DNA of 64,000 nt from Bispira polyomma (Eukaryota), in contig OZ287753.1 in the NCBI GenBank assembly GCA_965649765.1, positions 47,120,001 through 47,184,000 on the forward strand, given 5' to 3'. How positions within the stretch are numbered: position 1 is the stretch's first letter; each line of letters starts with the position of its first letter. Shown here piece after piece: positions 1-64,000 of the stretch. The translations under genes were made by a program, and so were the position numbers. The notes below the pieces were generated by a model that saw nothing but the letters and a program-made list of their open reading frames with translations, had not been told where the DNA came from and made no database searches.

Positions 1-218
1 AGCAAGTAACCAGTTCTGATACAGTGTAAACCATCAGTCTGCAGCAAGTAACCAGTGATGATGCAGTGTAAACCACCAGTCTATAGCAAGTAACCAGTGC
101 TGATGTAGTGTAAACCACCAGTCTACTACAAGTAACCAGTGTTCATGTAGTGTAAACCACCAGTCTACAGCAAGTACCCAGTGCTGATGCAGTGTAAACC
201 ACCAGTCTTCAGCAAGTA
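1..218. repeat. 42-bp minisatellite, ~5 copies (runs off the window start)
   Basis: Unit ~agcaagtaaccagtgctgatgcagtgtaaaccaccagtctac recurs at 1, 43, 85, 127, 169; explains the periodic ORF 34..267. Confidence 0.95.
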
Positions 219-334
219 TCTGGCAAACATTTCCACATAAATGAACACAAACTGCATTCAAACCCACCTACATTGGTGAGAAGCAGGCATTTCTAGCAAG
301 TAAGACACTGTTGCGGCTACGTACTGTCTTAACA

Positions 335-598
335 GGAGGCTGCAGTGGCCTAGTGGTTTGCAAGCATTGCATTGCGCTTCACAATCACTGGTCTCTCACC
401 TCTGGGCGGCGTGAGTTCAAATCCCGTCGATGCCTATGTGGGAAAGGTGGTAGTTCCATACTGTGGGCCGCTGGTTTCTCTGCAGAACCTTGACCGACTA
501 TATGCAGTGTCTCCTCCAGCATTTCCAACTACCCGTCCCAATATAACCTACTAAAAGGTACTAGAGTGGACGTTAAATATCCAAATTCAAATTCAAAA
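335..598 (+). mobile_element. Full-length tRNA-derived SINE (Meta/MESC-like core) with 11-bp TSD
   Basis: A-box tggcctagtgg (~346), B-box gagttcaaatcc (~413), body atgtgggaaag...ctggtttctc, tail gagtggacgttaaa+(aaattc)n; direct repeat actgtcttaac at 323-333 and 599-609. Confidence 0.88.
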
Positions 599-2715
599 AC
601 TGTCTTAACGGAAGTAGTCAAGATTTAGTATAACAAATGTTCTTTTAAAAAACCACTAGGGTATACTCTTAACTCATCTTTGGAATTGTGTTGATGTATT
701 ATACTGGTCTATTTAACTGAGGTTGCAGATTTTTTTCTGATATCATTTCTATTGTAATGAGGTTAGAAATTGGTCATAGTGTGTTTAGAACACTTTCTGT
801 GCTGATTACAAGATTAACAGTGACACCAGTCATTGTCCAACCTCCAGGTTCTATCACAGAGAAAATGTACAAAACCCTATTAGGACATCCATATATAGTT
901 ACTGTCTTATTTGTATTCACGACATCATCTGATGATCACAATATTTTCTCACCAGATAATTTGATTACATAGTGAGCACCAAATCATCTTGAGTTCACAA
1001 AAAATGATTAATGCATCTAAAATACTTTTGTTATCACCACTTAATTATATGGGTAAAATATAGTGGTGTCCTTTCTGAAATCAGCTAGAAGAGTAATACC
1101 TTCCGAATGATGTCATCCTCATGGGCTTGAAAAGTACAAGCAAGTTTACAATTGAGTTCACCTTGTAAGCTTTGTCAATATATGTCCAGTAAGTCAGTTC
1201 ACAGTGGGGGGTTTAATACAGGAAGATGTCACAAAAATGACCTGGTAACAGCCTTCTCTCATTTCCCTAAAACAAATTCGAGGTCAATGACATTTCCGAA
1301 CAGTATATTTGTAACAGCATCTTCAGTATTTTATCATCTATTATAGCTTGTGAGTTATTCTCAGCGTTTGATATTGACTGTGAGATTTGTCTGAGTGTTG
1401 GAGTAAAGCGATCTGTGATGTTTATTGTATGATAGCATATCCTACCAAAGAATTATTTCAGAGACAAGGTGTATATTGGTTATACAGGAATAGTGGCCCT
1501 AAAAGTTGTTTAATGTTTTTTGTGTTTTTTGACTGTTGTAAGGACACGTGAGCAGCTACTTTCTAGGGCATTACTGTAAACCTGCCGCTATCAGTGGGAT
1601 AAACCTTAGTACTTGCCAATAATAAGACGGAATGGCAAGATCCTTTATGGCAATATGTTTTCTATATTTTCATATATATTGTGTCTTGTAGTAAATTACT
1701 TATATTGCAGTATTACTTATATTGTCTATAATATGGGAATGTAAACATGTAGAAATTACTTTATATGGATTTTAAACGATTGATGTGGCGTAATTAATGA
1801 CACTAAGCTCGAAAAGATCGTTTAAAATGTGCATTATGCATAACGTTTTAGTATTTTCTTGACTTTCTCAAATGATTAAACCTGCAATACCATGCTTATA
1901 CATTAAGTCTGTTGCATCATATAAACATCCATGGTAACTGGGTTTGCACAGAAAATGATATACAGGGAGTATGCCACTACTTTGTAAATTATAATTTTAT
2001 TTTAAATTTGAAGGATTTTAATAGAGTTTTGTGTACATCTAGTTACTTTATATCCTAATGGAACAACAACACTTTTTAGAATCATTTGAGAATGCGATAT
2101 ATGTTCTATACCAGGGTATATCTGGTAGCATATATTTGGTAAAGTTGTATATGACCTGTACACCAGTGTTGCATATATTGTATACTATGGTAAATCTCTG
2201 ACACTGTTATATATGTAATTTGGTATTCAACACTCACTTACTACAAATCTGATTACCGCTTGATAGATTCCTTAAACAGACAATAAATCTCTCTCACACG
2301 ACTACAGACTAATTTATGGGGGATTATCGCCTCTAGATCTCTTTAGCCACACTTGCCATGCCCTAAGTACCCTTACTGGTCTTTTATCTGGTTACACACA
2401 TGCCAAAGTAGCAGGTTGGTCCAGTTAGTCTGTAGATTCACTGCACATTCTTCTGCTAAAGATCACAGACGTGAGCAGACATCTATGTAATGCAGTGGAT
2501 TAGTTTGAGATCCAGGGGGGGGCTCCTTTTTTATTTGCAAATCATCCCAGTTTAGTGTAAACTCAAGGGAGATATATTTCGTCTGGGCTCTGACTAGTTA
2601 TGAATCCCCCCATAAGACATATCTACCTCTACACCTGCGCTTTGCCATAAACCCCAATCCTAAGTAAACACACGCAAGGGCACAAGGGTCTTAGGACGCT
2701 GTCACAGAAAATTTA

Positions 2716-3360
2716 AGCCCCAGTCACACAGCGCCCACGATCAGTTAGAGAGCTGCTGCAACCTTAAAATCAAAGAAAAATCACCAATCACTAGAGATTC
2801 CCTGGGATCTTTGCAAGACGTCTTGGTAGCAGTCACACATATTTTTTTGCTTTTTGGGGGTTGGCCACCGGTCGCCTACCACTGTTATGATGGTCAACTT
2901 CTGATCCACAGCAGCTCTGTGGAGTTTGTAGCTATCATGTGGGATCTGTAGGGACTGGTTTTGTGATGGTCGGCGACTGGAAAAGACTTCCGTGTGATTG
3001 TCGGCATCCAGTCTGAGATCGTCATGCAACTATCAAAGACTACTCGCCATTTGTCGCACGGTGGTCCCTACTGGTGGCACATCCATCGCAGACCCCTCGA
3101 GCAGCATACTGATCAGGCTATAAATACTTGATTTTACAAGAGTTCTGGGATAATTTGATTTGACGGCAATAGGTGGTCAGACTACTCTGGGATTGATGGC
3201 AGACTGGTGGCAGACTGAATAGAAATCAGTGAATAGCGGTCGGTGACTTTCTATCGATGTTTGATATGTCGGCGACAGGTGGTGGGATTGTTTGTACAAC
3301 TGATTATATATTAGTAGTCACCACATTTCAAAAATGTAGAGGCTGGAAGCTGTGTCAGTG
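2716..3360. mobile_element. Degenerate non-autonomous DNA transposon (MITE-like)
   Basis: Starts taa-gccccagtcacac, similar to the TIR of the 18495 element; CpG-rich interior with tcgc/gcga repeats; right end not clearly resolved. Confidence 0.45.
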
Positions 3361-5553
3361 CTATTGTCAAGACAGGACTGCTATTGTCAGTGTTGTTTAA
3401 AGGAAATTGAACACATTTTTTGTATTGCCCATATTGGTGATGGTGTTCATATCTCCTCTCATTTGTCTATAACTGCTCACAAAATTAGCCTTTTCAAAAA
3501 GCAGGTCGGAACAAGGCGAAGGCCACTGTAAGTAACTTGTGTAAGTCTATTATAGCTATTTTGGAGATATGAGCATTGAAGCAATAATCTCATCAGTAAA
3601 AACTATATAAATCTTTAACTAACAATATCTTCATCACCATTTCATTTTATTAAAATCTATGAAACCTTTTACAAACGACATAATAATAAGAGCTTCCTGG
3701 TGATAATAAAAAGAACAGTTTAAGTTAAGTATTCATGGAGATACAGCTATTAAATCAATTTAAATTTTCGTTTTCGTGCTGTAGTAGTACCAACGTAGAC
3801 AACAAATTTGACCTACTTTCTAATTAGGTCAGCTATGACGCGATACCAGACAGCGGAATCCCAGAATTCCAAAAGGTGTGTAAGATTTATCAACCTAAAA
3901 CATTGTAGTTGTAAGTTAATTAATTTGTTAATTTATCTGATGAAATAATCTGTGTATCTTATAGCAGACAAATATATGAACCACGAATATAATGAAAATA
4001 TAACATTAACAACGATATAACAAGATATATATTTGCTGAATGCTATGAATAAAGCTACACACCCTAAATGGTTAATCTTAGACCCGCCATACAACATGGC
4101 TGCGCCAAAAAATACTAAACTGTACAGAAGCCCCCCCCCCCCCTTTTTTTTAAAAAAGATACAAGGAATTCCTGTAAAGCTGACATAGTAGTATAAGGAG
4201 TTAGCAATGGTGACGGTAACCTTACAATCCACCTAATTAGGACACACATAGCTGACCCTGTAGCATTAGTTGAGACCTGGACTGACCATAGACAAGGGAT
4301 CATACACAAGGATATGAATGTTTCATACATATCAGTAGTGTGTCATGTATGTTTCACACTGGTTTATTACACACTCTTACAAATGTCTCAAAGAACAGGG
4401 ACTAGTGACGTCACTTGTCAGGCTGACCCATTTACATCTCACCATCTGTGAAAGTGCCATGTAGAAAATGTTCTGTTGTTGATGTTATGATTATTGACGT
4501 CATATATGTATGTAATAGGAGTTTATTTAATTTCTACCTAAACAAATGAGCCCCATGAAAATGTATCATTTAGCAGAATAATTGTATTGCTGTGTTATCC
4601 TTTCGCCATTGGGTGCATGTGACCTTTAGTGTCTAAAATTCCCTGTTGTTGATGCTCTATTCCTGTCCTTTTAACTGACGTAATTTACAGACTGGGTTTA
4701 GTCCAAAGTATTATTAAGAAGTATAGTAAAGTGCATTTTTTAGGAGAATATAGTGTGGTTCTGTCATTGGTTTTGGAGGGCATACTACATATAATGAAAG
4801 CATTTATAGAACGCCAAATTGAGGAGAAACAACCTCTAAGGATCTTTTAAGTAGAATAACTGTTGTGTCCCTTGTTAATCTTAACTGTATAACCTTGGAT
4901 TAATCTTAGTAGATTAAACACTTAGTTATAAAAGTACTAGGCTTTATCACACCATTAAAATTAATTGTACTATTGATAAAGACCACTGTAATTAAGTCAT
5001 TGAGTTCATAAAAACATATCTAATGAGGCAACCAAAAACCATAATACTTTTGATAACTGTCAATATGCTAGTATGGTTAAATCTACAAAACAATTCAGAC
5101 AATACCACTACATCAATGTGTGCTCCAGCCTTGAGAGGTCAGCTGACCATCAGTATAAAGCCCTAAATGAATTAGGTTAGGTCAGCTGCTCAGTTTGGTG
5201 CCCAGATGTTTGTGAAGCCTTCTCTAATGGACACTAATGTAGCCAGTCTGTGACAGAAGTAGACCAGTCAACATCTTAAGGACACAGAGGGTAAAGTCCT
5301 ACTTAATACAACTGGTGATGTGAAGCTAAGGAACCGAGTAACTGCTTTATTTTGAAAAAGAGAACACCAACATCATATATCCCATTTATTTTATGATTTT
5401 TCACTGAAAAGTGTGAAAATTCATTGAAAAGGTGGAAAAATGTCCAGATGTTATTTAATGTTTATATAGGGAAACTCTAGTGATTTTATACTATACTATA
5501 TATTCTAAATTTAGACTATTCAATGAGGTTGAAATACTTTTCAAAATCCAATT

Positions 5554-5850
5554 GTGGCCCAGTGGTTAGAGAGTTGGTCTGGTGATCTGAAGGTCCTGGG
5601 TTTCACTCCAGGAATCTGCCACTCGTTTTATTGGTGGGATAACATCCTTTGGCAAAATGTGAACACGTGTTTGCCTGATGGATTGGATGACACTTAAAAT
5701 GGCGATTCTCTGTCACTTGGTCCTGTCCCTTCTCTCTTCAGTTAGTGGAGTGAAAGTAACAGATACAGTTGATTGTTACAGTCAGGGTGGAGTAGCACTC
5801 TTTGAGTACCAGATAAAGGTAGATATATGTGCCGAGTATTAATACTAATA
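5554..5850 (+). mobile_element. tRNA-derived SINE, V-domain-like family
   Basis: A-box gtggcccagtggttaga, degenerate B-box, core ggcaaaatgtgaacac...ggatgacacttaaaa...tctctgtc shared with 52293 and 52665 copies; LINE-like tail ctttgagtacc...agatatat...tattaatactaata. Confidence 0.75.
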
Positions 5851-5994
5851 CCAATTGGTGAGACTATTTTAGGACAATTGACTAAAATTTATATGCATAC
5901 ATCAAACAGTAAAATAGATTCACCTAAATATGGCCAAATTGCATACTAATTGATATACTCTCCCAATGAAAGGGATGAAGAAGTAATAACAATA

Positions 5995-6115
5995 AAGAGG
6001 ACCTTGGTTCGAACTCCACCTGGATACATAGTGGCTCGGATGACCACATAAAAGCCTATCCCAGTGGCTGATGAAAGAATTTTTGGGACGTTGGTAAATG
6101 GCCATCCTGATGACT
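5995..6115 (+). mobile_element. SINE fragment, V-domain-like family
   Basis: B-box ggttcgaactcc then tagtggctcggatgaccac...gggacgttggtaaatggccatcct, matching 52770-52870. Confidence 0.65.
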
Positions 6116-9100
6116 CTTTCTTCAGTTACAAGGTTTGGCTGCCTTTATTTAAGTAGTCAAAAAAGATTCATTATCACTTTTAATGCAAGATAAAGAATAT
6201 ATATGCACTGAGCAGATTCGGCAAACATCAAACCAACACAGAAATCTTGTATTAAAAATTCCTAAACAATAAAACATAAATTATTTTAGTAGTGATGTGT
6301 AATAAATTACCCGTTGTATAAAACACAAGTCCTCAAAACTTACTTCTTTCACTCAATGTTTCTGCATTCCCATACCATATGACCAAATGAACACTTAAAA
6401 TGCTACAGATAGACAAAGGCTGGTCAAAAAAAAAAAAAATGACAATTTTTACAATAATCTTATGTTGTAAATGATGTGGAAACGTACAAATAGGATTACA
6501 TTAAAACAAATTAAAAATTGTCAAAAAGATAAAATAATAAATGAGAACAAAAAAAATAATAATAAATTGTCAAAAAGACAAATGACAATTTTTATATTAA
6601 TCTTATATTGTAAATGATATGGACGAGTACAGATTAGAATTATTTGAGATCAGTCATTTGTGAGTATAAACTTGGCTTTGCAATGTGATTAAAATGTGCA
6701 TATAATTTAAAAAATTAAAGCTTTATATAGCCAAATCGATGGACAATAGTACAAAGTTAGTTTGTCTTTTGATTGAATTACAATCACAGATACTGTGGCG
6801 GGGAAGATGTATATGGAGAAGTCTAAACGTAGAACTGTTAGCTGTTACCCGTTGACAAGAGATACCTAGCTTTTGGTTTGTCTTGGTTTGAGGACATTTA
6901 CTTATGTACATATGTGTTATATATTTTAAACTGCTCTCTTTAATATATTAACAACAAACATTAGAAACTCAAAACTTGAGTAAACCAGGAAGTCCTGGTG
7001 GTTAGAAGTATTTTACAGTAACTTGACTGTCATGTCTGAAGACAGGGAATCAAATCCTACTGCTTCGTCTTATGTGTGAAAATATAGCAGGTGGTTATGG
7101 TTGAAGTATCAATATAGAGTCCCAAGCAATACTATTTTCCTCCACTACTTAATATAGCTGTTGTTTTGTGATTTGTGTGGGGGAGAATGTATTATGTTTA
7201 ATGAACCTTATTGACGCCAGGCATCTTTATAAACATCAGAATCAATATACCATTAAAACACCTGGTGATGATGTATTGAAATAAACTGCAAATACAATCC
7301 AAAGTTTCTTGGTGATTTTAATGAAATGTAATAGAAAAAATGGGACAAATCATCAAAACCATCAAAACATTACCCTCCCTTAACGTTGTTATGGTACTAC
7401 AGAGATAACCATCAGGCTTGGGTTAAAGACACCAATCCCAGAGGCTATTTGCATGACTTTGATACATTAACACTCAAGAGTAGATTGGGGAGTAAAGGTA
7501 ATGATGAATAGTAGAAATGTTTCTTTGATCCTGCGCTCTAAGGAAACAGTAAGTTTGGTGCATTCAATGCCTATTGTCGTGCAAGTTCCCCACAAATTGG
7601 ACTGATGGGTGGAATTAAACATTGTAGTGAACATAAAGACAATGAGACAATTGACTTCTTTCAATGATAGTACATTACAAAGTAAAAGCATGCAAAAATC
7701 AACAAATCAAGCTCATATATGATCATGGACTTTACTTTAGATAACCTAATATTGGGTGGTCTTCACAAAAGGGCTAAGCCAAGACTTTGTTCTAGATCTA
7801 CTAGACTTTTGTATAGACCTTGATATCGTGTAAGGTCAAAAGTGCATCTTAGGCTGGTTCTCTGCTTTTAACTAGTGTTGTGACTATCCTGGTTTCTTCT
7901 TTCCATCTGAACAATTGGTCACTTTTCTGCCTTTGTTTTTATTCCTCCTTTTTCAAGCCATTTATGAATCGTCTTAAAGGAGCAAAATGTGATAGAGGAA
8001 CAATTTTATTTTTGCTGTCGAAAACATACATATATTATCGTGGTTTTGTCTCATAATTTCCATCAGAGCATGGACATTACTGTAGTTTTGGTAACTTCCA
8101 TTATCCAAGACCAGTTAGAAGGAATTGTATTTAAACTTGCTCAGTGAGGCAATCCTTCCACACAGTCAAGTCATTATTCGACTAAAGTTTGTTTATGCAC
8201 CAGGTGTTATTTTAATTTCTTTTTCCCAGGAAACGGCCCAGCTACTCTCTGAATTGAGAATGGAATCATATCAGTCACACGAAATTTCCTTGTAATGTCT
8301 GTCAATTTAAGTACAATTGATGTACAATTACTTGCTTCAGTTTGAAGCATATGATTCCCTTCGCCCTCTAACCACCGGCTTTTCAATTATTAACCAGCTC
8401 TTTAATCATATTAAGATTAATCAGTATGGTTCCAAACACCACTTCAACCTTCAAATCATTCAGTTCAAACGGTATATTTTCCCACCCAGTTACTCATTTC
8501 ACTGTTAATTAGACAAAAATTCAACAGTCTCATGTTAAGAAATTTTCAAATGTGTCCATCCCCATTCAAAGGCATTGCATTCCTTGTTGTTTTCTTACCA
8601 TTTTCCCTAATGTTCTCCTATTTAAAATCTATGAAACGATTGGATCTCTTCTTATAGATTCTAGAGTATGGTTATTGTTACTATGTTAGGTTGAAATCCC
8701 TTTTTCCATACTATCAGTAGATCTCCCTTGATTTCCAATGCCTCTCTTCACCACATCAGCACATCTAAGCCTACGATAGGATACATTGTCAACAGATATC
8801 ATCTGCAACCCTTCAGCAGCTGATGCGGTTTCATTTATATCTATTTGCTTAAATGTTACAACTGTCTAATTCATAAAATCCTTATTGTTGTAAAGAGGCT
8901 GATTATGAACGGAATAACTAAGTGACTGTAATCCTCAGTAGGAGTGTTATGTACATAATGCTAATAAGGTAATGCTAGCCATCACTCTGTTTCTTTATGT
9001 GATTTGAACTTATGGTAGAGTTTCATATAATTGAGTCAATGCTAAGGTGGTCTCACTGGTGTTTCATTTCAAGAGATTTTGTTGTTTTGATGTCAAATGA

Positions 9101-9445
9101 TACTGACATATTATAAAAATTGATGTCCAATGCTAAGTCTATTTCCCAGTTAGACTTTCATGCAAGTAAAATACAGGGGGTAGTTACACAGGGAAAAAGA
9201 AAATACCTGTACAAAATGTATTCTCTACCTGTTACTTATGAACATGTACTAAAATTGATGCTTCAAAATCAACTTGTACTTGACTTAAAGTAAACTTATC
9301 CAAATTAAACTTGTAATTTTTTCAATTAAGGTCACCTTAACCTTTCACTTTAGGCTATTGCAAAACACTCATGTTATGGTGACGTCACACTTAGCTTAAG
9401 GTGGCATTACACCTTATGCCAAGGCGACCGTATGCCCATATCTAA

Positions 9446-9514
9446 GCCTACGCTTCCTTTCAACACATTCTGATGAGGGAAAAAATCGGCCAACGTCGAC
9501 TGATAAAAACATGC
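9446..9514 (-). mobile_element. Truncated inverted mini-copy of MITE family A
   Basis: gcctacgcttcctttcaacacattc (right TIR, inverted) joined to the reverse complement of the left subterminal region; abuts the full copy at 9518. Confidence 0.65.
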
Positions 9515-9517
9515 TTA

Positions 9518-10167
9518 GCCTGCGCTTCCTTTCAGCACATTTTTATCGGCCGACATCAGCCAACGTCGGTCGATTTTTTTCCTTGTTATACAATACTAGC
9601 AAGTGTTTCCTGACAAGAGATTTGCATCAGATCAGATCCAAGTCGGCCGATGTCTGTTAGGCTATCAGATTTTATCTATCAGGGAGCGAAAAAATCGGGA
9701 GGACTGACCGATTTTGAAACAGAAATGGCTGCAAAAAAGCTATCACAGCTACAGTTTTCATCCCATAAATACTCAATATTCATCGGATGTTGAGGTTGAA
9801 AATTGTAAGAGAAACTTATTTTATTGTGAGTACTGTGCTTTTTTCCCCACTAAAATCCGTTAAGAAACGGCTCAGATATTTAGGTTTATAGATGGGTACC
9901 CCATTTAACCCCCCCCCCCCCCACCCCCTTTTTAATCGTGCAAAATACGTCACAGCAACGTCATAGTGACGTCAGTTTTGTATCTATGTCACGCCTTACA
10001 CACCAGGAAGTAAAAATGGATAGCTTTCTCAAGCCATTTTCAACATCAACATCCGACGAATGTTGACGAACATCTGATGAAAGGAAGCACAACATCGGCC
10101 GACGTCGGATAGGATCGGACACACACAAATCGGCCGACGTCGGAATGTGCTGAAAGGAAGCGTAGGC
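9518..10167 (+). mobile_element. MITE family A (PIF/Harbinger-like), 650-bp copy
   Basis: TIRs gcctgcgcttcctttcagcacatt / aatgtgctgaaaggaagcgtaggc, flanked by tta / taa; subterminal atcggccgacgtcgg repeats. Confidence 0.9.
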
Positions 10168-11006
10168 TAACTGTAACTGTATACATCCAAATCTTAGATC
10201 TTAACTAAGATATTAAAAAAAAAATGTTGAAGCACACGTACTTTTTTATTCTCTCTTGTACTTGTAAAAATTGTTTGTCACTAGACTCCGAGACAGTGTG
10301 TAGTACTATTGTTAGTCAGCTGCATGTTAATAAATGTTTTTATTTTGTATTACCGTACTTTCCTGAGAAAGAATAGTGTATTGTTAAGGCATTCTGGTCA
10401 GACCTTCCTGGGTTTATTAACAAAATTAACATCAAATAAAGGAAGATTTGGCACTGCTAATAAGCAATAACTCCTTAAACAAATCGGTAACTGAAGTCCA
10501 TAGATAAGATGTATACATAGTAGGAAAAGTTTTTTTTATTTTACAGGGCGAGGTGAGATTTGTGTTCTACTGAGTGAGCTTTACTGATTGACTTTATTAA
10601 AGATCAGTGATTTCTAGCACAATATTAAGATAATAACAGTGGTTACAATGGTTTAGAATAAGACTGCATTGTAAAGCAGTATAACATTACTATATTACTA
10701 TGGCAGGATAAATTAGCCTTACTCCACTCAATTATTTAGTTTCCACAGATATAGTGGCACCACATAATGTTTGAGCAATGACCTACAATGATTCTTCCTG
10801 TGATAATTTTGTACATATACTACACTTTAACTGCGTTTTTGAATAATGCACAAGCTGAGAGAGGAGATCTGATTATCAATTGTTCAGTTAGACCACTTTA
10901 TATTTTAACTTCACAAGTGATGATGGAGTAAAACCATACCTTGGTTGTTTTACATTAGATCTTTAAACAATTAACAAGAAATTTAATTGGTGTATTTTGT
11001 TTTAAG

Positions 11007-11872
11007 TGGTGATTCCACATTCAAGTTCGATCGGGACAGTGGCCCCAATTTTAAAGTCGGGAAGGTCGGGGCGAAAAAATCAATAAAAGTCATTTTTGGG
11101 CAGGAAAATTAAAATGTGGGGCAACCTTCCCGATCGAAGGGAACGGTGACCTCGATTTTACTTGAAATTATATAGGATAGAACTTACTGATGATAGGATC
11201 TGGCATATCGCACTGGGATCGAACGTATCACCAATAGGATCTGTCTGATTCATATCCCGACCATAAGGATCGAACGTATAAAAAGTCAAAGTCGGGACTG
11301 TTATGGTAAAATATAGATAACAAAATGAGGTTATTGTAACTGAAATAAAAGAAATAATATCTGTTTAAACCTCATTTTTGATGAAAGTTTGTTGTTAATA
11401 ACAGCAAATAATTTTATCGTTTGTAGACATAAACTGCACCGGAAGTGGGTTTGATGTCGCAAAGGTAAACAATTTTTAAACTGATTTTCGTTATCAAGAC
11501 TGACAAAATGGGCTTATATATGTATCTTCGTACATAAATTCTTCCCGACCTTCCAGACCACCCCGTTTTCGCCCCGACAAATACCTTTCGACGGGCCAGC
11601 ATTAGGACAGGCCTGGAGGGACATTAAGACCTGTCAAACAAAACATATCGCCAATAGGATCGAACTGATTCGCCGAAGCCAACCTATACGTTTTCGGAGG
11701 TCGGGGACACAAGTTAGGACACTTTTTGAAAAAGTAAAGCATGCTTAACTTTCTTGCTGACCTTCCCGACCACCCCGTTTTCAGCCCCCAACCTATACAT
11801 TTTGCCGCTTTTCCTGTTATCGATCACAAAGTCGGGAATGTCGGGGACTAAATCCTAATAGTGGAACCACCA
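11007..11872 (+). mobile_element. MITE family B, full copy
   Basis: Imperfect TIRs tggtgattccac / gtggaaccacca; many internal gtcggg/cccgac and taggatc repeats. Confidence 0.8.
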
Positions 11873-14104
11873 TTTTACTTAGCTAGACTATGCATCTTTA
11901 CACCCAACTTCCACCAGATAACGACATTCACCTAAGTGAATATTATGGGGACTTTACCTTTATTTAGGTACTAGTTTTGTGACACAGTCACTGCCAATGT
12001 CCAAGTGCTGAGTAAATACACTTAACAGTAATGTCAAGTGGGAGTATTTCTGGAGTCTGATAATTTTATGTAACTATTTTAAAGACATCACCGAAATGGA
12101 CCAAGACGGTAAACACAATGGGGTAGTGTTCTGATTCCAATACTTGGAGTGTTTTCTTGTCAAAGTGTTTGTGTGCCATATGTTGTCTATTCCTATCTCT
12201 GCCTCTCATTACACCTTATATAGTGCTGTTTATATTGCTGTTTATATTGCACATACATCCCTGTTATTACTTGTTGTTACCCTCTGTGGGATCCATTGTT
12301 TATTCACATATTTAATATGAAATAGAACACACTTGTAACAACTGTCACTTAAAGAAAATTATGATACTCTACTACAATGTTATGGTTATTTTAACATTCG
12401 AAATTAATAGCAACCGGTACTTTTATTACTTATTTATGCAAGGGAATATGTTTATTACCTTTATTACTTTTTTAGGCAAGGGAAGATGTTTATTGTCCAA
12501 ACCTAAATGCAATAAATGGTTCTATTTTATGAGTGACTGTAGTAGTAGGTAGACTTCTATGAGGAAGGTGTATATGGAGAGCTTTAATCGCAGTGGTAAC
12601 TTGGAGATTTATATAGAGAGCAAAGCATAGAAGCCTAATATTAAAGATGTATGCCGTCAATGATAAAGCAGATACCACAGCTACAATGTCAGGTTTACTA
12701 TTTAAATAAGGTGCATTTAGGACTTTTAAAATAAACGTCGCTCATACAACCGTCATCTGACAAGAGTAAACGTGGCTAAATACCTGTCATCAGTTGTGAG
12801 AACGTCTCTGGGAATACAAACTTTAATTTAGAAACTATTGACAGTATTGTTATAATAAATTGCACTAATGAAGATACAAGTGCTATATAGTTCCCATTTA
12901 ATACGCCATGTTGGTCAAGAAATGCTGGCGCATTGTTCTCAGTCAATCATGTTTTTTATTTATTTTTATTTATTTTGCAAACTTGTTTTTATATAACAGT
13001 ACAATTTTCTCTCTGATTTTATAGTCATTCGATTATTGGTCTGTTCTATATTCTATATTATCTTGCAACAGAGGTGATTGTACTCTTATTAGTGAAAAAT
13101 AGGTTGGTGTGTGTGAAACTTACTGCAGCAATATAGGTAATGAAGCATACGTATGGTAGAAGCTTAGTTTGACTTGACATGTTCATTAGTAGAAGTTCAC
13201 AAGTCAGCAGACAGGTAGATCACACTTTACTTACTGATTACCATAAGCTGTGAGTGTCACCTGAATGGACAGTTTAATTAGAACTGATGACAGCCATAGA
13301 ACAGACCATCAAAGCCCTTTGAGAAGTAACTAATCAGTTCCTTAAGAAGAACATGATTTAGACACCTTTGTGGTCAGTGTGAAAGATAGACCGAGTTCTC
13401 TGTCGCTGAAACAGATTTGTCGACTTTTGCTTATGGTAACCACTCTTTCCCTTGTCGTGCATACATTTAGTTGAAGCCTCATCGAGGACAGAAAACTCAG
13501 TATATGTAAAAGAATACATACAAAGTATGTCGAAATACACAGTAAAAGCCTGGTAATATCCTTTTAATAATATTAATAGCATGATAGAACCAAATGTGTG
13601 TTTTTCATTGTCAAGTTGTATCTAGTACAATTTAAAGTGACTACAAGAATGGAACAGACTAGATGACCAGTCCCTTCATTGTTCCAGTCAGCACTCCACA
13701 TCTTGATAACAAAGGACAGAGGTCAGTAGCCAAACTGTCCTCAACAGGCATTGATGTTAATACCTACAGGAGTAATGACTGAACACATTTATTAAATGGA
13801 AGAGTGCCCATAGTATGGTAAATTCTTAATTGTACAATTTGCAGAAAACTATAGAAACTTGCACTTGAAACCAATTCTTTTACTTTGACATAAAGTAATA
13901 CAAATGTATGATAATCACATTACCCTACAAAACGTTTGTCAGAGGTAAAGGGCATATCACCAACTGATATACAGGATTAATATGTCAAAGTGCATGTGTT
14001 AAATAGTTTATTTTAGTTCACTTTGGTTCACTGTATATTGTTAGAATGGCCATCGATATGTTAATTTTTTTGTATTTTCCATATATTGTTTTTATATATC
14101 ACAG

Positions 14105-14197
14105 TGGTGACTTGGAGATCTATATGGAGGGCAGTTCCTCAGTGTCAAGTCAATATGCTTTGATATTTCACCCTAGTGAACACAGTAAAAGATTCCG
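14105..14197 (+). other. Candidate internal exon (phase 2-2, GDLEIYMEGSSSVSSQYALIFHPSEHSKRF)
   Basis: Pyrimidine tract+cacag acceptor, gtaaat donor, 93 nt, one open frame; no recognisable homology. Confidence 0.3.
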
Positions 14198-14269
14198 GTA
14201 AATATTTTATTAGTGACTAGGTTTGTTAATGTTGTGGTTTCAAGTACAATGACAAAATAGGCCTGATTT

Positions 14270-14755
14270 TGAGATTGGGGTGTTCGAGGCGATAAAATCA
14301 ATAAATTTAATTTTTTGGCCCAGAAAATGAAAGTGTGGGGGGACCTTCCAGATCGAAATGATTGTGTCCCGTTTTAAGAGGACACCGATCACAATCAACC
14401 TTAAAACGAACCAGGCCTCTCCGATCCAGTTAGGATAGAGTTTATTGGCAATAGGATCTGGTCTATCACATTAGGATCGACCATATCGGCGATAGGATCT
14501 CCTGGATCTGTACTTCGTCTCTCAGGATCAAAGTTCTAATAATCAAGGTCGGGACTGCTATGCTAAGATGACTGACAAAATGGTGTTATATTCTTCCACA
14601 CCACCCTGTTTGCCCCGTTTTCACCCCGACCTACACGTTCGAACTGGCCAGTGTTAGGACAGGCCTGGAGTAAGACCTATCAGACAGAAAGTACTGACAA
14701 TCTGATCAAACTTATTCGGCAATACTGACCTTCCCATTTTTTGGGTCCAAGGGGT
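14270..14755 (+). mobile_element. MITE family B, diverged internal fragment
   Basis: Colinear similarity to 11060-11700 (aaaatcaataaa, accttcc.gatcgaa, taggatc repeats, ttaggacaggcctggag). Confidence 0.75.
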
Positions 14756-15888
14756 GCATAAGGTCACCATAAATGGAGTTTACGGTAACTGTAAATTGAG
14801 GGGAGGAATTTAGATTGAGCTTATCATAAGTTAAGTTATTGAAATGAGTTTAAGGTTGATTATATTTTACATTTAAATATAATTTTAAATTTTGAAGTTC
14901 TATGGATGAGTACATTATGTACTACCCAATGTAGGGTAAACTTATGCCCCAAGACCATATAATTTTTTTGGTTTGATATTTAACTATTTTAATGTAATAA
15001 TACTTGTATATATTTCATTTTAAATACATTTAACATGAGATGTCCCAGTCCACTACGTAGAAATTAAAAACAAAGTATATATATCTATAAAGTAAAATAG
15101 TTGTAAAAGGTGGTTAAAAAGCATAAAAGAAGATTTTTATTGCTCTAACAGCTGTCGTCTCGCCACAGTAAGCATGGCTTATCATATGTTGTTCTGTCTG
15201 TTCAATATGTCAGTCATTAAATGTTTCATGTTGTGGACAGAAGGATAAAAACCCACAATCGTTTGATGTCGTGATAAATGACAGAGAAAGTTTGATGTAA
15301 TGATCTCCCAGTTGTGTTAAAATCACTTAAAACACTTTCTGGATTTCAAAAAAAAAAAGCTTAAAACCCATCTATTCAAACTTGCCTACCCCATAGTTGC
15401 CTCCCTGCACACCCCCACATCCTTGCTTATGTTTTTTGACTTTGTTTTTACCTTTGCATTTTATTGTATCTAACATTTATCTATTGAATATTTTGCATTT
15501 TATTGTATTTTGACATTAACATTCAATTTATTATTATATACTAGTATTGTAGTATAAATTTTGAATGCTCACTATTGATGCTAGTAATAAAAAGATTACC
15601 CTGTTATCCCCAGGGTAGTCGGAAAAATGAAAAGCTTTGAGGGATGTAAGAATAAATTAATTGCAGTACAGTCACATAGCATAAAACTTGTAAACAACTT
15701 AGAGCCACATAATAGCTATGGTGTAACATGAGTGAAACATTGATTTTACAAATATCACCACTTCTTGTAAAAGTGCCATTTCTCAATGGTGAGTTGGTGA
15801 TATCAAAGTTTTACCCATATAATTAATGACCTTGTATTTATTAGTAAGTATTAGTAATAATGGTAAAAGCATATTATTTTTCTCTTTA

Positions 15889-16193
15889 GCCTGGGTTTCC
15901 TTACAGCAGTCACCGACGTCGGCCGATTTATTAAAATCCGAGCTGAGCCAACATCAGCCGATGTAATGCTTCCTTTCATCCAATGTTTACTATGTAAAAT
16001 AGTGTGAGAATTTTTTTTCCCCCTTAAATTTTGTTTAAAAATCGGACAGACCTCCCAAGAGACGTCTGTCGACATCTGATCTGCTGCAAATGTGGTGAAA
16101 GGAAGCACTTGGTAATATGAAGTCATGAACAATAAAATTGCCCGATATTGGCCGACGTGAGCCGAGAAAAACATGCTAAAAGGAAGCCGAGAC
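15889..16193 (-). mobile_element. MITE family A, 305-bp diverged copy
   Basis: gcctgggtttccttacagca ... tgctaaaaggaagccgagac, tta on both flanks (TSD), gacgtcggccgat motifs. Confidence 0.8.
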
Positions 16194-16958
16194 TTAGTCT
16201 GTTCACTCTAATGTGTCTTTTACATGTATAACTGATGAATTCTTCGTTAGTTACTTATTTTTTCATAAAACGACAGCTTTTCCTAGCTGATTTTTTATAA
16301 AACAATAGTGCAATAACCAGCCAAAATAAAAGTCCCTATTTACCAAATCTATTGGTGTTTAGTGTCAGCCTTGTAACGCCGGATGAACTGACATATGTAT
16401 AAAAAGTTTTTGCTTGTTTATTTAATTGTCTGAGAGGGGGAGAGGGTTTGTGTTTTCTTTCAAACAGTATGTTTTTAGAGAATTTTTTTTACGAAAAAAG
16501 GGTCCTGACTTTTCCACACTGGAAAGAGTTCCTTTTAACTCCTCTGCACACATTTCCGTTTGGTATTGTATTCAGATTGATACTGGCCCCTGCACATCCT
16601 TTGTAGTCTAGGATTTAAAGTGCTTACCGTATTTGGAGACACACATGGAGCTGCAAAGAACATTCTTATATTTATTATTATTAAAGCATTTCTGTGGCAC
16701 CCTATTGATATACCATCAGTTCTCTGAAAGGAGAGTCCTACAACATAGCCTGATATCATCAGTGGTCACATCTTGTTCAGGGATGGTAGCCCAGAATGAA
16801 CCTTGCCCCCCCCCCCCCCCCCCCCATAGGGTTAAGAATGATTATTGATTAAAGCCCTAAGGTTCTTACTCCACTATAGAGGATCAAATTCACACTAATG
16901 ACACTATGTATCTGTCTGTACCTGGCACCAAACCTAGGTCTTTTGTGAGTCACTGTAA

Positions 16959-17508
16959 TACCCTGTTCACACTGTCCGCGTTCTCTAACAAGCTCTTTAC
17001 CCGTTCTGAGAACTTGTTAGAACTTAAACAAACATCTGAGAACTGGTCAAAAACGGGTGTAGAACTGGGGCGGACTGGGGCGAACGGCAAGAACTACAGC
17101 CGGAAATTTTGAACATGTTCAAAACTTCTACAGCCGGAAATTTTGGACATGTTCAAAACTTCCTTGGGAGGACGGCTCTGAAAACACATCTTGAAAGAAC
17201 TTGAGAGGACTTAAGAAAACGGCAATGCCGGGGCGGTGCTGGGGCGTAAACGGGAGTCAAACTGCTTAGAACTTGTGTAAAACTGCTTAAAACTTGTGTG
17301 ATCTGGCCAGAACTGGAGAGAATTTAAGAAAACGTAACATAACCTTGGCATAAACTGGGGTGAATGGGTCAAAAACGAGGAATGCAAATATATGCAAATG
17401 AGCATTTTCCTGCCTTTTCTCGCAAGTTCGGCCAAGTTCAGCCAAGTTCTTCAGGTCTTGAGTAAACGGAGATGATGGGGCGTGAACTTGGATAATGTGA
17501 ATGCACCA
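16959..17508. mobile_element. MITE (Harbinger-like) with internal 34-bp duplication
   Basis: Imperfect TIRs (ttcacactgtcc.cgttc / gaacttggataatgtgaa), taa/tta flanks, near-palindromic ttttgaacatgttcaaaa duplicated at ~17094-17161. Confidence 0.7.
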
Positions 17509-17974
17509 TTAGTGTGTGTTATTTGGCTGCAGTGACAGCGGTTTCGTGCAGATGTAATTCAGATCAACATACACTTTACTTACTGTGTATCAGTTTTATC
17601 TCCAGTATACTGTACCCTGGCCCCAATAACACATCCAATCTCAGATTCTAATGTTGTTGTTTATACGTTTATAGGTTTTTTTTATATGTTTCAGGTCTTT
17701 CACTCTGTTCTCTGAATACCAGAGGATTAATCAGCTTTTAAGAAAACATTTACTATACTGGTGAAGCTTTATCAATTATTCAAGCTAACAACTCGGATTT
17801 TTATCAAGTAGTTGTGACCTTCTCTTCAGCACTGACCACAGCTTGAGTTTTGCCGGTTGTGTTAGGTGCAGTGTATCAATCTTGACCAAAGGAGCTTTTA
17901 CTTTAGATATTAAAGACACAGAAACATAACTAAGTATAAAGTCTCTGAGACTTCTATATACTGACATATACGCA

Positions 17975-18080
17975 CTGGCTATGAGGACCACTTAAAAACT
18001 GTAGTCCTCTGTCATTGAGACCTGTCCCCCAGTGATAGGCTAAAGATCCATCGGGACGTTGATAAATGGTCATCCTCTAT
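17975..18080 (+). mobile_element. SINE fragment, V-domain-like family
   Basis: gaccacttaaaa...gtcctctgtc...taaagatccatcgggacgttgataaatggtcatcctc, matching 52785-52870. Confidence 0.65.
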
Positions 18081-18494
18081 TTTAATAAAATTAGAGTGGC
18101 GACAGTTACTGCTCAGAAGAATTGTTTAGAAGGCATGCTTAAAACCCATTTTAAGTGACCGTCACAACCACTATGTATCTACCTGTAGCTAGTCCCCCTA
18201 CGTTGCCTTCGAACCCAGGTCATGTGTGTTCCAAAGTGAGTATGTTACTAACTAGGCCACACTGGCAGATGACATTCTAATACTACTATTTCTCGGTCCT
18301 CGGTTGTTATGCAAGTTGGGGCTCATTACAAAGAGTTTGAACTAACTTGTGTATCATTAATATTATGTACATTTGGTGTATTGATGTATGGTATTTCCAA
18401 GAAATATGCCACTATTTGCTGGTGAATCAAGTTTAACGAAAACTCAACGACCACTCAGCTATTGACAAAACCACCAATTAAAATGATTGCTAAT

Positions 18495-19087
18495 AGCCCA
18501 GTCACACCTACACGTGCTGGAGATATGTGTGTGTGACGTTTTCAATGGTTTACAAACCTAGTACAGACGTAGTAGAAGGGTAATGCAAAAGTGAGGATCC
18601 TTAGTGCGTTCGTTCCTGGACATTGCTTAACAGATGATACAATTCCGGAAACGTCTCCGTTTGGTCAGCTACCACGATTACTTCAAACTGTTTGAAATAA
18701 TCGTGACAGAGCTCTTCGTTTCTCAAAGATGTCTCCACTCGTCTGTGTAAGTAGCAGTAAGTAGTGATTCATCTCTAATCGTCTGTATTCATCGTGGAAC
18801 GTTTCACTAAGCATCATAATGCACCAGAACGCAGCCGTAAGTAGCAGTACAGTAGCGCTACGTAGTAGTAGGTAGAGATATCCTACCAGTAAAGTCTTTG
18901 TTTTTTCTCCCGCTCTGTGTGTAAAAGCACCAACATCATCACAAAACATCATCAATATCATTACAAAATCTCACAATCGACTGCACCTTCATGGAAATGA
19001 CATCACATTAATACGAACAACTACGTTTTCAGTTTATTTTGATTTGCTATGTTGGGGAAGGTAATCACGTGTAGGTGTGACTGGGCT
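18495..19087. mobile_element. MITE with perfect 22-bp TIRs
   Basis: agcccagtcacacctacacgtg (18495-18516) / cacgtgtaggtgtgactgggct (19066-19087); TA-rich flanks; non-coding interior. Confidence 0.9.
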
Positions 19088-20531
19088 ATAAAGACTGACA
19101 TGATATTTTTTTTAAACAGCTCTGAGCAGCAAGTTGTCACCTGACTACGTCAGGCTGTGGTATTGACCTTTATGTTTTGGTCTGTTGTGATTTGTTTGTT
19201 GTAACGATCCCACCTGTGTAAAGGTTTGTTTGATGTTACATTCTTGTTCTGAGACAATAGCTGAACCTTGTACTATAACGTATTAACCATTAGCCAGACA
19301 AAACAAACCAGGACTAGCTGTAGAAAGTAGTGGCATATCAATGCTATTTTATGACATGCTATAGTTTTCAGTTACCAAAGCGGGCAGTTGCCCCTTTATA
19401 CATGGAATTGCATGCAATTATTTTTGGAAATCTTCTCTAGAAAATCCCCTCAAAATAGTGATGAACTTGGCAGATGTGGTAGTTTAAGATGTAATGGAAA
19501 GTTTTCCACCAGGCCGGTTATAAGTTGAGATCAGCAATATCTCAGAGTTAGCAAGCAGATTAAACTCCTTGAATACAATAAACATCATCTACAGTGTCAT
19601 TTTTCCACCAACTACACCCATTTGTATGATAACAACTGCCAAATAGCACTGATCCTCTGCCCCCCTTTATATTAGATTGGACACATCTAGCAATCCATGC
19701 AGATATCGGCTATACTACTATAGCCAGGCCTATAGATAAACACAAGGGGGGGGGGGGTAAGGCTATCTGCTTTCACATTTGTTTTTTATCTGAGTTAAGA
19801 TGTTGGTTTGACGCCACATCAGAGTGTAGGCCTCCACCTTTCTATAGACCATTTAGATTCTATAGACCATTTGCTACAGAGCTCACACTAAACCTTGTAC
19901 AGTGAACTGGTTAAAGGATGGCTGCACTTGATAAAGATATTACTACTGCAAGATATTCTTCACCAGTTTAATGTAGTAATCAATGATACTAATATACTAA
20001 TAAATTATCCTAAACTAAATGATACTAATAAATGGTACTAATATACTAGTGAGTGATACTGATGTGTATAAAGACACAGCTAATTTTATCAGTATGTATG
20101 TATGCTTTACAATTACCATACGAATTGTCACCGTGAAGAAGATGCTGTGGGTTAATTTATAATCTCATTAGTTTCATGAACCATAAATATGCAAAACTTT
20201 AAACTGTTTATTGCAAATGAATATAACCAGATATTCTGTTTATACAGTTTATGTACAACAGATCTCTGTCAGGTTTAAAACAATAATGTTATTGTCGAAC
20301 TGCAAAAAAAAAAAAACGAGCTTTTAATTATCACAGCAAAAAATTCAGATAATGGCAATAAACCTGTAGTTATACATAAGTTTATACGACACCCATGTAA
20401 AAGTGAGAAAACCAGTATAGTGGTCAGAATGAAATTTGTGCAAAATTAGTAATATCAATTGCAAACTAAAACTGGCATGGCAGCAACAGATTATCACGAC
20501 CAGGTTGTACAATTAATATTTTATATTTCAG

Positions 20532-20565
20532 ATACTTCTCCCTCGATCAAGATCTAATCTACCTG
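20532..20565 (+). other. Candidate small exon (YFSLDQDLIYL)
   Basis: Strong acceptor ttttatatttcag and donor ctg|gtgagt; phase-compatible with the 14105 candidate. Confidence 0.35.
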
Positions 20566-20620
20566 GTGAGTTACATAAACTAAACAAGAACAAAGCCAAC
20601 AGATCCTCACTTCTACTTCA

Positions 20621-20850
20621 TGGCCGTATTCTCCAAACATCAAAACCTCAACTTAGGCTCAAGCCCAAATCTGAGCTTTCATAACACTGGCTGGATTGAA
20701 TTTTAATCAAATCAGACTGAATGTTCGAATTAAGCACTGAAAACTCACTGAAAATTGAAATAAATTGTTACGTATGGCTTATTTCTAAGGATTTCCTAAA
20801 AGTCTATATTTAAAAGTGAGCTTGAGTTTCATTAGCTAATCCTAATCTCA
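20621..20850 (+). mobile_element. MITE family C, degenerate
   Basis: tggccgtattctcc...ctcaacttaggctcaagc...ctggctggattgaa, similar to 60569-60800. Confidence 0.5.
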
Positions 20851-21650
20851 GGAAAGCTTAAAGGCCAGTTGATGGTTCCGATTTGCCACACTGTGTATGT
20901 ATGTATTCCCCCTCCCTCCTACTCGGGAATGGACTTGTCAGCTTTTTGATCCCTGAATGTCATTATAAAATGCTGGGTGAGTTCCCCCCCCCCTCCTATT
21001 TACATTGACACATGAGTTGTATCTGACCACACTATCTCCTGGAACTACTGAAAAGTGTACCAACCAGACATCATTGTCCAAAAACTCTCTACTTCTTTAC
21101 ACAGTAAAGTTTAGGTCCCACATTCACGAATACAAGCTAGAAATGATTCCTAGTAATTCTTAGAACAGGTTATACCAGATCGTCAAAGTTTTTGGATATT
21201 TGGCTTTGATTTGCAAGAGTTTTGAGCCTGTGACCTTCATAGATCAATAGCTGTTCTTTACGACTTTTTGTTAGATCAATCGCCATTATGTGAAAAGCAT
21301 TGTGGAGTATTCTTGTTTATTCATGGGTTTATTTCATGTTTTGTACACATCCAAAATTAGACTCTTAAATCGTGTGAATTTTTTTCCCTCTTGGACAATA
21401 ATACTTTTGTTTATTATTCTTTTCTTCCCGAATAGATGACACTGATTCCGTTCTGGAATGGTCCAAGGTAGTCATGGGTAGACTGAATGTAGAATAGGCA
21501 CTTAAGGCAGAATTGGTTGGGCATTACAAAAAAACATACTTTAACTGTCATAGCACAAATATTTAAAAAGGAAAAATCTAAGGTCACTGTAAGTATTGGA
21601 AGCACAGGTGAGGTAAAGTATTGTGCGAGTCAGTTGACAACATACAGGTG

Positions 21651-22171
21651 TACTAGGGACTTAACCTGTAGATATACAGATGACATATTAAAACTCAGTG
21701 TAGGAATTAGTTCAGAAACCTGCATGTTTACTAGGGACTTAGTCTGTAGATATACAGATGACATATTAAAACTCAGTGTAGGAATTAGTTCAGTAACCTG
21801 CATGTTTACTAGGGACTTAACCTGTAGATATACAGATGACATATTAAAACTCAGTGTAGGAATTAGTTCAGTAACCTGCATGTTTACTAGGGACTTAACC
21901 TGTAGATATACAGATGACGTATTAAAACTCAGTGTAGGAATTAGTTCAGTAACCTGCATGTTTACTAGGGATTTAACCTGTAGATATACAGATGACGTAT
22001 TAAAACTCAGTGTAGGAATTAGTTCAGTAACCTGCATGTTTACTAGGGACTTAACCTGTAGATATACAGATGACGTATTAAAACTCAGTGTAGGAATTAG
22101 TTCAGTAACCTGCATGTTTACTAGGGACTTAACCTGTAGATATACAGATGACATATTAAAACTGCAGGAAT
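21651..22171. repeat. 78-bp minisatellite, ~6.6 near-identical copies
   Basis: Units start 21651, 21729, 21807, 21885, 21963, 22041, 22119; explains the repetitive ORFs on both strands. Confidence 0.97.
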
Positions 22172-24824
22172 TAGTGCAGCACCATAATGGATCACCACTC
22201 AGAAACATCTCACACAAACAATAAGTGATAAATGGGGAGAATGGGAAGATATATTGCACATGTAGCAGCCTTAAGTCCATCAAAGCATTCCTATTGCAAA
22301 ATACCAACTCTGACATCAGAAGTGAGAGTAGTAACATTTCTTGGTGGACTTTAAGAAACACTGAACTCTGGCAAGAGAACTATTTACAGCTATGTGCTTT
22401 CGTCATTCCCTTTAAGACTTTGCATTGCAACAATTCAAGCCTTTATGCCTCTGTGCCTTTAGTTGAAAAAGAAACCATAGATATGTATTAACGTCACTAA
22501 AATGATCATACTGCAACATCCTAAATCTTCATGGTCCATTTTGCCTTAAATTATAATTATTATTAGCAGAATCGACCAAAGTATAACATTTTAACTTATA
22601 TAGTCATCTAATAGACAATTTCTCAGTATTTTATGACGTCACCAGTTTCACGTGACTTTGACCAGGAATGATATCGTTCAAATACTACTGATATTACCAA
22701 ACACAGATTAGCAGGTAAATAATAAATAGATTAATAGTTTATATCAGCTGTAAATTTTAAATTTGATACTAAGACACCAACATTAAAACTAATTTTTATT
22801 TGTTTATCAGTACCAAATAATTTGTTTAATCATGTTTTTGTTTCTGCAGGTCAAATGAACTTGATTTTTTTATGTCTTATGCCCTATAAATCTATAAAAT
22901 TACAACTTTATTCACCCAGGAACATCTGTGTACCCATTTTGGCCCCGAATCTCTAGCTTCTTGTCCTGTATATGACTGGAATGTATTCTAACCATGTTAG
23001 TACCCTTCAAGTGGGTTTAATGCAGAAGTCTTTGATCTGTTTAAAAATAGTAACAGTTTTTTTTAACAACAAATCACTTTGAATTAATGCTCCCATGTAC
23101 AGAGTTTAGAACTCTCCCCTGTATCTGTAAATGTTGTAGTAATAAAGCGTTTTGTTTGTTTTTTAAAGAAGAACCATGCATACTAAGTTTGACTATTTTT
23201 TAACAAGGATTTCATTTCCCCATAGCATGTGTGCAGCTTTGAGTTCATTAGTTTTCATTATATTTATGATAAAATAAGTTTTAAACTTGTTTTGTTAATT
23301 TTAAAATAGCAATAACTTTAACACTTTTAATGACAAACTGGTATGTCCAATTATTTATGCTATTTCCTTAATAATGTGGAAGCAAAGTGAACCTTTTACC
23401 CCAATTTATTTATTAATGCCTCTAACAGACTGCAAAACAATATGTGTAGGCGTGTCGTTATAGAGTCGGTTTTTGTGGCCTTCCCAAGTTGAGTCATATC
23501 ACACCTGTTTCTTTAATGTTCACTTTTTGTCCTTTGTTTTGTTACACTTTCACAAATGTCAGCCACGCCAGTCTATTGATTATTTCAGCGTATAAATACA
23601 ATACACAAAATTGAATACCATTAAATAAGCCAACTCTCCTTAAATTATAGCCTCATAAAGAGGTATTGGTTTACCATATTTCTGATTTATTGTTCGTACA
23701 CCCAGACAGTTCTGTTAGAGGACAAATTAAGTTATACCAAGGGCTGTATTTACTAAAGTGCTTATACTTAGAATAATTCTTATACTTACAATTATGCTTA
23801 TAAATTTTCTTGGACTTTGAATTTTTTCTTATTCTTAGAAATTTTTTTAGAAATGAGCTTTGATTCTAGGAATGGTCAAGACCTTATTTAAGTTGAGAAA
23901 AAGATTATGTATTTCTATTCACAATTCTTAGCTTTGAAAATTCTATCGATTACTTCATTTCTAAATATAAGAATGATTCTTATTCTGTTCCCAAAAACGG
24001 TGACACTGAAAACATCGCTTTTATCAATTGCTTATAATACTAAATAAGTAGGTTGCTGTGGTGATATCTTCCTGGGCATTTTCTCCAGACAAGCATGATT
24101 TAAAGAGTCTTTTGTTTGTTCATAGAATGATAGTGATGTCATAATAAGAACGGTAAACCAACGAATCAGATGCTGCCTGCCTGAAACTGTAACTACATGT
24201 CTTTATCACTAGACAATGACATTCATCGATAGAGAGTCTTATATTAATTAGAGAGTTTCAGCCATAACATTTATGGTGTGAACAATGCCTGTTTATCTGT
24301 AGTTATCTGCAGGACAATACTACAGTGTAATAATTACCCCAGTAACCCCTGCCCTCACTTCTATCACATTCAACAAAACAAGGTCAAATAATGTCGTCTG
24401 GCTAGTGTATCATGTCCAAAATATAGCCCAGATAAATGACATGATTCTATTTACTATGTGGAACATGCTTTTTTAGGTAACATACCAAAAATTTGTATTG
24501 TGCCACATAAATGAGTTTCCTATTGTCTTCTATTTGTTGTTCTAACTTTATAAGATATTCCAGGACATTTGCTGTTTAAAATGATAAGTAGAATAGTTCA
24601 GTGGATAACATGCTCCCTTATGTGTAAAGAAACCCCCCTCCCCTGGAAACCAAGTACTATTGCTTACCTTAGGATTGAAAAAAAGAAAAATCCACATCCA
24701 ACAAGACAATATTTATATATTGAACTTTCTTAAACAACATATAAACTCAGTGGACTGCAGAAAGAGATGTTTTTAGATATATATATATGAAGCTGACAAT
24801 AAGAACAATCCGTACTAAGAGCCT

Positions 24825-26072
24825 TCACACACAGGTGTCTGAGTAACTACTCGATTTGGGTGCCTCCTCGAAGTTACATATGTTAGAGTAGAGGTTGAAG
24901 TAGTGGTGTCCAGGGCAGCCGTTACCATTACCATTGGCTTGATGACCCGTATTCACCTGTGAATGGTGGGAGTGTGACGACTTAGTGAAGGTAAACCTCT
25001 GTACTGGTTGGGGCTGAATGTTACGACAGAGGATCGCTCTCTGAAACCCTCTGCGGAAGTTTGCCGAGAGGAAGGCGTAGATGATGGGATTGACCGCACT
25101 GTTTCCGTAAGAGAGTACATGTGCAAAGAGTCTGATTGAGAGGAACAAGTAGGTGTTGTTGATGGTGTGTGGGTAGAAGTTTGTCCAGATCCACATCACG
25201 TGTATGGGTAGCCAGGACAGACAAAACACAATGACCACCACAATGATGAGTCGGGTTACTTTACGTTTCTTGTTGATGGACTCCTTCATGCGAGGACCTT
25301 CGGGCTGTTTTGTCAGCCACAGCTGTCTGATAATGAGGACACTGAGCACAAAAATGGCCAGAGAGGGCAGGATATAGCCTAAAATAAACAGCATCAGAAA
25401 GTAGATCTTCCTACGTCCTATCAGATTCCAGTCATCGCTACACAATGGGCCAAATCCCTCATACAGTTGAACTTTGTAGACGATTGGCTGTGGTAGTGCT
25501 ATCGCCAAGGCAATCAACCAGATCACACAGGAAGTAATGAAAGCAACGAGAGGTGTACGCAGGTGCTTGGTTTCAAGTGCGTAGCCCACAGCTAAGTAGC
25601 GATCTGCTGCCATGGCCACCAGGGTCAATATGCTTGCAACCATACTAGAATACTGGACTAAATGTACAAATTTACACATGAACGTCCCGAAGGGCCATGG
25701 AATGGTATAGATGATAGCATGGAAAGGTACGCAGAAGACCAGGAACAGTAAGTCTGCTATGGAGAGGTTTAAGATAAAGAGGTTTGTCGTATTCCGGAAA
25801 TGGTCCCTGTTTCTGACCACCACTATAATCACGATAATGTTTCCTATACAACCAAAAAAAACCACAAACGAGTAGATGACTGGCACAATAATGCGTTCTG
25901 GACCTGGTTCCCAGTCCGTCCCAGAATTCTCCATCACTGCACTGAGGTTAGACTGGTAGTCGTCTATTAACTGGTCACTAGGGGTGACCTCAAGGTCAGG
26001 GGTCCACACCTCTGTATTTCCTGTTTGCTCTGATAAAAGCTTCATGGTATCCAGACTCTCATTGACAGACAT
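24825..26072 (-). CDS. Class A neuropeptide GPCR, galanin/allatostatin-A receptor-like (single coding exon, 415 aa)
   Basis: 7 hydrophobic segments; TM1 GN, TM2 NLSIADLLF...VPF, ECL1 WPFG...CK, TM3 DRY, TM6 WLP, TM7 NSAVNPIIYAFLS.NFR; N-glycosylation sequons NES/NLS; motifs TNLFILNL, CVPF and NPIIYAFLSxNFR typical of GalR/AstA-R. Confidence 0.95.
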   Translation of the reverse strand: MSVNESLDTMKLLSEQTGNTEVWTPDLEVTPSDQLIDDYQSNLSAVMENSGTDWEPGPERIIVPVIYSFVVFFGCIGNIIVIIVVVRNRDHFRNTTNLFILNLSIADLLFLVFCVPFHAIIYTIPWPFGTFMCKFVHLVQYSSMVASILTLVAMAADRYLAVGYALETKHLRTPLVAFITSCVIWLIALAIALPQPIVYKVQLYEGFGPLCSDDWNLIGRRKIYFLMLFILGYILPSLAIFVLSVLIIRQLWLTKQPEGPRMKESINKKRKVTRLIIVVVIVFCLSWLPIHVMWIWTNFYPHTINNTYLFLSIRLFAHVLSYGNSAVNPIIYAFLSANFRRGFQRAILCRNIQPQPVQRFTFTKSSHSHHSQVNTGHQANGNGNGCPGHHYFNLYSNICNFEEAPKSSSYSDTCV

Positions 26073-28383
26073 AGTCGGTGATTATTACATCATTAGTTTA
26101 CAATACTTTTTGTGCTTACTTTTAATGTCTCACAATAAAATAACAGTTTTTTGGGGTGCAGATAAACAATAAACACTCCATTGTTACTGGATAAATATTA
26201 AAAAGAAATAATAATTGTTGCTAGTTAATTACAACCCTCTCTGATCACGATCACAAAATCCCACTGATATTTATTCCTTCAATCGAATCTAGTGCAAGTA
26301 TTATTGTTTCATAAATAAAGCCAAGTATAAGTTTGAAGTAAGAATATTTCCTTGGCTACAGCTTTGCAATAAAGTATATATCTATCCTAGAGCTGACTAT
26401 ATCCCTTTAAACAGCCTCTCTCTGGGGAGAGCTGAAGGCACACTGACTGAAGTACATATCCAGCTTTATCTTATTCCAGCTCAAAGAAAACAGCTCAAGT
26501 TACTCATGTCTTATTTATTGGCAGTATTCCGATCACTCTCACAAATCCTATTGTTTAACAGAGCCCCTTTTTTTATTCAGATATTGAAAACTAATTTATC
26601 CTGCATTTTAGCTCCCAGAGCAAACCAGATCCTTGTGCGGCCTTCTGACATTTTTCACCACCTTTTCTGGAGTTGCGTCTCTAGCCAGATCTTTAAACAA
26701 GCCTCCCAGCCGCCTGTCGAGTGACTTCTGTTCTGACTAAAATTGTGTCTCAGTGTACAGACACTTTCCCTCCTCTCAGCCTATATTGCCCCCCTCTTCT
26801 CTCACCCTCGTTCTACTTAATCCATTCCACTGACTTCACACAATGCCCGGCTGCGTATAAAGCAGAATGCACAGCGTTAATTGAGAAGAACACAGCCTTG
26901 GTGTCTTGACTCGTCCTCTAGGTAATTAGACCAGAAGATGCTGACCACTAAATTAACACATCTTCTGTCTAATGAAGTAAGCAGCACACACACCCTCTCT
27001 CCACACAAACCTACGCTAACAAAACTCTGTCATCTGCATAAGGATGGAGAAACCCTCCTTTCTCTTGAATAGGACCCTTGTTTTAGAAGGGATATAAAAC
27101 CCACACACATTAGTACAGTTGCTTTAATGACGCACCTGGTAGATTAACAAATCTGCAGTGACCGGAACTTGCTGTGGTAGTATTTATTAGTTGTAATTAG
27201 CTACTATCATTAGTGTGTTTCATGATACAACACGCACTGTTACAGAGTTGGTGGTTTTCATTTATACACCACAAGTATACTCAACAGCAGATAAAAGAAG
27301 TATAACAAAATTTATTTAAGGGGAAATATTAAAAAGGAAGCAATGATCTCCTTTAAAATTTCATGATTTATGAGTTTCTCTGTGTCATCACCAAGACCTC
27401 CACTTAGAGTTTTAATTAAAACAAGTGTTACAAAAATACCACTGCCCTTTAAACACACTCAGTGTGTCCTTCATATATTAATTCTACTGAAAAAGTTCAC
27501 CCAGGCTGGAAAATGGCCTTATACAGAATTAATATTTAAGGCAGTAGTTTTCCTAGTTTTATTTTAATCCATCATACACTTGTGTCCCTGTCACTGTTTC
27601 CTTTCCAAGGTCACTGCCCAGGGTAAAATTTGGTGACACCGTTACTGATCTCTAGTTATCCTTCAAAACCACAACAATGGGACACCAGATTTCCTCAATC
27701 CCAAGACCCGACCTTGGTATGAAAAACCCAATTAAAGCAAACCTTCCCGAGGGGATGTATTGCAATTATTGAAGTTTGTCACCACAGGCCAAATGCCTTT
27801 AAGGCGTTAGAAAAAAACTCAGGATAGAAGTACAAATCCACGTTATAATCACCGACGATTTCCATATAGAAGGCAGCAATCTGTCACCAATTGTGAAATG
27901 ACTAAAGTCCAATGATAATAAGGCAATAGATAGAGGTTTTTAGCACAGTTCTAACCAGCGGTAAAATGTCAATTAGAGTCCATTAAGCAGTCCTCTATTG
28001 GTGATGTGCATCCCCATTCACCCACCAGCCACTGATTTCAGGGCAGCAGACTGTGTGTGTGGAGAACTCTGTGTGCTGAGTTTTGGGGGGAGGGGGCTGT
28101 ACTTTATGTGAGATGTGTTCTTTCTAAACGCCTTGCAGAGGATTTCTGGATTTATTGGTCTGCAAATCATGGGAAGTGTTAACTGCAGAGTGTTGTTTTA
28201 GAGGTACAATAGGCCAAATAATAGGCCAAATCAAACTAAATTGTAAGGCATCTGTGATCTATATAGTGATACACCCCAAATGGGTAACCAAGATAGGATA
28301 CAAATAAAACAGGTTCAAATCTGATAAGGTCTTCTGACTTTTTAATAATATTTAGTAAGATATCCAAGTTATGACTTTTCCAG

Positions 28384-28465
28384 CCATAGGTTCGAATCTT
28401 GGCCATAGGATGTAAGCAGGAAAGTTTGCAGTAGACTTAGTGAAGGCTGGTGATTTGCAATGGAG
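28384..28465 (+). mobile_element. SINE fragment (Meta/MESC-like family)
   Basis: B-box ggttcgaatct then ggaaagtttgcagtagacttagtgaagg, matching the 39765 copy. Confidence 0.65.
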
Positions 28466-28996
28466 AAAACCTCAAATAACTACCGTGTACTGTATTTGTG
28501 CAGAGAGATACTTTAATAAACAGCAAAGTACCTCTTGTAGAATCTACGCCTTAACCTACACACCTATACACTATACCTGACTCAATTGTAGCCCCTGAAG
28601 GCTGAGTTAAGTCGGCCCTTCAGAATTGATCAATATGATCAATATGGTCCATTCTTCTCTCGAGGTTTCATTGTTATGTAAACACGGAGTTTTGGCAAAA
28701 ATAGCTGTGTGCTGTAATGGATCTAGAACTGTATCAAAACAATTGGCAGTTTAGAGGCTGCCATTTAACAGGCTTTTCCCCAGGTTTCAGACTTCAATCC
28801 ATTCAGCAGCCAGGCTGTCAGTTAGTTGTATACATCACAATCAGTCAGCCAGTGGTGTTTTGTAACCTACAGGAGGAACATAAGTTTTTACTTGGTGCAT
28901 TTATCTAAAATAGAGAAGGGAAATAAAAGATGCTAAACCCAAGGATGGTTAAATATCTTAAAATTAAAAGAAACGAATACTGGATCCACCCTTATT

Positions 28997-29242
28997 CGGG
29001 AACAAGACCTGCCCGTGCTCACCCACACCCGTGTGGATATTTTCATGGGTAGCTATACATGTAATTATTTCCATCCGTCCCCATTGAAAAAGCTTCCATA
29101 CCCTTCTTCTACAGATGCGGATGGGAAGGACGTAAATTGACTGTGTTTGCTATATGTATGGTTAAGTGTATAGCTGTCACCCGTGAAAATATCTACAGGT
29201 ACGTACACAGGTACGGGTGAGTTCGAAAAGGTCTAGTTCCTG
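28997..29242. mobile_element. Fold-back MITE with ~60-bp imperfect TIRs
   Basis: ggaacaagacc...ctcaccc...gatattttcatgggtagctatac mirrored by gtatagctgtcacccgtgaaaatatc...gggtgag...ggtctagttcc. Confidence 0.75.
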
Positions 29243-29501
29243 ACTTACACACACATTGGCCCCAACACATGTAACAGACTCTGTTTTCGGTCATGCCCAA
29301 TCCCTGCGCATAAGTCCTGTTGAGCAGTTTTGGTTTAATATTTTTCACAACTAACTAACCTTTGATAACTGTACAGAAGTAAAAAATACAAATAGAAGAT
29401 TTGTTATTTTGACCCCATTCACCTAAATTTATTCTCTTACAAAAAAAGGAACAATCTGAGCTTATCTGTCTTGTGTAGATCAGTGACCAGTTATCTGGTA
29501 A

Positions 29502-29602
29502 GCCTGCGCTTTCTTTCAGCACATTTTTATAGGCCAACGTCGGATGGGATCAGACACCGTCAAATCGGCCGCCGTCAGAATGTACTGAAAGGAAGGGTAG
29601 GC
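29502..29602 (+). mobile_element. MITE family A, 101-bp minimal deletion derivative
   Basis: gcctgcgctttctttcagcacatt ... aatgtactgaaaggaagggtaggc with taa TSD on both sides. Confidence 0.9.
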
Positions 29603-30479
29603 TAACAGTTGACAGCCATATTACAAGATGTCACCCACACATTATAGCAGGGTTAGTGTTTACAAATATGACCAAAATTAGGTAAATAAATCACCATCGT
29701 TTATGTTTTTAGCAATTTCAGATTTTATTTGTTGTGTATTTGAAAACAAAAGTACAAGTTTAATATAGCAGTTAAGTGTTAGTAGATAAATTGAAATTTT
29801 TAGTGAATACATGTACGTGTATCCCATGTTTTGATCAAGGAATATATGTATTCCCGAAAATGTCCAGTAAATACACTATTCCCTGATATTATCAGGTAGT
29901 TGTTTCACACATTCACTGAACCAAATATATATAAGTGTGTAGTAATGTTATGTTTTTGTCTGACAGTTGAAAAGCCCCTGTCAATATTCCACCCCCTGTC
30001 TGCTTCCTCCTCACTCCCCTTCCTGTTTCTTCTACAGATAAACCACGCCCTCTTTTCCCCCAATGCGTCCACACAACTCTTACAATACTGCCTACACACC
30101 TACACCAAGAGCTCTTTAGTAGGTCCATTTTAACTTTAATCGTTACCCTGTGAGCTGGTTGTTGTTGAATTCTTCTTGTAATCAGAGGGATACCCAATAC
30201 CAGGTAAATCCACATATAATGGTGATTGTGTCTAACTTCCTGGGGTCAAGCTGTGACCACACAATCATAGATGACGACCAATGTTAGTTTACAGGACTTT
30301 ACTTTATTAAACAACAAGCCTCTTAGAAGATACATTGTCATCAATTTAACTGTCTATAAGTTACTTTTAATAAACTACAGATACGTTTATTACCAAATCA
30401 AGTGACATGCAAAAAGGTTATATGTTTACAAAATGTAAACCCCTACTTTCAATCTTTGCAGGTATATTTGTATATCTTT

Positions 30480-30632
30480 CGTTTGGTTTGGGTTTAACAT
30501 CACTTTCAACTCATATTGTGTTATTATCTGGATGGGCAGTTCACCGGTGGAGAAAATCAGAACACAGTAGTTGGCCCAGGTGCTCTGCTTTAAAAACCAC
30601 CAACCCTTCAGCAAGTCTACTGCCAAGGTGGG
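30480..30632 (-). mobile_element. SINE 3' fragment (Meta/MESC-like family)
   Basis: Reverse complement matches the 39765 copy (gcagtagacttgctgaagg, ccggtgaactg, gatgttaaa+(ccaaa)n tail). Confidence 0.7.
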
Positions 30633-30967
30633 AGACGAGTGGTTTAAACATATGTATTTCCAATAGGTGTTTTGTGAGATTAGCCATAATTATGTTGCCA
30701 TATTTCAACAATGTTCAATCATGAAATGTACATGGTTTTCAACATATTTCTACGTTCTCTGAATTTTTTCTCAAACATATATTTTTCTGTGACACATAAC
30801 CTATCTCATGTTTTACCTAAACCCGGTAATTGACATGTTCTGGCCACAAAATGTTTAATTAATTAGAGAGATGTTACACAATACCTCCCAAAAATACCAT
30901 CTCAGGTAAACAGATTGGTCACGTAATAGCACCTTGGTACACTTCTGGTCAGTGCTAAACTGTATAA

Positions 30968-31290
30968 ATATACCACAGTTATATCAACAACAAAACTACC
31001 ACAATATACCACAGTTATATCAACAACAAAATTACCACAATATTCCACAGTTATATCAACAACAAAATTACCACAATATTCAACAGTTATATCAACAACA
31101 AAATTACCACAATATTCCACAGTTATATCAACAACAAAACTACCACAATATACCACAGTTATATCAACAACAAAACTACCACAATATACCACAGTTATAT
31201 CAACAACAAAATTACCACAATATTCCACAGTTATATCAACAACAAAACTACAACAATATACCACAGTTATATCAACAACAAAATTCAACA
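30968..31290. repeat. 36-bp minisatellite, ~9 copies
   Basis: Unit caatatwccacagttatatcaacaacaaaaytacca; explains ORFs 30902..31291 and 30934..31371. Confidence 0.97.
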
Positions 31291-32933
31291 ATATTCTCAG
31301 GTTTGTATTTTCGGAAATTTTATGTTCCCATAACTTTCACCTTCCCCGCCTTTAGCAAATTAGAAGCTTAGCAACATCTTCTTAAAAAAAATCACGTTGT
31401 GACTGCAGTGGGACAAATGGGATAGTTGTTTTACATATGGAATTTGGATTTAGGAGAAGAAAATGTCAATGACTTAGAAGGTACAGTGTATGGACGTCTG
31501 GTAATAATTGTCAGTGACGTCACTATAATTGCAGCCTTACTTTTATATGGTCAGTGACGTCACCAGCCTGTCTTTATTTACATAAGGCCAGTGACGACAC
31601 TAGCCACAAACCGTGTTGATATAAGGTCCGTAATATACTTTACATGATGTATAAAGAGCTTATCAGACTCCATGAAGACTCCTGAAATCTTAACAAAGTC
31701 GGACTTAAACTACATGATGTCCTTATAGTAAAACTTTTGTTTTAATAGAGGAGATTTATTTGGGCCATCAAATTGAGAACAAATGTGAATTGATGATATA
31801 CCAAGAGCCTGCCAAAGTAATTTTTTTTAAATAATAAAAGCTGGACATATTGAACAAAGTGACAACAATTGCATAAAAAATATGGCCTATTTTAAAATTC
31901 CATAATAATACCATACTCATACACACTATAATATCCTTGGCTGACCTAATGTAAAGTTTACATGTGAGACTTTATGCCACATTAGAGGCTTATCCATTTC
32001 CTTAATCCAGATTTTCTGCTCTTGTGAACATGGAATACAGGTACAGTAAATGTCATTTAATCCCTAGTTAATGTCACATTTGTACAGTGTTTCCCTTAAG
32101 TATAAGAGCTACATGTCTATGTGTATGTTATAGATTTCTCCCTGTTTAATTGTGTCTTAAAACTGTCGTATCGAGTTTGAACTTTTTCAGTTTGCCAATA
32201 ATTCAGGTGTAAATGTGTTGTTGTAACATCTGTAAAATATCTAAATATGACAAACACCTGGCAAGTACAGGTATCACTACTAGTAGCTTACAATAGATAT
32301 TCTAGCCACCAGATGGTATATGTGAGGCGCAGTGCAAATAAGAACAATAAGAAAGTTTTACCCGTTCCAAACGCCAGAAGATTATACTCTGTTCCAGGTG
32401 CCAAAGGCAGTTTCAAAGGTACAGTTTAGCCCGTTCACAGTAAAACCAGAGCTTAAACTGATCCAGTGACCACTAATGTTTTATATGTTCTAAACGAATT
32501 ATAGAAGCATTATCTGTTCGTGTAGAAGCTGTGCAGCACTTCGTGTCAGTCAGAGCAGCCACACCTTAAAGATCATGTAACCCTGTCACCCCTTAACCTA
32601 TAATTTGTGATCGCCCAAAATGGTTTGTGCTCTGCGGTACGAAATGGGAGTATAAAACCTCATGTTTCAGGGTCTCCTGTGTCATTAAAGTGTTACTGAA
32701 GAGAGAGCTGTTTCTTGGAATCTGCTATTTATGCTTATAATGGCTTGCTAGTCTGATTGCGAGGGGACGTATACTAATTATATCCACGCATAGCGTGTTT
32801 CTTTCTTCACTATCTTGTGAAATTTGAAATCCACAAAATTCGTAAATACGTTCCTCTCACTTGCAAGCATAAGTTGCAGAATCCATTCTTATATTTCTAC
32901 AGATTCATAGACAATTATTGACAAATATACATA

Positions 32934-34137
32934 ATGGCAGCAAAAACGGGATACTGCAAACGATGCAACATAGTTCATTCACGACCTGTGGGGAGACAGT
33001 GTAAACTGGATATAACTGTTGCCAGCACCCCAGCCCCTAGGGGCCGACGTCAAGCGCAGCGAGCTACATGGGAAGTGACCAGTACAACGGAGAAGCAGAG
33101 TAGCAGGACAGACACCCCAGCCGGGGAGCCGGTACCAGTGGGAGACAAACTGAACATTATTCTGGATAAATTAAATCAGCTGGAGAATGACATGAGTGAG
33201 GTTAAAAAAAGAGCAGGGGACTTTAAGACGGACTAAAATGCTAGCACAGGATGTGTCCTCACATAGTTCTCTAGCACGGCAAGGTTACCGGGCTCAATCT
33301 GATGAACTGTACGTGTTTCAATCTGAGACAAGACAGGGTAAAAAAGGTGACCTCGCCTTTGATCCGGAGTATGTGACGAACTACGACGATCTGGATACAG
33401 ATGAAGTGATTCTGCCCAGTCAGAGATTTCTGAAGTCAAATGAGACGATCCAGGCACAAGTGGATAAGCGTTTACAGAGGAACAGATCCCAGTACTACAC
33501 GTCACCTGATAGCGGTAAGAAACTTAAATCAGGGCTTCAACGTACTAATGAACATTCAGTGAAACAAATAATTAATTGGCCCCATGAGCTTTGCTTCAAT
33601 GCAACAGGTAAAAAGCAACCATCTTATCAAGACCTCACCCCTTTAATGTTTTTCCAGGGTTACTTGGGTTGTGTTTTTGAGGAAAAGGATGCAAAAGTGC
33701 GAGATAATATGTTGCAATATGAAATGCAATTAATGAGGGACGGTCTAGAAACCTCGTGGTTTACAGTCAAAAGCGCACATTGCCAAATTATGCTAGAAAT
33801 TGAAAAGGGAAAAGCTAGTTGGAGCAACCTTCCTCAAATACACGAACTCAGGGCCCGTTTGACACAACGTACTCTTAAAGATACTTCTGTTAATGACTCA
33901 GCCCAGGGTAGCAGTTATGCACAAAAAGGGAAACCTAAAAATTCTGTGCTCATGTGTAGTGCATACAACAGAAGGACATGTAGCCAGTCAGATGATCACA
34001 TCTTTGGCTCCATGATATTAAAACACGCCTGTTCGAAATGTTTTAACCAAAATAAGAAAATCCAATTACATAGGGAGAAAGATTGTAGAAAAACTACTGC
34101 TCAAACACGGGATTTCAGTAGGACTAATCAAAACTGA
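32934..34137 (+). pseudogene. gag-like ORF1 of the YR retrotransposon, frameshifted in an A7 run (33204-33210)
   Basis: N-terminal CxxCxxxHxxPxGxxC, coiled coil, GKKLKSG..WPHE motif, C-terminal CxxYN..C..HxCxxC..H..C finger; removing one A joins ORFs 32934 and 33196 (EVKKEQGTLRR). Confidence 0.85.
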
Positions 34138-34458
34138 CAGCCAGTAAAAACTGGAACAGTTTTTGGAACAGTGGCTTTGGTAGGGGCTCAAAAATGTGTG
34201 AAGTTAGGGAACCTGGGGCGAAATTTATAGCACACATGAGAGCAGAAACTGTAAAAGTCATGATAGTTGTAGTACCTGGCTCTATGACCAAGTGGGTCAT
34301 AAGAAGGGTGAAAAAAGTGTTTTAAATGTAAATAAAAATGTAAAAATTATTTCAAAGTATAATATGTGTAGTGGAAATGGTAAAAAGTTTGTCCAGAGGG
34401 CAAGCGAAAGTGTGTATTAAATAGTAGAAGTGGTGATGGTAAAAAGTGCACATATGAA

Positions 34459-36686
34459 GTGGGCTTCCCGCCCTTGCAAAAGAGCAGGAAAATGGCCAGA
34501 AATTGTATAGGTGGATTCCCGCCAAAGAATTCTAACAAACCAATTAGTCCTTTGCAAAACTCTAACAAACAAAGTTTACAAAAAGAAAGTGGTAAACAAG
34601 TTAGCAGTTGTAGTAAACAAAAACAGTTCAACGAGTGTCCTAACAAGGACAAGTTAGCGAGTCGTGTCAAAAGTAGAAGGGTGGCAGTCATTTCCCCCCC
34701 TCCTGAGGTATGGGGCGCGAGGTTGACAGATACAACAAACATAGTGAACAATGTAAGCAGGGTTTCTCCCCCTCGAAGTCAGTCAATCAATTGTCAGGGC
34801 GAACCCCTAATTGCCTCATTTGAAGAGGCTAGTTCACAGAGTGACACCAATGTTCAAAAAACCCTTTCTCCACCCCCCCCCCCCCCTTCTGTAGTCGCAG
34901 TGGAGTGTCAACCAATTAAGGGAATTGGTAAGAGTTGTATAGACCGAATGCGTGGTAAGTCAAGTGACAACTTTGGCTTTCAGTGTATATTTAACTTGGT
35001 GGGTTGTACACCCACGTATACCAATCCAATTGACTTTAACTCGCTAGAGCAATGGGCTCTTGAGGCACACAAAGTGGTGGGTGACTGGGGGGGTCCTAAT
35101 TACTTGGGTGCTCGGGCACCTGTCCCTTCTGAACTCAACATAGCTGCTTGGCATCAGGTATTAATGGGGTATGAAGATAGGTTACTTCCCGAGTACTTAG
35201 AGTTTGGCTTCCCTCTGGACATGATGCATGAACACTTTAAATTTAATGATGACGTCAAGAACCACGACAGTGCAGTTAAGTTCCCAGATAGTGTTGACCA
35301 GTACTTCGTTACGGAAAGGTTACATAAGGCGATAGCAGGTCCTTTTAGTGAAAAGCCATATACGTCTTTGCACTACTCCCCTGTCATGACTAGGCCTAAG
35401 GATGACAATTCTAGAAGACTTATAGTGGACCTATTTTGGCCGCATGACGCTATGTCAGTTAACAGCATGGTAACAGAGGGCAGATATGATGGACAAGATT
35501 TTGTTTTAACTTTACCCACCATAGACATGTTGGTTGACCAAATTAACAAAATTGGCCCTACAGCGAAATTGTACAAGCTGGACCTCTCGAGGGCGTTTCG
35601 AAATTTGAGAATCGACCCGGGTAATTACAAATATACAGGCCTGAAATGGCGCGAAAAAACCTACATAGACCTTGCAGTCATGATGGGATACAAACACGGT
35701 ACGGCGGTTTGTGAGCGAGTAACCGATAGTATCCGCAGGCTAATGAAGACTAAAAACTACAAAATTTGGAACTACATCGACAATCTAGTTGCCGTAGAAG
35801 AAAGTAGTAGGGCCCACAAATTGTACAAATTGATAGAGCATCTTGGTTTACCAATAAATCCCAAGAAAGTATTTTCCCCGGCAGAAGAGGTCATATGCAT
35901 GGGAATACTAGTCAATGCTAAGAAGGGTACCCTTAAAATACCGGATGAGAAATTAAACCAAATAAAGGAAATGTGTAAGTATGGCGAGCAAAGCAAAACT
36001 GCAATAGAAGAGACTTACAATCAATTCTAGGAAAACTTTTGTACATACATCGTTGTGTCGCTCCCGCTAGATTGTTTCTAAACAGAATGCTAAAGTTGCT
36101 CAGGGAAACCTATCCTAGTAAAAGTATTAAACTAACTAGAGGGTTTAAGGCTGATTTGGAATGGTTTAACGAATTTCTGGGTGATTTTAACGGGGTGGTT
36201 GAGATGCATCTCAAGGAAGAGCCAGTGTTGGGACTATATGTAGATGCCTCACTGGTTGGTAGTGGGGCCATGTGGGCGAACAATGTTTATGCCGCAGCTT
36301 TACCAGAACACAAACTTGAGTCATTCGGAATTGTCCATTTTGAGATGTAGAATATTTTGGTGGCACTACGTGTGTGGGGTAAATGTTTCAAAAATTGTAC
36401 AGTAAAGCTGTGGTGTGACAATGGGGCTGTGGTTGCAGGGTTAAATTCTAGTAGATTCTATGACGCAGGCCTTGGTATTATGGCAAGATCCACCTGGTTA
36501 GAAAGTGCTAGAAATAACATAAAATTGGATGTGGTCCATATCGCTGGCATTAAAAATGTACAAGCTGACTACTTGTCGCACATGTTTATTCCAGGGCACA
36601 AAAACAGCAGAGTCCATGAGCAAGTTATGCAGAAAAAGTGGTGGAAAGTCAGCCAAAGCGATGTCACATTAAATACTGAGTTTTAA
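34459..36686 (+). pseudogene. Reverse transcriptase-RNase H (pol) of the YR retrotransposon
   Basis: GFPL, GPF, RLIVDL.WP...SVN, KLDLSRAFRNLRIDP, YIDN (from YxDD), GLPINPKK, MGI; frameshift near 35980 into LQSILGKLLYIHRCV..ARLFLNR; RNase H YVDAS, HFEM*N (TAG 36348), WCDN, NVQADYLS. Confidence 0.92.
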
Positions 36687-36692
36687 TTTCAG

Positions 36693-37672
36693 GTACACCA
36701 ATTCAAATTCTCCTATCTCAAGCAGCCAACGCTAGGCTAGAGTCAGCGATGACTCTCAAGACGCGGCAGGCCTGCAATAATTGTATAAGACTTTTTCTTG
36801 CTTTTGCTGTATTCATTGGAGCTGTGGAGCTGGTGTCCCTGCAGTTTATCCTTCAATTCTGCGAATATCTGCAAATAGCACAACAGGGGCTCAAACCCCC
36901 CTCAATTCAAAACTACTAATCAGCAGTCAAGTACTATTTCCACTTGTGGAATTTTCCTGTGCATGTCTTTGCTCATGCACAGCTAAAACTATTTTTCAAA
37001 TCTCTTACGTTATCTACCCCTTATACACCCAGGTTGAAGGGCATCATAACCATTCCTATTCTAAAATCCATCCTTTACCAGGCCTCTGCTTTTCCACATG
37101 CATACATTTATAAAGCACTATTTGCAACTGCTTTCTTTGGATTTTTCAGATTATCAAATTTAGTCCCCCCTAGTACTTCCCTCTTTAACCCTCAAAGACA
37201 CTTAACGTGTGAAGATTTTATTTGGGGCCCCCCTGGGGTGCACATTGTCCTCAGGTGGGCTAAGAATTTACAAAAATATAATCAGTTTCATGTGGTGCAG
37301 TTGCCTGCTTTAGGATCATCAGTGTTATGCCCCGTGGCAGCACTAAAGGTAATGTTTAAAATAAACGAAAATGTAAAAGAAACTCCAGTTTTTATGTATA
37401 AAGTCAACAGGCAATTAGTGCCCCCCACAGCTTTTAAAGTGCGGCAAGTATTAAGAGAAATTATAGTCTCTTTAGGCTTGAACCTGCAGTCCTTCGGTTT
37501 TCATGCATTTAGACATTCTGGGGCAACTCTAGCGTTTGACAACAACGTGGAGTTGCAATCCATCATGGGTCATGGTGGTTGGCGATCATCAGCAGTATGG
37601 GCCTATCTGCAGTCAACTCTTAATGCCTCTTCAACAGTAGCTAAGTCCCTACAAAAAATAATATTACACTAA
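36693..37672 (+). pseudogene. Tyrosine recombinase of the YR retrotransposon (one in-frame stop at 36917)
   Basis: Frame opens directly after acceptor ttttaatttcag; N-domain ARLESAM..T...FLAF..FCEYL..GLKPPSIQNY*SAVK; catalytic FFGFFRLSN, WAKN, HAFR, GHGGWRSSAVWAY. Confidence 0.92.
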
Positions 37673-39764
37673 AAATTCTATGGCGTTTGGGCATTGTAAT
37701 ATGTACATAGTTTTAGTACTTTGTAAGCTAGTTTCTATCTTACAGTTTAAAATAGAATTTCACCTTTACCTTAAAAGGTTACACATTAAGGTAACCTAAA
37801 CATAAACTTGTAAGTTAACCTTAAAGTCAAGGTAATGTTTAAGGTCACCTTAACAAGTGGCTATTTGTAAAAATCATCAGATATATAATTTAGGATGACC
37901 TTAAGTCATCTGCTTAACATTATTTTAAGGTGACCCTAAGTCACCCCTCTTCAAACCTAAAAGAAAATGTTTTAAAAAATCATCATTGTAAATTTAATTT
38001 AAGGTGACCTTAAGTCACCCTCTTCTTTGCCTAAGGTAAAGGTTAACTGTATAATGTTTATATGTGTGGTGACCTTAAAATTTGCAAGGTCACGGTTGTG
38101 ATGTAATGAAATATGTAAAATGTACTAACCATGTTAACAATAGATGTTAGTGTAGATTTGTATTTAATAAATGCCCAAAGAGATACGCCAATGCATTTCA
38201 TTCCATTGTCTATATCACTTTGCACAATACTCAGGGGTGGCCACGTTGACTGATGGAATTTTGTCATTTTCCTAGTGATTATGAAGGTCTGATCTGACCA
38301 AAAGATTGTTAAAGTTTAATCTGATCCAAGTCATTTATTAAGTTGGTCTGTTCTTGCTGCTTATTTAAGGTTTATCTGTTTATGTGGTTATAAAAGTGTT
38401 CTGATCCAGGTGATTGTAAAATTTATGTTTTATCTGTTTTATTTGATTATGAAAGTGATCTGATCCAGGTGATTGTTTTTCCTGAAAGTTTAAGTAACTC
38501 ATTATCATTCTGCTTTGTGTTGTTACCAAGGGCAGACTTATCTAATGCATTTTGTACCAACATATTAAAGTTTGTTGTAAGAAATGCTGAAACTAGTAAA
38601 CTGCACATGTCGACAAATAGGACCACAATATATTTAATTTGAGATGTTTAAATAAATGATTACAAAATAGTTGGGTAAAAAACTAATTGACAAATTACTA
38701 ATTTCCCTTTCAAGTAAAAACCCTAATTACATCCCTAGAAACTACTGCAGACGTCAAAAGTGTCAAGCAAGATCAACAGCTTCTAGTTAGGGCAACAATA
38801 GCTAGCACACTCCACCATAGCCTATTGTAACACCTTATGTAAAATGTATAAAAACATCATCGTTATTAAAAGAAGGTCTTGTTCAAACAATGAGATGCAA
38901 TAAGCTGTATTTATGGACTCCAACACATGTTGTGCTAACAGAGCCAATGGATTAAGTCAATAGAAGCTGGTGATTGCTGTTACTTGTTAGGTTGTGTTTC
39001 CGGTGGTTTTAACTGCACAAACATATAGTACAGCACTTTATAGATGAGACTGCATGAGATAAAACAGAATTTATTATTCGACCTTGAGCCCGAAATATTA
39101 AGTATTTACAGTTGCTTTGTGGTTTCTTTTTCCAGTTCTTTAACCATAAAATAGATAAGAGTAAAAAATAATGCACATAATAAACTTGTAGATACAGGAA
39201 AGAACTTTTATACTTGACCTTCAGTCAGTAGTTGACAAAAACAACGGATAGAGTAGGTTTAAGTTGGGTTGCATCAAAAATCCTTACATTAAGCCCACTA
39301 ACATTTTAGTAGGAGTGTACCTAAGAATAAAAAGCAAACCCTGGATTGAAGCACTTTATTACATTAGTACACCAGTGAGGCATATTTAACAAAACTTCAA
39401 TCATTTTTACTCCAGAGATTAGATTGCTTTTCCTGTTTTGGAGTTTTAGTTATATATAAAGGACCTTTTTATGGTTGTAAAAGCACTGCTAACTTTGTTG
39501 TGGTTTCCTTTGTATAAAGGAAGCAGTCTTCACAAGTACACACAGACTTACTTACACCGTGTACAATACATCTATTGTAATACGTAGATTTAAATTTATT
39601 ATAGATTGTGATTCAAATTCATCAACACAACATATTGGTTCTTGGAATCTATAAGTCATTTGAAGACCTTCAAGCATTACCTCAATTTTTGAAATGGAAT
39701 TCAGACTATAGCAAATTGATTGTGGGCTGAGTCAACATATTCTTGGTTCTGACTGTGTAGTGTT

Positions 39765-39975
39765 GGTGGTGGAGTGGTATACACACTTTTGGCCATGGGT
39801 TCGAATCTCGGTCCTGGCGTATATGTGGGAAAGTTGGCTGTAGACTTGCTGAAGATCTGTGATTTTTATATAAAATCTTTGACCAACCGCCCTACTTTTA
39901 GTTCCTTAACCGGTGAACTGATCGTCGTGATATAAAATGAGACATGTTAAAAATGACGTTAATCTCAAACTACAC
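39765..39975 (+). mobile_element. tRNA-derived SINE (Meta/MESC-like family)
   Basis: A-box ggtggagtggta, B-box ggttcgaatct, atgtgggaaagttggctgtagacttgctgaag core, tail gatata...gacgttaa. Confidence 0.8.
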
Positions 39976-40224
39976 AATGTATTGTTAGTTTATGATGAGC
40001 TACTCTGCAGCTCTACCTGAAATTGTCCCTGTTTCCTGCACTATTTAGTGCAATGGCTGATTACATCGTAATTAAACCACTCATTAATTCCCAGAATGAA
40101 AATCACTTTTTATGGCTTATATGCAGTGTGCCTGATTGGATCATTGATTTGATGCCACAAAACAATGCTGTGAATGTACAAGTGCAAACTGAAGTCATCA
40201 TACTGATAGCTCGGGGACAAGCTT

Positions 40225-40620
40225 TAAGATAGTATTCATATGATCTATTGCAACTCACTATTGTCTGGTGTATCACAGTTTGATCCCAATAGACTCCAGT
40301 CACTTTTAAATGCTCTTTATACTAACGTTTTTCAAGTTCCCCAGCTTTATAAAGACAATTCCAGAAATAGAAAATCTTACACTGGCATTCAGTCTGACAA
40401 ACAATGTTTTAAAAAAAATTTCCATCCCTATGCATCCGCTAGAAACAGTCACTGATTAGTCCGTCAAATTTCTTCAAGTTTCCAAATTTGTTGAGTAATA
40501 AAAACTTAAACTTTTTTTAATTTAGCGCCATCATTGTGGAATTCACTTCATTTAGATATTGGAACTAGGGCATCAACTTTTTTGAAAGATAAATTTTGAA
40601 AGAGTTTAGTCTACCAAGCC
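40225..40620 (+). mobile_element. Old L2/CR1-clade LINE 3' fragment
   Basis: YCNSLLSG....RLQ..LNA, later ttacactgg (LHW) and gcgccatcattgtggaattcactt (APSLWNSL): C-terminal L2 ORF2 motifs, with frameshifts. Confidence 0.75.
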
Positions 40621-40624
40621 TTCA

Positions 40625-40935
40625 CTTAACCATAGTACTATGCTAGTTTCCTTGCAATATGGTTTTGTCTCTAGATTAACCATAGCGCAATATAGTACTC
40701 TCCATTTTTGGGACATGGTTTTGTTTCTAGACTAACTATAGTTGTCTATGGCATACTGGTACTATATAATTTTCAGTAGCACATGGTTTTATTTAGACTT
40801 ACCATAGCTGTGTATGGTACACTGGTACTATCCTACTTTCCTTGGGACATGGTTTTGTCTCTAGACTGCCTATGGTATACTGGTGCTATGCTGCTATGCT
40901 AGCTATTTTTTATGGGATACGGCTTTGTTTCTCTA
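40625..40935. repeat. Degenerate ~55-65-bp tandem repeat, ~5 copies
   Basis: Recurring catggttttgtctctagactaaccatag...tggtactat. Confidence 0.75.
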
Positions 40936-43515
40936 AACTAGCATTTACGATCATAGGAAGATGGTCATCCACACGTTGAGTCCCACAATTGCTGCAGATA
41001 TATCGCAAGCAAAACTAGAATAGTTATTTTTTTAAACAGTTTTTATATATTTTGCATCCTGCTCACAACAGGATTAATTGAATGCATCCCCTCCACATAC
41101 AGAATCACCTTAAAAGTGTTTTGTGAATACATATACTGTACCTACACAAGAATTTGAGATTTTGTATTGAGTTAAAAATCTTTTTATTCTGTTCAGATAT
41201 TCACTCTACATACACCTTTGCTGTTGTGTTATACATATGTCATTAACCAATCATGTCTCTTTACACAAGGTTGCAGACAAATACCCTAAATATCCCCTTA
41301 CAATTCCATGCCTCGTGTAACACATTTTCTGTTACAAAGAACTATTGACAATGGAAATACAAGACAATGAAATACTGCTAAAACGTGATATATATTGCCA
41401 GATTTTGTCTGATGCTGTTAGTATGGGTGTTAGGGCGTCGTATAGTATCACTTAGCTTATTACTCACCAATAACAATAATCTAAAATACCTAGACAAATA
41501 GCCATTGTTTTCACCAGACACGCTGGAGACAGGTGAATTTTTCCATTCGAACACTGCAACAGTTGAGAGTAGCCAAAAGTGGTCACTTTTGGTTGTTGAA
41601 ATGTATTGCCATGTTCGAGGAATAAAGTTCCATAGTTTAAACACTCCTGTGTCAAATCATTTTCACCGGTGCAACATCTTGACCCTTAACGCCATAGAAA
41701 AGCCATGATTCCTCATCATTATAGTTACCCTTACCAACCATAATTTACCTTGGCGAAATCATAGCTTCCCCTCACCCGACTCTAAAGACAAATGAGCTAA
41801 AAAAAATATTTTTGGAAATTATGCTTGTTAATTCACCACATTTTATAAAAAATATTGGACAACTTTCAAATTCACGATCAGACTCAACATGATTAAAATG
41901 TAAAAATGGTCAGAATATGGAATTATATATGGGCTGAAGTATCTATCCATGCAATAATCTATGTGACAGCTTATATGTGACACATATTTAAGGGACTATT
42001 TCTCATTTGCATGTTTTGATATATTTAGCTTGTATAAATATAGTACATTACGGAAACATAACCTTTTGATTTTTTTTATTGACTTGTACTGACATTTCAT
42101 CAGTTTAACATGACGAAAACCTTATCTGGCTAACTATTCTTATATATGTAACCATTGTAGCCATAATAGGCTTCCCAGACTAATGCAATGGGAAATCTAT
42201 TTAAAGTTTACATCTAATTAACACAATATTTTTTTAACAACAAGAGTTATTAAGCACAGGTAAAGTGACACTCGTTCAATATGTTTTACTTTCCTCAGAA
42301 AACATACAAAGGGATTTCATAAATATATAAAACATTCCTCTATGGCTATTTTTTAACAAAAATATTTCAATTACTCAGAATGTCCCTTGTATATATCTGC
42401 TGACATCTTATATTATCAATGTGTCCCTTAACTAATCCCTAGAAAGAAATATACTAAACAAAATATTAGTTAAACATCTTAAGGACCATAACGTTAAGAC
42501 AACTAAACTATACTCAGTTGGAATTTGAATTTCTGTGGGTTTATTTCACTTCCAGCACCTTTTAATGGATTTTATCCCTGTTTACTATATTTGAAACTCC
42601 TCATAGTGCAAAGAACTATGTAAATGGGCTTGTTTAACTACCAGCACTTTAGTTACATGTTACCATACATTTTAGCTTCAACCTTTTCGTGTTAAAATTG
42701 GACATGAAGCTGTAAGCATTCCTACAGCCAGCAGATAAAAGAAGAATGTTCTATATCCACAAGCATACATTTGCAAAGCAAACATTTGATGATATGTACA
42801 TCACATTTAACACATGAACCACACATTAACACACGGACTATCCTTTAACTGCATGTAAGCCTATTTTTTTTAAGGATTTGGTGAAACTGGTTGCAATCTT
42901 GTTTTGTGGATTTGGCCCATAAGTCAGTCTCATGTACTATATCACAGAAGACATGCAAGTTTGATAGTAGTTCCGGGATTAGATTTTAAATAACTTTAAG
43001 CACCAACAAGGTGGCGTGAATTAACCATTCAATTGTAAACAACACTATTTATGAGTGTAAACTAGAGTAACAGATCTAAGTACACTGAAAACAGCAAAGG
43101 TTTAAAGATACAAGGGCTTAAGTATACAGATAAGTACTAGGGGGGGGGGGGGGGGGGGGGGGAAGTATAGTGCTCATAAAGAAAACACAAACATTTACTT
43201 CCTCAATTACTTAGCAAAGTGGAAAAAGATTGTTCTTGAGATGTAGATGTACACTTATCATAACAGTGTTCTACTGAACTTAAGTTTATGTTTGAAAAAC
43301 AACAAGAAATTAGACTTCCACAAAGCAAAGCATTGTTTTTGCTGAACTCAAGTTTATCTTCATAAAAATAAAACTTCTACAGCCCTGATGTCGTTTATCA
43401 GTAGATAATTATCGCACGTGGTTAAACATTAAACAAGGTCAGACGGTTATAACAGTGATCTCAGGCGACAGCACCAGAATTAGACACATTAGCACTCAAC
43501 GATATTAAATTAACT

Positions 43516-43578
43516 CCCCGCCTCAATTTTGTAGGTCTTGCGTTTTATAAAACGCTACTTCCGTTTAGCATGACGTCA
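43516..43578 (+). promoter_or_regulatory. Compact Pol II promoter: GC box, TATA, ETS, CRE
   Basis: ccccgcc (43516), tataaaa within palindrome gcgttttataaaacgc (43540-43555), acttccg (43557), tgacgtca (43571), ~70-130 nt upstream of ATG 43647 in a locally CpG-rich patch. Confidence 0.6.
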
Positions 43579-43646
43579 CGTTACTCTCTCGTTTGAAATT
43601 GTAACGGTTCAGTTTTTTGTAACTGGTAAATATTGTTGAAATAGTC

Positions 43647-43815
43647 ATGTCTAAAGATATGATCTGTGAATCTACATACGGCCATACGATGTACCAACCT
43701 GTGAGCTGTTCACAGCTCTTCAGAAGCAGGCACAGTGTGATGCCCAGATGGTGTAAAAGAATGAAAATAGGCTTAGCCCGTTTTGGCCGACGTTTGAGGA
43801 GGCGCTTTAGTAACA
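43647..43815 (+). CDS. Orphan gene exon 1 (Arg/Lys-rich N-terminus)
   Basis: gtcATG start; MSKDMICES...KRMKIGLARFGRRLRRRFSN; donor aaca|gtgagt, phase 1. Confidence 0.7.
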
Positions 43816-44735
43816 GTGAGTGGCTTAAATGTTGTAAACAAATGGTAAAAGATAGAGTAAACAACAGTTCTGTTATTTGATTTTAATCTCGGACATCTAA
43901 TACAGCATAATTTTTTTATCGTGTTGCGTAACGTAAACAATCGCACATGGGCGTTCATATGATAGGGCATACAGGTCTTATTGATTTGGGACACATTGAT
44001 TTGAGACACAATAAATTTGAGGTTTTTGGGTAAACTATATCTATTTAAATTACAATGAATAACATCAATAATATTCAAGCATTTATGAAAATAAGTGAGA
44101 ACTTGTATGTTTTATGTTATCACCGTCTAACATGGGTGTACACTGGTGAGGCAATTCTGGACATACAGATATTCTGGACGAATATAACAACACTTTAGTG
44201 TATAGTGACTGTGTGTATACATCAACCAATATTAACATGCAACCAATATTAATATGCAAGTGTCCGAAATAATTGTGTGTCCCAATTTAATGTGACCCGT
44301 GTACCATCATTCCCTCAATCAGGTTATTTTAGAACTAAACCACAAGAATTATGGTTAACTATTACACTGTTAAAATGTATTATTTATTTTGAAGATGTCT
44401 TATCAATTATGTACAAAAAAAACTCTTTGGTTTTTATTATTGATATTGTATTGTTGGGTCTTGTTGATTCGATTTTTGCCATTTTTCTTGATGAAACAAA
44501 TGTGTTTTGAACCATTTACATTGCAAAATAATATTTTAATATCTCTAGATTAAAATACAGCCCGAATTTTCGCGAAGAACGGTATTTGTAAATGTAATAA
44601 GCCTACAAAGAAGTGGTTAAAATTTGCGAATTTACGAGACCCAAGGCTACAATCCAAAGTCAATTTTAACTAGTGCAAAGTAGAGTACAAGGGTTATTTA
44701 ATTTACTGGCTAATGTTAATTGTTTGCGATTCCAG

Positions 44736-44846
44736 AAACCCACCCAGCTTCTGCCAGTCAGTACATTAACTGTGGCTCTCCAATGCTTGAGAAGGGTGTA
44801 TGTGTTCCTCAGTCAGCGCCAGAGCTTGCCAAGAGCAGAGTCTTAG
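44736..44846 (+). CDS. Orphan gene exon 2 (111 nt, repeat module 1)
   Basis: ttccag| ... ttag|gtaata, phase 1-1, open: THPASASQYINCGSPMLEKGVCVPQSAPELAKSRVL. Confidence 0.78.
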   Translation, partial: KPTQLLPVSTLTVALQCLRRVYVFLSQRQSLPRAES

Positions 44847-45108
44847 GTAATAATTATATGAATAAAACAGTTAAATGTGATACATTAACGTAATAATTAC
44901 ATGAATAAAACAGTTGAACGTCTATACCATAATTACCATTAGTAATCCTCACTGTTTAATATGATAAATAACACTGTAATTTAAAATTGTAATATAATAT
45001 TAAGCTGTAATTCTTGTTGCATAGTGCATACCATTACTAATCGTCACTGTTTATTGTGTAATCTGATACATACTACTAATTAATGGGACTTTTATTTTAC
45101 TGTTACAG

Positions 45109-45219
45109 AGAACCAGCTCGTTTCTGCTGGTCAGTCTGTTGACCACAACAATCATTTGCTGGCTAAAAGGCTACTCGACATTCACTCTGCTCCTGAGATT
45201 ACTGCACACAGACACTTAG
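45109..45219 (+). CDS. Orphan gene exon 3 (111 nt, repeat module 2)
   Basis: ttttactgttacag| ... ttag|gtacat, phase 1-1, open: NQLVSAGQSVDHNNHLLAKRLLDIHSAPEITAHRHL; paralogous to exon 2. Confidence 0.78.
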   Translation, partial: RTSSFLLVSLLTTTIICWLKGYSTFTLLLRLLHTDT

Positions 45220-45674
45220 GTACATAACAGGGTTTTCTATTGGAATTAAGTGCATTAAAATATCGGTGTTCCTCTTCTGTACTACAGTAATGGTGATACA
45301 GTGTATTATATTATTAAAATCAAGAAGTCTTGAGGTATAGTTCATAATATACAGGAACATGTGTGGGTTGTTGTTAAGCTGTTGATTTGTCTGTGTATTG
45401 CTGTGTGTTATTTATTTGTGAATGAAGTTTTGTATGCCATTGAAATGTGTTTATGCTTATTAAATTCATTTATATGGATTTGTAAATATTAAAATTGTAT
45501 GATAAATTGATAATGGTGAAATTAAAGTTGAAATAAAAATACATGTAATAACACTATTTCAGGCTTGTCAGTTATTTCACTATGTATTGTTTAATTCTGA
45601 ATTATATCCAAACTTATATGTTGTTCGGAAGTGACTTCAGTTGTAAAAGTTGCCATTGTATGTTACACTTATAG

Positions 45675-46186
45675 ATGTTCATCTTCATGATGAAGTCTCT
45701 GTCATTAGTGGGATCAATGAGCCTATGGATGAGTCTATTAATGCTGTGAGAGACAGTGTGTCTGTGTGTGCCAGTGAACTGTGTGATAAACTCTTTATGG
45801 ATGACTCTGATAGTGACATTGTAAATAATACTGACTGTGACTTGTTTGACTATGAAAGTGATGTAACATCAGGTTTTTGTGAGGACAATGTGCTGTTGTA
45901 TGAGAGTTGTGTCTCAACAGATACTTCTGTATGGAGTGTTGAGAGTTTGCCAAATGACTGTTCTCTTAATTTTCTGACTATGTGTGATGTGAATGACAGT
46001 TTGAGGTTAAATGCTTCTGTGTGTGAGGAGAATAATATGATGTATGAATTGAGTAGTAGTAAGCTGGATGATTATTATAATAGTATGTTTGATGAAGTAG
46101 AACTTGATAGTGTCACTTATCAGAGTTATGAAAGGGTAGATGTGTTTGATGATGAACTCTATGTGTTCAATGGTGATGTGTTTTAA
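45675..46186 (+). CDS. Orphan gene exon 4 (Asp/Glu/Ser-rich acidic C-terminus)
   Basis: cacttatag| acceptor, phase 1 in frame with ORF 45650..46186; 170 uninterrupted codons in AT-rich DNA ending in TAA. Confidence 0.75.
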
Positions 46187-46214
46187 GGTCCCTAATGTCA
46201 GTTTTAAAAAAAAA

Positions 46215-46755
46215 TTAAATGAAAGATAAGTAATTTTTGACAGCCTATATCTTTGAACAGAAAAAAAATATCAATTGGTTTAACTTGTTTACAAGTCTGT
46301 CAAAACAAGTTCAAAACTCTTTATTTAGTAAGGATAATCATCCTAATTCAGTAAAGTTTTGTCATTTTCTTTTTTAACAACAAAATCTGGTTTCAGAATT
46401 GGATAATAAAATCTTTCTTTTGACAAAATGATATTTTAAACTCAGGTTTCTCCTTATTATGTCTGAATATAAAATTAGTAAAAGATACATATTAATGAAA
46501 GATATGCAATGTCTGACCGCTTATATCTCTTTACAGAAATACCAATTCGTTTAACTTGTTCACAAGTCTTTTAACAACTCTTTCAGAACTTTATTTAGTA
46601 AGGATAATCAGCCTAATTCAGTAAAGAATGTGTCATTTTCTTTTTTCACACAAAATCCAGTTTTATAATTGGATAACAAAATATTTGTTTTGACAAATTA
46701 TTATTTTAAACTCAGGTTTTCTCTTTATTATTGCTATGAATACAGAATTAGTGGA
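46215..46755. repeat. Tandem duplication, ~277-bp unit x2
   Basis: atgaaagata...tatatct...tttaacttgtt.acaagtc...tttatttagtaaggataatca.cctaattcagtaaag...ttttaaactcaggttt at ~46215 and ~46492. Confidence 0.9.
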
Positions 46756-49700
46756 TTTATTTATAATGTGATATCTTAAACATGTAGCTTCGTAATTTAA
46801 TGGTATGCTTACAAGTTGTTACTTTTCCATAGTTTATCTGATGTGTTTGATATATGGAATACATATTTTATATTGTATACCATTTGTTAAGTTTTAACAA
46901 TAAAATATAAATGGTATTACATGTATTTTAATATACTGTAGACATTAATTACGACTGAAACATCTAATCCAACCATTACGTAGGATGGCAAAATACAGAA
47001 TTGTGGTTTTGGACTATATCTCGGGAACTGCTGGTACTTGTCAATACATGTCCATATTTTCTAGATTGCTACAAATATCCATAATGGAGTGTAGCTTTAC
47101 AACACCCGACCTACTTTCGAGCTTTAACCTTATGCACTTGGCCTTCGGACTATATCTCTAGAACTACTGGTCAATGAAAGTTTAGGTTGCTAAAACATTC
47201 AGTGGAGGTGTAGATCAATAGAGTTTACTGTTATATTTTAATCTACTTGTCAAAATACTTTCAAATTTGGTACAAATGCCTGCAGCTTGTACAGTCATGT
47301 AGATGTTTATTTTCAGCTCAATTGTACAGTCAAACCTCTGTTAACATGTTGGCAGAGCAAGATTGTAGTCAAATAAATTAGAAGAGAAGGTTAATAAATA
47401 TTCTAAAATATACGATACTTTGGGTGAAAATCAAATTTGAATCAATAGACAAATGTGAATTAAGGAGAGTAAAAGTGCTCATAAAATTGACTTTTCAGAT
47501 TATAAAAGTTTGAATAACAGGTTCTACCTTATTTACCCTGGCAATATTGTACTCTGTGGCTGTGTACTCCAGTATATCTGATGCTTAGTTTGCTTAAGTG
47601 TATTATCTTTAACGTCACGGAAATATTTTGTAAGATACACTGCTTTGAGATAGTATATACAGTTATTAAATTGCAATCTTGGTGAGACCAAAAAATAATT
47701 TATTCAAAGATTTTAATGGAAAAGTATTGAAGTAAAAATATACATGAAAATGATCTTCAAGTGCAAAGCAATCAAGATGTCACTTGCATAATTTTTTTTG
47801 AAAATTCACTATTAGATCAATTCATAAAACCGCAGAGGTCAAAAAAACAGATGTCAAATCAACAGGGCTGTGATGTTTAGGTTGAAATCTGTTTATGGAC
47901 TTTTAAGTTAAAGCTAAATCAATGTTGTATTGTGAATCTACAGCATTGTACTTCTACAGAATAGAAATGCTCCTTTTAATCCTCAGGCGACCTTATATGT
48001 GTAAGATTACCTTTCAAGAAATATAAAAAGTTCATCAATAAAACAAAATAAATTCACAAAAGAAACTGATGTGTCCCAATTGAGGCATTTTATATCAATC
48101 ATAAAAAGCCCTTGATAAATGTATTAGTGTTAGTTAGCTATTGGTTTTATATGTAGGGCTGCACTACAAGATTAGGTGGCACTAATTGTACAGATTGACG
48201 GTAATTGTTTTTGAAGTAAAAGTTTTGTGTATTTTTTTTCTATAACAATATACATAATTATATAATCTTTTTATTATTAAATTATACCCTAAAGGATCCA
48301 ATTTTTCCCCAGATTCACTAAGATACTGACTCTAACTTTCAGAAAGAAATGCCACACCCTTTTTTGAAATGGCACCAAGTGTTGATGAAATGATGAATAA
48401 CAATAAAATCTCTAATATTAAGTTACTCAAGGAAGATGATAATGCTCATTGCTGTTGAGTCAGAAGTCAGGAAATTTTTTGTCCGCCTTATCACAGTGCC
48501 ATAGTCATTCTCTGAATGTAGGAATATAATGCAATCAAGGGACCTGAAAGTACAGTAGATTACTAGTGTGTTGCCTTTCATTGTAATCAGCTTTTGACAC
48601 ATCTACATTACCTCAATAGAATAAATAGGCAATGCTTTATGTACTTCCTAACAAACAGCTGTTGAGGTTGATATGCACAATCTAACTTCTTGTAAGACCA
48701 TGTCACTGATTGTCTTTTATTTCTCTGTGAGAGATGTATCTGCAGAAATATCTTTACAACCACTGCTAAGTAATAAAGATATGTTAGACCTTTACAGAAC
48801 TCATAATTACCAACATTTTAAATTTCTGAATGGCAGTGATACATTGGTTCAGATGTCTAGTTTTACATTATTAGTTAAGCTGCACTGCCTTTTTATTATT
48901 TTCTTTATAAAATAGTCAACAATTCTTTTTGTGGCAATATATAATCAATTTGTCCATTTTCAAAGAAGGTCCTAATTGTGACTAGTTATGACACTTTGTG
49001 GGAATATTTTAGCTAGTTATGTTCATAAGCATATACAGTGCAGGCTTAATAATCTGATCAAGTTGAACTTAAGGAAACCCTCCACCACTAGCTATACTAT
49101 AAGTATCTTACACATAAACTCTGTTATCCAGAACATAATATGTTCAAAATTAGCTGCTCCGGTTATCCAGGGCAAATCTGCAGCACTGAAATGTTGCGAC
49201 ATGTGGAATGTTTGGATGGCAGAAACAAATGGATTCTGAAAAACTAAGGTCTGGGTTTCTTAGTGGTACTGTTGTATGGTGCAGTTAACATTGCAAAAGT
49301 GAAAATACTTAACCTAATACAAAAGTAAGGTGGTTTTTTGTCAGTATTTTTTACCTAGTGCAGTGGGGTTATTCTGAAGTCTTGTTTGTAAGTACAAAAC
49401 GGTATTCCAGAGACCAGAAAAAAGGCTAGTAGTAGTAGGACGGTTGGCTTTTCTTACTATTTTAGCACTTTCTTCCCCCTGATATCACCTATACTGTATA
49501 TATTACATAACAAGTACAATTGTATATTAATTTATTGTACACATTCCCATTTAAATAATTGTATACAGTATAATCATAATGTATACATAATAGTCTATGG
49601 TATTGCTCCCAAAATGATATAGTCTTCATTGAATATCTTTACCATATCTAACAAAACCTTTTTATACACTTCTCCTATATTTTTGGTAAAAATATATAAT

Positions 49701-51161
49701 ACTTACGTCCAACAATAGAGACTTAATATATAGTTTACATTTACCTCCTGTGCCTTACAAAAACTCATTAGTTTAGCTTACATGGCACAAACTAAAGATA
49801 AAGCTAGCTGACCATCTATTTGACTGCAACAAGGACGATGTCCCCTAGCCTTCTGATTGCTTTCAGGGATAGTGACTGAGGACCGTATGTTTGTAGTTTG
49901 CAGAGATAATGCAATCTACTCTGGCCACCTCTCCTGCACACCAAACAGTCGCCAGAATCAATTAATTCCCACTTGTAATTACCACTGTCAAATGTAATTC
50001 ATATTCTCATCACCAAGCTAAGACCTTCTCTTGACTGCCCAGTGAATCTCAATCAACATCCACACAAACACACATACATAGTATGTTTACGTCAAACCCA
50101 CCTTAAGTCAGCTTAAAAAGCTGTCAAAACTTTCATACTAGAAATACCATAAACTGTCATCATTAGAATTAGTAATATATTGAAAGATTTTGACAGATTT
50201 TTGTGACATATGTTAAGGTTTTAATATTATTAAGAAATTGGATCCACTGCTGTTCCCTAAGAAGAATAGTCAATAAAAGATTCTGGTTAATGTAGGTCAA
50301 TGCTGGGGCCTGCTACCTCCTTAACTAAAACCACTAATCTAGCTGATTAGAGGGTCGCTAGTCACTGCCATGAAAGTGAGGACAGAGATATTGTGGGATA
50401 GGTTTAGTTGGGTGAATCAGCATGTGTAGGAGCATTGTTGGTCATAATTCAATTCCTTTCCCTTTGAACTTCTTTCTGCCAAGACTTCTCTGAGAGTACA
50501 ACCGAGTCACAGATGTATTATTGGCCACAGAAAACCATAGAACTAATAATGTACTTATCCCAGGAGCTTATTGGAAATGTAATTTGTGTGCCGAGAATTT
50601 TACTCCTTTTTCTGCAAATGATTTCCTGCTTTGCTTTTTCTTGGGGTGTTTACACATCAATATTTGTAAACTGTAAGTTTGAATAACTGGATTTAGTGTA
50701 CACAGGAGGGGAAGTGCCATTTTTTTTTGTCTCTCCTATACTTAATTTATAACACACAAATTACTGCTACTGCTTGTTATAGGATAAATAAACTGCCATC
50801 TACCCTTCCTGTTTTAATCTTGCTTGTTTTGGCAATTTTACCCAACCTTCTCATAGCTCTCATTCTCTACGTTTCTGTAATTTTCGAGTTCCCTGTTCCG
50901 CTTCAAAACTCTTAACAAATTTTTTACTATCTTTCCCTCTCCAATCATTAGGTCATGCTTAGGGTACTGTTAGCCTGCTGTGTTCTTGTCATTATTAAAA
51001 TACATTCATGTAACTCAAGTTCTTCCCCCATGCTTTTTCCTTACAAATTTAAACTAGACCCATCCTTCCTTGCCTCTTGACAAGGCCAACACTGCATTTT
51101 TGTGTTTTAAGATGCACATAAATCGGCGACCAAACCCCCTGTTAATGGCCTCTGGATCCGT

Positions 51162-51760
51162 CTACTAACCGCTCTCTGAGAAGACGTCAGCATAAATCCA
51201 GGCCCTCCCCCATCCAAGCTAAAGATCGGGGCATTTAATGTCCGATCCTTGCGGAATGAGGTGCCTGCAGTCATCGACTTGATCACAGCTCAGGACCTGA
51301 ATGTTGCTGCTGTCTCTGAGACGTGGCTTAGTAGTAGGGATACCGCATCTTTCTTGTCCGATATAATTCCTCTCGGTTACAAATTTGTTCACTTTCCTAG
51401 GCTCCAAAAACACGAAGGGGAGTAGGCATATTTGTAAATATATTTCCTGTGCAGTTCTCAAAAATCAGTCTTATTCATTTTTTGAATCCTTCACATGCAA
51501 AATTTCAAATGGTTATCATTATTTCCTGGTTTCCTCTTTTTATCAACCACCCATTCCTTCTCCAGCCACCTTTACTCAATAGTTTTCCGAAATCCTCGAG
51601 ACCCTCAACCTTTTCTTTTTCGAAGCCATTATCCTTGGTGATTTCAACATCAAAATGGACAAAAAAAACACTGCAACAAAAGACATCAACAGCCTCCTTA
51701 TCACCTTTATTTCCTCACACGATGGATGACCAATGGTACACCTAGGGGGAAATTGACATA
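51162..51760 (+). mobile_element. L2/CR1-type LINE relic: 2A-like peptide plus APE endonuclease
   Basis: LLTAL*EDVSINPGP then KLKIGAFNVRSL...AVSETWL...GY.F...R, GVGIF, FYQPP, ILGDFNI; stops and frameshifts. Confidence 0.88.
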
Positions 51761-52292
51761 CACATTCATATATGTCCGTCAGGAAGAGATTTGTAGAAAC
51801 AATTTGGAGCAGCAAACAACAAAACATCAAGGGAAGTTATGAAGATGCTGGTGTTCCTTAATTCAAGAAATGAAAAAGCCCATCTCTCATCAACAAACAA
51901 CATGTGATGTGCACTACTAACAAGTAGCGTCATAGATAATATGTTTCCCCATTGGGATGAGCACACAAACATAGATATACAGCCAATAGTGCCTCGAACC
52001 AGTACCAGATCTGGAAACAGTGCATCGCTTCACACAAATTATTTGATCCTCTATATAAAATATCAAGTTAGTTTACATCATTGTATGCTGGTAGATTCAA
52101 AGCAGATTTTTTTTAACCTCTCCAGTTGTAAACTCTGCCAATTTATGAGGCTTATTGTGATTACAATCGTCCTTTTCACATCGTCTTTTTTTTACAGCTG
52201 TATTGCAGTTTTCTCTTTACACAAAACTAAAAGCAACTGTACCAATCTACAATTAAGGTCACAGATTTACAAACATCGTACTCTAATTAATG

Positions 52293-52460
52293 CTCCAGTG
52301 TTTAACCACTTGTTCCGGTGATCAGAAGGTCCCCAGTTCGACTCCCACTTATGCCGCTATGGTCATTGGGGGAGAACATCTTTGGGCAAGATGTGAACAG
52401 GTCAATTCCTTAGTGGCTCGGATGTACAGGACACTAGAGCATTAAGCGTGGTTAATAACA
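52293..52460 (+). mobile_element. tRNA-derived SINE, V-domain-like family (partial)
   Basis: ccagtgtttaa...ggtgatcagaaggtcc..agttcgactcc...tgggcaagatgtgaaca...tagtggctcggatg. Confidence 0.75.
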
Positions 52461-52664
52461 AACATATAGAAATGTAAGCATTTGCCTTATCAACAAACTA
52501 CAAGTGACTGCAATAGTAACAGTATTCTTTCCCCAGCACATTTGATGTGGTTAGCCAGTGGCTGGAAAATTACTGCATACATTACCAGTTTGGTAGTAAG
52601 TTTAGCACCATTGCTTGATCCTACTATCCTTTCTTAACCTAAAATTTATTGGACAGTCTCATTC

Positions 52665-52930
52665 TGTGATCCAGTGGTTATGGTGTCGCTCCCATGAACA
52701 GAAGGTCCCCGCTTCTATTACTGGTACCGACCGCTAGTTTCACTTGGGCAAGATGTGAACACAAGTTTGCCTAGTGGCACGGATCACCACTTGAAATCGG
52801 GGGGGTCCTCTGTACTATCTTCACTGACAGATTGAAGATTCTTGGGGGCCGTTGATAAATGGTCATCCTCAAGCAAGCCTCGACACCCATAGTGGCTGCC
52901 CATGAGGGAGCACATTTTAAATCATCATAT
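52665..52930 (+). mobile_element. tRNA-derived SINE, V-domain-like family
   Basis: gtgatccagtggtta...cagaaggtccc...ttgggcaagatgtgaacac...cggatcaccacttgaa..ggtcctctgt...gttgataaatggtcatcct. Confidence 0.75.
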
Positions 52931-52939
52931 GTTGTATAA

Positions 52940-53367
52940 GCCTAAGCTTCCTTTTAGCAGTCACTGACATCGGCCGATTTGTTAAAATCCGAGCCAATCC
53001 AATGTCGGCTTATGTAGTGCTTCCTTTCATCCGATATGTACTAAATATTAAGATATAATAAAAAAAATCTTTTTTGTTTTCTTAATTTTGGTCGTCCGAT
53101 GTAGTGCTTCCTTTCATCCGATATGTACTAAATATTAAGATATAATAAAAAAATAATCTTTCTTGTTTTCTTAATCTTTGTTTAAACATCAGGCCAACCA
53201 CCCGTTTTTTTCACTACCTGAATGATAAACTCTAATGGTGTAACAGACGTTGACCATCTGATCTGATCTATACAAAATATGTTAAATGGAAGCACATGGT
53301 AGTATTATGTAATGACGGACGTCGGCCGACATCAGCCGAGAAAATGATGCTGAAAGGAAGCCCAGTC
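52940..53367 (-). mobile_element. MITE family A, diverged copy with ~87-bp internal duplication
   Basis: gcctaagcttccttttagca ... tgctgaaaggaagcccagtc, taa/tta flanks; colinear with the 15889 copy; atgtagtgcttcctttcatccgatatg... duplicated at ~53012 and ~53099. Confidence 0.85.
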
Positions 53368-56300
53368 TTAGTGTGTTATAACAAATGTCATATTTCATTT
53401 CATTTGATTTAGTAAGAACTTCAAACTTTTATGTACACTTTAAGTTAATATGACATACTATCAATCTGAAGAGGTTTCCTTGTCGTAATTTGACTACTCC
53501 TCGGCAGCTTAAAATAGCTTGTTTTTCGAGAGTTACATCAAGGCGAGAAGAATTGTTAATTTGACTGCATTAGTAATTCAAAACACAAGGCACTTAAGAA
53601 AGCCTAGGATCCTGGTTTAGATTGTTCAGTAGAGGTAATCTTAATTGAAGTTGTCTCTGTGTGGCTTTTGGTGCTTATAATTAAAAACTCTGTTTTCAAT
53701 TTTTTTGCACCTGCATTAGAGTTTTTGTTTCTCATGCACAACTATGCAATACCTTACCATGTTACGGTTAAGGTTACTGTGAAGGGTACACATGTAAAAG
53801 ATATGTAGTGCCCTTCTAGTTCAATTATTAAAAGATCTTTTTGCACCATGACTTAAACCTCCTAAAATGTGTGAGGAATTAATACATTAAAGTTCAAAGA
53901 ATATTTCTATCTTTCACATATATAACCTAGCAATGTAGTTTACATTATCAAATGTAAAAAATTGTAGCTATCCATTATACATGCTCATGTACTTATAAAA
54001 CTAAAAAGTTGTTTTGGGTTGTTTTCTTCTTCAAAGTAATGATCCTACTGCATAAAAGAGGAAGCACTTAAGTCATGTTTAACTTTGCAGATGGAGGGAG
54101 TTCTCAAAGGCCCACAACAAATGTTACCTTGTCACACTGACAACTCAACTAAAGGCAGGAGAGCACAATGCCTTCTGACTTAAACTAGAAAATCTCACTT
54201 TGGAACAATATTTTCTGAATAAAAACATTTGCACAGCACTTCAAATTTCTTTAACTTAAAATTAGTAGCAAGTCAAAAGATATTAGTCATGGACATTGCC
54301 GACACAAAGACACATAAAGTAGAAATGTGGTTGTACATTGTTAAATGTTACCTTGGACTATTTCAGTGGCAACTTGATACATATCAGATTTACAGACTTT
54401 ACGATTCATTTTGATGAAATTCAGATGGGCTCGATTAGGGCAAAGCTGCTTTATTAGGAACCGGTATCCTCCATAATGGTGCTATTACTGACATTTATCC
54501 TTGAATTTTGCATAAAAAAAGTGCACAGATATGTCGACTTCTATTAACCTATTCGCCACTGATGGAGAGTAATTCTACTATACAGAGGGAAAATACTATA
54601 ACAAACTTTAATGTCATCACAAATTATGTTTTTGCAACAACTGATTACAGGATAAATTTATGTTAAAAGCAATGTACCGCAGATTTTATTCCTGTGTGTT
54701 GGGCGAGCTATACAATAACATTTTATACCATCGTCTGCTGGCCAATTGACATGGAACTGGCAAATAGAAATGTTCATCGACTGCTAGCCAATGGAAAAGG
54801 TCGTCCAGGGGTTAATACCTTTCTGTGCTTTCTTTATTAAAATTCACAGCAATAAATAAAACGTTTGTATTGGGCACAATCATTAAAAAATAGTGAAAGG
54901 ATCTTTAAATACTGCTACTATAAACACTACCATAAAGACTCAAGTAGGTCAGAGGGTATTCCCTGGTGAGAGGTCTACATGAAGAGGCTGCAGATAAGAA
55001 ACTTTCTAGTCCAAAGCATATCCAAACCTAGCAATCCAAACTTCTATGTTACAAGCTTTCTTGGTGTTTCCTTTATTCCTCCATGCAGTGTCTGCTGTTG
55101 TAAACACACAAGAGCTTTTGGTTTTCTTTTTAGTTGATAAGTAGGTGCTTTGGTGTACATCCCTGAACTGTTCATAGAAAAAGACCCACACCACTTTCAG
55201 AACCACATCACTTTCAACTTTAATGCTTTTCAAAAGCCACAACAGCCTAAAAAGCATGGTGCAGATAAGGAAGTGTTTGTTAGAGATTTCCTACAGCTAT
55301 AAATAGGAAGTCAAAAAAAAAAGCCACTGCTCAGACATGGAGTCAGAGAGCAGAGCTTTAAAAGTAGGAACTAGCTGTCATTCGCATACTGTTGTACCTT
55401 GGATGTTTTATTAACTTAAATGTTTTTCATTGAAAACAACTAAAATCTATGCAGCTACAAAGAAGTAAGGCAACAGATTTAACAAGCAATCAGTGACCAA
55501 TAAAACGGTCACGTGTTCGTTCGCTAACATTAATTACGTCAACCCAAAAAACCTATAGGCAATTTGCATCAAAATAAGATGAGAAAGCCTTTTTTATTGT
55601 GATTCCTGAGCTTTTTGTTGCATCAAATACCATTGAGAAATGGCTGAGATATTCAAGCTTAGATACAAGTACCCAGTTTTCAAAACTAGGGCAGCAGTAC
55701 AGGGTGCAATTCTGATTCCAGTTATATTCCGAGGTATAGTTTATACCCAGAAAATTTTAGCTTAAGTAATTCCAGAGAAATCAGAATTTCATCAATGCCT
55801 ACTAATGTCCAAACTTTTAAGATTTTTACAATGATTTCTTTACAAAACTCAAATAATATTTATTGGACTTGGAAACTGTTTGAACTGTCGATAAGCACAC
55901 TGGTGATATGAAAACGAAAAATATTAAGTAAAGCATTTTTATTAAAATAATAAACAGAAACCGGGGCTTTTGAAAACGTGTTCAAATTTCAGTTTCCTTG
56001 TTGTCAGCTTTATGTAGTCAATAATAATTTTAAATGATCTCGCTGCTAAAATAAACTCTTATATTAGGTGTTTTGAAAATGCATACACGTGGTACGCATT
56101 GAATAGAGTATCTGGCATTCTGAGATGGATTTGATTGGTTATTCTCCTATATACGGCATTTATAAAACACTGAAGAACAGTGGGCCTCTTGCATTGCTTC
56201 AAAGTTAAATATGTGACTATACAGGTCAAACATATGTTAGTGAGCCCTAGATTTTAGAAGCCGTTATTATAGTTTTTTACTAAGAAAATGAATCGACTGC

Positions 56301-57879
56301 ATTATCCCCCGAATTAAAAAAGGGTACCTGGCAAGTATGAAGTTCAATTTTCGGGCTGATTTCACAAAAATGCTGTCGCAACACAAAATCCGCCGCCACC
56401 CCATCAATGAGTGAAACTAGCCTTGCTTGACTCCCTCATTAAAAACCCATTTCATTCATGAAAATTATTTTTTAACGGTTACCTGAAGTAACTTAAAGCG
56501 TAAGTTGTTGAACCATAGCATTGGTATTAATTACCTATAAATAAGGTTTGAAAGTAGCATTTTTCCAAAAAATTTTCATACCTTATATCAATTTAAAAAG
56601 TACATGATTAACCTCTTACTTTATGAAAAAACGGAAGTTACAATAGTTTTTGACATTGAAAAAAAAAAATTCAGGTAATGTTCTGATTCAGATGCCACAA
56701 ACATTTCATAGTGGTATGACCACAAGGTATCTGTAAAAGATTAGAAACTCTAACTCTTGGATGAAAAGGCTGTTGACATGTAAACGCTGACTGTGAAGTA
56801 CACAGATGCAGACCCACTATATGGTCAGCTACTTTGTCAGCTGACATAAAAAGGATTTGCAAGCACTTCACTGATGTAACTGTTTAAATTTTGGAGGACA
56901 TTATCCTATAGAATACAATATTTACTTTGGACTGGGTGTAGCAACCACATGAGCAAATCTGAGTATGCCAATGGAATAACCCCTAATTATTTTTTATATT
57001 TACCATTGCCTGAACTGTAACAAAAACAGGTCATTAGTGGTGGCGAATAATAAGTTTATAAAGCACACCAGTGCCATTGAAGTAAAGAACAAAAATACAT
57101 GCTAGTGCTGCACTAATGAGAGATGTAATGAACACTGCAGCACAAAATGAAAATGAAAAAATATGATCAGAAAACCAAGGAAAAACTAATTTAAAAGCCT
57201 ATTACAAATAGTGGGCGAAAGCAAGATGACGGCTAAAAACATTAGTTTTGGGGCTAATTTAATGCGCCCATCGTGACAATTTTTTTATCCATACGGTAAA
57301 AGTGAAATAAATTGGCGAACATGACAGTTCTACCCACAGACTCTGTTATAAGTCTCTAAGTTATAAAAGCCATTTAAAAACAAATGGGTGATGCCATATA
57401 AGAAGCAACATATCTCTTTTACCCCACATGCTGATGTCAGCCAATGATTTCTTCGAAGTTCTTTGTGGAAACTACTTATAAATTGCAGCAAAACAGCTCC
57501 TCAGACAAACAGAAACCCTCCTCTGTTCAAGGAGAAAAAAATTTTGAACAACAGGTTTCTTTAGTGAGCTACATTAAAAAATGGCCTCTTTTTTTTTTTT
57601 TTTTTCATGTATATCACTTAAAATAGAAGTTCTAATAATATGATGGATCTAAGTATGCAACTGAGTATTTTTGGGGTTTTTGAAGTATTTACTTTGCAAT
57701 GCATACCCAGCAGTTAATTAATAACAGTATAAAGTAAAATTGTTCTTGTGGAAAAGGACATGTTGCAACATACATGGAATGAAATGTAGCCACAGCCACA
57801 AAAATTAAATCATTTCTGGCCTTAGTTTGACATTAGACCAATGACCTTAAACGTAAAAGTCTATTCTGAACTATATCTT

Positions 57880-58095
57880 TAGTTTAAGTTTAACATGGCT
57901 TTCAATAGATCTTGTGTCATATCACGATGGGCAGTTCACTGGTTAAGGAAATCAAAACAAGGAAGAGCGGGCCAAGGTTTTCTGCTCTGCAAACCATCAA
58001 CGTTAAGCAAATCTACTGCCAACATTGCCGCACACTCACCAGGGCTGAGATTTGAACCCATGACAGCACAGGTCGGAGATGAGAGTGTTACAATT
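57880..58095 (-). mobile_element. tRNA-derived SINE (Meta/MESC-like family)
   Basis: Reverse complement has B-box gggttcaaatct, gcagtagatttgctta core, ccttaaccagtgaactg...gtgatat, tail atgttaaa. Confidence 0.75.
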
Positions 58096-58470
58096 TTTTC
58101 TTGTTTGTGTGTTATGTGATCCCGAGAAGTGGTGTGCTGCATATCAATGCCAAAAATGCTCAAAATCATTCCATCGGTTTAAAAAGCCATGACTCAATTT
58201 CAATGAACTGGGTTAGTTTTATAACTGGCAAAGTGCAAAAGTATCATGTGACCCCCCTGGACAGAGAAACTATTAAGTAGATATGACTTTGCCACCACTA
58301 TGTTTCCTAGTTTTGATTTTGCCATTATTTTCACAGCAACAATGACTTTACCACCAAAGAAAATAAGTCATTGCAATTTTTTCTGGTGGTGTTGTCTTTT
58401 TGTTAAAATTAAAAACATGCCAATGCAAAATTGCTTATGTTGTCTGACCTTAATTGATTGTAAATTTTTG

Positions 58471-58530
58471 AGGGTGAACATGAGTTCATAAGGGTGAACA
58501 TGAGTTCATAAGGGTGAACATGAGTTGATA
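58471..58530. repeat. 20-bp tandem repeat x3
   Basis: agggtgaacatgagttcata x3. Confidence 0.95.
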
Positions 58531-58657
58531 AAGTCAAATATTTGGAAGACAGAAGTTGAAATAATGGAGGTTCTACTGTACCTGCATTTACTATGAAATA
58601 AAAAAGTCACTTATTTTTTACTTTATTTTACACTGATAAGAATCCACTTTTACACTG

Positions 58658-59048
58658 TTATTTTAACTGTTTTTCAGTATTTTCTATTGTATCTGTCTCT
58701 GTGGTGTTCTCTACACAGTCACTGGTCAGATCACCATGGTCTTCAGTGATACCTTGGAGTGAGCAGCCCATCTCTACACAGTCACTGGTCAGATCACCAT
58801 GGTCTTCAGTTATACCTTGCAGTGAGCAGCCTTTCTCTACACAGTCACTGGTCAGATCACCCTGGTCTTCAGTGATACCTTGGAGTGGGCAGCCCCTCTG
58901 TACACAATCACTGGTCAGATCACCATGGTCTTCAGTGATACCTTGGAGTGAGCAGCCCCTGTGAGTCCCTGGTGTGTTAGAGGACTGTGTGGTGACACTA
59001 CAGGAGACAGAGCCCTTGGCGTCCTCTGGGTCACTCTCTTCATCACTG
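58658..59048 (-). CDS. Candidate terminal coding exon with four 21-aa repeats
   Basis: Minus-strand acceptor ttgtgttacag|cag; open frame SDEESDPEDAK...(GCSLQGITEDHGDLTSDCVEx)x4...TTETDTIENTEKQLK*; GC above background; upstream exons not identified. Confidence 0.4.
58710..58960. repeat. 63-bp tandem repeat x4
   Basis: ctacacagtcactggtcagatcaccatggtcttcagtgataccttggagtgagcagccc.. Confidence 0.95.
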
Positions 59049-60568
59049 CTGTAACACAATGCTCATCAGTCAGAGGATCACATTATAATATGGTAATACA
59101 CAGTCTAAGCTGTGAAGAGCAACTTCCCACAGAATGATTCCAGAATCATTTACATGAGTCAGTACATGATATGTTGTTAAACAATACATATATGCTGTTA
59201 AACAATACATAGGACTAAAAGTCATATATATTGAAAGCACCCAATCTATGGACAGGATAATAATTGTTTTACTTCTAAAATCTGTTTTACTTCTAAAACC
59301 TAAGAGAGAGCATTGTAACCTGATTTATGGATATGACATCGAACCCTTTTCAAAATTATCTGCCCATTGGGGATGCTATAAAGCTGACAGTCGTTTAGTT
59401 TTTAGTTCAGTAAATCTTAACGGACACCATTATAGTGCTTTCATATTATTATTATAATATAGATAGTCAGAACATTTTAGATTAAAACATTTTTGTCTCA
59501 TTAAAACATCACTCAATTTTGCACAAGTCACAGAAATTCAAGATGCCTTCCAAAACTGTAAATTCAGAATTATTTAATTTTTTTATGGAAGTATAAAATT
59601 CATATGAATTTGCAGATTGAAACTAACTTTTTAAACTATCCTAAAAATTCAAAATAATGAAGTGAGATGTTATCAGTCACCAAAGACTGATATTGAGATA
59701 AAATACAATCCTACAAACTTTAACTGCAATACCTAATATAATTTGAGAGAAAACTATAAAAAGCAAACCTTCCAAAAAGTATTTTTTTATGTCGCTTTCA
59801 TCAAAAGAAAGACCTTGTGTTCAGTAATTGAATACAAGTGAGACTATAAAGCTAGGGTGGGCTCTCAGGGCCACTAGAGCTAGCAGCGAAAAACCATTCT
59901 AAAAACAAGTGCCCCATATCAGGGACATTTATTTAATGTGTGAAGGGACACTCGGTGGGGGAAATTAAACGGTTTCAGATTTCAGCAGTGAATATATAAA
60001 AAGCCTGCACTAAATTGCATTAAATATCCCAAGCCTGGTATAAGATAAAGTTACAGCAGATTCTAAAGAACTATTTGTGACATTTAAAAATGTAATTGAA
60101 AACACATTGTCGGGTATTGTAGATTTTACGCTAATCAGAGTTTGGCCAAGCAAAAGCTCTGATCAGACTTTGTCCTAAGATAATCAGGGATTGTCCCAAA
60201 TCAATGTTTTGACATATAAACTTTGAATTCAGAGTTATTAATTTAGTGGTTCTGGAGAAAAAGATTGTCAAAAAAGTAGTGTATTAGATATTATACATAG
60301 TCGTGTAATAGTAACTGATTTTAAATTTTGAAATATAACACACACAGTAATAGTATTTACATTTGGAAATGCAAATACCAATAGATTACATGTCTAAAAA
60401 TAAAGTAAGTTGCTGGTACCCCACAAAAATAATTAAAACATTTCATGGATTTTTCTAAATCAAAGTAATGTCTGCATCCAGGTACCAGGAAATCATTTTG
60501 TGCCAGAGGTTCCAGGTGTGTGTCAGTAGTATGTTTTGTAGTGTGTAGAAGACTGTCGGACTAGTCAG

Positions 60569-60800
60569 TGGTCATATTCTTCAAAAGTCTATGGCTCAAC
60601 TCAGACTTAAGCTCAACTCTAAGCTCTAATTATCTCTGGCTAGAATGAAGTCAAATAAAATCTGACAATGTATTTGAATTCAGCGCTGACCGCTCTGATA
60701 AAATAAATGGTCATAAGTACATGTTTTTCTCCATGTACAAGAATTACACAATATCCTTCATTTGAGCCGAGTTTGAGTTTCTTTAAAGCATACCAGCCCA
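60569..60800 (+). mobile_element. MITE family C, degenerate
   Basis: tggtcatattcttc...ggctcaactcagacttaagctc ... tttgagccgagtttgag...cataccagccca; similar to 20621. Confidence 0.55.
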
Positions 60801-60826
60801 GAACATCATATAGTACAGCCTGAATG

Positions 60827-60905
60827 CTACAGTACAGTAAGTTACCTGCCCTACAGTACAGTAAGTTACCTGCCCTACAGTACAGTAAGTTACCTGCCCT
60901 ACAGT
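60827..60905. repeat. 24-bp tandem repeat x3.3
   Basis: ctacagtacagtaagttacctgcc, identical copies. Confidence 0.95.
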
Positions 60906-63344
60906 TTACTATTGCACCTAATACAAAGTGTGTTCAGAGAAACCCAAGTATTTATTGAGTTTGATGATAAAGATCAAAGCAGTGTTTGATGTTAATGAGC
61001 CTGGAGATACAAGACTGATGCTGCACCAACAATAAAGGGCCAAACTCTCACTGATCTCACGCTACTATTGAAGTTAGAGTAACATTTTTAACAACGAAAC
61101 AAGGAAAAAAGGGAGTTCAGTGGTTTACAAGAAGACAATTGAGTGTGTCAAATACACTGAATCCATGGCCAGTTTAGCTGGAGGAAAGTTTAAAACATTT
61201 ACAATTTCTGACAGTTTCACTGGAATTAATGTTTACCATTGGATATGTGTCCTTAAAAACTTAATTAAAGTCACATTTTTAATGGGAATTAGTTTTCACT
61301 ATTGGCCTTTGACTAAAATAAATAAAATTACTTTCTGATGAAAATACCTTCTACCTATACAGTAAATTGCTTGGTATTAAACTCATGCTCTCTTTTAGAT
61401 AATACCTGTGCATAAACCTGTATGCAACTTATGACACTTTTGAGATCAAAAGCACAGAATCATGTACAGGATATATATATATTTTTAGGATCTATTTTTG
61501 AGCCTGTAAATGTCCATTAAAAGCCTAGCTCTACCACCCACACAGTTTATATGCTCATAATTAGCGTGTTCGATCTGTCCTCTCTGTCCCCACAAACTTA
61601 TTAAGGTGCCACTTTTATAGATATTGCATGTGGTGACTGCAAAAATGTCAGTTGATAAAAACAATGAAGGAAAGCCTATTAACCAGAAAGCCTACTAAAC
61701 AATGAATGGGCATCAAGTTAACTAAAAACACATATTGAAAGTTTTTTTCTGAAATTTTTATAGAAGAAACCTAAAACTAGAGTACTCTGTGAGCAAAGTT
61801 TGCTTTTTAGGGTTTTCTCTCTGGTGACAAATATAACCTAAAACTCTGTTGGCCATTCACCCCCAACCAACACTATCTGACATAGAAAAAAGTTAGTAAC
61901 AAATGAGAGGAGTGTTAAAAACTGGCACAAAGTCAGCCTCCACAGGACTGGAAAATTGCATAGATATAATAAGATACATAATATAAATGTGATGCATTAA
62001 CACATGAAATATGGCAAAAAATAGCTGTAAAATTGACCTGTATGGCACCAGTTGGACTCAAGATTGGCCTGTTTTGATCAGAATAATAAATTCCCACACT
62101 CCGGTTGCCTATAGGCTGCCAAAATACTCCAATACAAATTCACGGTACTGAATACATTGACTGAATCTCCATTATGAATACATGGTCAGATATGTGCATG
62201 AAAAATAGGATCAGGAAAGAAAGAGTAATTTTTAAAAATTTAATACCGTATTCGACGTAATTAGCACACATGCCCCATTAACCGTACATCACCTAATTTT
62301 ATGTTTGGTATGGTTCTCTAATTAAAATAATACTTTAGCCTTATTTTAAGTATCAGCATGTACCTGTGCAAATGAGAATTTGAAAGAGGAAAAAAAAACA
62401 ATTCCACTACTCTTTCTAAAATAAAATTAGTTTGCAAGTAACTGCAATAAATACCATATAAAATTGAGAATTGGTACATGGGTTATTTTCAAAAACAAAT
62501 GAAGAACTGCAATCAAAACCTTTAGTGCTTGTGGAAGTACACTTGCAATATTAATTGATGCAGTCTTCCTGCACTCAGGTTTACATGTAGATAGAAAAAG
62601 GGAAGTCATAAATTTGAACAGTACAAGAAGTGACTGATAAAGTAGCCTTGTTCAAAGAGATTTAGGGCTCAACTTTGTTGTATATGGCAAATCAGTGTGC
62701 ACACTTATTTTTGACAAAATAACGACTACCAATGAGTTTAGCATGATTAATGTAATTGGAATATAATCTCTTAATATATTATTTAAACAAAAATGTTAAA
62801 TTTAAATAAATAAATATATTAACTATACATGTTTTAGATTAATGATGTGACATACAAGCCCCAACAAGGTTACTATTCTGTTGAGCAAATGGCCATTAGG
62901 ATCCAGTAAAATTTTGCTTCAAGTTCTATTTGCCAAATATACATCTTATTTCTTGTTGTAGGCTGTAAAAGTTTGAAATAGTGATGCCTTTAAAAGCTGG
63001 AAGAATTTATCATACTAACAATAACAGAGTAATTTAGTAAAGTTTCAAAATCAATTTTTCAATAACTGTCAGTTTTACAGCAAGTTTTAATAGTAATACT
63101 TCATTGTGGAGCTTTCCATTATTGTAAAATTTACCAACATGAACACATCTGCACAATATATGCTATATAGTTTAAAAAGCAAGAATCAGTCTTAAACTAA
63201 ATAACAATTGCTGCAGATTTATTTACTTCTCATTTTTCATTCATATGTGTTCAATCAAACCAGTTAAATTTTGGCTTGGTAATAATTATATAATTGTTTT
63301 ATCCCATCGTGACATTATTTTCCCTTTTTTTTATCTTAGTTATA

Positions 63345-63812
63345 CCCTGGTCCCACCAGCCGTCACGTTAGGAGTCGTTTGAAAATTAATTTGCGTAGGT
63401 TTTGCGTGGTATTTGCGGGAGCTGACGTAATATACATAAGCATACATAACCTGGAGTGAGAGTTGAGATGCAAGAAATTTTTAATTTTGAACCGTTTCAA
63501 ATTTGGACATGTAAGAGATGCAAAAGTATGATGTCCTAAAACGTGGATATGCGTCACAGTGTGTAAATGTGCGTCATTATGACGTCATTTTACTTGTATT
63601 GGCGTACTCATACATGTACTTTGACATGAACTTATGCACCCCCTGCGAGACTTTACAGCTTTCGACGTACTAATACATAATTTCAACGTCTGTTGACCCC
63701 TTCAACGTGGAGAAAATTCCAAATTTCTAGTTTTGCATGACGTTTTGCATCAAATATTTTACAAGGCCATGCGTGACTTACATATCCTAACGTAAATCTG
63801 GTGGGACCAGGG
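63345..63812. mobile_element. MITE with bipartite TIRs
   Basis: ccctggtcccaccag....acgttagga / tcctaacgt....ctggtgggaccaggg; CpG- and tgacgt-rich interior. Confidence 0.85.
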
Positions 63813-64000
63813 CATTAAGGTGTAACTTGACATTGTAGACTTGAATGTAGATAAATAAGATCACCTCAATACAGACACTGATATGTTTCTACATGGGGTC
63901 TCCAGACATTTCATCTGTGAAGAGACAGATATACTTTTTTGTAGGCCAAGGCAGTTATTAGGAAACACTTAAAACCTTATTTATAGGGTAATTTGTTTTT

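Follow-up and report, generated by a model that had tools for sequence, protein, structure and literature searches.

Within the window, a stretch of 64,000 nucleotides from Bispira polyomma, positions 32520–38252 hold a decayed tyrosine-recombinase (YR) retrotransposon, which is a derivative of a Ngaro-like family. The element and all features given below lie on the plus strand. Its order is A1-gag-pol-YR-B, without A2-B2, and both of its ends are common to sister copies. The A1 repeat (approximately 32520–32714), which matches the internal A2 copy in the relatives L067 and L056, contains a TATAAAA at 32651, and the B repeat region (approximately 37690–38252), which recurs as B2 in L067 and L051, carries an AATAAA at 38166. 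Between the repeats, gag (32934–34137), comprising about 400 codons in unbroken relatives and giving no Pfam match, is followed by pol (34138–36686), which encodes reverse transcriptase (RT) as well as RNase H (RH), and by the YR frame.

Pfam searches of the window and its relatives matched RVT_1, RT_RNaseH and Phage_integrase and gave no integrase or protease match. RT and RNase H combined with a tyrosine recombinase, in the absence of a DDE integrase or protease, place the element in the order DIRS, and the catalytic YR motifs R, K, H-x-x-R, H and Y are conserved. The ORF order gag, RT/RH, YR is that of Ngaro-like elements, an assignment resting on this order, the domain content and the repeat layout of the relatives, which agree with the Ngaro definition in the available text of PMC9210276 and PMC4157794 (gag-RT/RH-YR, no methyltransferase, A1-ORFs-B1-A2-B2). 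Downstream of RNase H, no Pfam match to a methyltransferase (MT) was obtained in five pol proteins, and pol ends about 45 residues past the last RNase H motif. Both a DIRS1-like and a PAT-like assignment were rejected, the former, which calls for an MT domain and for inverted terminal repeats with an internal complementary region, as the window has neither a terminal inverted repeat nor an MT match, the latter as split direct repeats are there combined with an MT domain (PMC4157794, in excerpt).

The split direct repeats A1-ORFs-B1-A2-B2 are present in relatives (L101–L104, L079, L070, L072, L085, L098, L064, L051, and L067), whereas the copy in the window and the seven sisters closest to it (L031–L037) feature A1 and a single B without A2-B2 and hence lack this layout. 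As family F1 contains the single-B form (L099, L100) along with full copies, A2-B2 was likely lost via recombination between B1 and B2. Among 13 flank pairs, which were inspected by eye and unscored, no target-site duplication was obvious.

The YR frame of the window has no ATG at its start. A phase-1 acceptor, TTTTAATTTCAG/GTACAC (the slash marks the splice point), ends at 36692, so that its AG closes 6 nt past the pol stop (36684–36686), and gag contains two phase-1 donor motifs, AGCG/GTAAGA after 33514 and ACAG/GTAAAA after 33607. These positions and phases, the missing start codon and the distance to the pol stop agree with the preliminary description; the first in-frame ATG is found at 36749. 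Reading of YR is possible from as early as 36680, where it overlaps pol by 7 nt in the −1 frame. Donor 1 (G/GTAAG, 33514–33520), located within the gag Gly-Lys codons, is conserved and under constraint at the level of codon and tree. The second candidate (33607–33613), suggested earlier as an alternative donor, is not conserved, as no more than 15 of 28 families retain its GT. Together with the conserved phase-1 acceptor YAG/GT (36675–36694), which features a short T-rich tract and, in relatives, a branch-like YTRAY, donor 1 would delimit a predicted intron of 3178 nt (33515–36692) comprising the C-terminal half of gag and all of pol. Its removal would join a predicted shared coding exon 1 (32934–33514), encoding the N-terminal half of Gag with a CxxC-H-C motif and two helices, the first of them a heptad helix, to a predicted exon 2 (36693–37672), encoding the tyrosine recombinase with a Cre-like fold from its first residues.

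The window copy itself is dead. Exon 1 is put out of frame by one additional base near 33204, a gag stop follows at 33234–33236 and precedes the donor, pol is broken by several indels and a stop at 36348–36350, and the YR frame has a stop at 36917–36919. This copy cannot make a Gag-YR fusion, and the question of splicing consequently concerns the family. The spliced gag-YR fusion put forward for this locus is thus not tenable for the window copy (frameshift near 33204, stop at 36917), while for the family it is favored, via donor 1, by the conservation described in the following.

The B. polyomma genome (1.04 Gb) harbors 11,884 YR candidates, 150 of which were scored. Ninety-nine ten-kb loci and the window made up a set of 100, and the 94 loci mapped at the YR start were grouped into 38 families at 88% YR DNA identity; families other than the window's own are 45–79% identical to the window. 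For a test of fourfold-degenerate positions, each family was represented by its majority codon, and a site was admitted if it could be mapped in 15 families or more and 75% of them had the same residue, which retained 168 sites from the C-terminal half of gag, RT, RNase H and YR. Only two of the 168 were at least 90% codon-invariant, namely the Gly of the donor, with GGT in 24 of 25 families, and that of the acceptor, with GGT in 25 of 25. The next site reached 0.85 and the median was 0.47, and GGT accounts for 28% of the other Gly codons (213/761, with the acceptor included in the count). For the Lys following the donor, 24 of 25 families use AAG, compared to a background of 37% (337/907); eight others of 227 twofold sites, all ending in A or T, are as invariant as this Lys. 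When changes were counted by parsimony over the tree of all 94 loci (158 sites), there was no change at the acceptor Gly and one at the donor Gly, with four at the next site and a median of 12. The residues around the donor Gly-Lys vary, as in ESGKK, EQGKP, ELGKK, EHGKR, and EPGKL.

Conservation of the motifs among copies, on which the preliminary description had made its splicing proposal depend, was thus borne out. GTAAG is the majority form at donor 1 in 24 of 27 families, and this donor is the sole conserved GTR within the mapped part of gag; three further conserved GTR words are all located in pol, where Cys or Trp codons account for them. Among an additional 80 gag loci, 63 have G/GTAAG and two a variant, the motif being absent from 15. 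At the other end, 82 of 94 loci carry YAG/G, and 80 carry YAG/GT, at most 8 nt from the point where YR was mapped to start. The spacer between the pol stop and the acceptor (6–19 nt) is variable in sequence as well as in length. Acceptors prefer AG/GU. Two observations count against splicing: the invariant base of this acceptor is exon +2, which is no obligatory splice base, and its polypyrimidine tract, with 5–10 pyrimidines of 12 (control mean 6.1), is a short and weak one. Between −11 and −35, a YTRAY word is present in 22 of 33 families compared to 590 of 2806 control YAG sites (21%), an excess owed in part to the pol stop, which itself makes up such a word.

Both signals can be followed into distant relatives. 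In a held-out clade fetched after the main analysis (19 loci, about four families, 38–44% YR identity), 15 of 19 loci have CAAG/GTAAAA at the gag Gly homologous to that of donor 1, and 16 of 19 have YAG/G or CAG/A at the YR start, with C at exon +2 (TAG/GC) in most of the clade. Three contigs of one metagenome record (37–42% identity) all have a phase-1 acceptor, and the two that include gag carry CAAG/GTAATT and TCAG/GTAATA after the same Gag helix; one of the contigs, L130, has both signals, its pol stop and acceptor being 334 nt apart. Donor and acceptor phases match in every clade examined. An indirect indication comes from the protein level, where an acceptor-like residue pattern was scored in the 34 of 107 database homologues reaching far enough upstream: of 35 matches to the pattern, 33 lie 21–25 residues before a conserved Thr (23 residues in the window). 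Among viral contigs, no relative was found.

These distant sequences bear on the option that both motifs are RNA or DNA signals, e.g., for packaging, template jumps or protein binding, which merely resemble splice sites. The occurrence of GGT at both sites in the near clades and the constraint on exon +2 of the acceptor would suit such signals. In the distant clade, however, CAAG/GTAAAA and TAG/GC or CAG/A maintain splice consensus and phase with no word shared between the two sites, and the YTRAY excess, even if partly owed to the pol stop, likewise points to splicing. We therefore consider a non-splicing role of both motifs extremely improbable.

The position of the YR frame relative to pol differs between families, being −1 in 11, +1 in eight and 0 in seven of the 26 that were scored, a few of which are single decayed copies, and the phase of the acceptor stays constant. 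Multi-copy families agree internally: F0 (11 copies), F4 (4) and F7 (4) are +1, F1 (10) and F9 (3) are 0, and F2 (7) is −1. Since the frame varies among families, one recoding event cannot serve all of them. This is directly relevant for a programmed −1 frameshift (or readthrough) at the end of pol, by which YR would be made as part of a Gag-Pol-YR protein. Such a frameshift has been proposed for Ngaro elements, as Poulter and Butler (2015), quoted in PMC13003380, describe a YR overlapping RT/RH in the −1 frame and consider frameshifting probable. Consistently, YR is −1 with overlap in the 11 families mentioned, including that of the window, and L244 of the held-out clade also shows a 7-nt overlap in the −1 frame, so that frame alone would permit frameshifting there; moreover, two long protein matches from distant elements (P0242, P0245) are RT-RH-YR chains. 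On the other hand, the remaining 15 of 26 families are +1 or 0, among them the unbroken multi-copy families F0, F1, F7, and F9, L130 has a gap of 334 nt, and the invariant donor 3 kb upstream would be left unexplained. For fungal Ngaros, YR ORFs in the same frame or shifted are described in the accessible part of PMC3783388. As a general mechanism for YR in this group, the −1 frameshift is refuted, and we regard recoding at the pol end as a very unlikely source of the recombinase.

Among YR frames, 35 are unbroken, and in these 17–218 codons separate the acceptor from the first Met, with 99 in the youngest family and 218 in three families; in the held-out clade this Met is found at 39–102 in those frames that have one ahead of the first stop. 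Varying frame and distant first Met together imply that neither a −1 frameshift nor an internal ATG serves the whole group. Structure modeling of the YR frame from the acceptor onward (pLDDT 88.4) placed the first helix at residues 3–17, the SAM-like N-terminal domain covers residues 19–82 (Pfam), and the model aligned over its whole length with Cre (PDB 1pvr, 4crx, 5u91; TM 0.70–0.74). According to this model, the acceptor opens precisely a complete Cre-like fold.

An alternative option could be that the acceptor is real and used with another donor, in a non-coding leader or host exon, or that YR is translated from an internal AUG on an RNA of its own, the gag motif being constrained for other reasons. 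The family of the window does have a Met at YR residue 20, and the N-terminal half of gag and the 5′ UTR align so poorly that an upstream donor could have escaped the conservation scan. However, this Met comes after the first helix of the modeled YR, and in four families a start at the first Met (99–218) would cost the N-terminal domain; an unspliced start at the internal ATG, which the preliminary description had named as the competing outcome, thus fails as a general explanation. The use of another donor is also countered by the matching phases of gag donor and acceptor in each clade. Overall, we judge these options to be unlikely.

Searches for spliced products and intron-less copies gave no matches within the sets covered. 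A donor-acceptor joint was not among the 15 joints listed, of 60, on the window (runs X1–X3, which are DNA-like contigs of one study that span genomic flanks), nor among 14 listed on L102 (DNA-like contigs). Three degenerate junction patterns, applied as exact matches and covering three sub-groups, returned no intron-less copy, and none was present in 65 loci with both sites or in the 80 further gag loci; scored candidates amounted to 150 of 11,884, 150 of 702 and 150 of 1,261. A YR frame of 538 aa at C4:13986055 was rejected as an intron-less copy, as it results from an internal tandem duplication (100% identical) joining the YR front to gag. No fused Gag-YR protein was found in protein databases, whose entries are mostly unspliced gene calls.

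Taken together, the constraint on the two sites, the variation of the YR frame, the distant first Met, the start of the fold and the deep conservation make it likely that Gag(N) and YR are joined in a spliced mRNA with some 520 codons, and the gag donor and the acceptor at the YR start likely define a regulated intron. A single promoter, likely in A1, would drive an RNA which in unspliced form would be translated into Gag and, by recoding, into Gag-Pol, and would also serve as the genome. Regarding pol, a third acceptor at its start was considered and rejected, as CCAG recurs there in phase but follows a purine-rich run; in the mapped segments, no YYNYAG was shared by as many as 60% of families, the N-terminus of pol being mapped poorly. 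As no conserved pol acceptor was seen, recoding is preferred for Pol. In the window clade, pol has no Met near its start and continues the frame of gag beyond UGA CAG CCA (34135–34143), where the gag stop UGA is in frame with pol in the sisters. This sequence is likely a CARYYA-type readthrough signal (motif as given in the available text of PMC3542737). A sister clade features a −1 overlap of gag and pol with GGAAAAC, a non-canonical slippery word. Gag-Pol could accordingly be made via stop readthrough in the former and via a −1 frameshift in the latter.

Splicing would remove the C-terminal half of gag and all of pol and join the N-terminal half of Gag to the whole YR. The predicted fusion comprises 182–259 Gag residues and about 320 YR residues, with a total of 519 in one sister. 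Its Gag part would retain the CxxC-H-C motif, which is zinc-binding-like, the heptad helix and the second helix, and would lose the C-terminal domain and a Cys/His cluster; the Gag structure model is of low confidence (pLDDT 50.5) and was used for helix positions only. The N-terminal half of Gag would supply the start codon for YR and could bring the recombinase into the Gag particle by co-assembly, or to the target, and the efficiency of splicing would set the recombinase dose. The spliced RNA would be devoid of pol and seems to be rarely copied. A wider scheme, to which we give an even chance, would extend this to a broad animal Ngaro-like branch, with one promoter and three outputs, namely Gag, Gag-Pol by recoding, and a Gag(N)-recombinase via an ancient intron, the Gag half of which packages and aims the integration enzyme.

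For the translation of YR behind pol in DIRS-order elements, a −1 frameshift is the sole printed proposal we found (PMC13003380, in excerpt). A search of the open-access literature, with subscription papers, Repbase and supplements outside its scope, yielded no report of spliced YR expression in this order, and splicing is not reported in the available text of PMC7192593, PMC4157794, PMC8547959, PMC3783388, PMC6681497, PMC9210276, PMC13003380, PMC9341512, PMC2632668 or bioRxiv 2022.06.16.496473. If the predicted splice is used, the real integration enzyme would have about 520 residues and include half of Gag, which would alter the annotation and assay of very abundant elements, with more than 11,000 YR candidates in this genome. 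It could also offer a mechanism for the link between ORF1 and Ngaro target choice, as ORF1 is associated with integration preference in Cafeteria (PMC8547959, in excerpt). With the predicted splice, the element would be one in which the integration enzyme, rather than Gag or Env, is made from spliced RNA. The three-output scheme, if true, would overturn the frameshift model for the superfamily.

Compared to known systems, as far as described in the accessible portions of the articles cited, the family shares with Ngaro-like elements the order gag, RT/RH, YR, the absence of a methyltransferase and, in relatives, the A1-ORFs-B1-A2-B2 layout (PMC9210276, PMC4157794, PMC8547959, PMC3783388). It differs in that none of the copies inspected from the window's family has A2-B2, and in that a conserved intron containing pol is predicted here, whereas those descriptions mention no splicing and a −1 frameshift has been proposed. 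Exon 2 resembles Cre in its predicted fold over the whole length, with 11–13% identity; Cre is, however, a stand-alone phage enzyme without a Gag extension. Access to a downstream gene by splicing is also known from retroviral env (PMC3705302). In plant Ty1/Copia elements, a conserved alternative splice similarly sets protein ratios, but the spliced subgenomic RNA encodes Gag only (PMC5580714), while here it is predicted to encode a Gag(N)-recombinase with pol skipped. The spliced pol mRNA of foamy viruses likewise provides a downstream enzyme without ribosomal recoding; there, Pol includes RT and contains no Gag sequence (PMC3705302), whereas in the present family the integration enzyme alone would be spliced, with about 180–260 Gag residues kept. 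Neither the spliced Gag of plant Copia nor the Pol of foamy viruses represents a fusion of Gag with an integration enzyme in which RT is skipped, as predicted here.

The pol stop codon often creates a branch-like YTRAY word 12–20 nt upstream of the conserved, predicted splice acceptor at the start of the tyrosine recombinase (YR) frame. As this arrangement recurs in many families of related copies (window stop at 36684–36686), the pol stop may, judging from the DNA comparison, be used a second time as branch point. The locus L243/L244 (G000:C4, ~13.983–13.991 Mb), which was considered as a possible intron-less copy, carries an internal tandem duplication of 3.9 kb that is 100% identical and links gag in frame with the front part of YR; this duplication could be an assembly artefact.

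At the upstream end of pol, the gag-pol junction (34135–34143 in the window) takes two forms among the window element and its relatives. In the first, an in-frame UGA is followed by CAG CCA in families F2, F3, F8, and F13, and appears as UGA-C in families F0 and F4. The second form, present in families F1, F6, and F9, is a −1 overlap of gag and pol with a conserved GGAAAAC. Downstream of the junction, both forms encode the short peptide motif (F/I)WN ahead of any pol Met.

Regarding the terminal repeats, all examined copies of the window's family (32520–38252; sisters L031–L037) end in a single B repeat and are devoid of A2-B2. In younger families, forms with and without A2-B2 are both present. 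In one young family (L101–L104), of which at least 15 copies are identical across the first 60 YR residues, A2 and B2 are separated by a unique stretch of about 570 nt. Short palindromic words of the AAGGTGACCTT type cluster in the tail of the window element (37740–38050).

Apart from the retrotransposon, the window contains an intronless rhodopsin-family GPCR frame of 418 aa on the minus strand (24825–26081; Pfam 7tm_1, E 2e-61) and two tandem arrays, one with 6.6 copies of a 78-nt unit (21651–22163) and one with nine copies of a 36-nt unit (30967–31294).

Follow-up and report, generated by a model that had tools for sequence, protein, structure and literature searches.

A tandemly duplicated symmetric exon pair in a predicted multi-copy orphan gene family of Bispira polyomma

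Introduction

Protein modules that have spread by exon shuffling are exemplified by the EGF and FN3 domains, which belong to class 1-1. For exons that are duplicated in tandem, the available part of a study of human genes (PMC3632108) gives similarity between adjacent exons in 9.3% of the genes with at least five exons, the same phase type for 65% of the similar adjacent pairs, and an association of symmetric exons with disordered segments. Among rapidly changing multi-copy families, copy-number change and repeat expansion are recorded for the wtf genes of fission yeast (PMC6526906), and in mammals the ampliconic VCX and VCY genes encode acidic and basic proteins, respectively (PMC7706723); the comparisons made below refer to what these sources state in the portions available.

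The work described here concerns a 64,000-nucleotide stretch of the Bispira polyomma genome (assembly GCA_965649765.1, contig OZ287753.1, positions 47,120,001 to 47,184,000 of the forward strand), which is referred to as the window and within which all simple coordinates are given. A preliminary description of the window, made from the sequence alone, had drawn attention to two short adjacent exons, which were held to be paralogous, symmetric and under protein-level constraint, and which were suggested to represent an unrecognised modular repeat. We report here on the gene in which these exons are predicted to reside, on the related copies elsewhere in this genome, and on how the pair compares with the systems noted above.

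Results and discussion

The predicted gene and its surroundings

Based on splice signals and on the paralogs described below, a gene of four exons and 300 codons without a stop is predicted on the forward strand of the window. Its first exon (43647..43815) consists of 56 codons plus one nucleotide and ends in phase 1 at the donor A/GTGAGT, whereas the last exon (45675..46186) would encode a 169-aa acidic, Cys/Ser-rich tail of low complexity, which is followed by the stop codon. The donor of exon 1 is identical in 14 of the 14 tabulated copies of the subfamilies A, B and C (the subfamilies are defined later) as well as in all nine copies of an array on contig C1, and in subfamily D it is of the GTAAGT type. 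The first exon is basic (13 K+R versus 2 D+E) and the last is acidic (39 D+E versus 5 K+R in 166 aa). Within exon 1, AlphaFold2 predicts a basic amphipathic helix at residues 34-55 (43746..43811, forward strand; pLDDT 79-92), whose hydrophobic moment exceeds that of shuffled sequences in five of the five copies considered (8-238 of 5,000 shuffles reach the observed value). Near the end of the last exon lies a conserved acidic-aromatic motif, YYNSMF...ELYV..GDVF (46064..46183, forward strand), which is found in the window copy and in subfamily B only, the proteins of subfamilies C and D ending differently. A secreted acidic biomineral protein was considered as an identity for the product and rejected, as exon 1, inspected by eye, lacks a hydrophobic signal stretch.

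Upstream of the predicted ATG, at a distance of 76-89 nt, the window contains the motifs CTTCCG and TGACGTCA (43558..43578, forward strand), which we take to be of the ETS type and the CRE type, respectively. Of the 13 copies inspected, 12 have a similar pair in the 220 nt upstream; the ETS match is absent from one subfamily B copy, and the spacing differs in subfamily C. Both motifs occur together in 1 of 290 bins of 220 nt in the window, and this promoter-like pair is a candidate promoter element.

The nearest paralog, on contig C2 at 45.79 Mb, shares with the window the stretch 43207..47609 (forward strand) at 82-93% identity inclusive of introns, and the flanks of this stretch are unrelated between the two loci. 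In this paralog the last exon is internally duplicated and the conserved C-terminal motif has been lost. A high-copy repeat within intron 1 (44451..44647, no strand assigned), visible as a gap in the alignment with the contig C2 paralog, from which it is absent, reaches a summed contig depth of up to 95,000 in one sequencing run (X1). A unit of about 250-280 nt occurs as two direct repeats in the 3' flank (46220-46753), both here and in the contig C2 paralog, and a run of about 24 G (43139-43163) lies beside the left end of the shared stretch. For the segment 44847-45153, the depth of window-identical contigs in comparison with those of the C2 type is 9 versus 17 in run X2 and 6.8 versus 19.4 in run X3, whereas in run X1 the two are equal (51.9 versus 52.4); as this depth is not a copy number, the roughly halved depth of the window allele in X2 and X3 is at most a hint of hemizygosity. 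The contigs of these three runs are DNA-like; they include the window allele and the C2-type allele but no splice joints, and so speak neither for nor against expression.

Two further features of the window may be recorded. At 33196-37672 (forward strand), gag-like, reverse-transcriptase and tyrosine-recombinase open reading frames follow one another as in retrotransposons of the DIRS order. The Pfam matches, to RVT_1 (E=3.5e-5) and Phage_integrase (E=2e-4), fall short of the curated cut-offs, and the 3' flank of the element (37700-38260) is multi-copy. On the reverse strand, at 24825-26081, a single open reading frame encodes a rhodopsin-family GPCR (7tm_1, E=2e-61), whose best homologs among named proteins come from annelids and nemerteans and are called 'galanin receptor-like'.

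Two tandem copies of one symmetric exon

The two internal exons of the gene model, viz. exon 2 (44736..44846) and exon 3 (45109..45219), are both predicted on the forward strand and will be referred to as modules 1 and 2. Each is 111 nt long and of phase 1-1, this being the sole open frame for them among the frames that join exon 1 to exon 4. Both are flanked by AG and GT with pyrimidine-rich acceptors (TTCCAG and TTACAG), and both end in TTAG/GT. When aligned without gaps, they are identical at 11 of 36 amino acids, a value that was reached in 0 of 100,000 shuffles, and at 61 of 111 nucleotides. A recount has thus borne out the length, phase, exon ends, residue identity and SAPE codons given in the preliminary description, and its view that the exons are paralogous and symmetric holds. 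Homology between the intron flanks of the two exons was not found (29 and 30 of 300 shuffles score as high). Based on these observations, exons 2 and 3 are old tandem copies of a single phase 1-1 exon.

The argument for purifying selection had rested on the codons of the shared SAPE tetrapeptide (44813-44824 in exon 2, 45186-45197 in exon 3), which read TCA GCG CCA GAG in the former and TCT GCT CCT GAG in the latter. However, these synonymous changes do not constitute independent evidence of selection, since they lie in fourfold-degenerate codons that were picked for the identity of their residues. Given 11 identical residues out of 36, an identical run of at least four residues appears in 7,207 of 50,000 shuffles (14%). 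Over the whole pair, 20, 21 and 18 of 36 sites are identical at the first, second and third codon positions, respectively, so that the third position has diverged scarcely further than the other two, and the 36 codon pairs comprise 5 that are identical, 6 that are synonymous and 25 that are nonsynonymous.

Module copies in the family and their number

Searches of the genome with exon 1 identified at least 27 copies of the gene on 10 contigs, plus one copy consisting of the tail only; these counts are lower bounds. Weak exon-1 matches on contigs C8 (14.8 Mb) and C2 (25.3 Mb), where the profile gave nothing, were left out, and two further loci (C11:32.99 Mb and C5:47.59 Mb) were rejected as family copies, as only upstream DNA is common to them and the family. 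The copies fall into four deep subfamilies, viz. A (n=2, the window and contig C2), B (n=16), C (n=3) and D (n=6). Subfamilies A, B and C each include copies with two phase 1-1 exons in the same place, the counterparts of module 1 being 111-114 nt and those of module 2 being 111 nt in length. Since each of these subfamilies has a two-module copy with the exons so placed, the duplication should predate their divergence, and a single duplication before the split of A, B and C is the simplest reading; the tree of the modules is star-like with six lineages, and it is compatible with a single duplication without demonstrating one (p-AU 0.245). The internal phase 1-1 exons of subfamily D are of other lengths, and the module profile found no match in them.

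The number of modules per paralog is either one or two and it varies by genomic deletion, as the preliminary description had anticipated in pointing to the copy-number variability of symmetric exons. In two copies on contig C10, about 270 nt including module 2 have been deleted, and a 247-aa tail is still in frame. In one subfamily C copy, on contig C2, module 2 has been deleted along with the start of the tail, and in another copy of this subfamily module 1 and a LINE are the last parts that could be recognised. All three subfamily C copies carry a LINE-like insertion directly after the module-1 donor and look broken. The suggestion of an unrecognised modular repeat was, however, an overstatement: none of the copies examined exceeds two modules, searches of the genome with two module peptides gave matches in this family only (4 and 1), none was obtained in Pfam or the PDB, and the fold predicted by AlphaFold2 is of low confidence (pLDDT 64, pTM 0.26, with a low-confidence helix at 6-25, from a shallow alignment of 14 sequences). 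No residue is invariant among the 14 aligned modules, and disorder-promoting residues outnumber order-promoting ones in six of six modules, in three of them narrowly.

Selection on residues and on reading frame

Selection was assessed with a one-ratio codon model compared with omega=1 (own script, F1x4, FastTree topology). For exon 2 versus exon 3 omega is 0.70 (p=0.43), over subfamilies A, B and C it is 1.12 for module 1 and 0.88 for module 2, and for the 21 distinct modules pooled it is 0.88 (p=0.49). Hence the codon-based test over module copies, which had been proposed with the claim of constraint, detects no purifying selection on the residues of the module as a whole, either between the pair or in the pooled set. 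In contrast, omega is 0.57 (p=0.002) for the whole of exon 1 and 0.36 (p=6e-4) for its residues 33-56, and for the C-terminus, taken from the window copy together with subfamily B, it is 0.13 (p=6e-7) over the last 40 codons and 0.10 (p=9e-5) over the last 23, the helix and C-terminal segments having been picked after viewing the alignments. Because the same code detects selection at exon 1 and at the C-terminus, the test has power. Selection on residues is thus located at the two ends of the protein, viz. at the basic helix and at the C-terminal motif that the window copy shares with subfamily B.

An average omega near 1 can mask a mixture. Across the six module lineages, residue conservation fits a neutral codon model (P=0.26-0.37). 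Within subfamily B, module 1 shows 16 nonsynonymous changes versus 1 synonymous change (omega 5.5, p=0.04), but this is 1 of 10 tests and it is not significant once corrected for that number; this excess could reflect positive selection rather than drift.

The reading frame and splice sites of the modules behave differently from their residues. Among 38 module exons in 21 genes, many of which are near-identical, there is no stop, no frameshift and no lost AG or GT, and 38 of 38 are of phase 1-1. Stops and frameshifts at a neutral rate, which the preliminary description had named as evidence against its reading, are therefore absent, none of the 38 exons being broken. In neutral simulations, all six lineages remained free of stops in 5 and 30 of 20,000 runs, and in none of 20,000 were they stop-free with the splice sites also kept, this frame test being partly conditioned on the detection of recognisable exons. 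Among six subfamily B copies, gap intervals number 0 in 225 module nucleotides versus 44 in 1,163 intron nucleotides (expected 8.5, P=2e-4), and between subfamilies A and B exon 1 and module 2 align (z 10-33) whereas the three introns do not (z -0.8 to 0.3). Divergence of the modules (pS 0.050, pN 0.070) is below that of introns (0.109; Fisher p 0.08 and 0.04, respectively), which hints at a measure of constraint, possibly acting on splicing signals; a contrast in variable columns between the C12 and C13 copies, inflated by a poorly aligned C9 intron, was not used for rates. Frame and splice sites of the modules are thus clearly held, while their residues change about as freely as neutral DNA. 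Of the protein-level constraint that had been proposed, the part that stands is the retention of frame and splice sites together with a weak patch of conservation at SAPEL (considered below), and the part that does not stand is constraint on the amino acid sequence as a whole.

A probable spacer between two conserved ends

These results are probably best explained by exon duplication of an ordinary kind within a length-tolerant spacer, in which the frame is kept and the residues drift. According to this explanation, a symmetric exon would have duplicated in tandem inside the predicted four-exon gene, and the modules would serve as a spacer linking the basic helix of exon 1 to the acidic C-terminal tail. 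The frame of a module can be constrained in the absence of any function of the module itself, because a stop or frameshift within it would cut off the tail, and the in-frame loss of module 2 is tolerated, as far as the reading frame is concerned, in the two contig C10 copies. As for the protein, it may be a two-ended adaptor, in which the basic helix would anchor to something acidic and the acidic, disordered tail would bind a partner with the participation of its terminal aromatic motif. The helix would most likely serve in nuclear import and attach to chromatin or nucleic acid, an acidic membrane being the alternative. The spacer explanation is likely the firm part of this proposal, whereas the cellular role as an adaptor is a guess that we offer tentatively and consider more doubtful than not.

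A different explanation, which narrows the idea of the preliminary description, is that the exon is a motif cassette. Each module would then contain a functional short linear motif (S-x-P-E-L/I), perhaps a site of phosphorylation or docking, whose dose would be set by duplication, skipping or loss of the exon. The SAPEL window is indeed the best-conserved stretch of five residues across the six lineages (566 of 20,000 column shuffles reach its value; codon simulations give P=0.028-0.040), which may point to a weak degree of extra conservation and to a short motif that may matter; intact-frame copies carry either one or two modules, and symmetric exons are reported, in the available part of PMC3632108, to be enriched in short motifs. 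However, both modules of subfamily B deviate from the motif (NAPKL; SESEL or PESEL), the omega for whole modules is not distinguishable from neutrality, no more than two modules are seen in any copy, and the internal phase 1-1 exons of subfamily D have no detectable similarity to the module, and we regard this explanation as rather unlikely. A 14-3-3-type site at SAPE was rejected, as the Arg at position -3 that forms part of the 14-3-3 consensus is missing.

Organization of the family and its bearing on other explanations

The arrangement of the copies bears on whether the gene spreads for reasons of its own. On contig C1 (56.78-56.90 Mb), nine tandem units of 14 kb each contain an intact subfamily B gene, and all nine encode the same exon-1 and module peptides. 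Contig C10 contains, at approximately 20.007-20.125 Mb, a palindrome whose arms measure about 60 kb each and are 99-100% identical, and which could be real or an assembly artefact; each arm ends in one of the subfamily B copies without module 2, and a short inverted tail-only copy adjoins it. Subfamily B copies on contigs C13 (26.79-26.86 Mb), C8 (43.57-43.61 Mb) and C10 (20.08-20.14 Mb) lie in blocks with 95-98% identity that extend over more than 60 kb between C13 and C10 and about 37 kb between C13 and C8, and two subfamily D copies, on C4 (51.93-51.97 Mb) and C2 (39.62-39.66 Mb), have at least 40 kb in common at 97-99% identity; both sets are recent interchromosomal duplications. The blocks contain internal satellites and nested retroelements, and in BLAST and open-reading-frame listings, with block ends partly mapped, neither common termini nor a transposase were seen. 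Several family copies are broken, and one subfamily D copy (C10:24.15 Mb) carries an in-frame internal duplication inside the basic helix of exon 1.

By analogy with known conflict genes, the modules might form the positively selected, diversifying surface of a germline or selfish conflict gene that spreads by segmental duplication. The features in accord with this include the number of copies and contigs, the nine-copy array, the palindrome arms and the interchromosomal blocks of more than 60 kb, the presence of broken copies, the nonsynonymous excess in module 1, and the combination of a basic head with an acidic tail. Nevertheless, the sole result with omega above 1 that is suggestive of selection does not survive the correction for ten tests, ordinary genes also amplify by segmental duplication, and no sequence similarity to any known driver was found in Pfam or among the protein representatives, and this explanation is accordingly unlikely. 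Its stronger form, in which these genes would constitute an undescribed selfish or germline-conflict family of a lophotrochozoan, with exon cassettes acting as a fast-diversifying and copy-variable specificity region of a basic-helix/acidic-tail protein, so that the family would be the animal counterpart of the wtf-type drivers, is quite unlikely. Should both germline specificity and biased transmission be established, the family would provide a molecularly defined conflict gene in a lophotrochozoan, which is a rarity.

It may also be asked if the gene is cargo or an accessory of a DNA transposon, with its exon structure being incidental. Dispersed copies do keep their introns and promoter, and the window and contig C2 copies have just 4.4 kb in common between unrelated flanks. 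However, the blocks are of widely different sizes (4.4 kb, about 8-9 kb, 14 kb, at least 40 kb and at least 60 kb) and end differently, no terminal repeats or long open reading frame are common to them by BLAST and open-reading-frame listings (a check that a spliced transposase would escape), and the open reading frames in their flanks look like nested retroelement fragments, which makes such an origin improbable. Lastly, it is highly improbable that the exons arose by chance, are non-coding or belong to a pseudogene in neutral decay, for although module omega is near 1 and several paralogs are broken, the similarity of the exons was not matched by any shuffle, frame and splice sites are retained, both ends are under purifying selection, the promoter-like motifs are conserved and the window copy is an uninterrupted 300-codon model.

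Relatives outside this genome

Large protein databases were queried with exon 1, and among 1.84 billion protein representatives its profile gave a single match (E=3.5e-5), viz. an unnamed ENA protein (P0002) of 175 aa from a contig of 1,011 bp. The match covers exon-1 residues 21-72, beyond which the protein runs on as ...NSE, similar to a read-through of the same donor. It resembles exon 1 of the window but differs in its low identity (about 25% over the exon-1 region), and it is absent from the B. polyomma genome, in which its best match is 28%; in the ESM Atlas it obtained chance-level matches only (best 0.83). No relatives of the exon-1 profile were found among longer proteins (777 candidates), and P0002 was alone among proteins of near length. 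Of 176 pattern matches for exon 1 in metagenome contigs none was confirmed, no relatives were found in phages, Pfam gave no match, and the PDB gave nothing meaningful (best E 0.16). The DNA pattern of the tail motif occurs at 56 metagenome loci, none of which is backed, beyond the motif, by the module, exon-1 or tail profiles. A literature search at the level of concepts found nothing on this orphan family; for a gene and species that it could not address by name, such a search does not demonstrate absence from print. Within the reach of these searches, we encountered no description of the family.

Significance and comparison with known systems

The exon pair is a clean but ordinary exon duplication, which is an ordinary route of gene growth, and it shows that the frame and splice sites of an exon can persist for long while its residues drift, and that three synonymous codons do not amount to evidence of selection at the protein level. 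The family is more interesting than the exon pair, as it has no named relative, at least 27 copies, and selection at two short ends.

In comparison to class 1-1 modules of the EGF and FN3 type, the exons described here are similar in their phase 1-1 boundaries, their length of about 36-37 codons and their occurrence in tandem copies. However, they differ from such modules in showing no purifying selection over the whole module, no confident fold and no invariant residues, and in searches of this genome, Pfam and the PDB the module was found in no other gene. The module thus does not conform to a shuffled class 1-1 domain, as neither purifying selection on its residues as a whole nor occurrence in unrelated proteins was detected. 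With wtf and VCX/VCY, as these are presented in the portions of the sources available, this family may be likened in being lineage-restricted, multi-copy and fast-changing, with internal gain and loss of repeats, in having strongly charged regions of low complexity, and in its palindrome and tandem array. It is, like the ampliconic families, multi-copy and lineage-restricted, with turnover (at least 27 copies versus one outside match in 1.84 billion). However, there is no homology to these genes and the copies here reside on many chromosomes, and it will be incorrect to interpret this likeness as more than an analogy in genome behaviour. The closest correspondence is with tandemly duplicated symmetric exons of the kind described, in the part of the source available, for human genes (PMC3632108). 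The present exons differ from these in belonging to an invertebrate orphan family and in being predicted from DNA, and they resemble them in being adjacent, homologous and of equal phase within a protein that is largely of low complexity. In the features tested, viz. the homology of neighbouring exons and the equal phase on both sides of each, exons 2 and 3 thus conform to tandemly duplicated symmetric exons.
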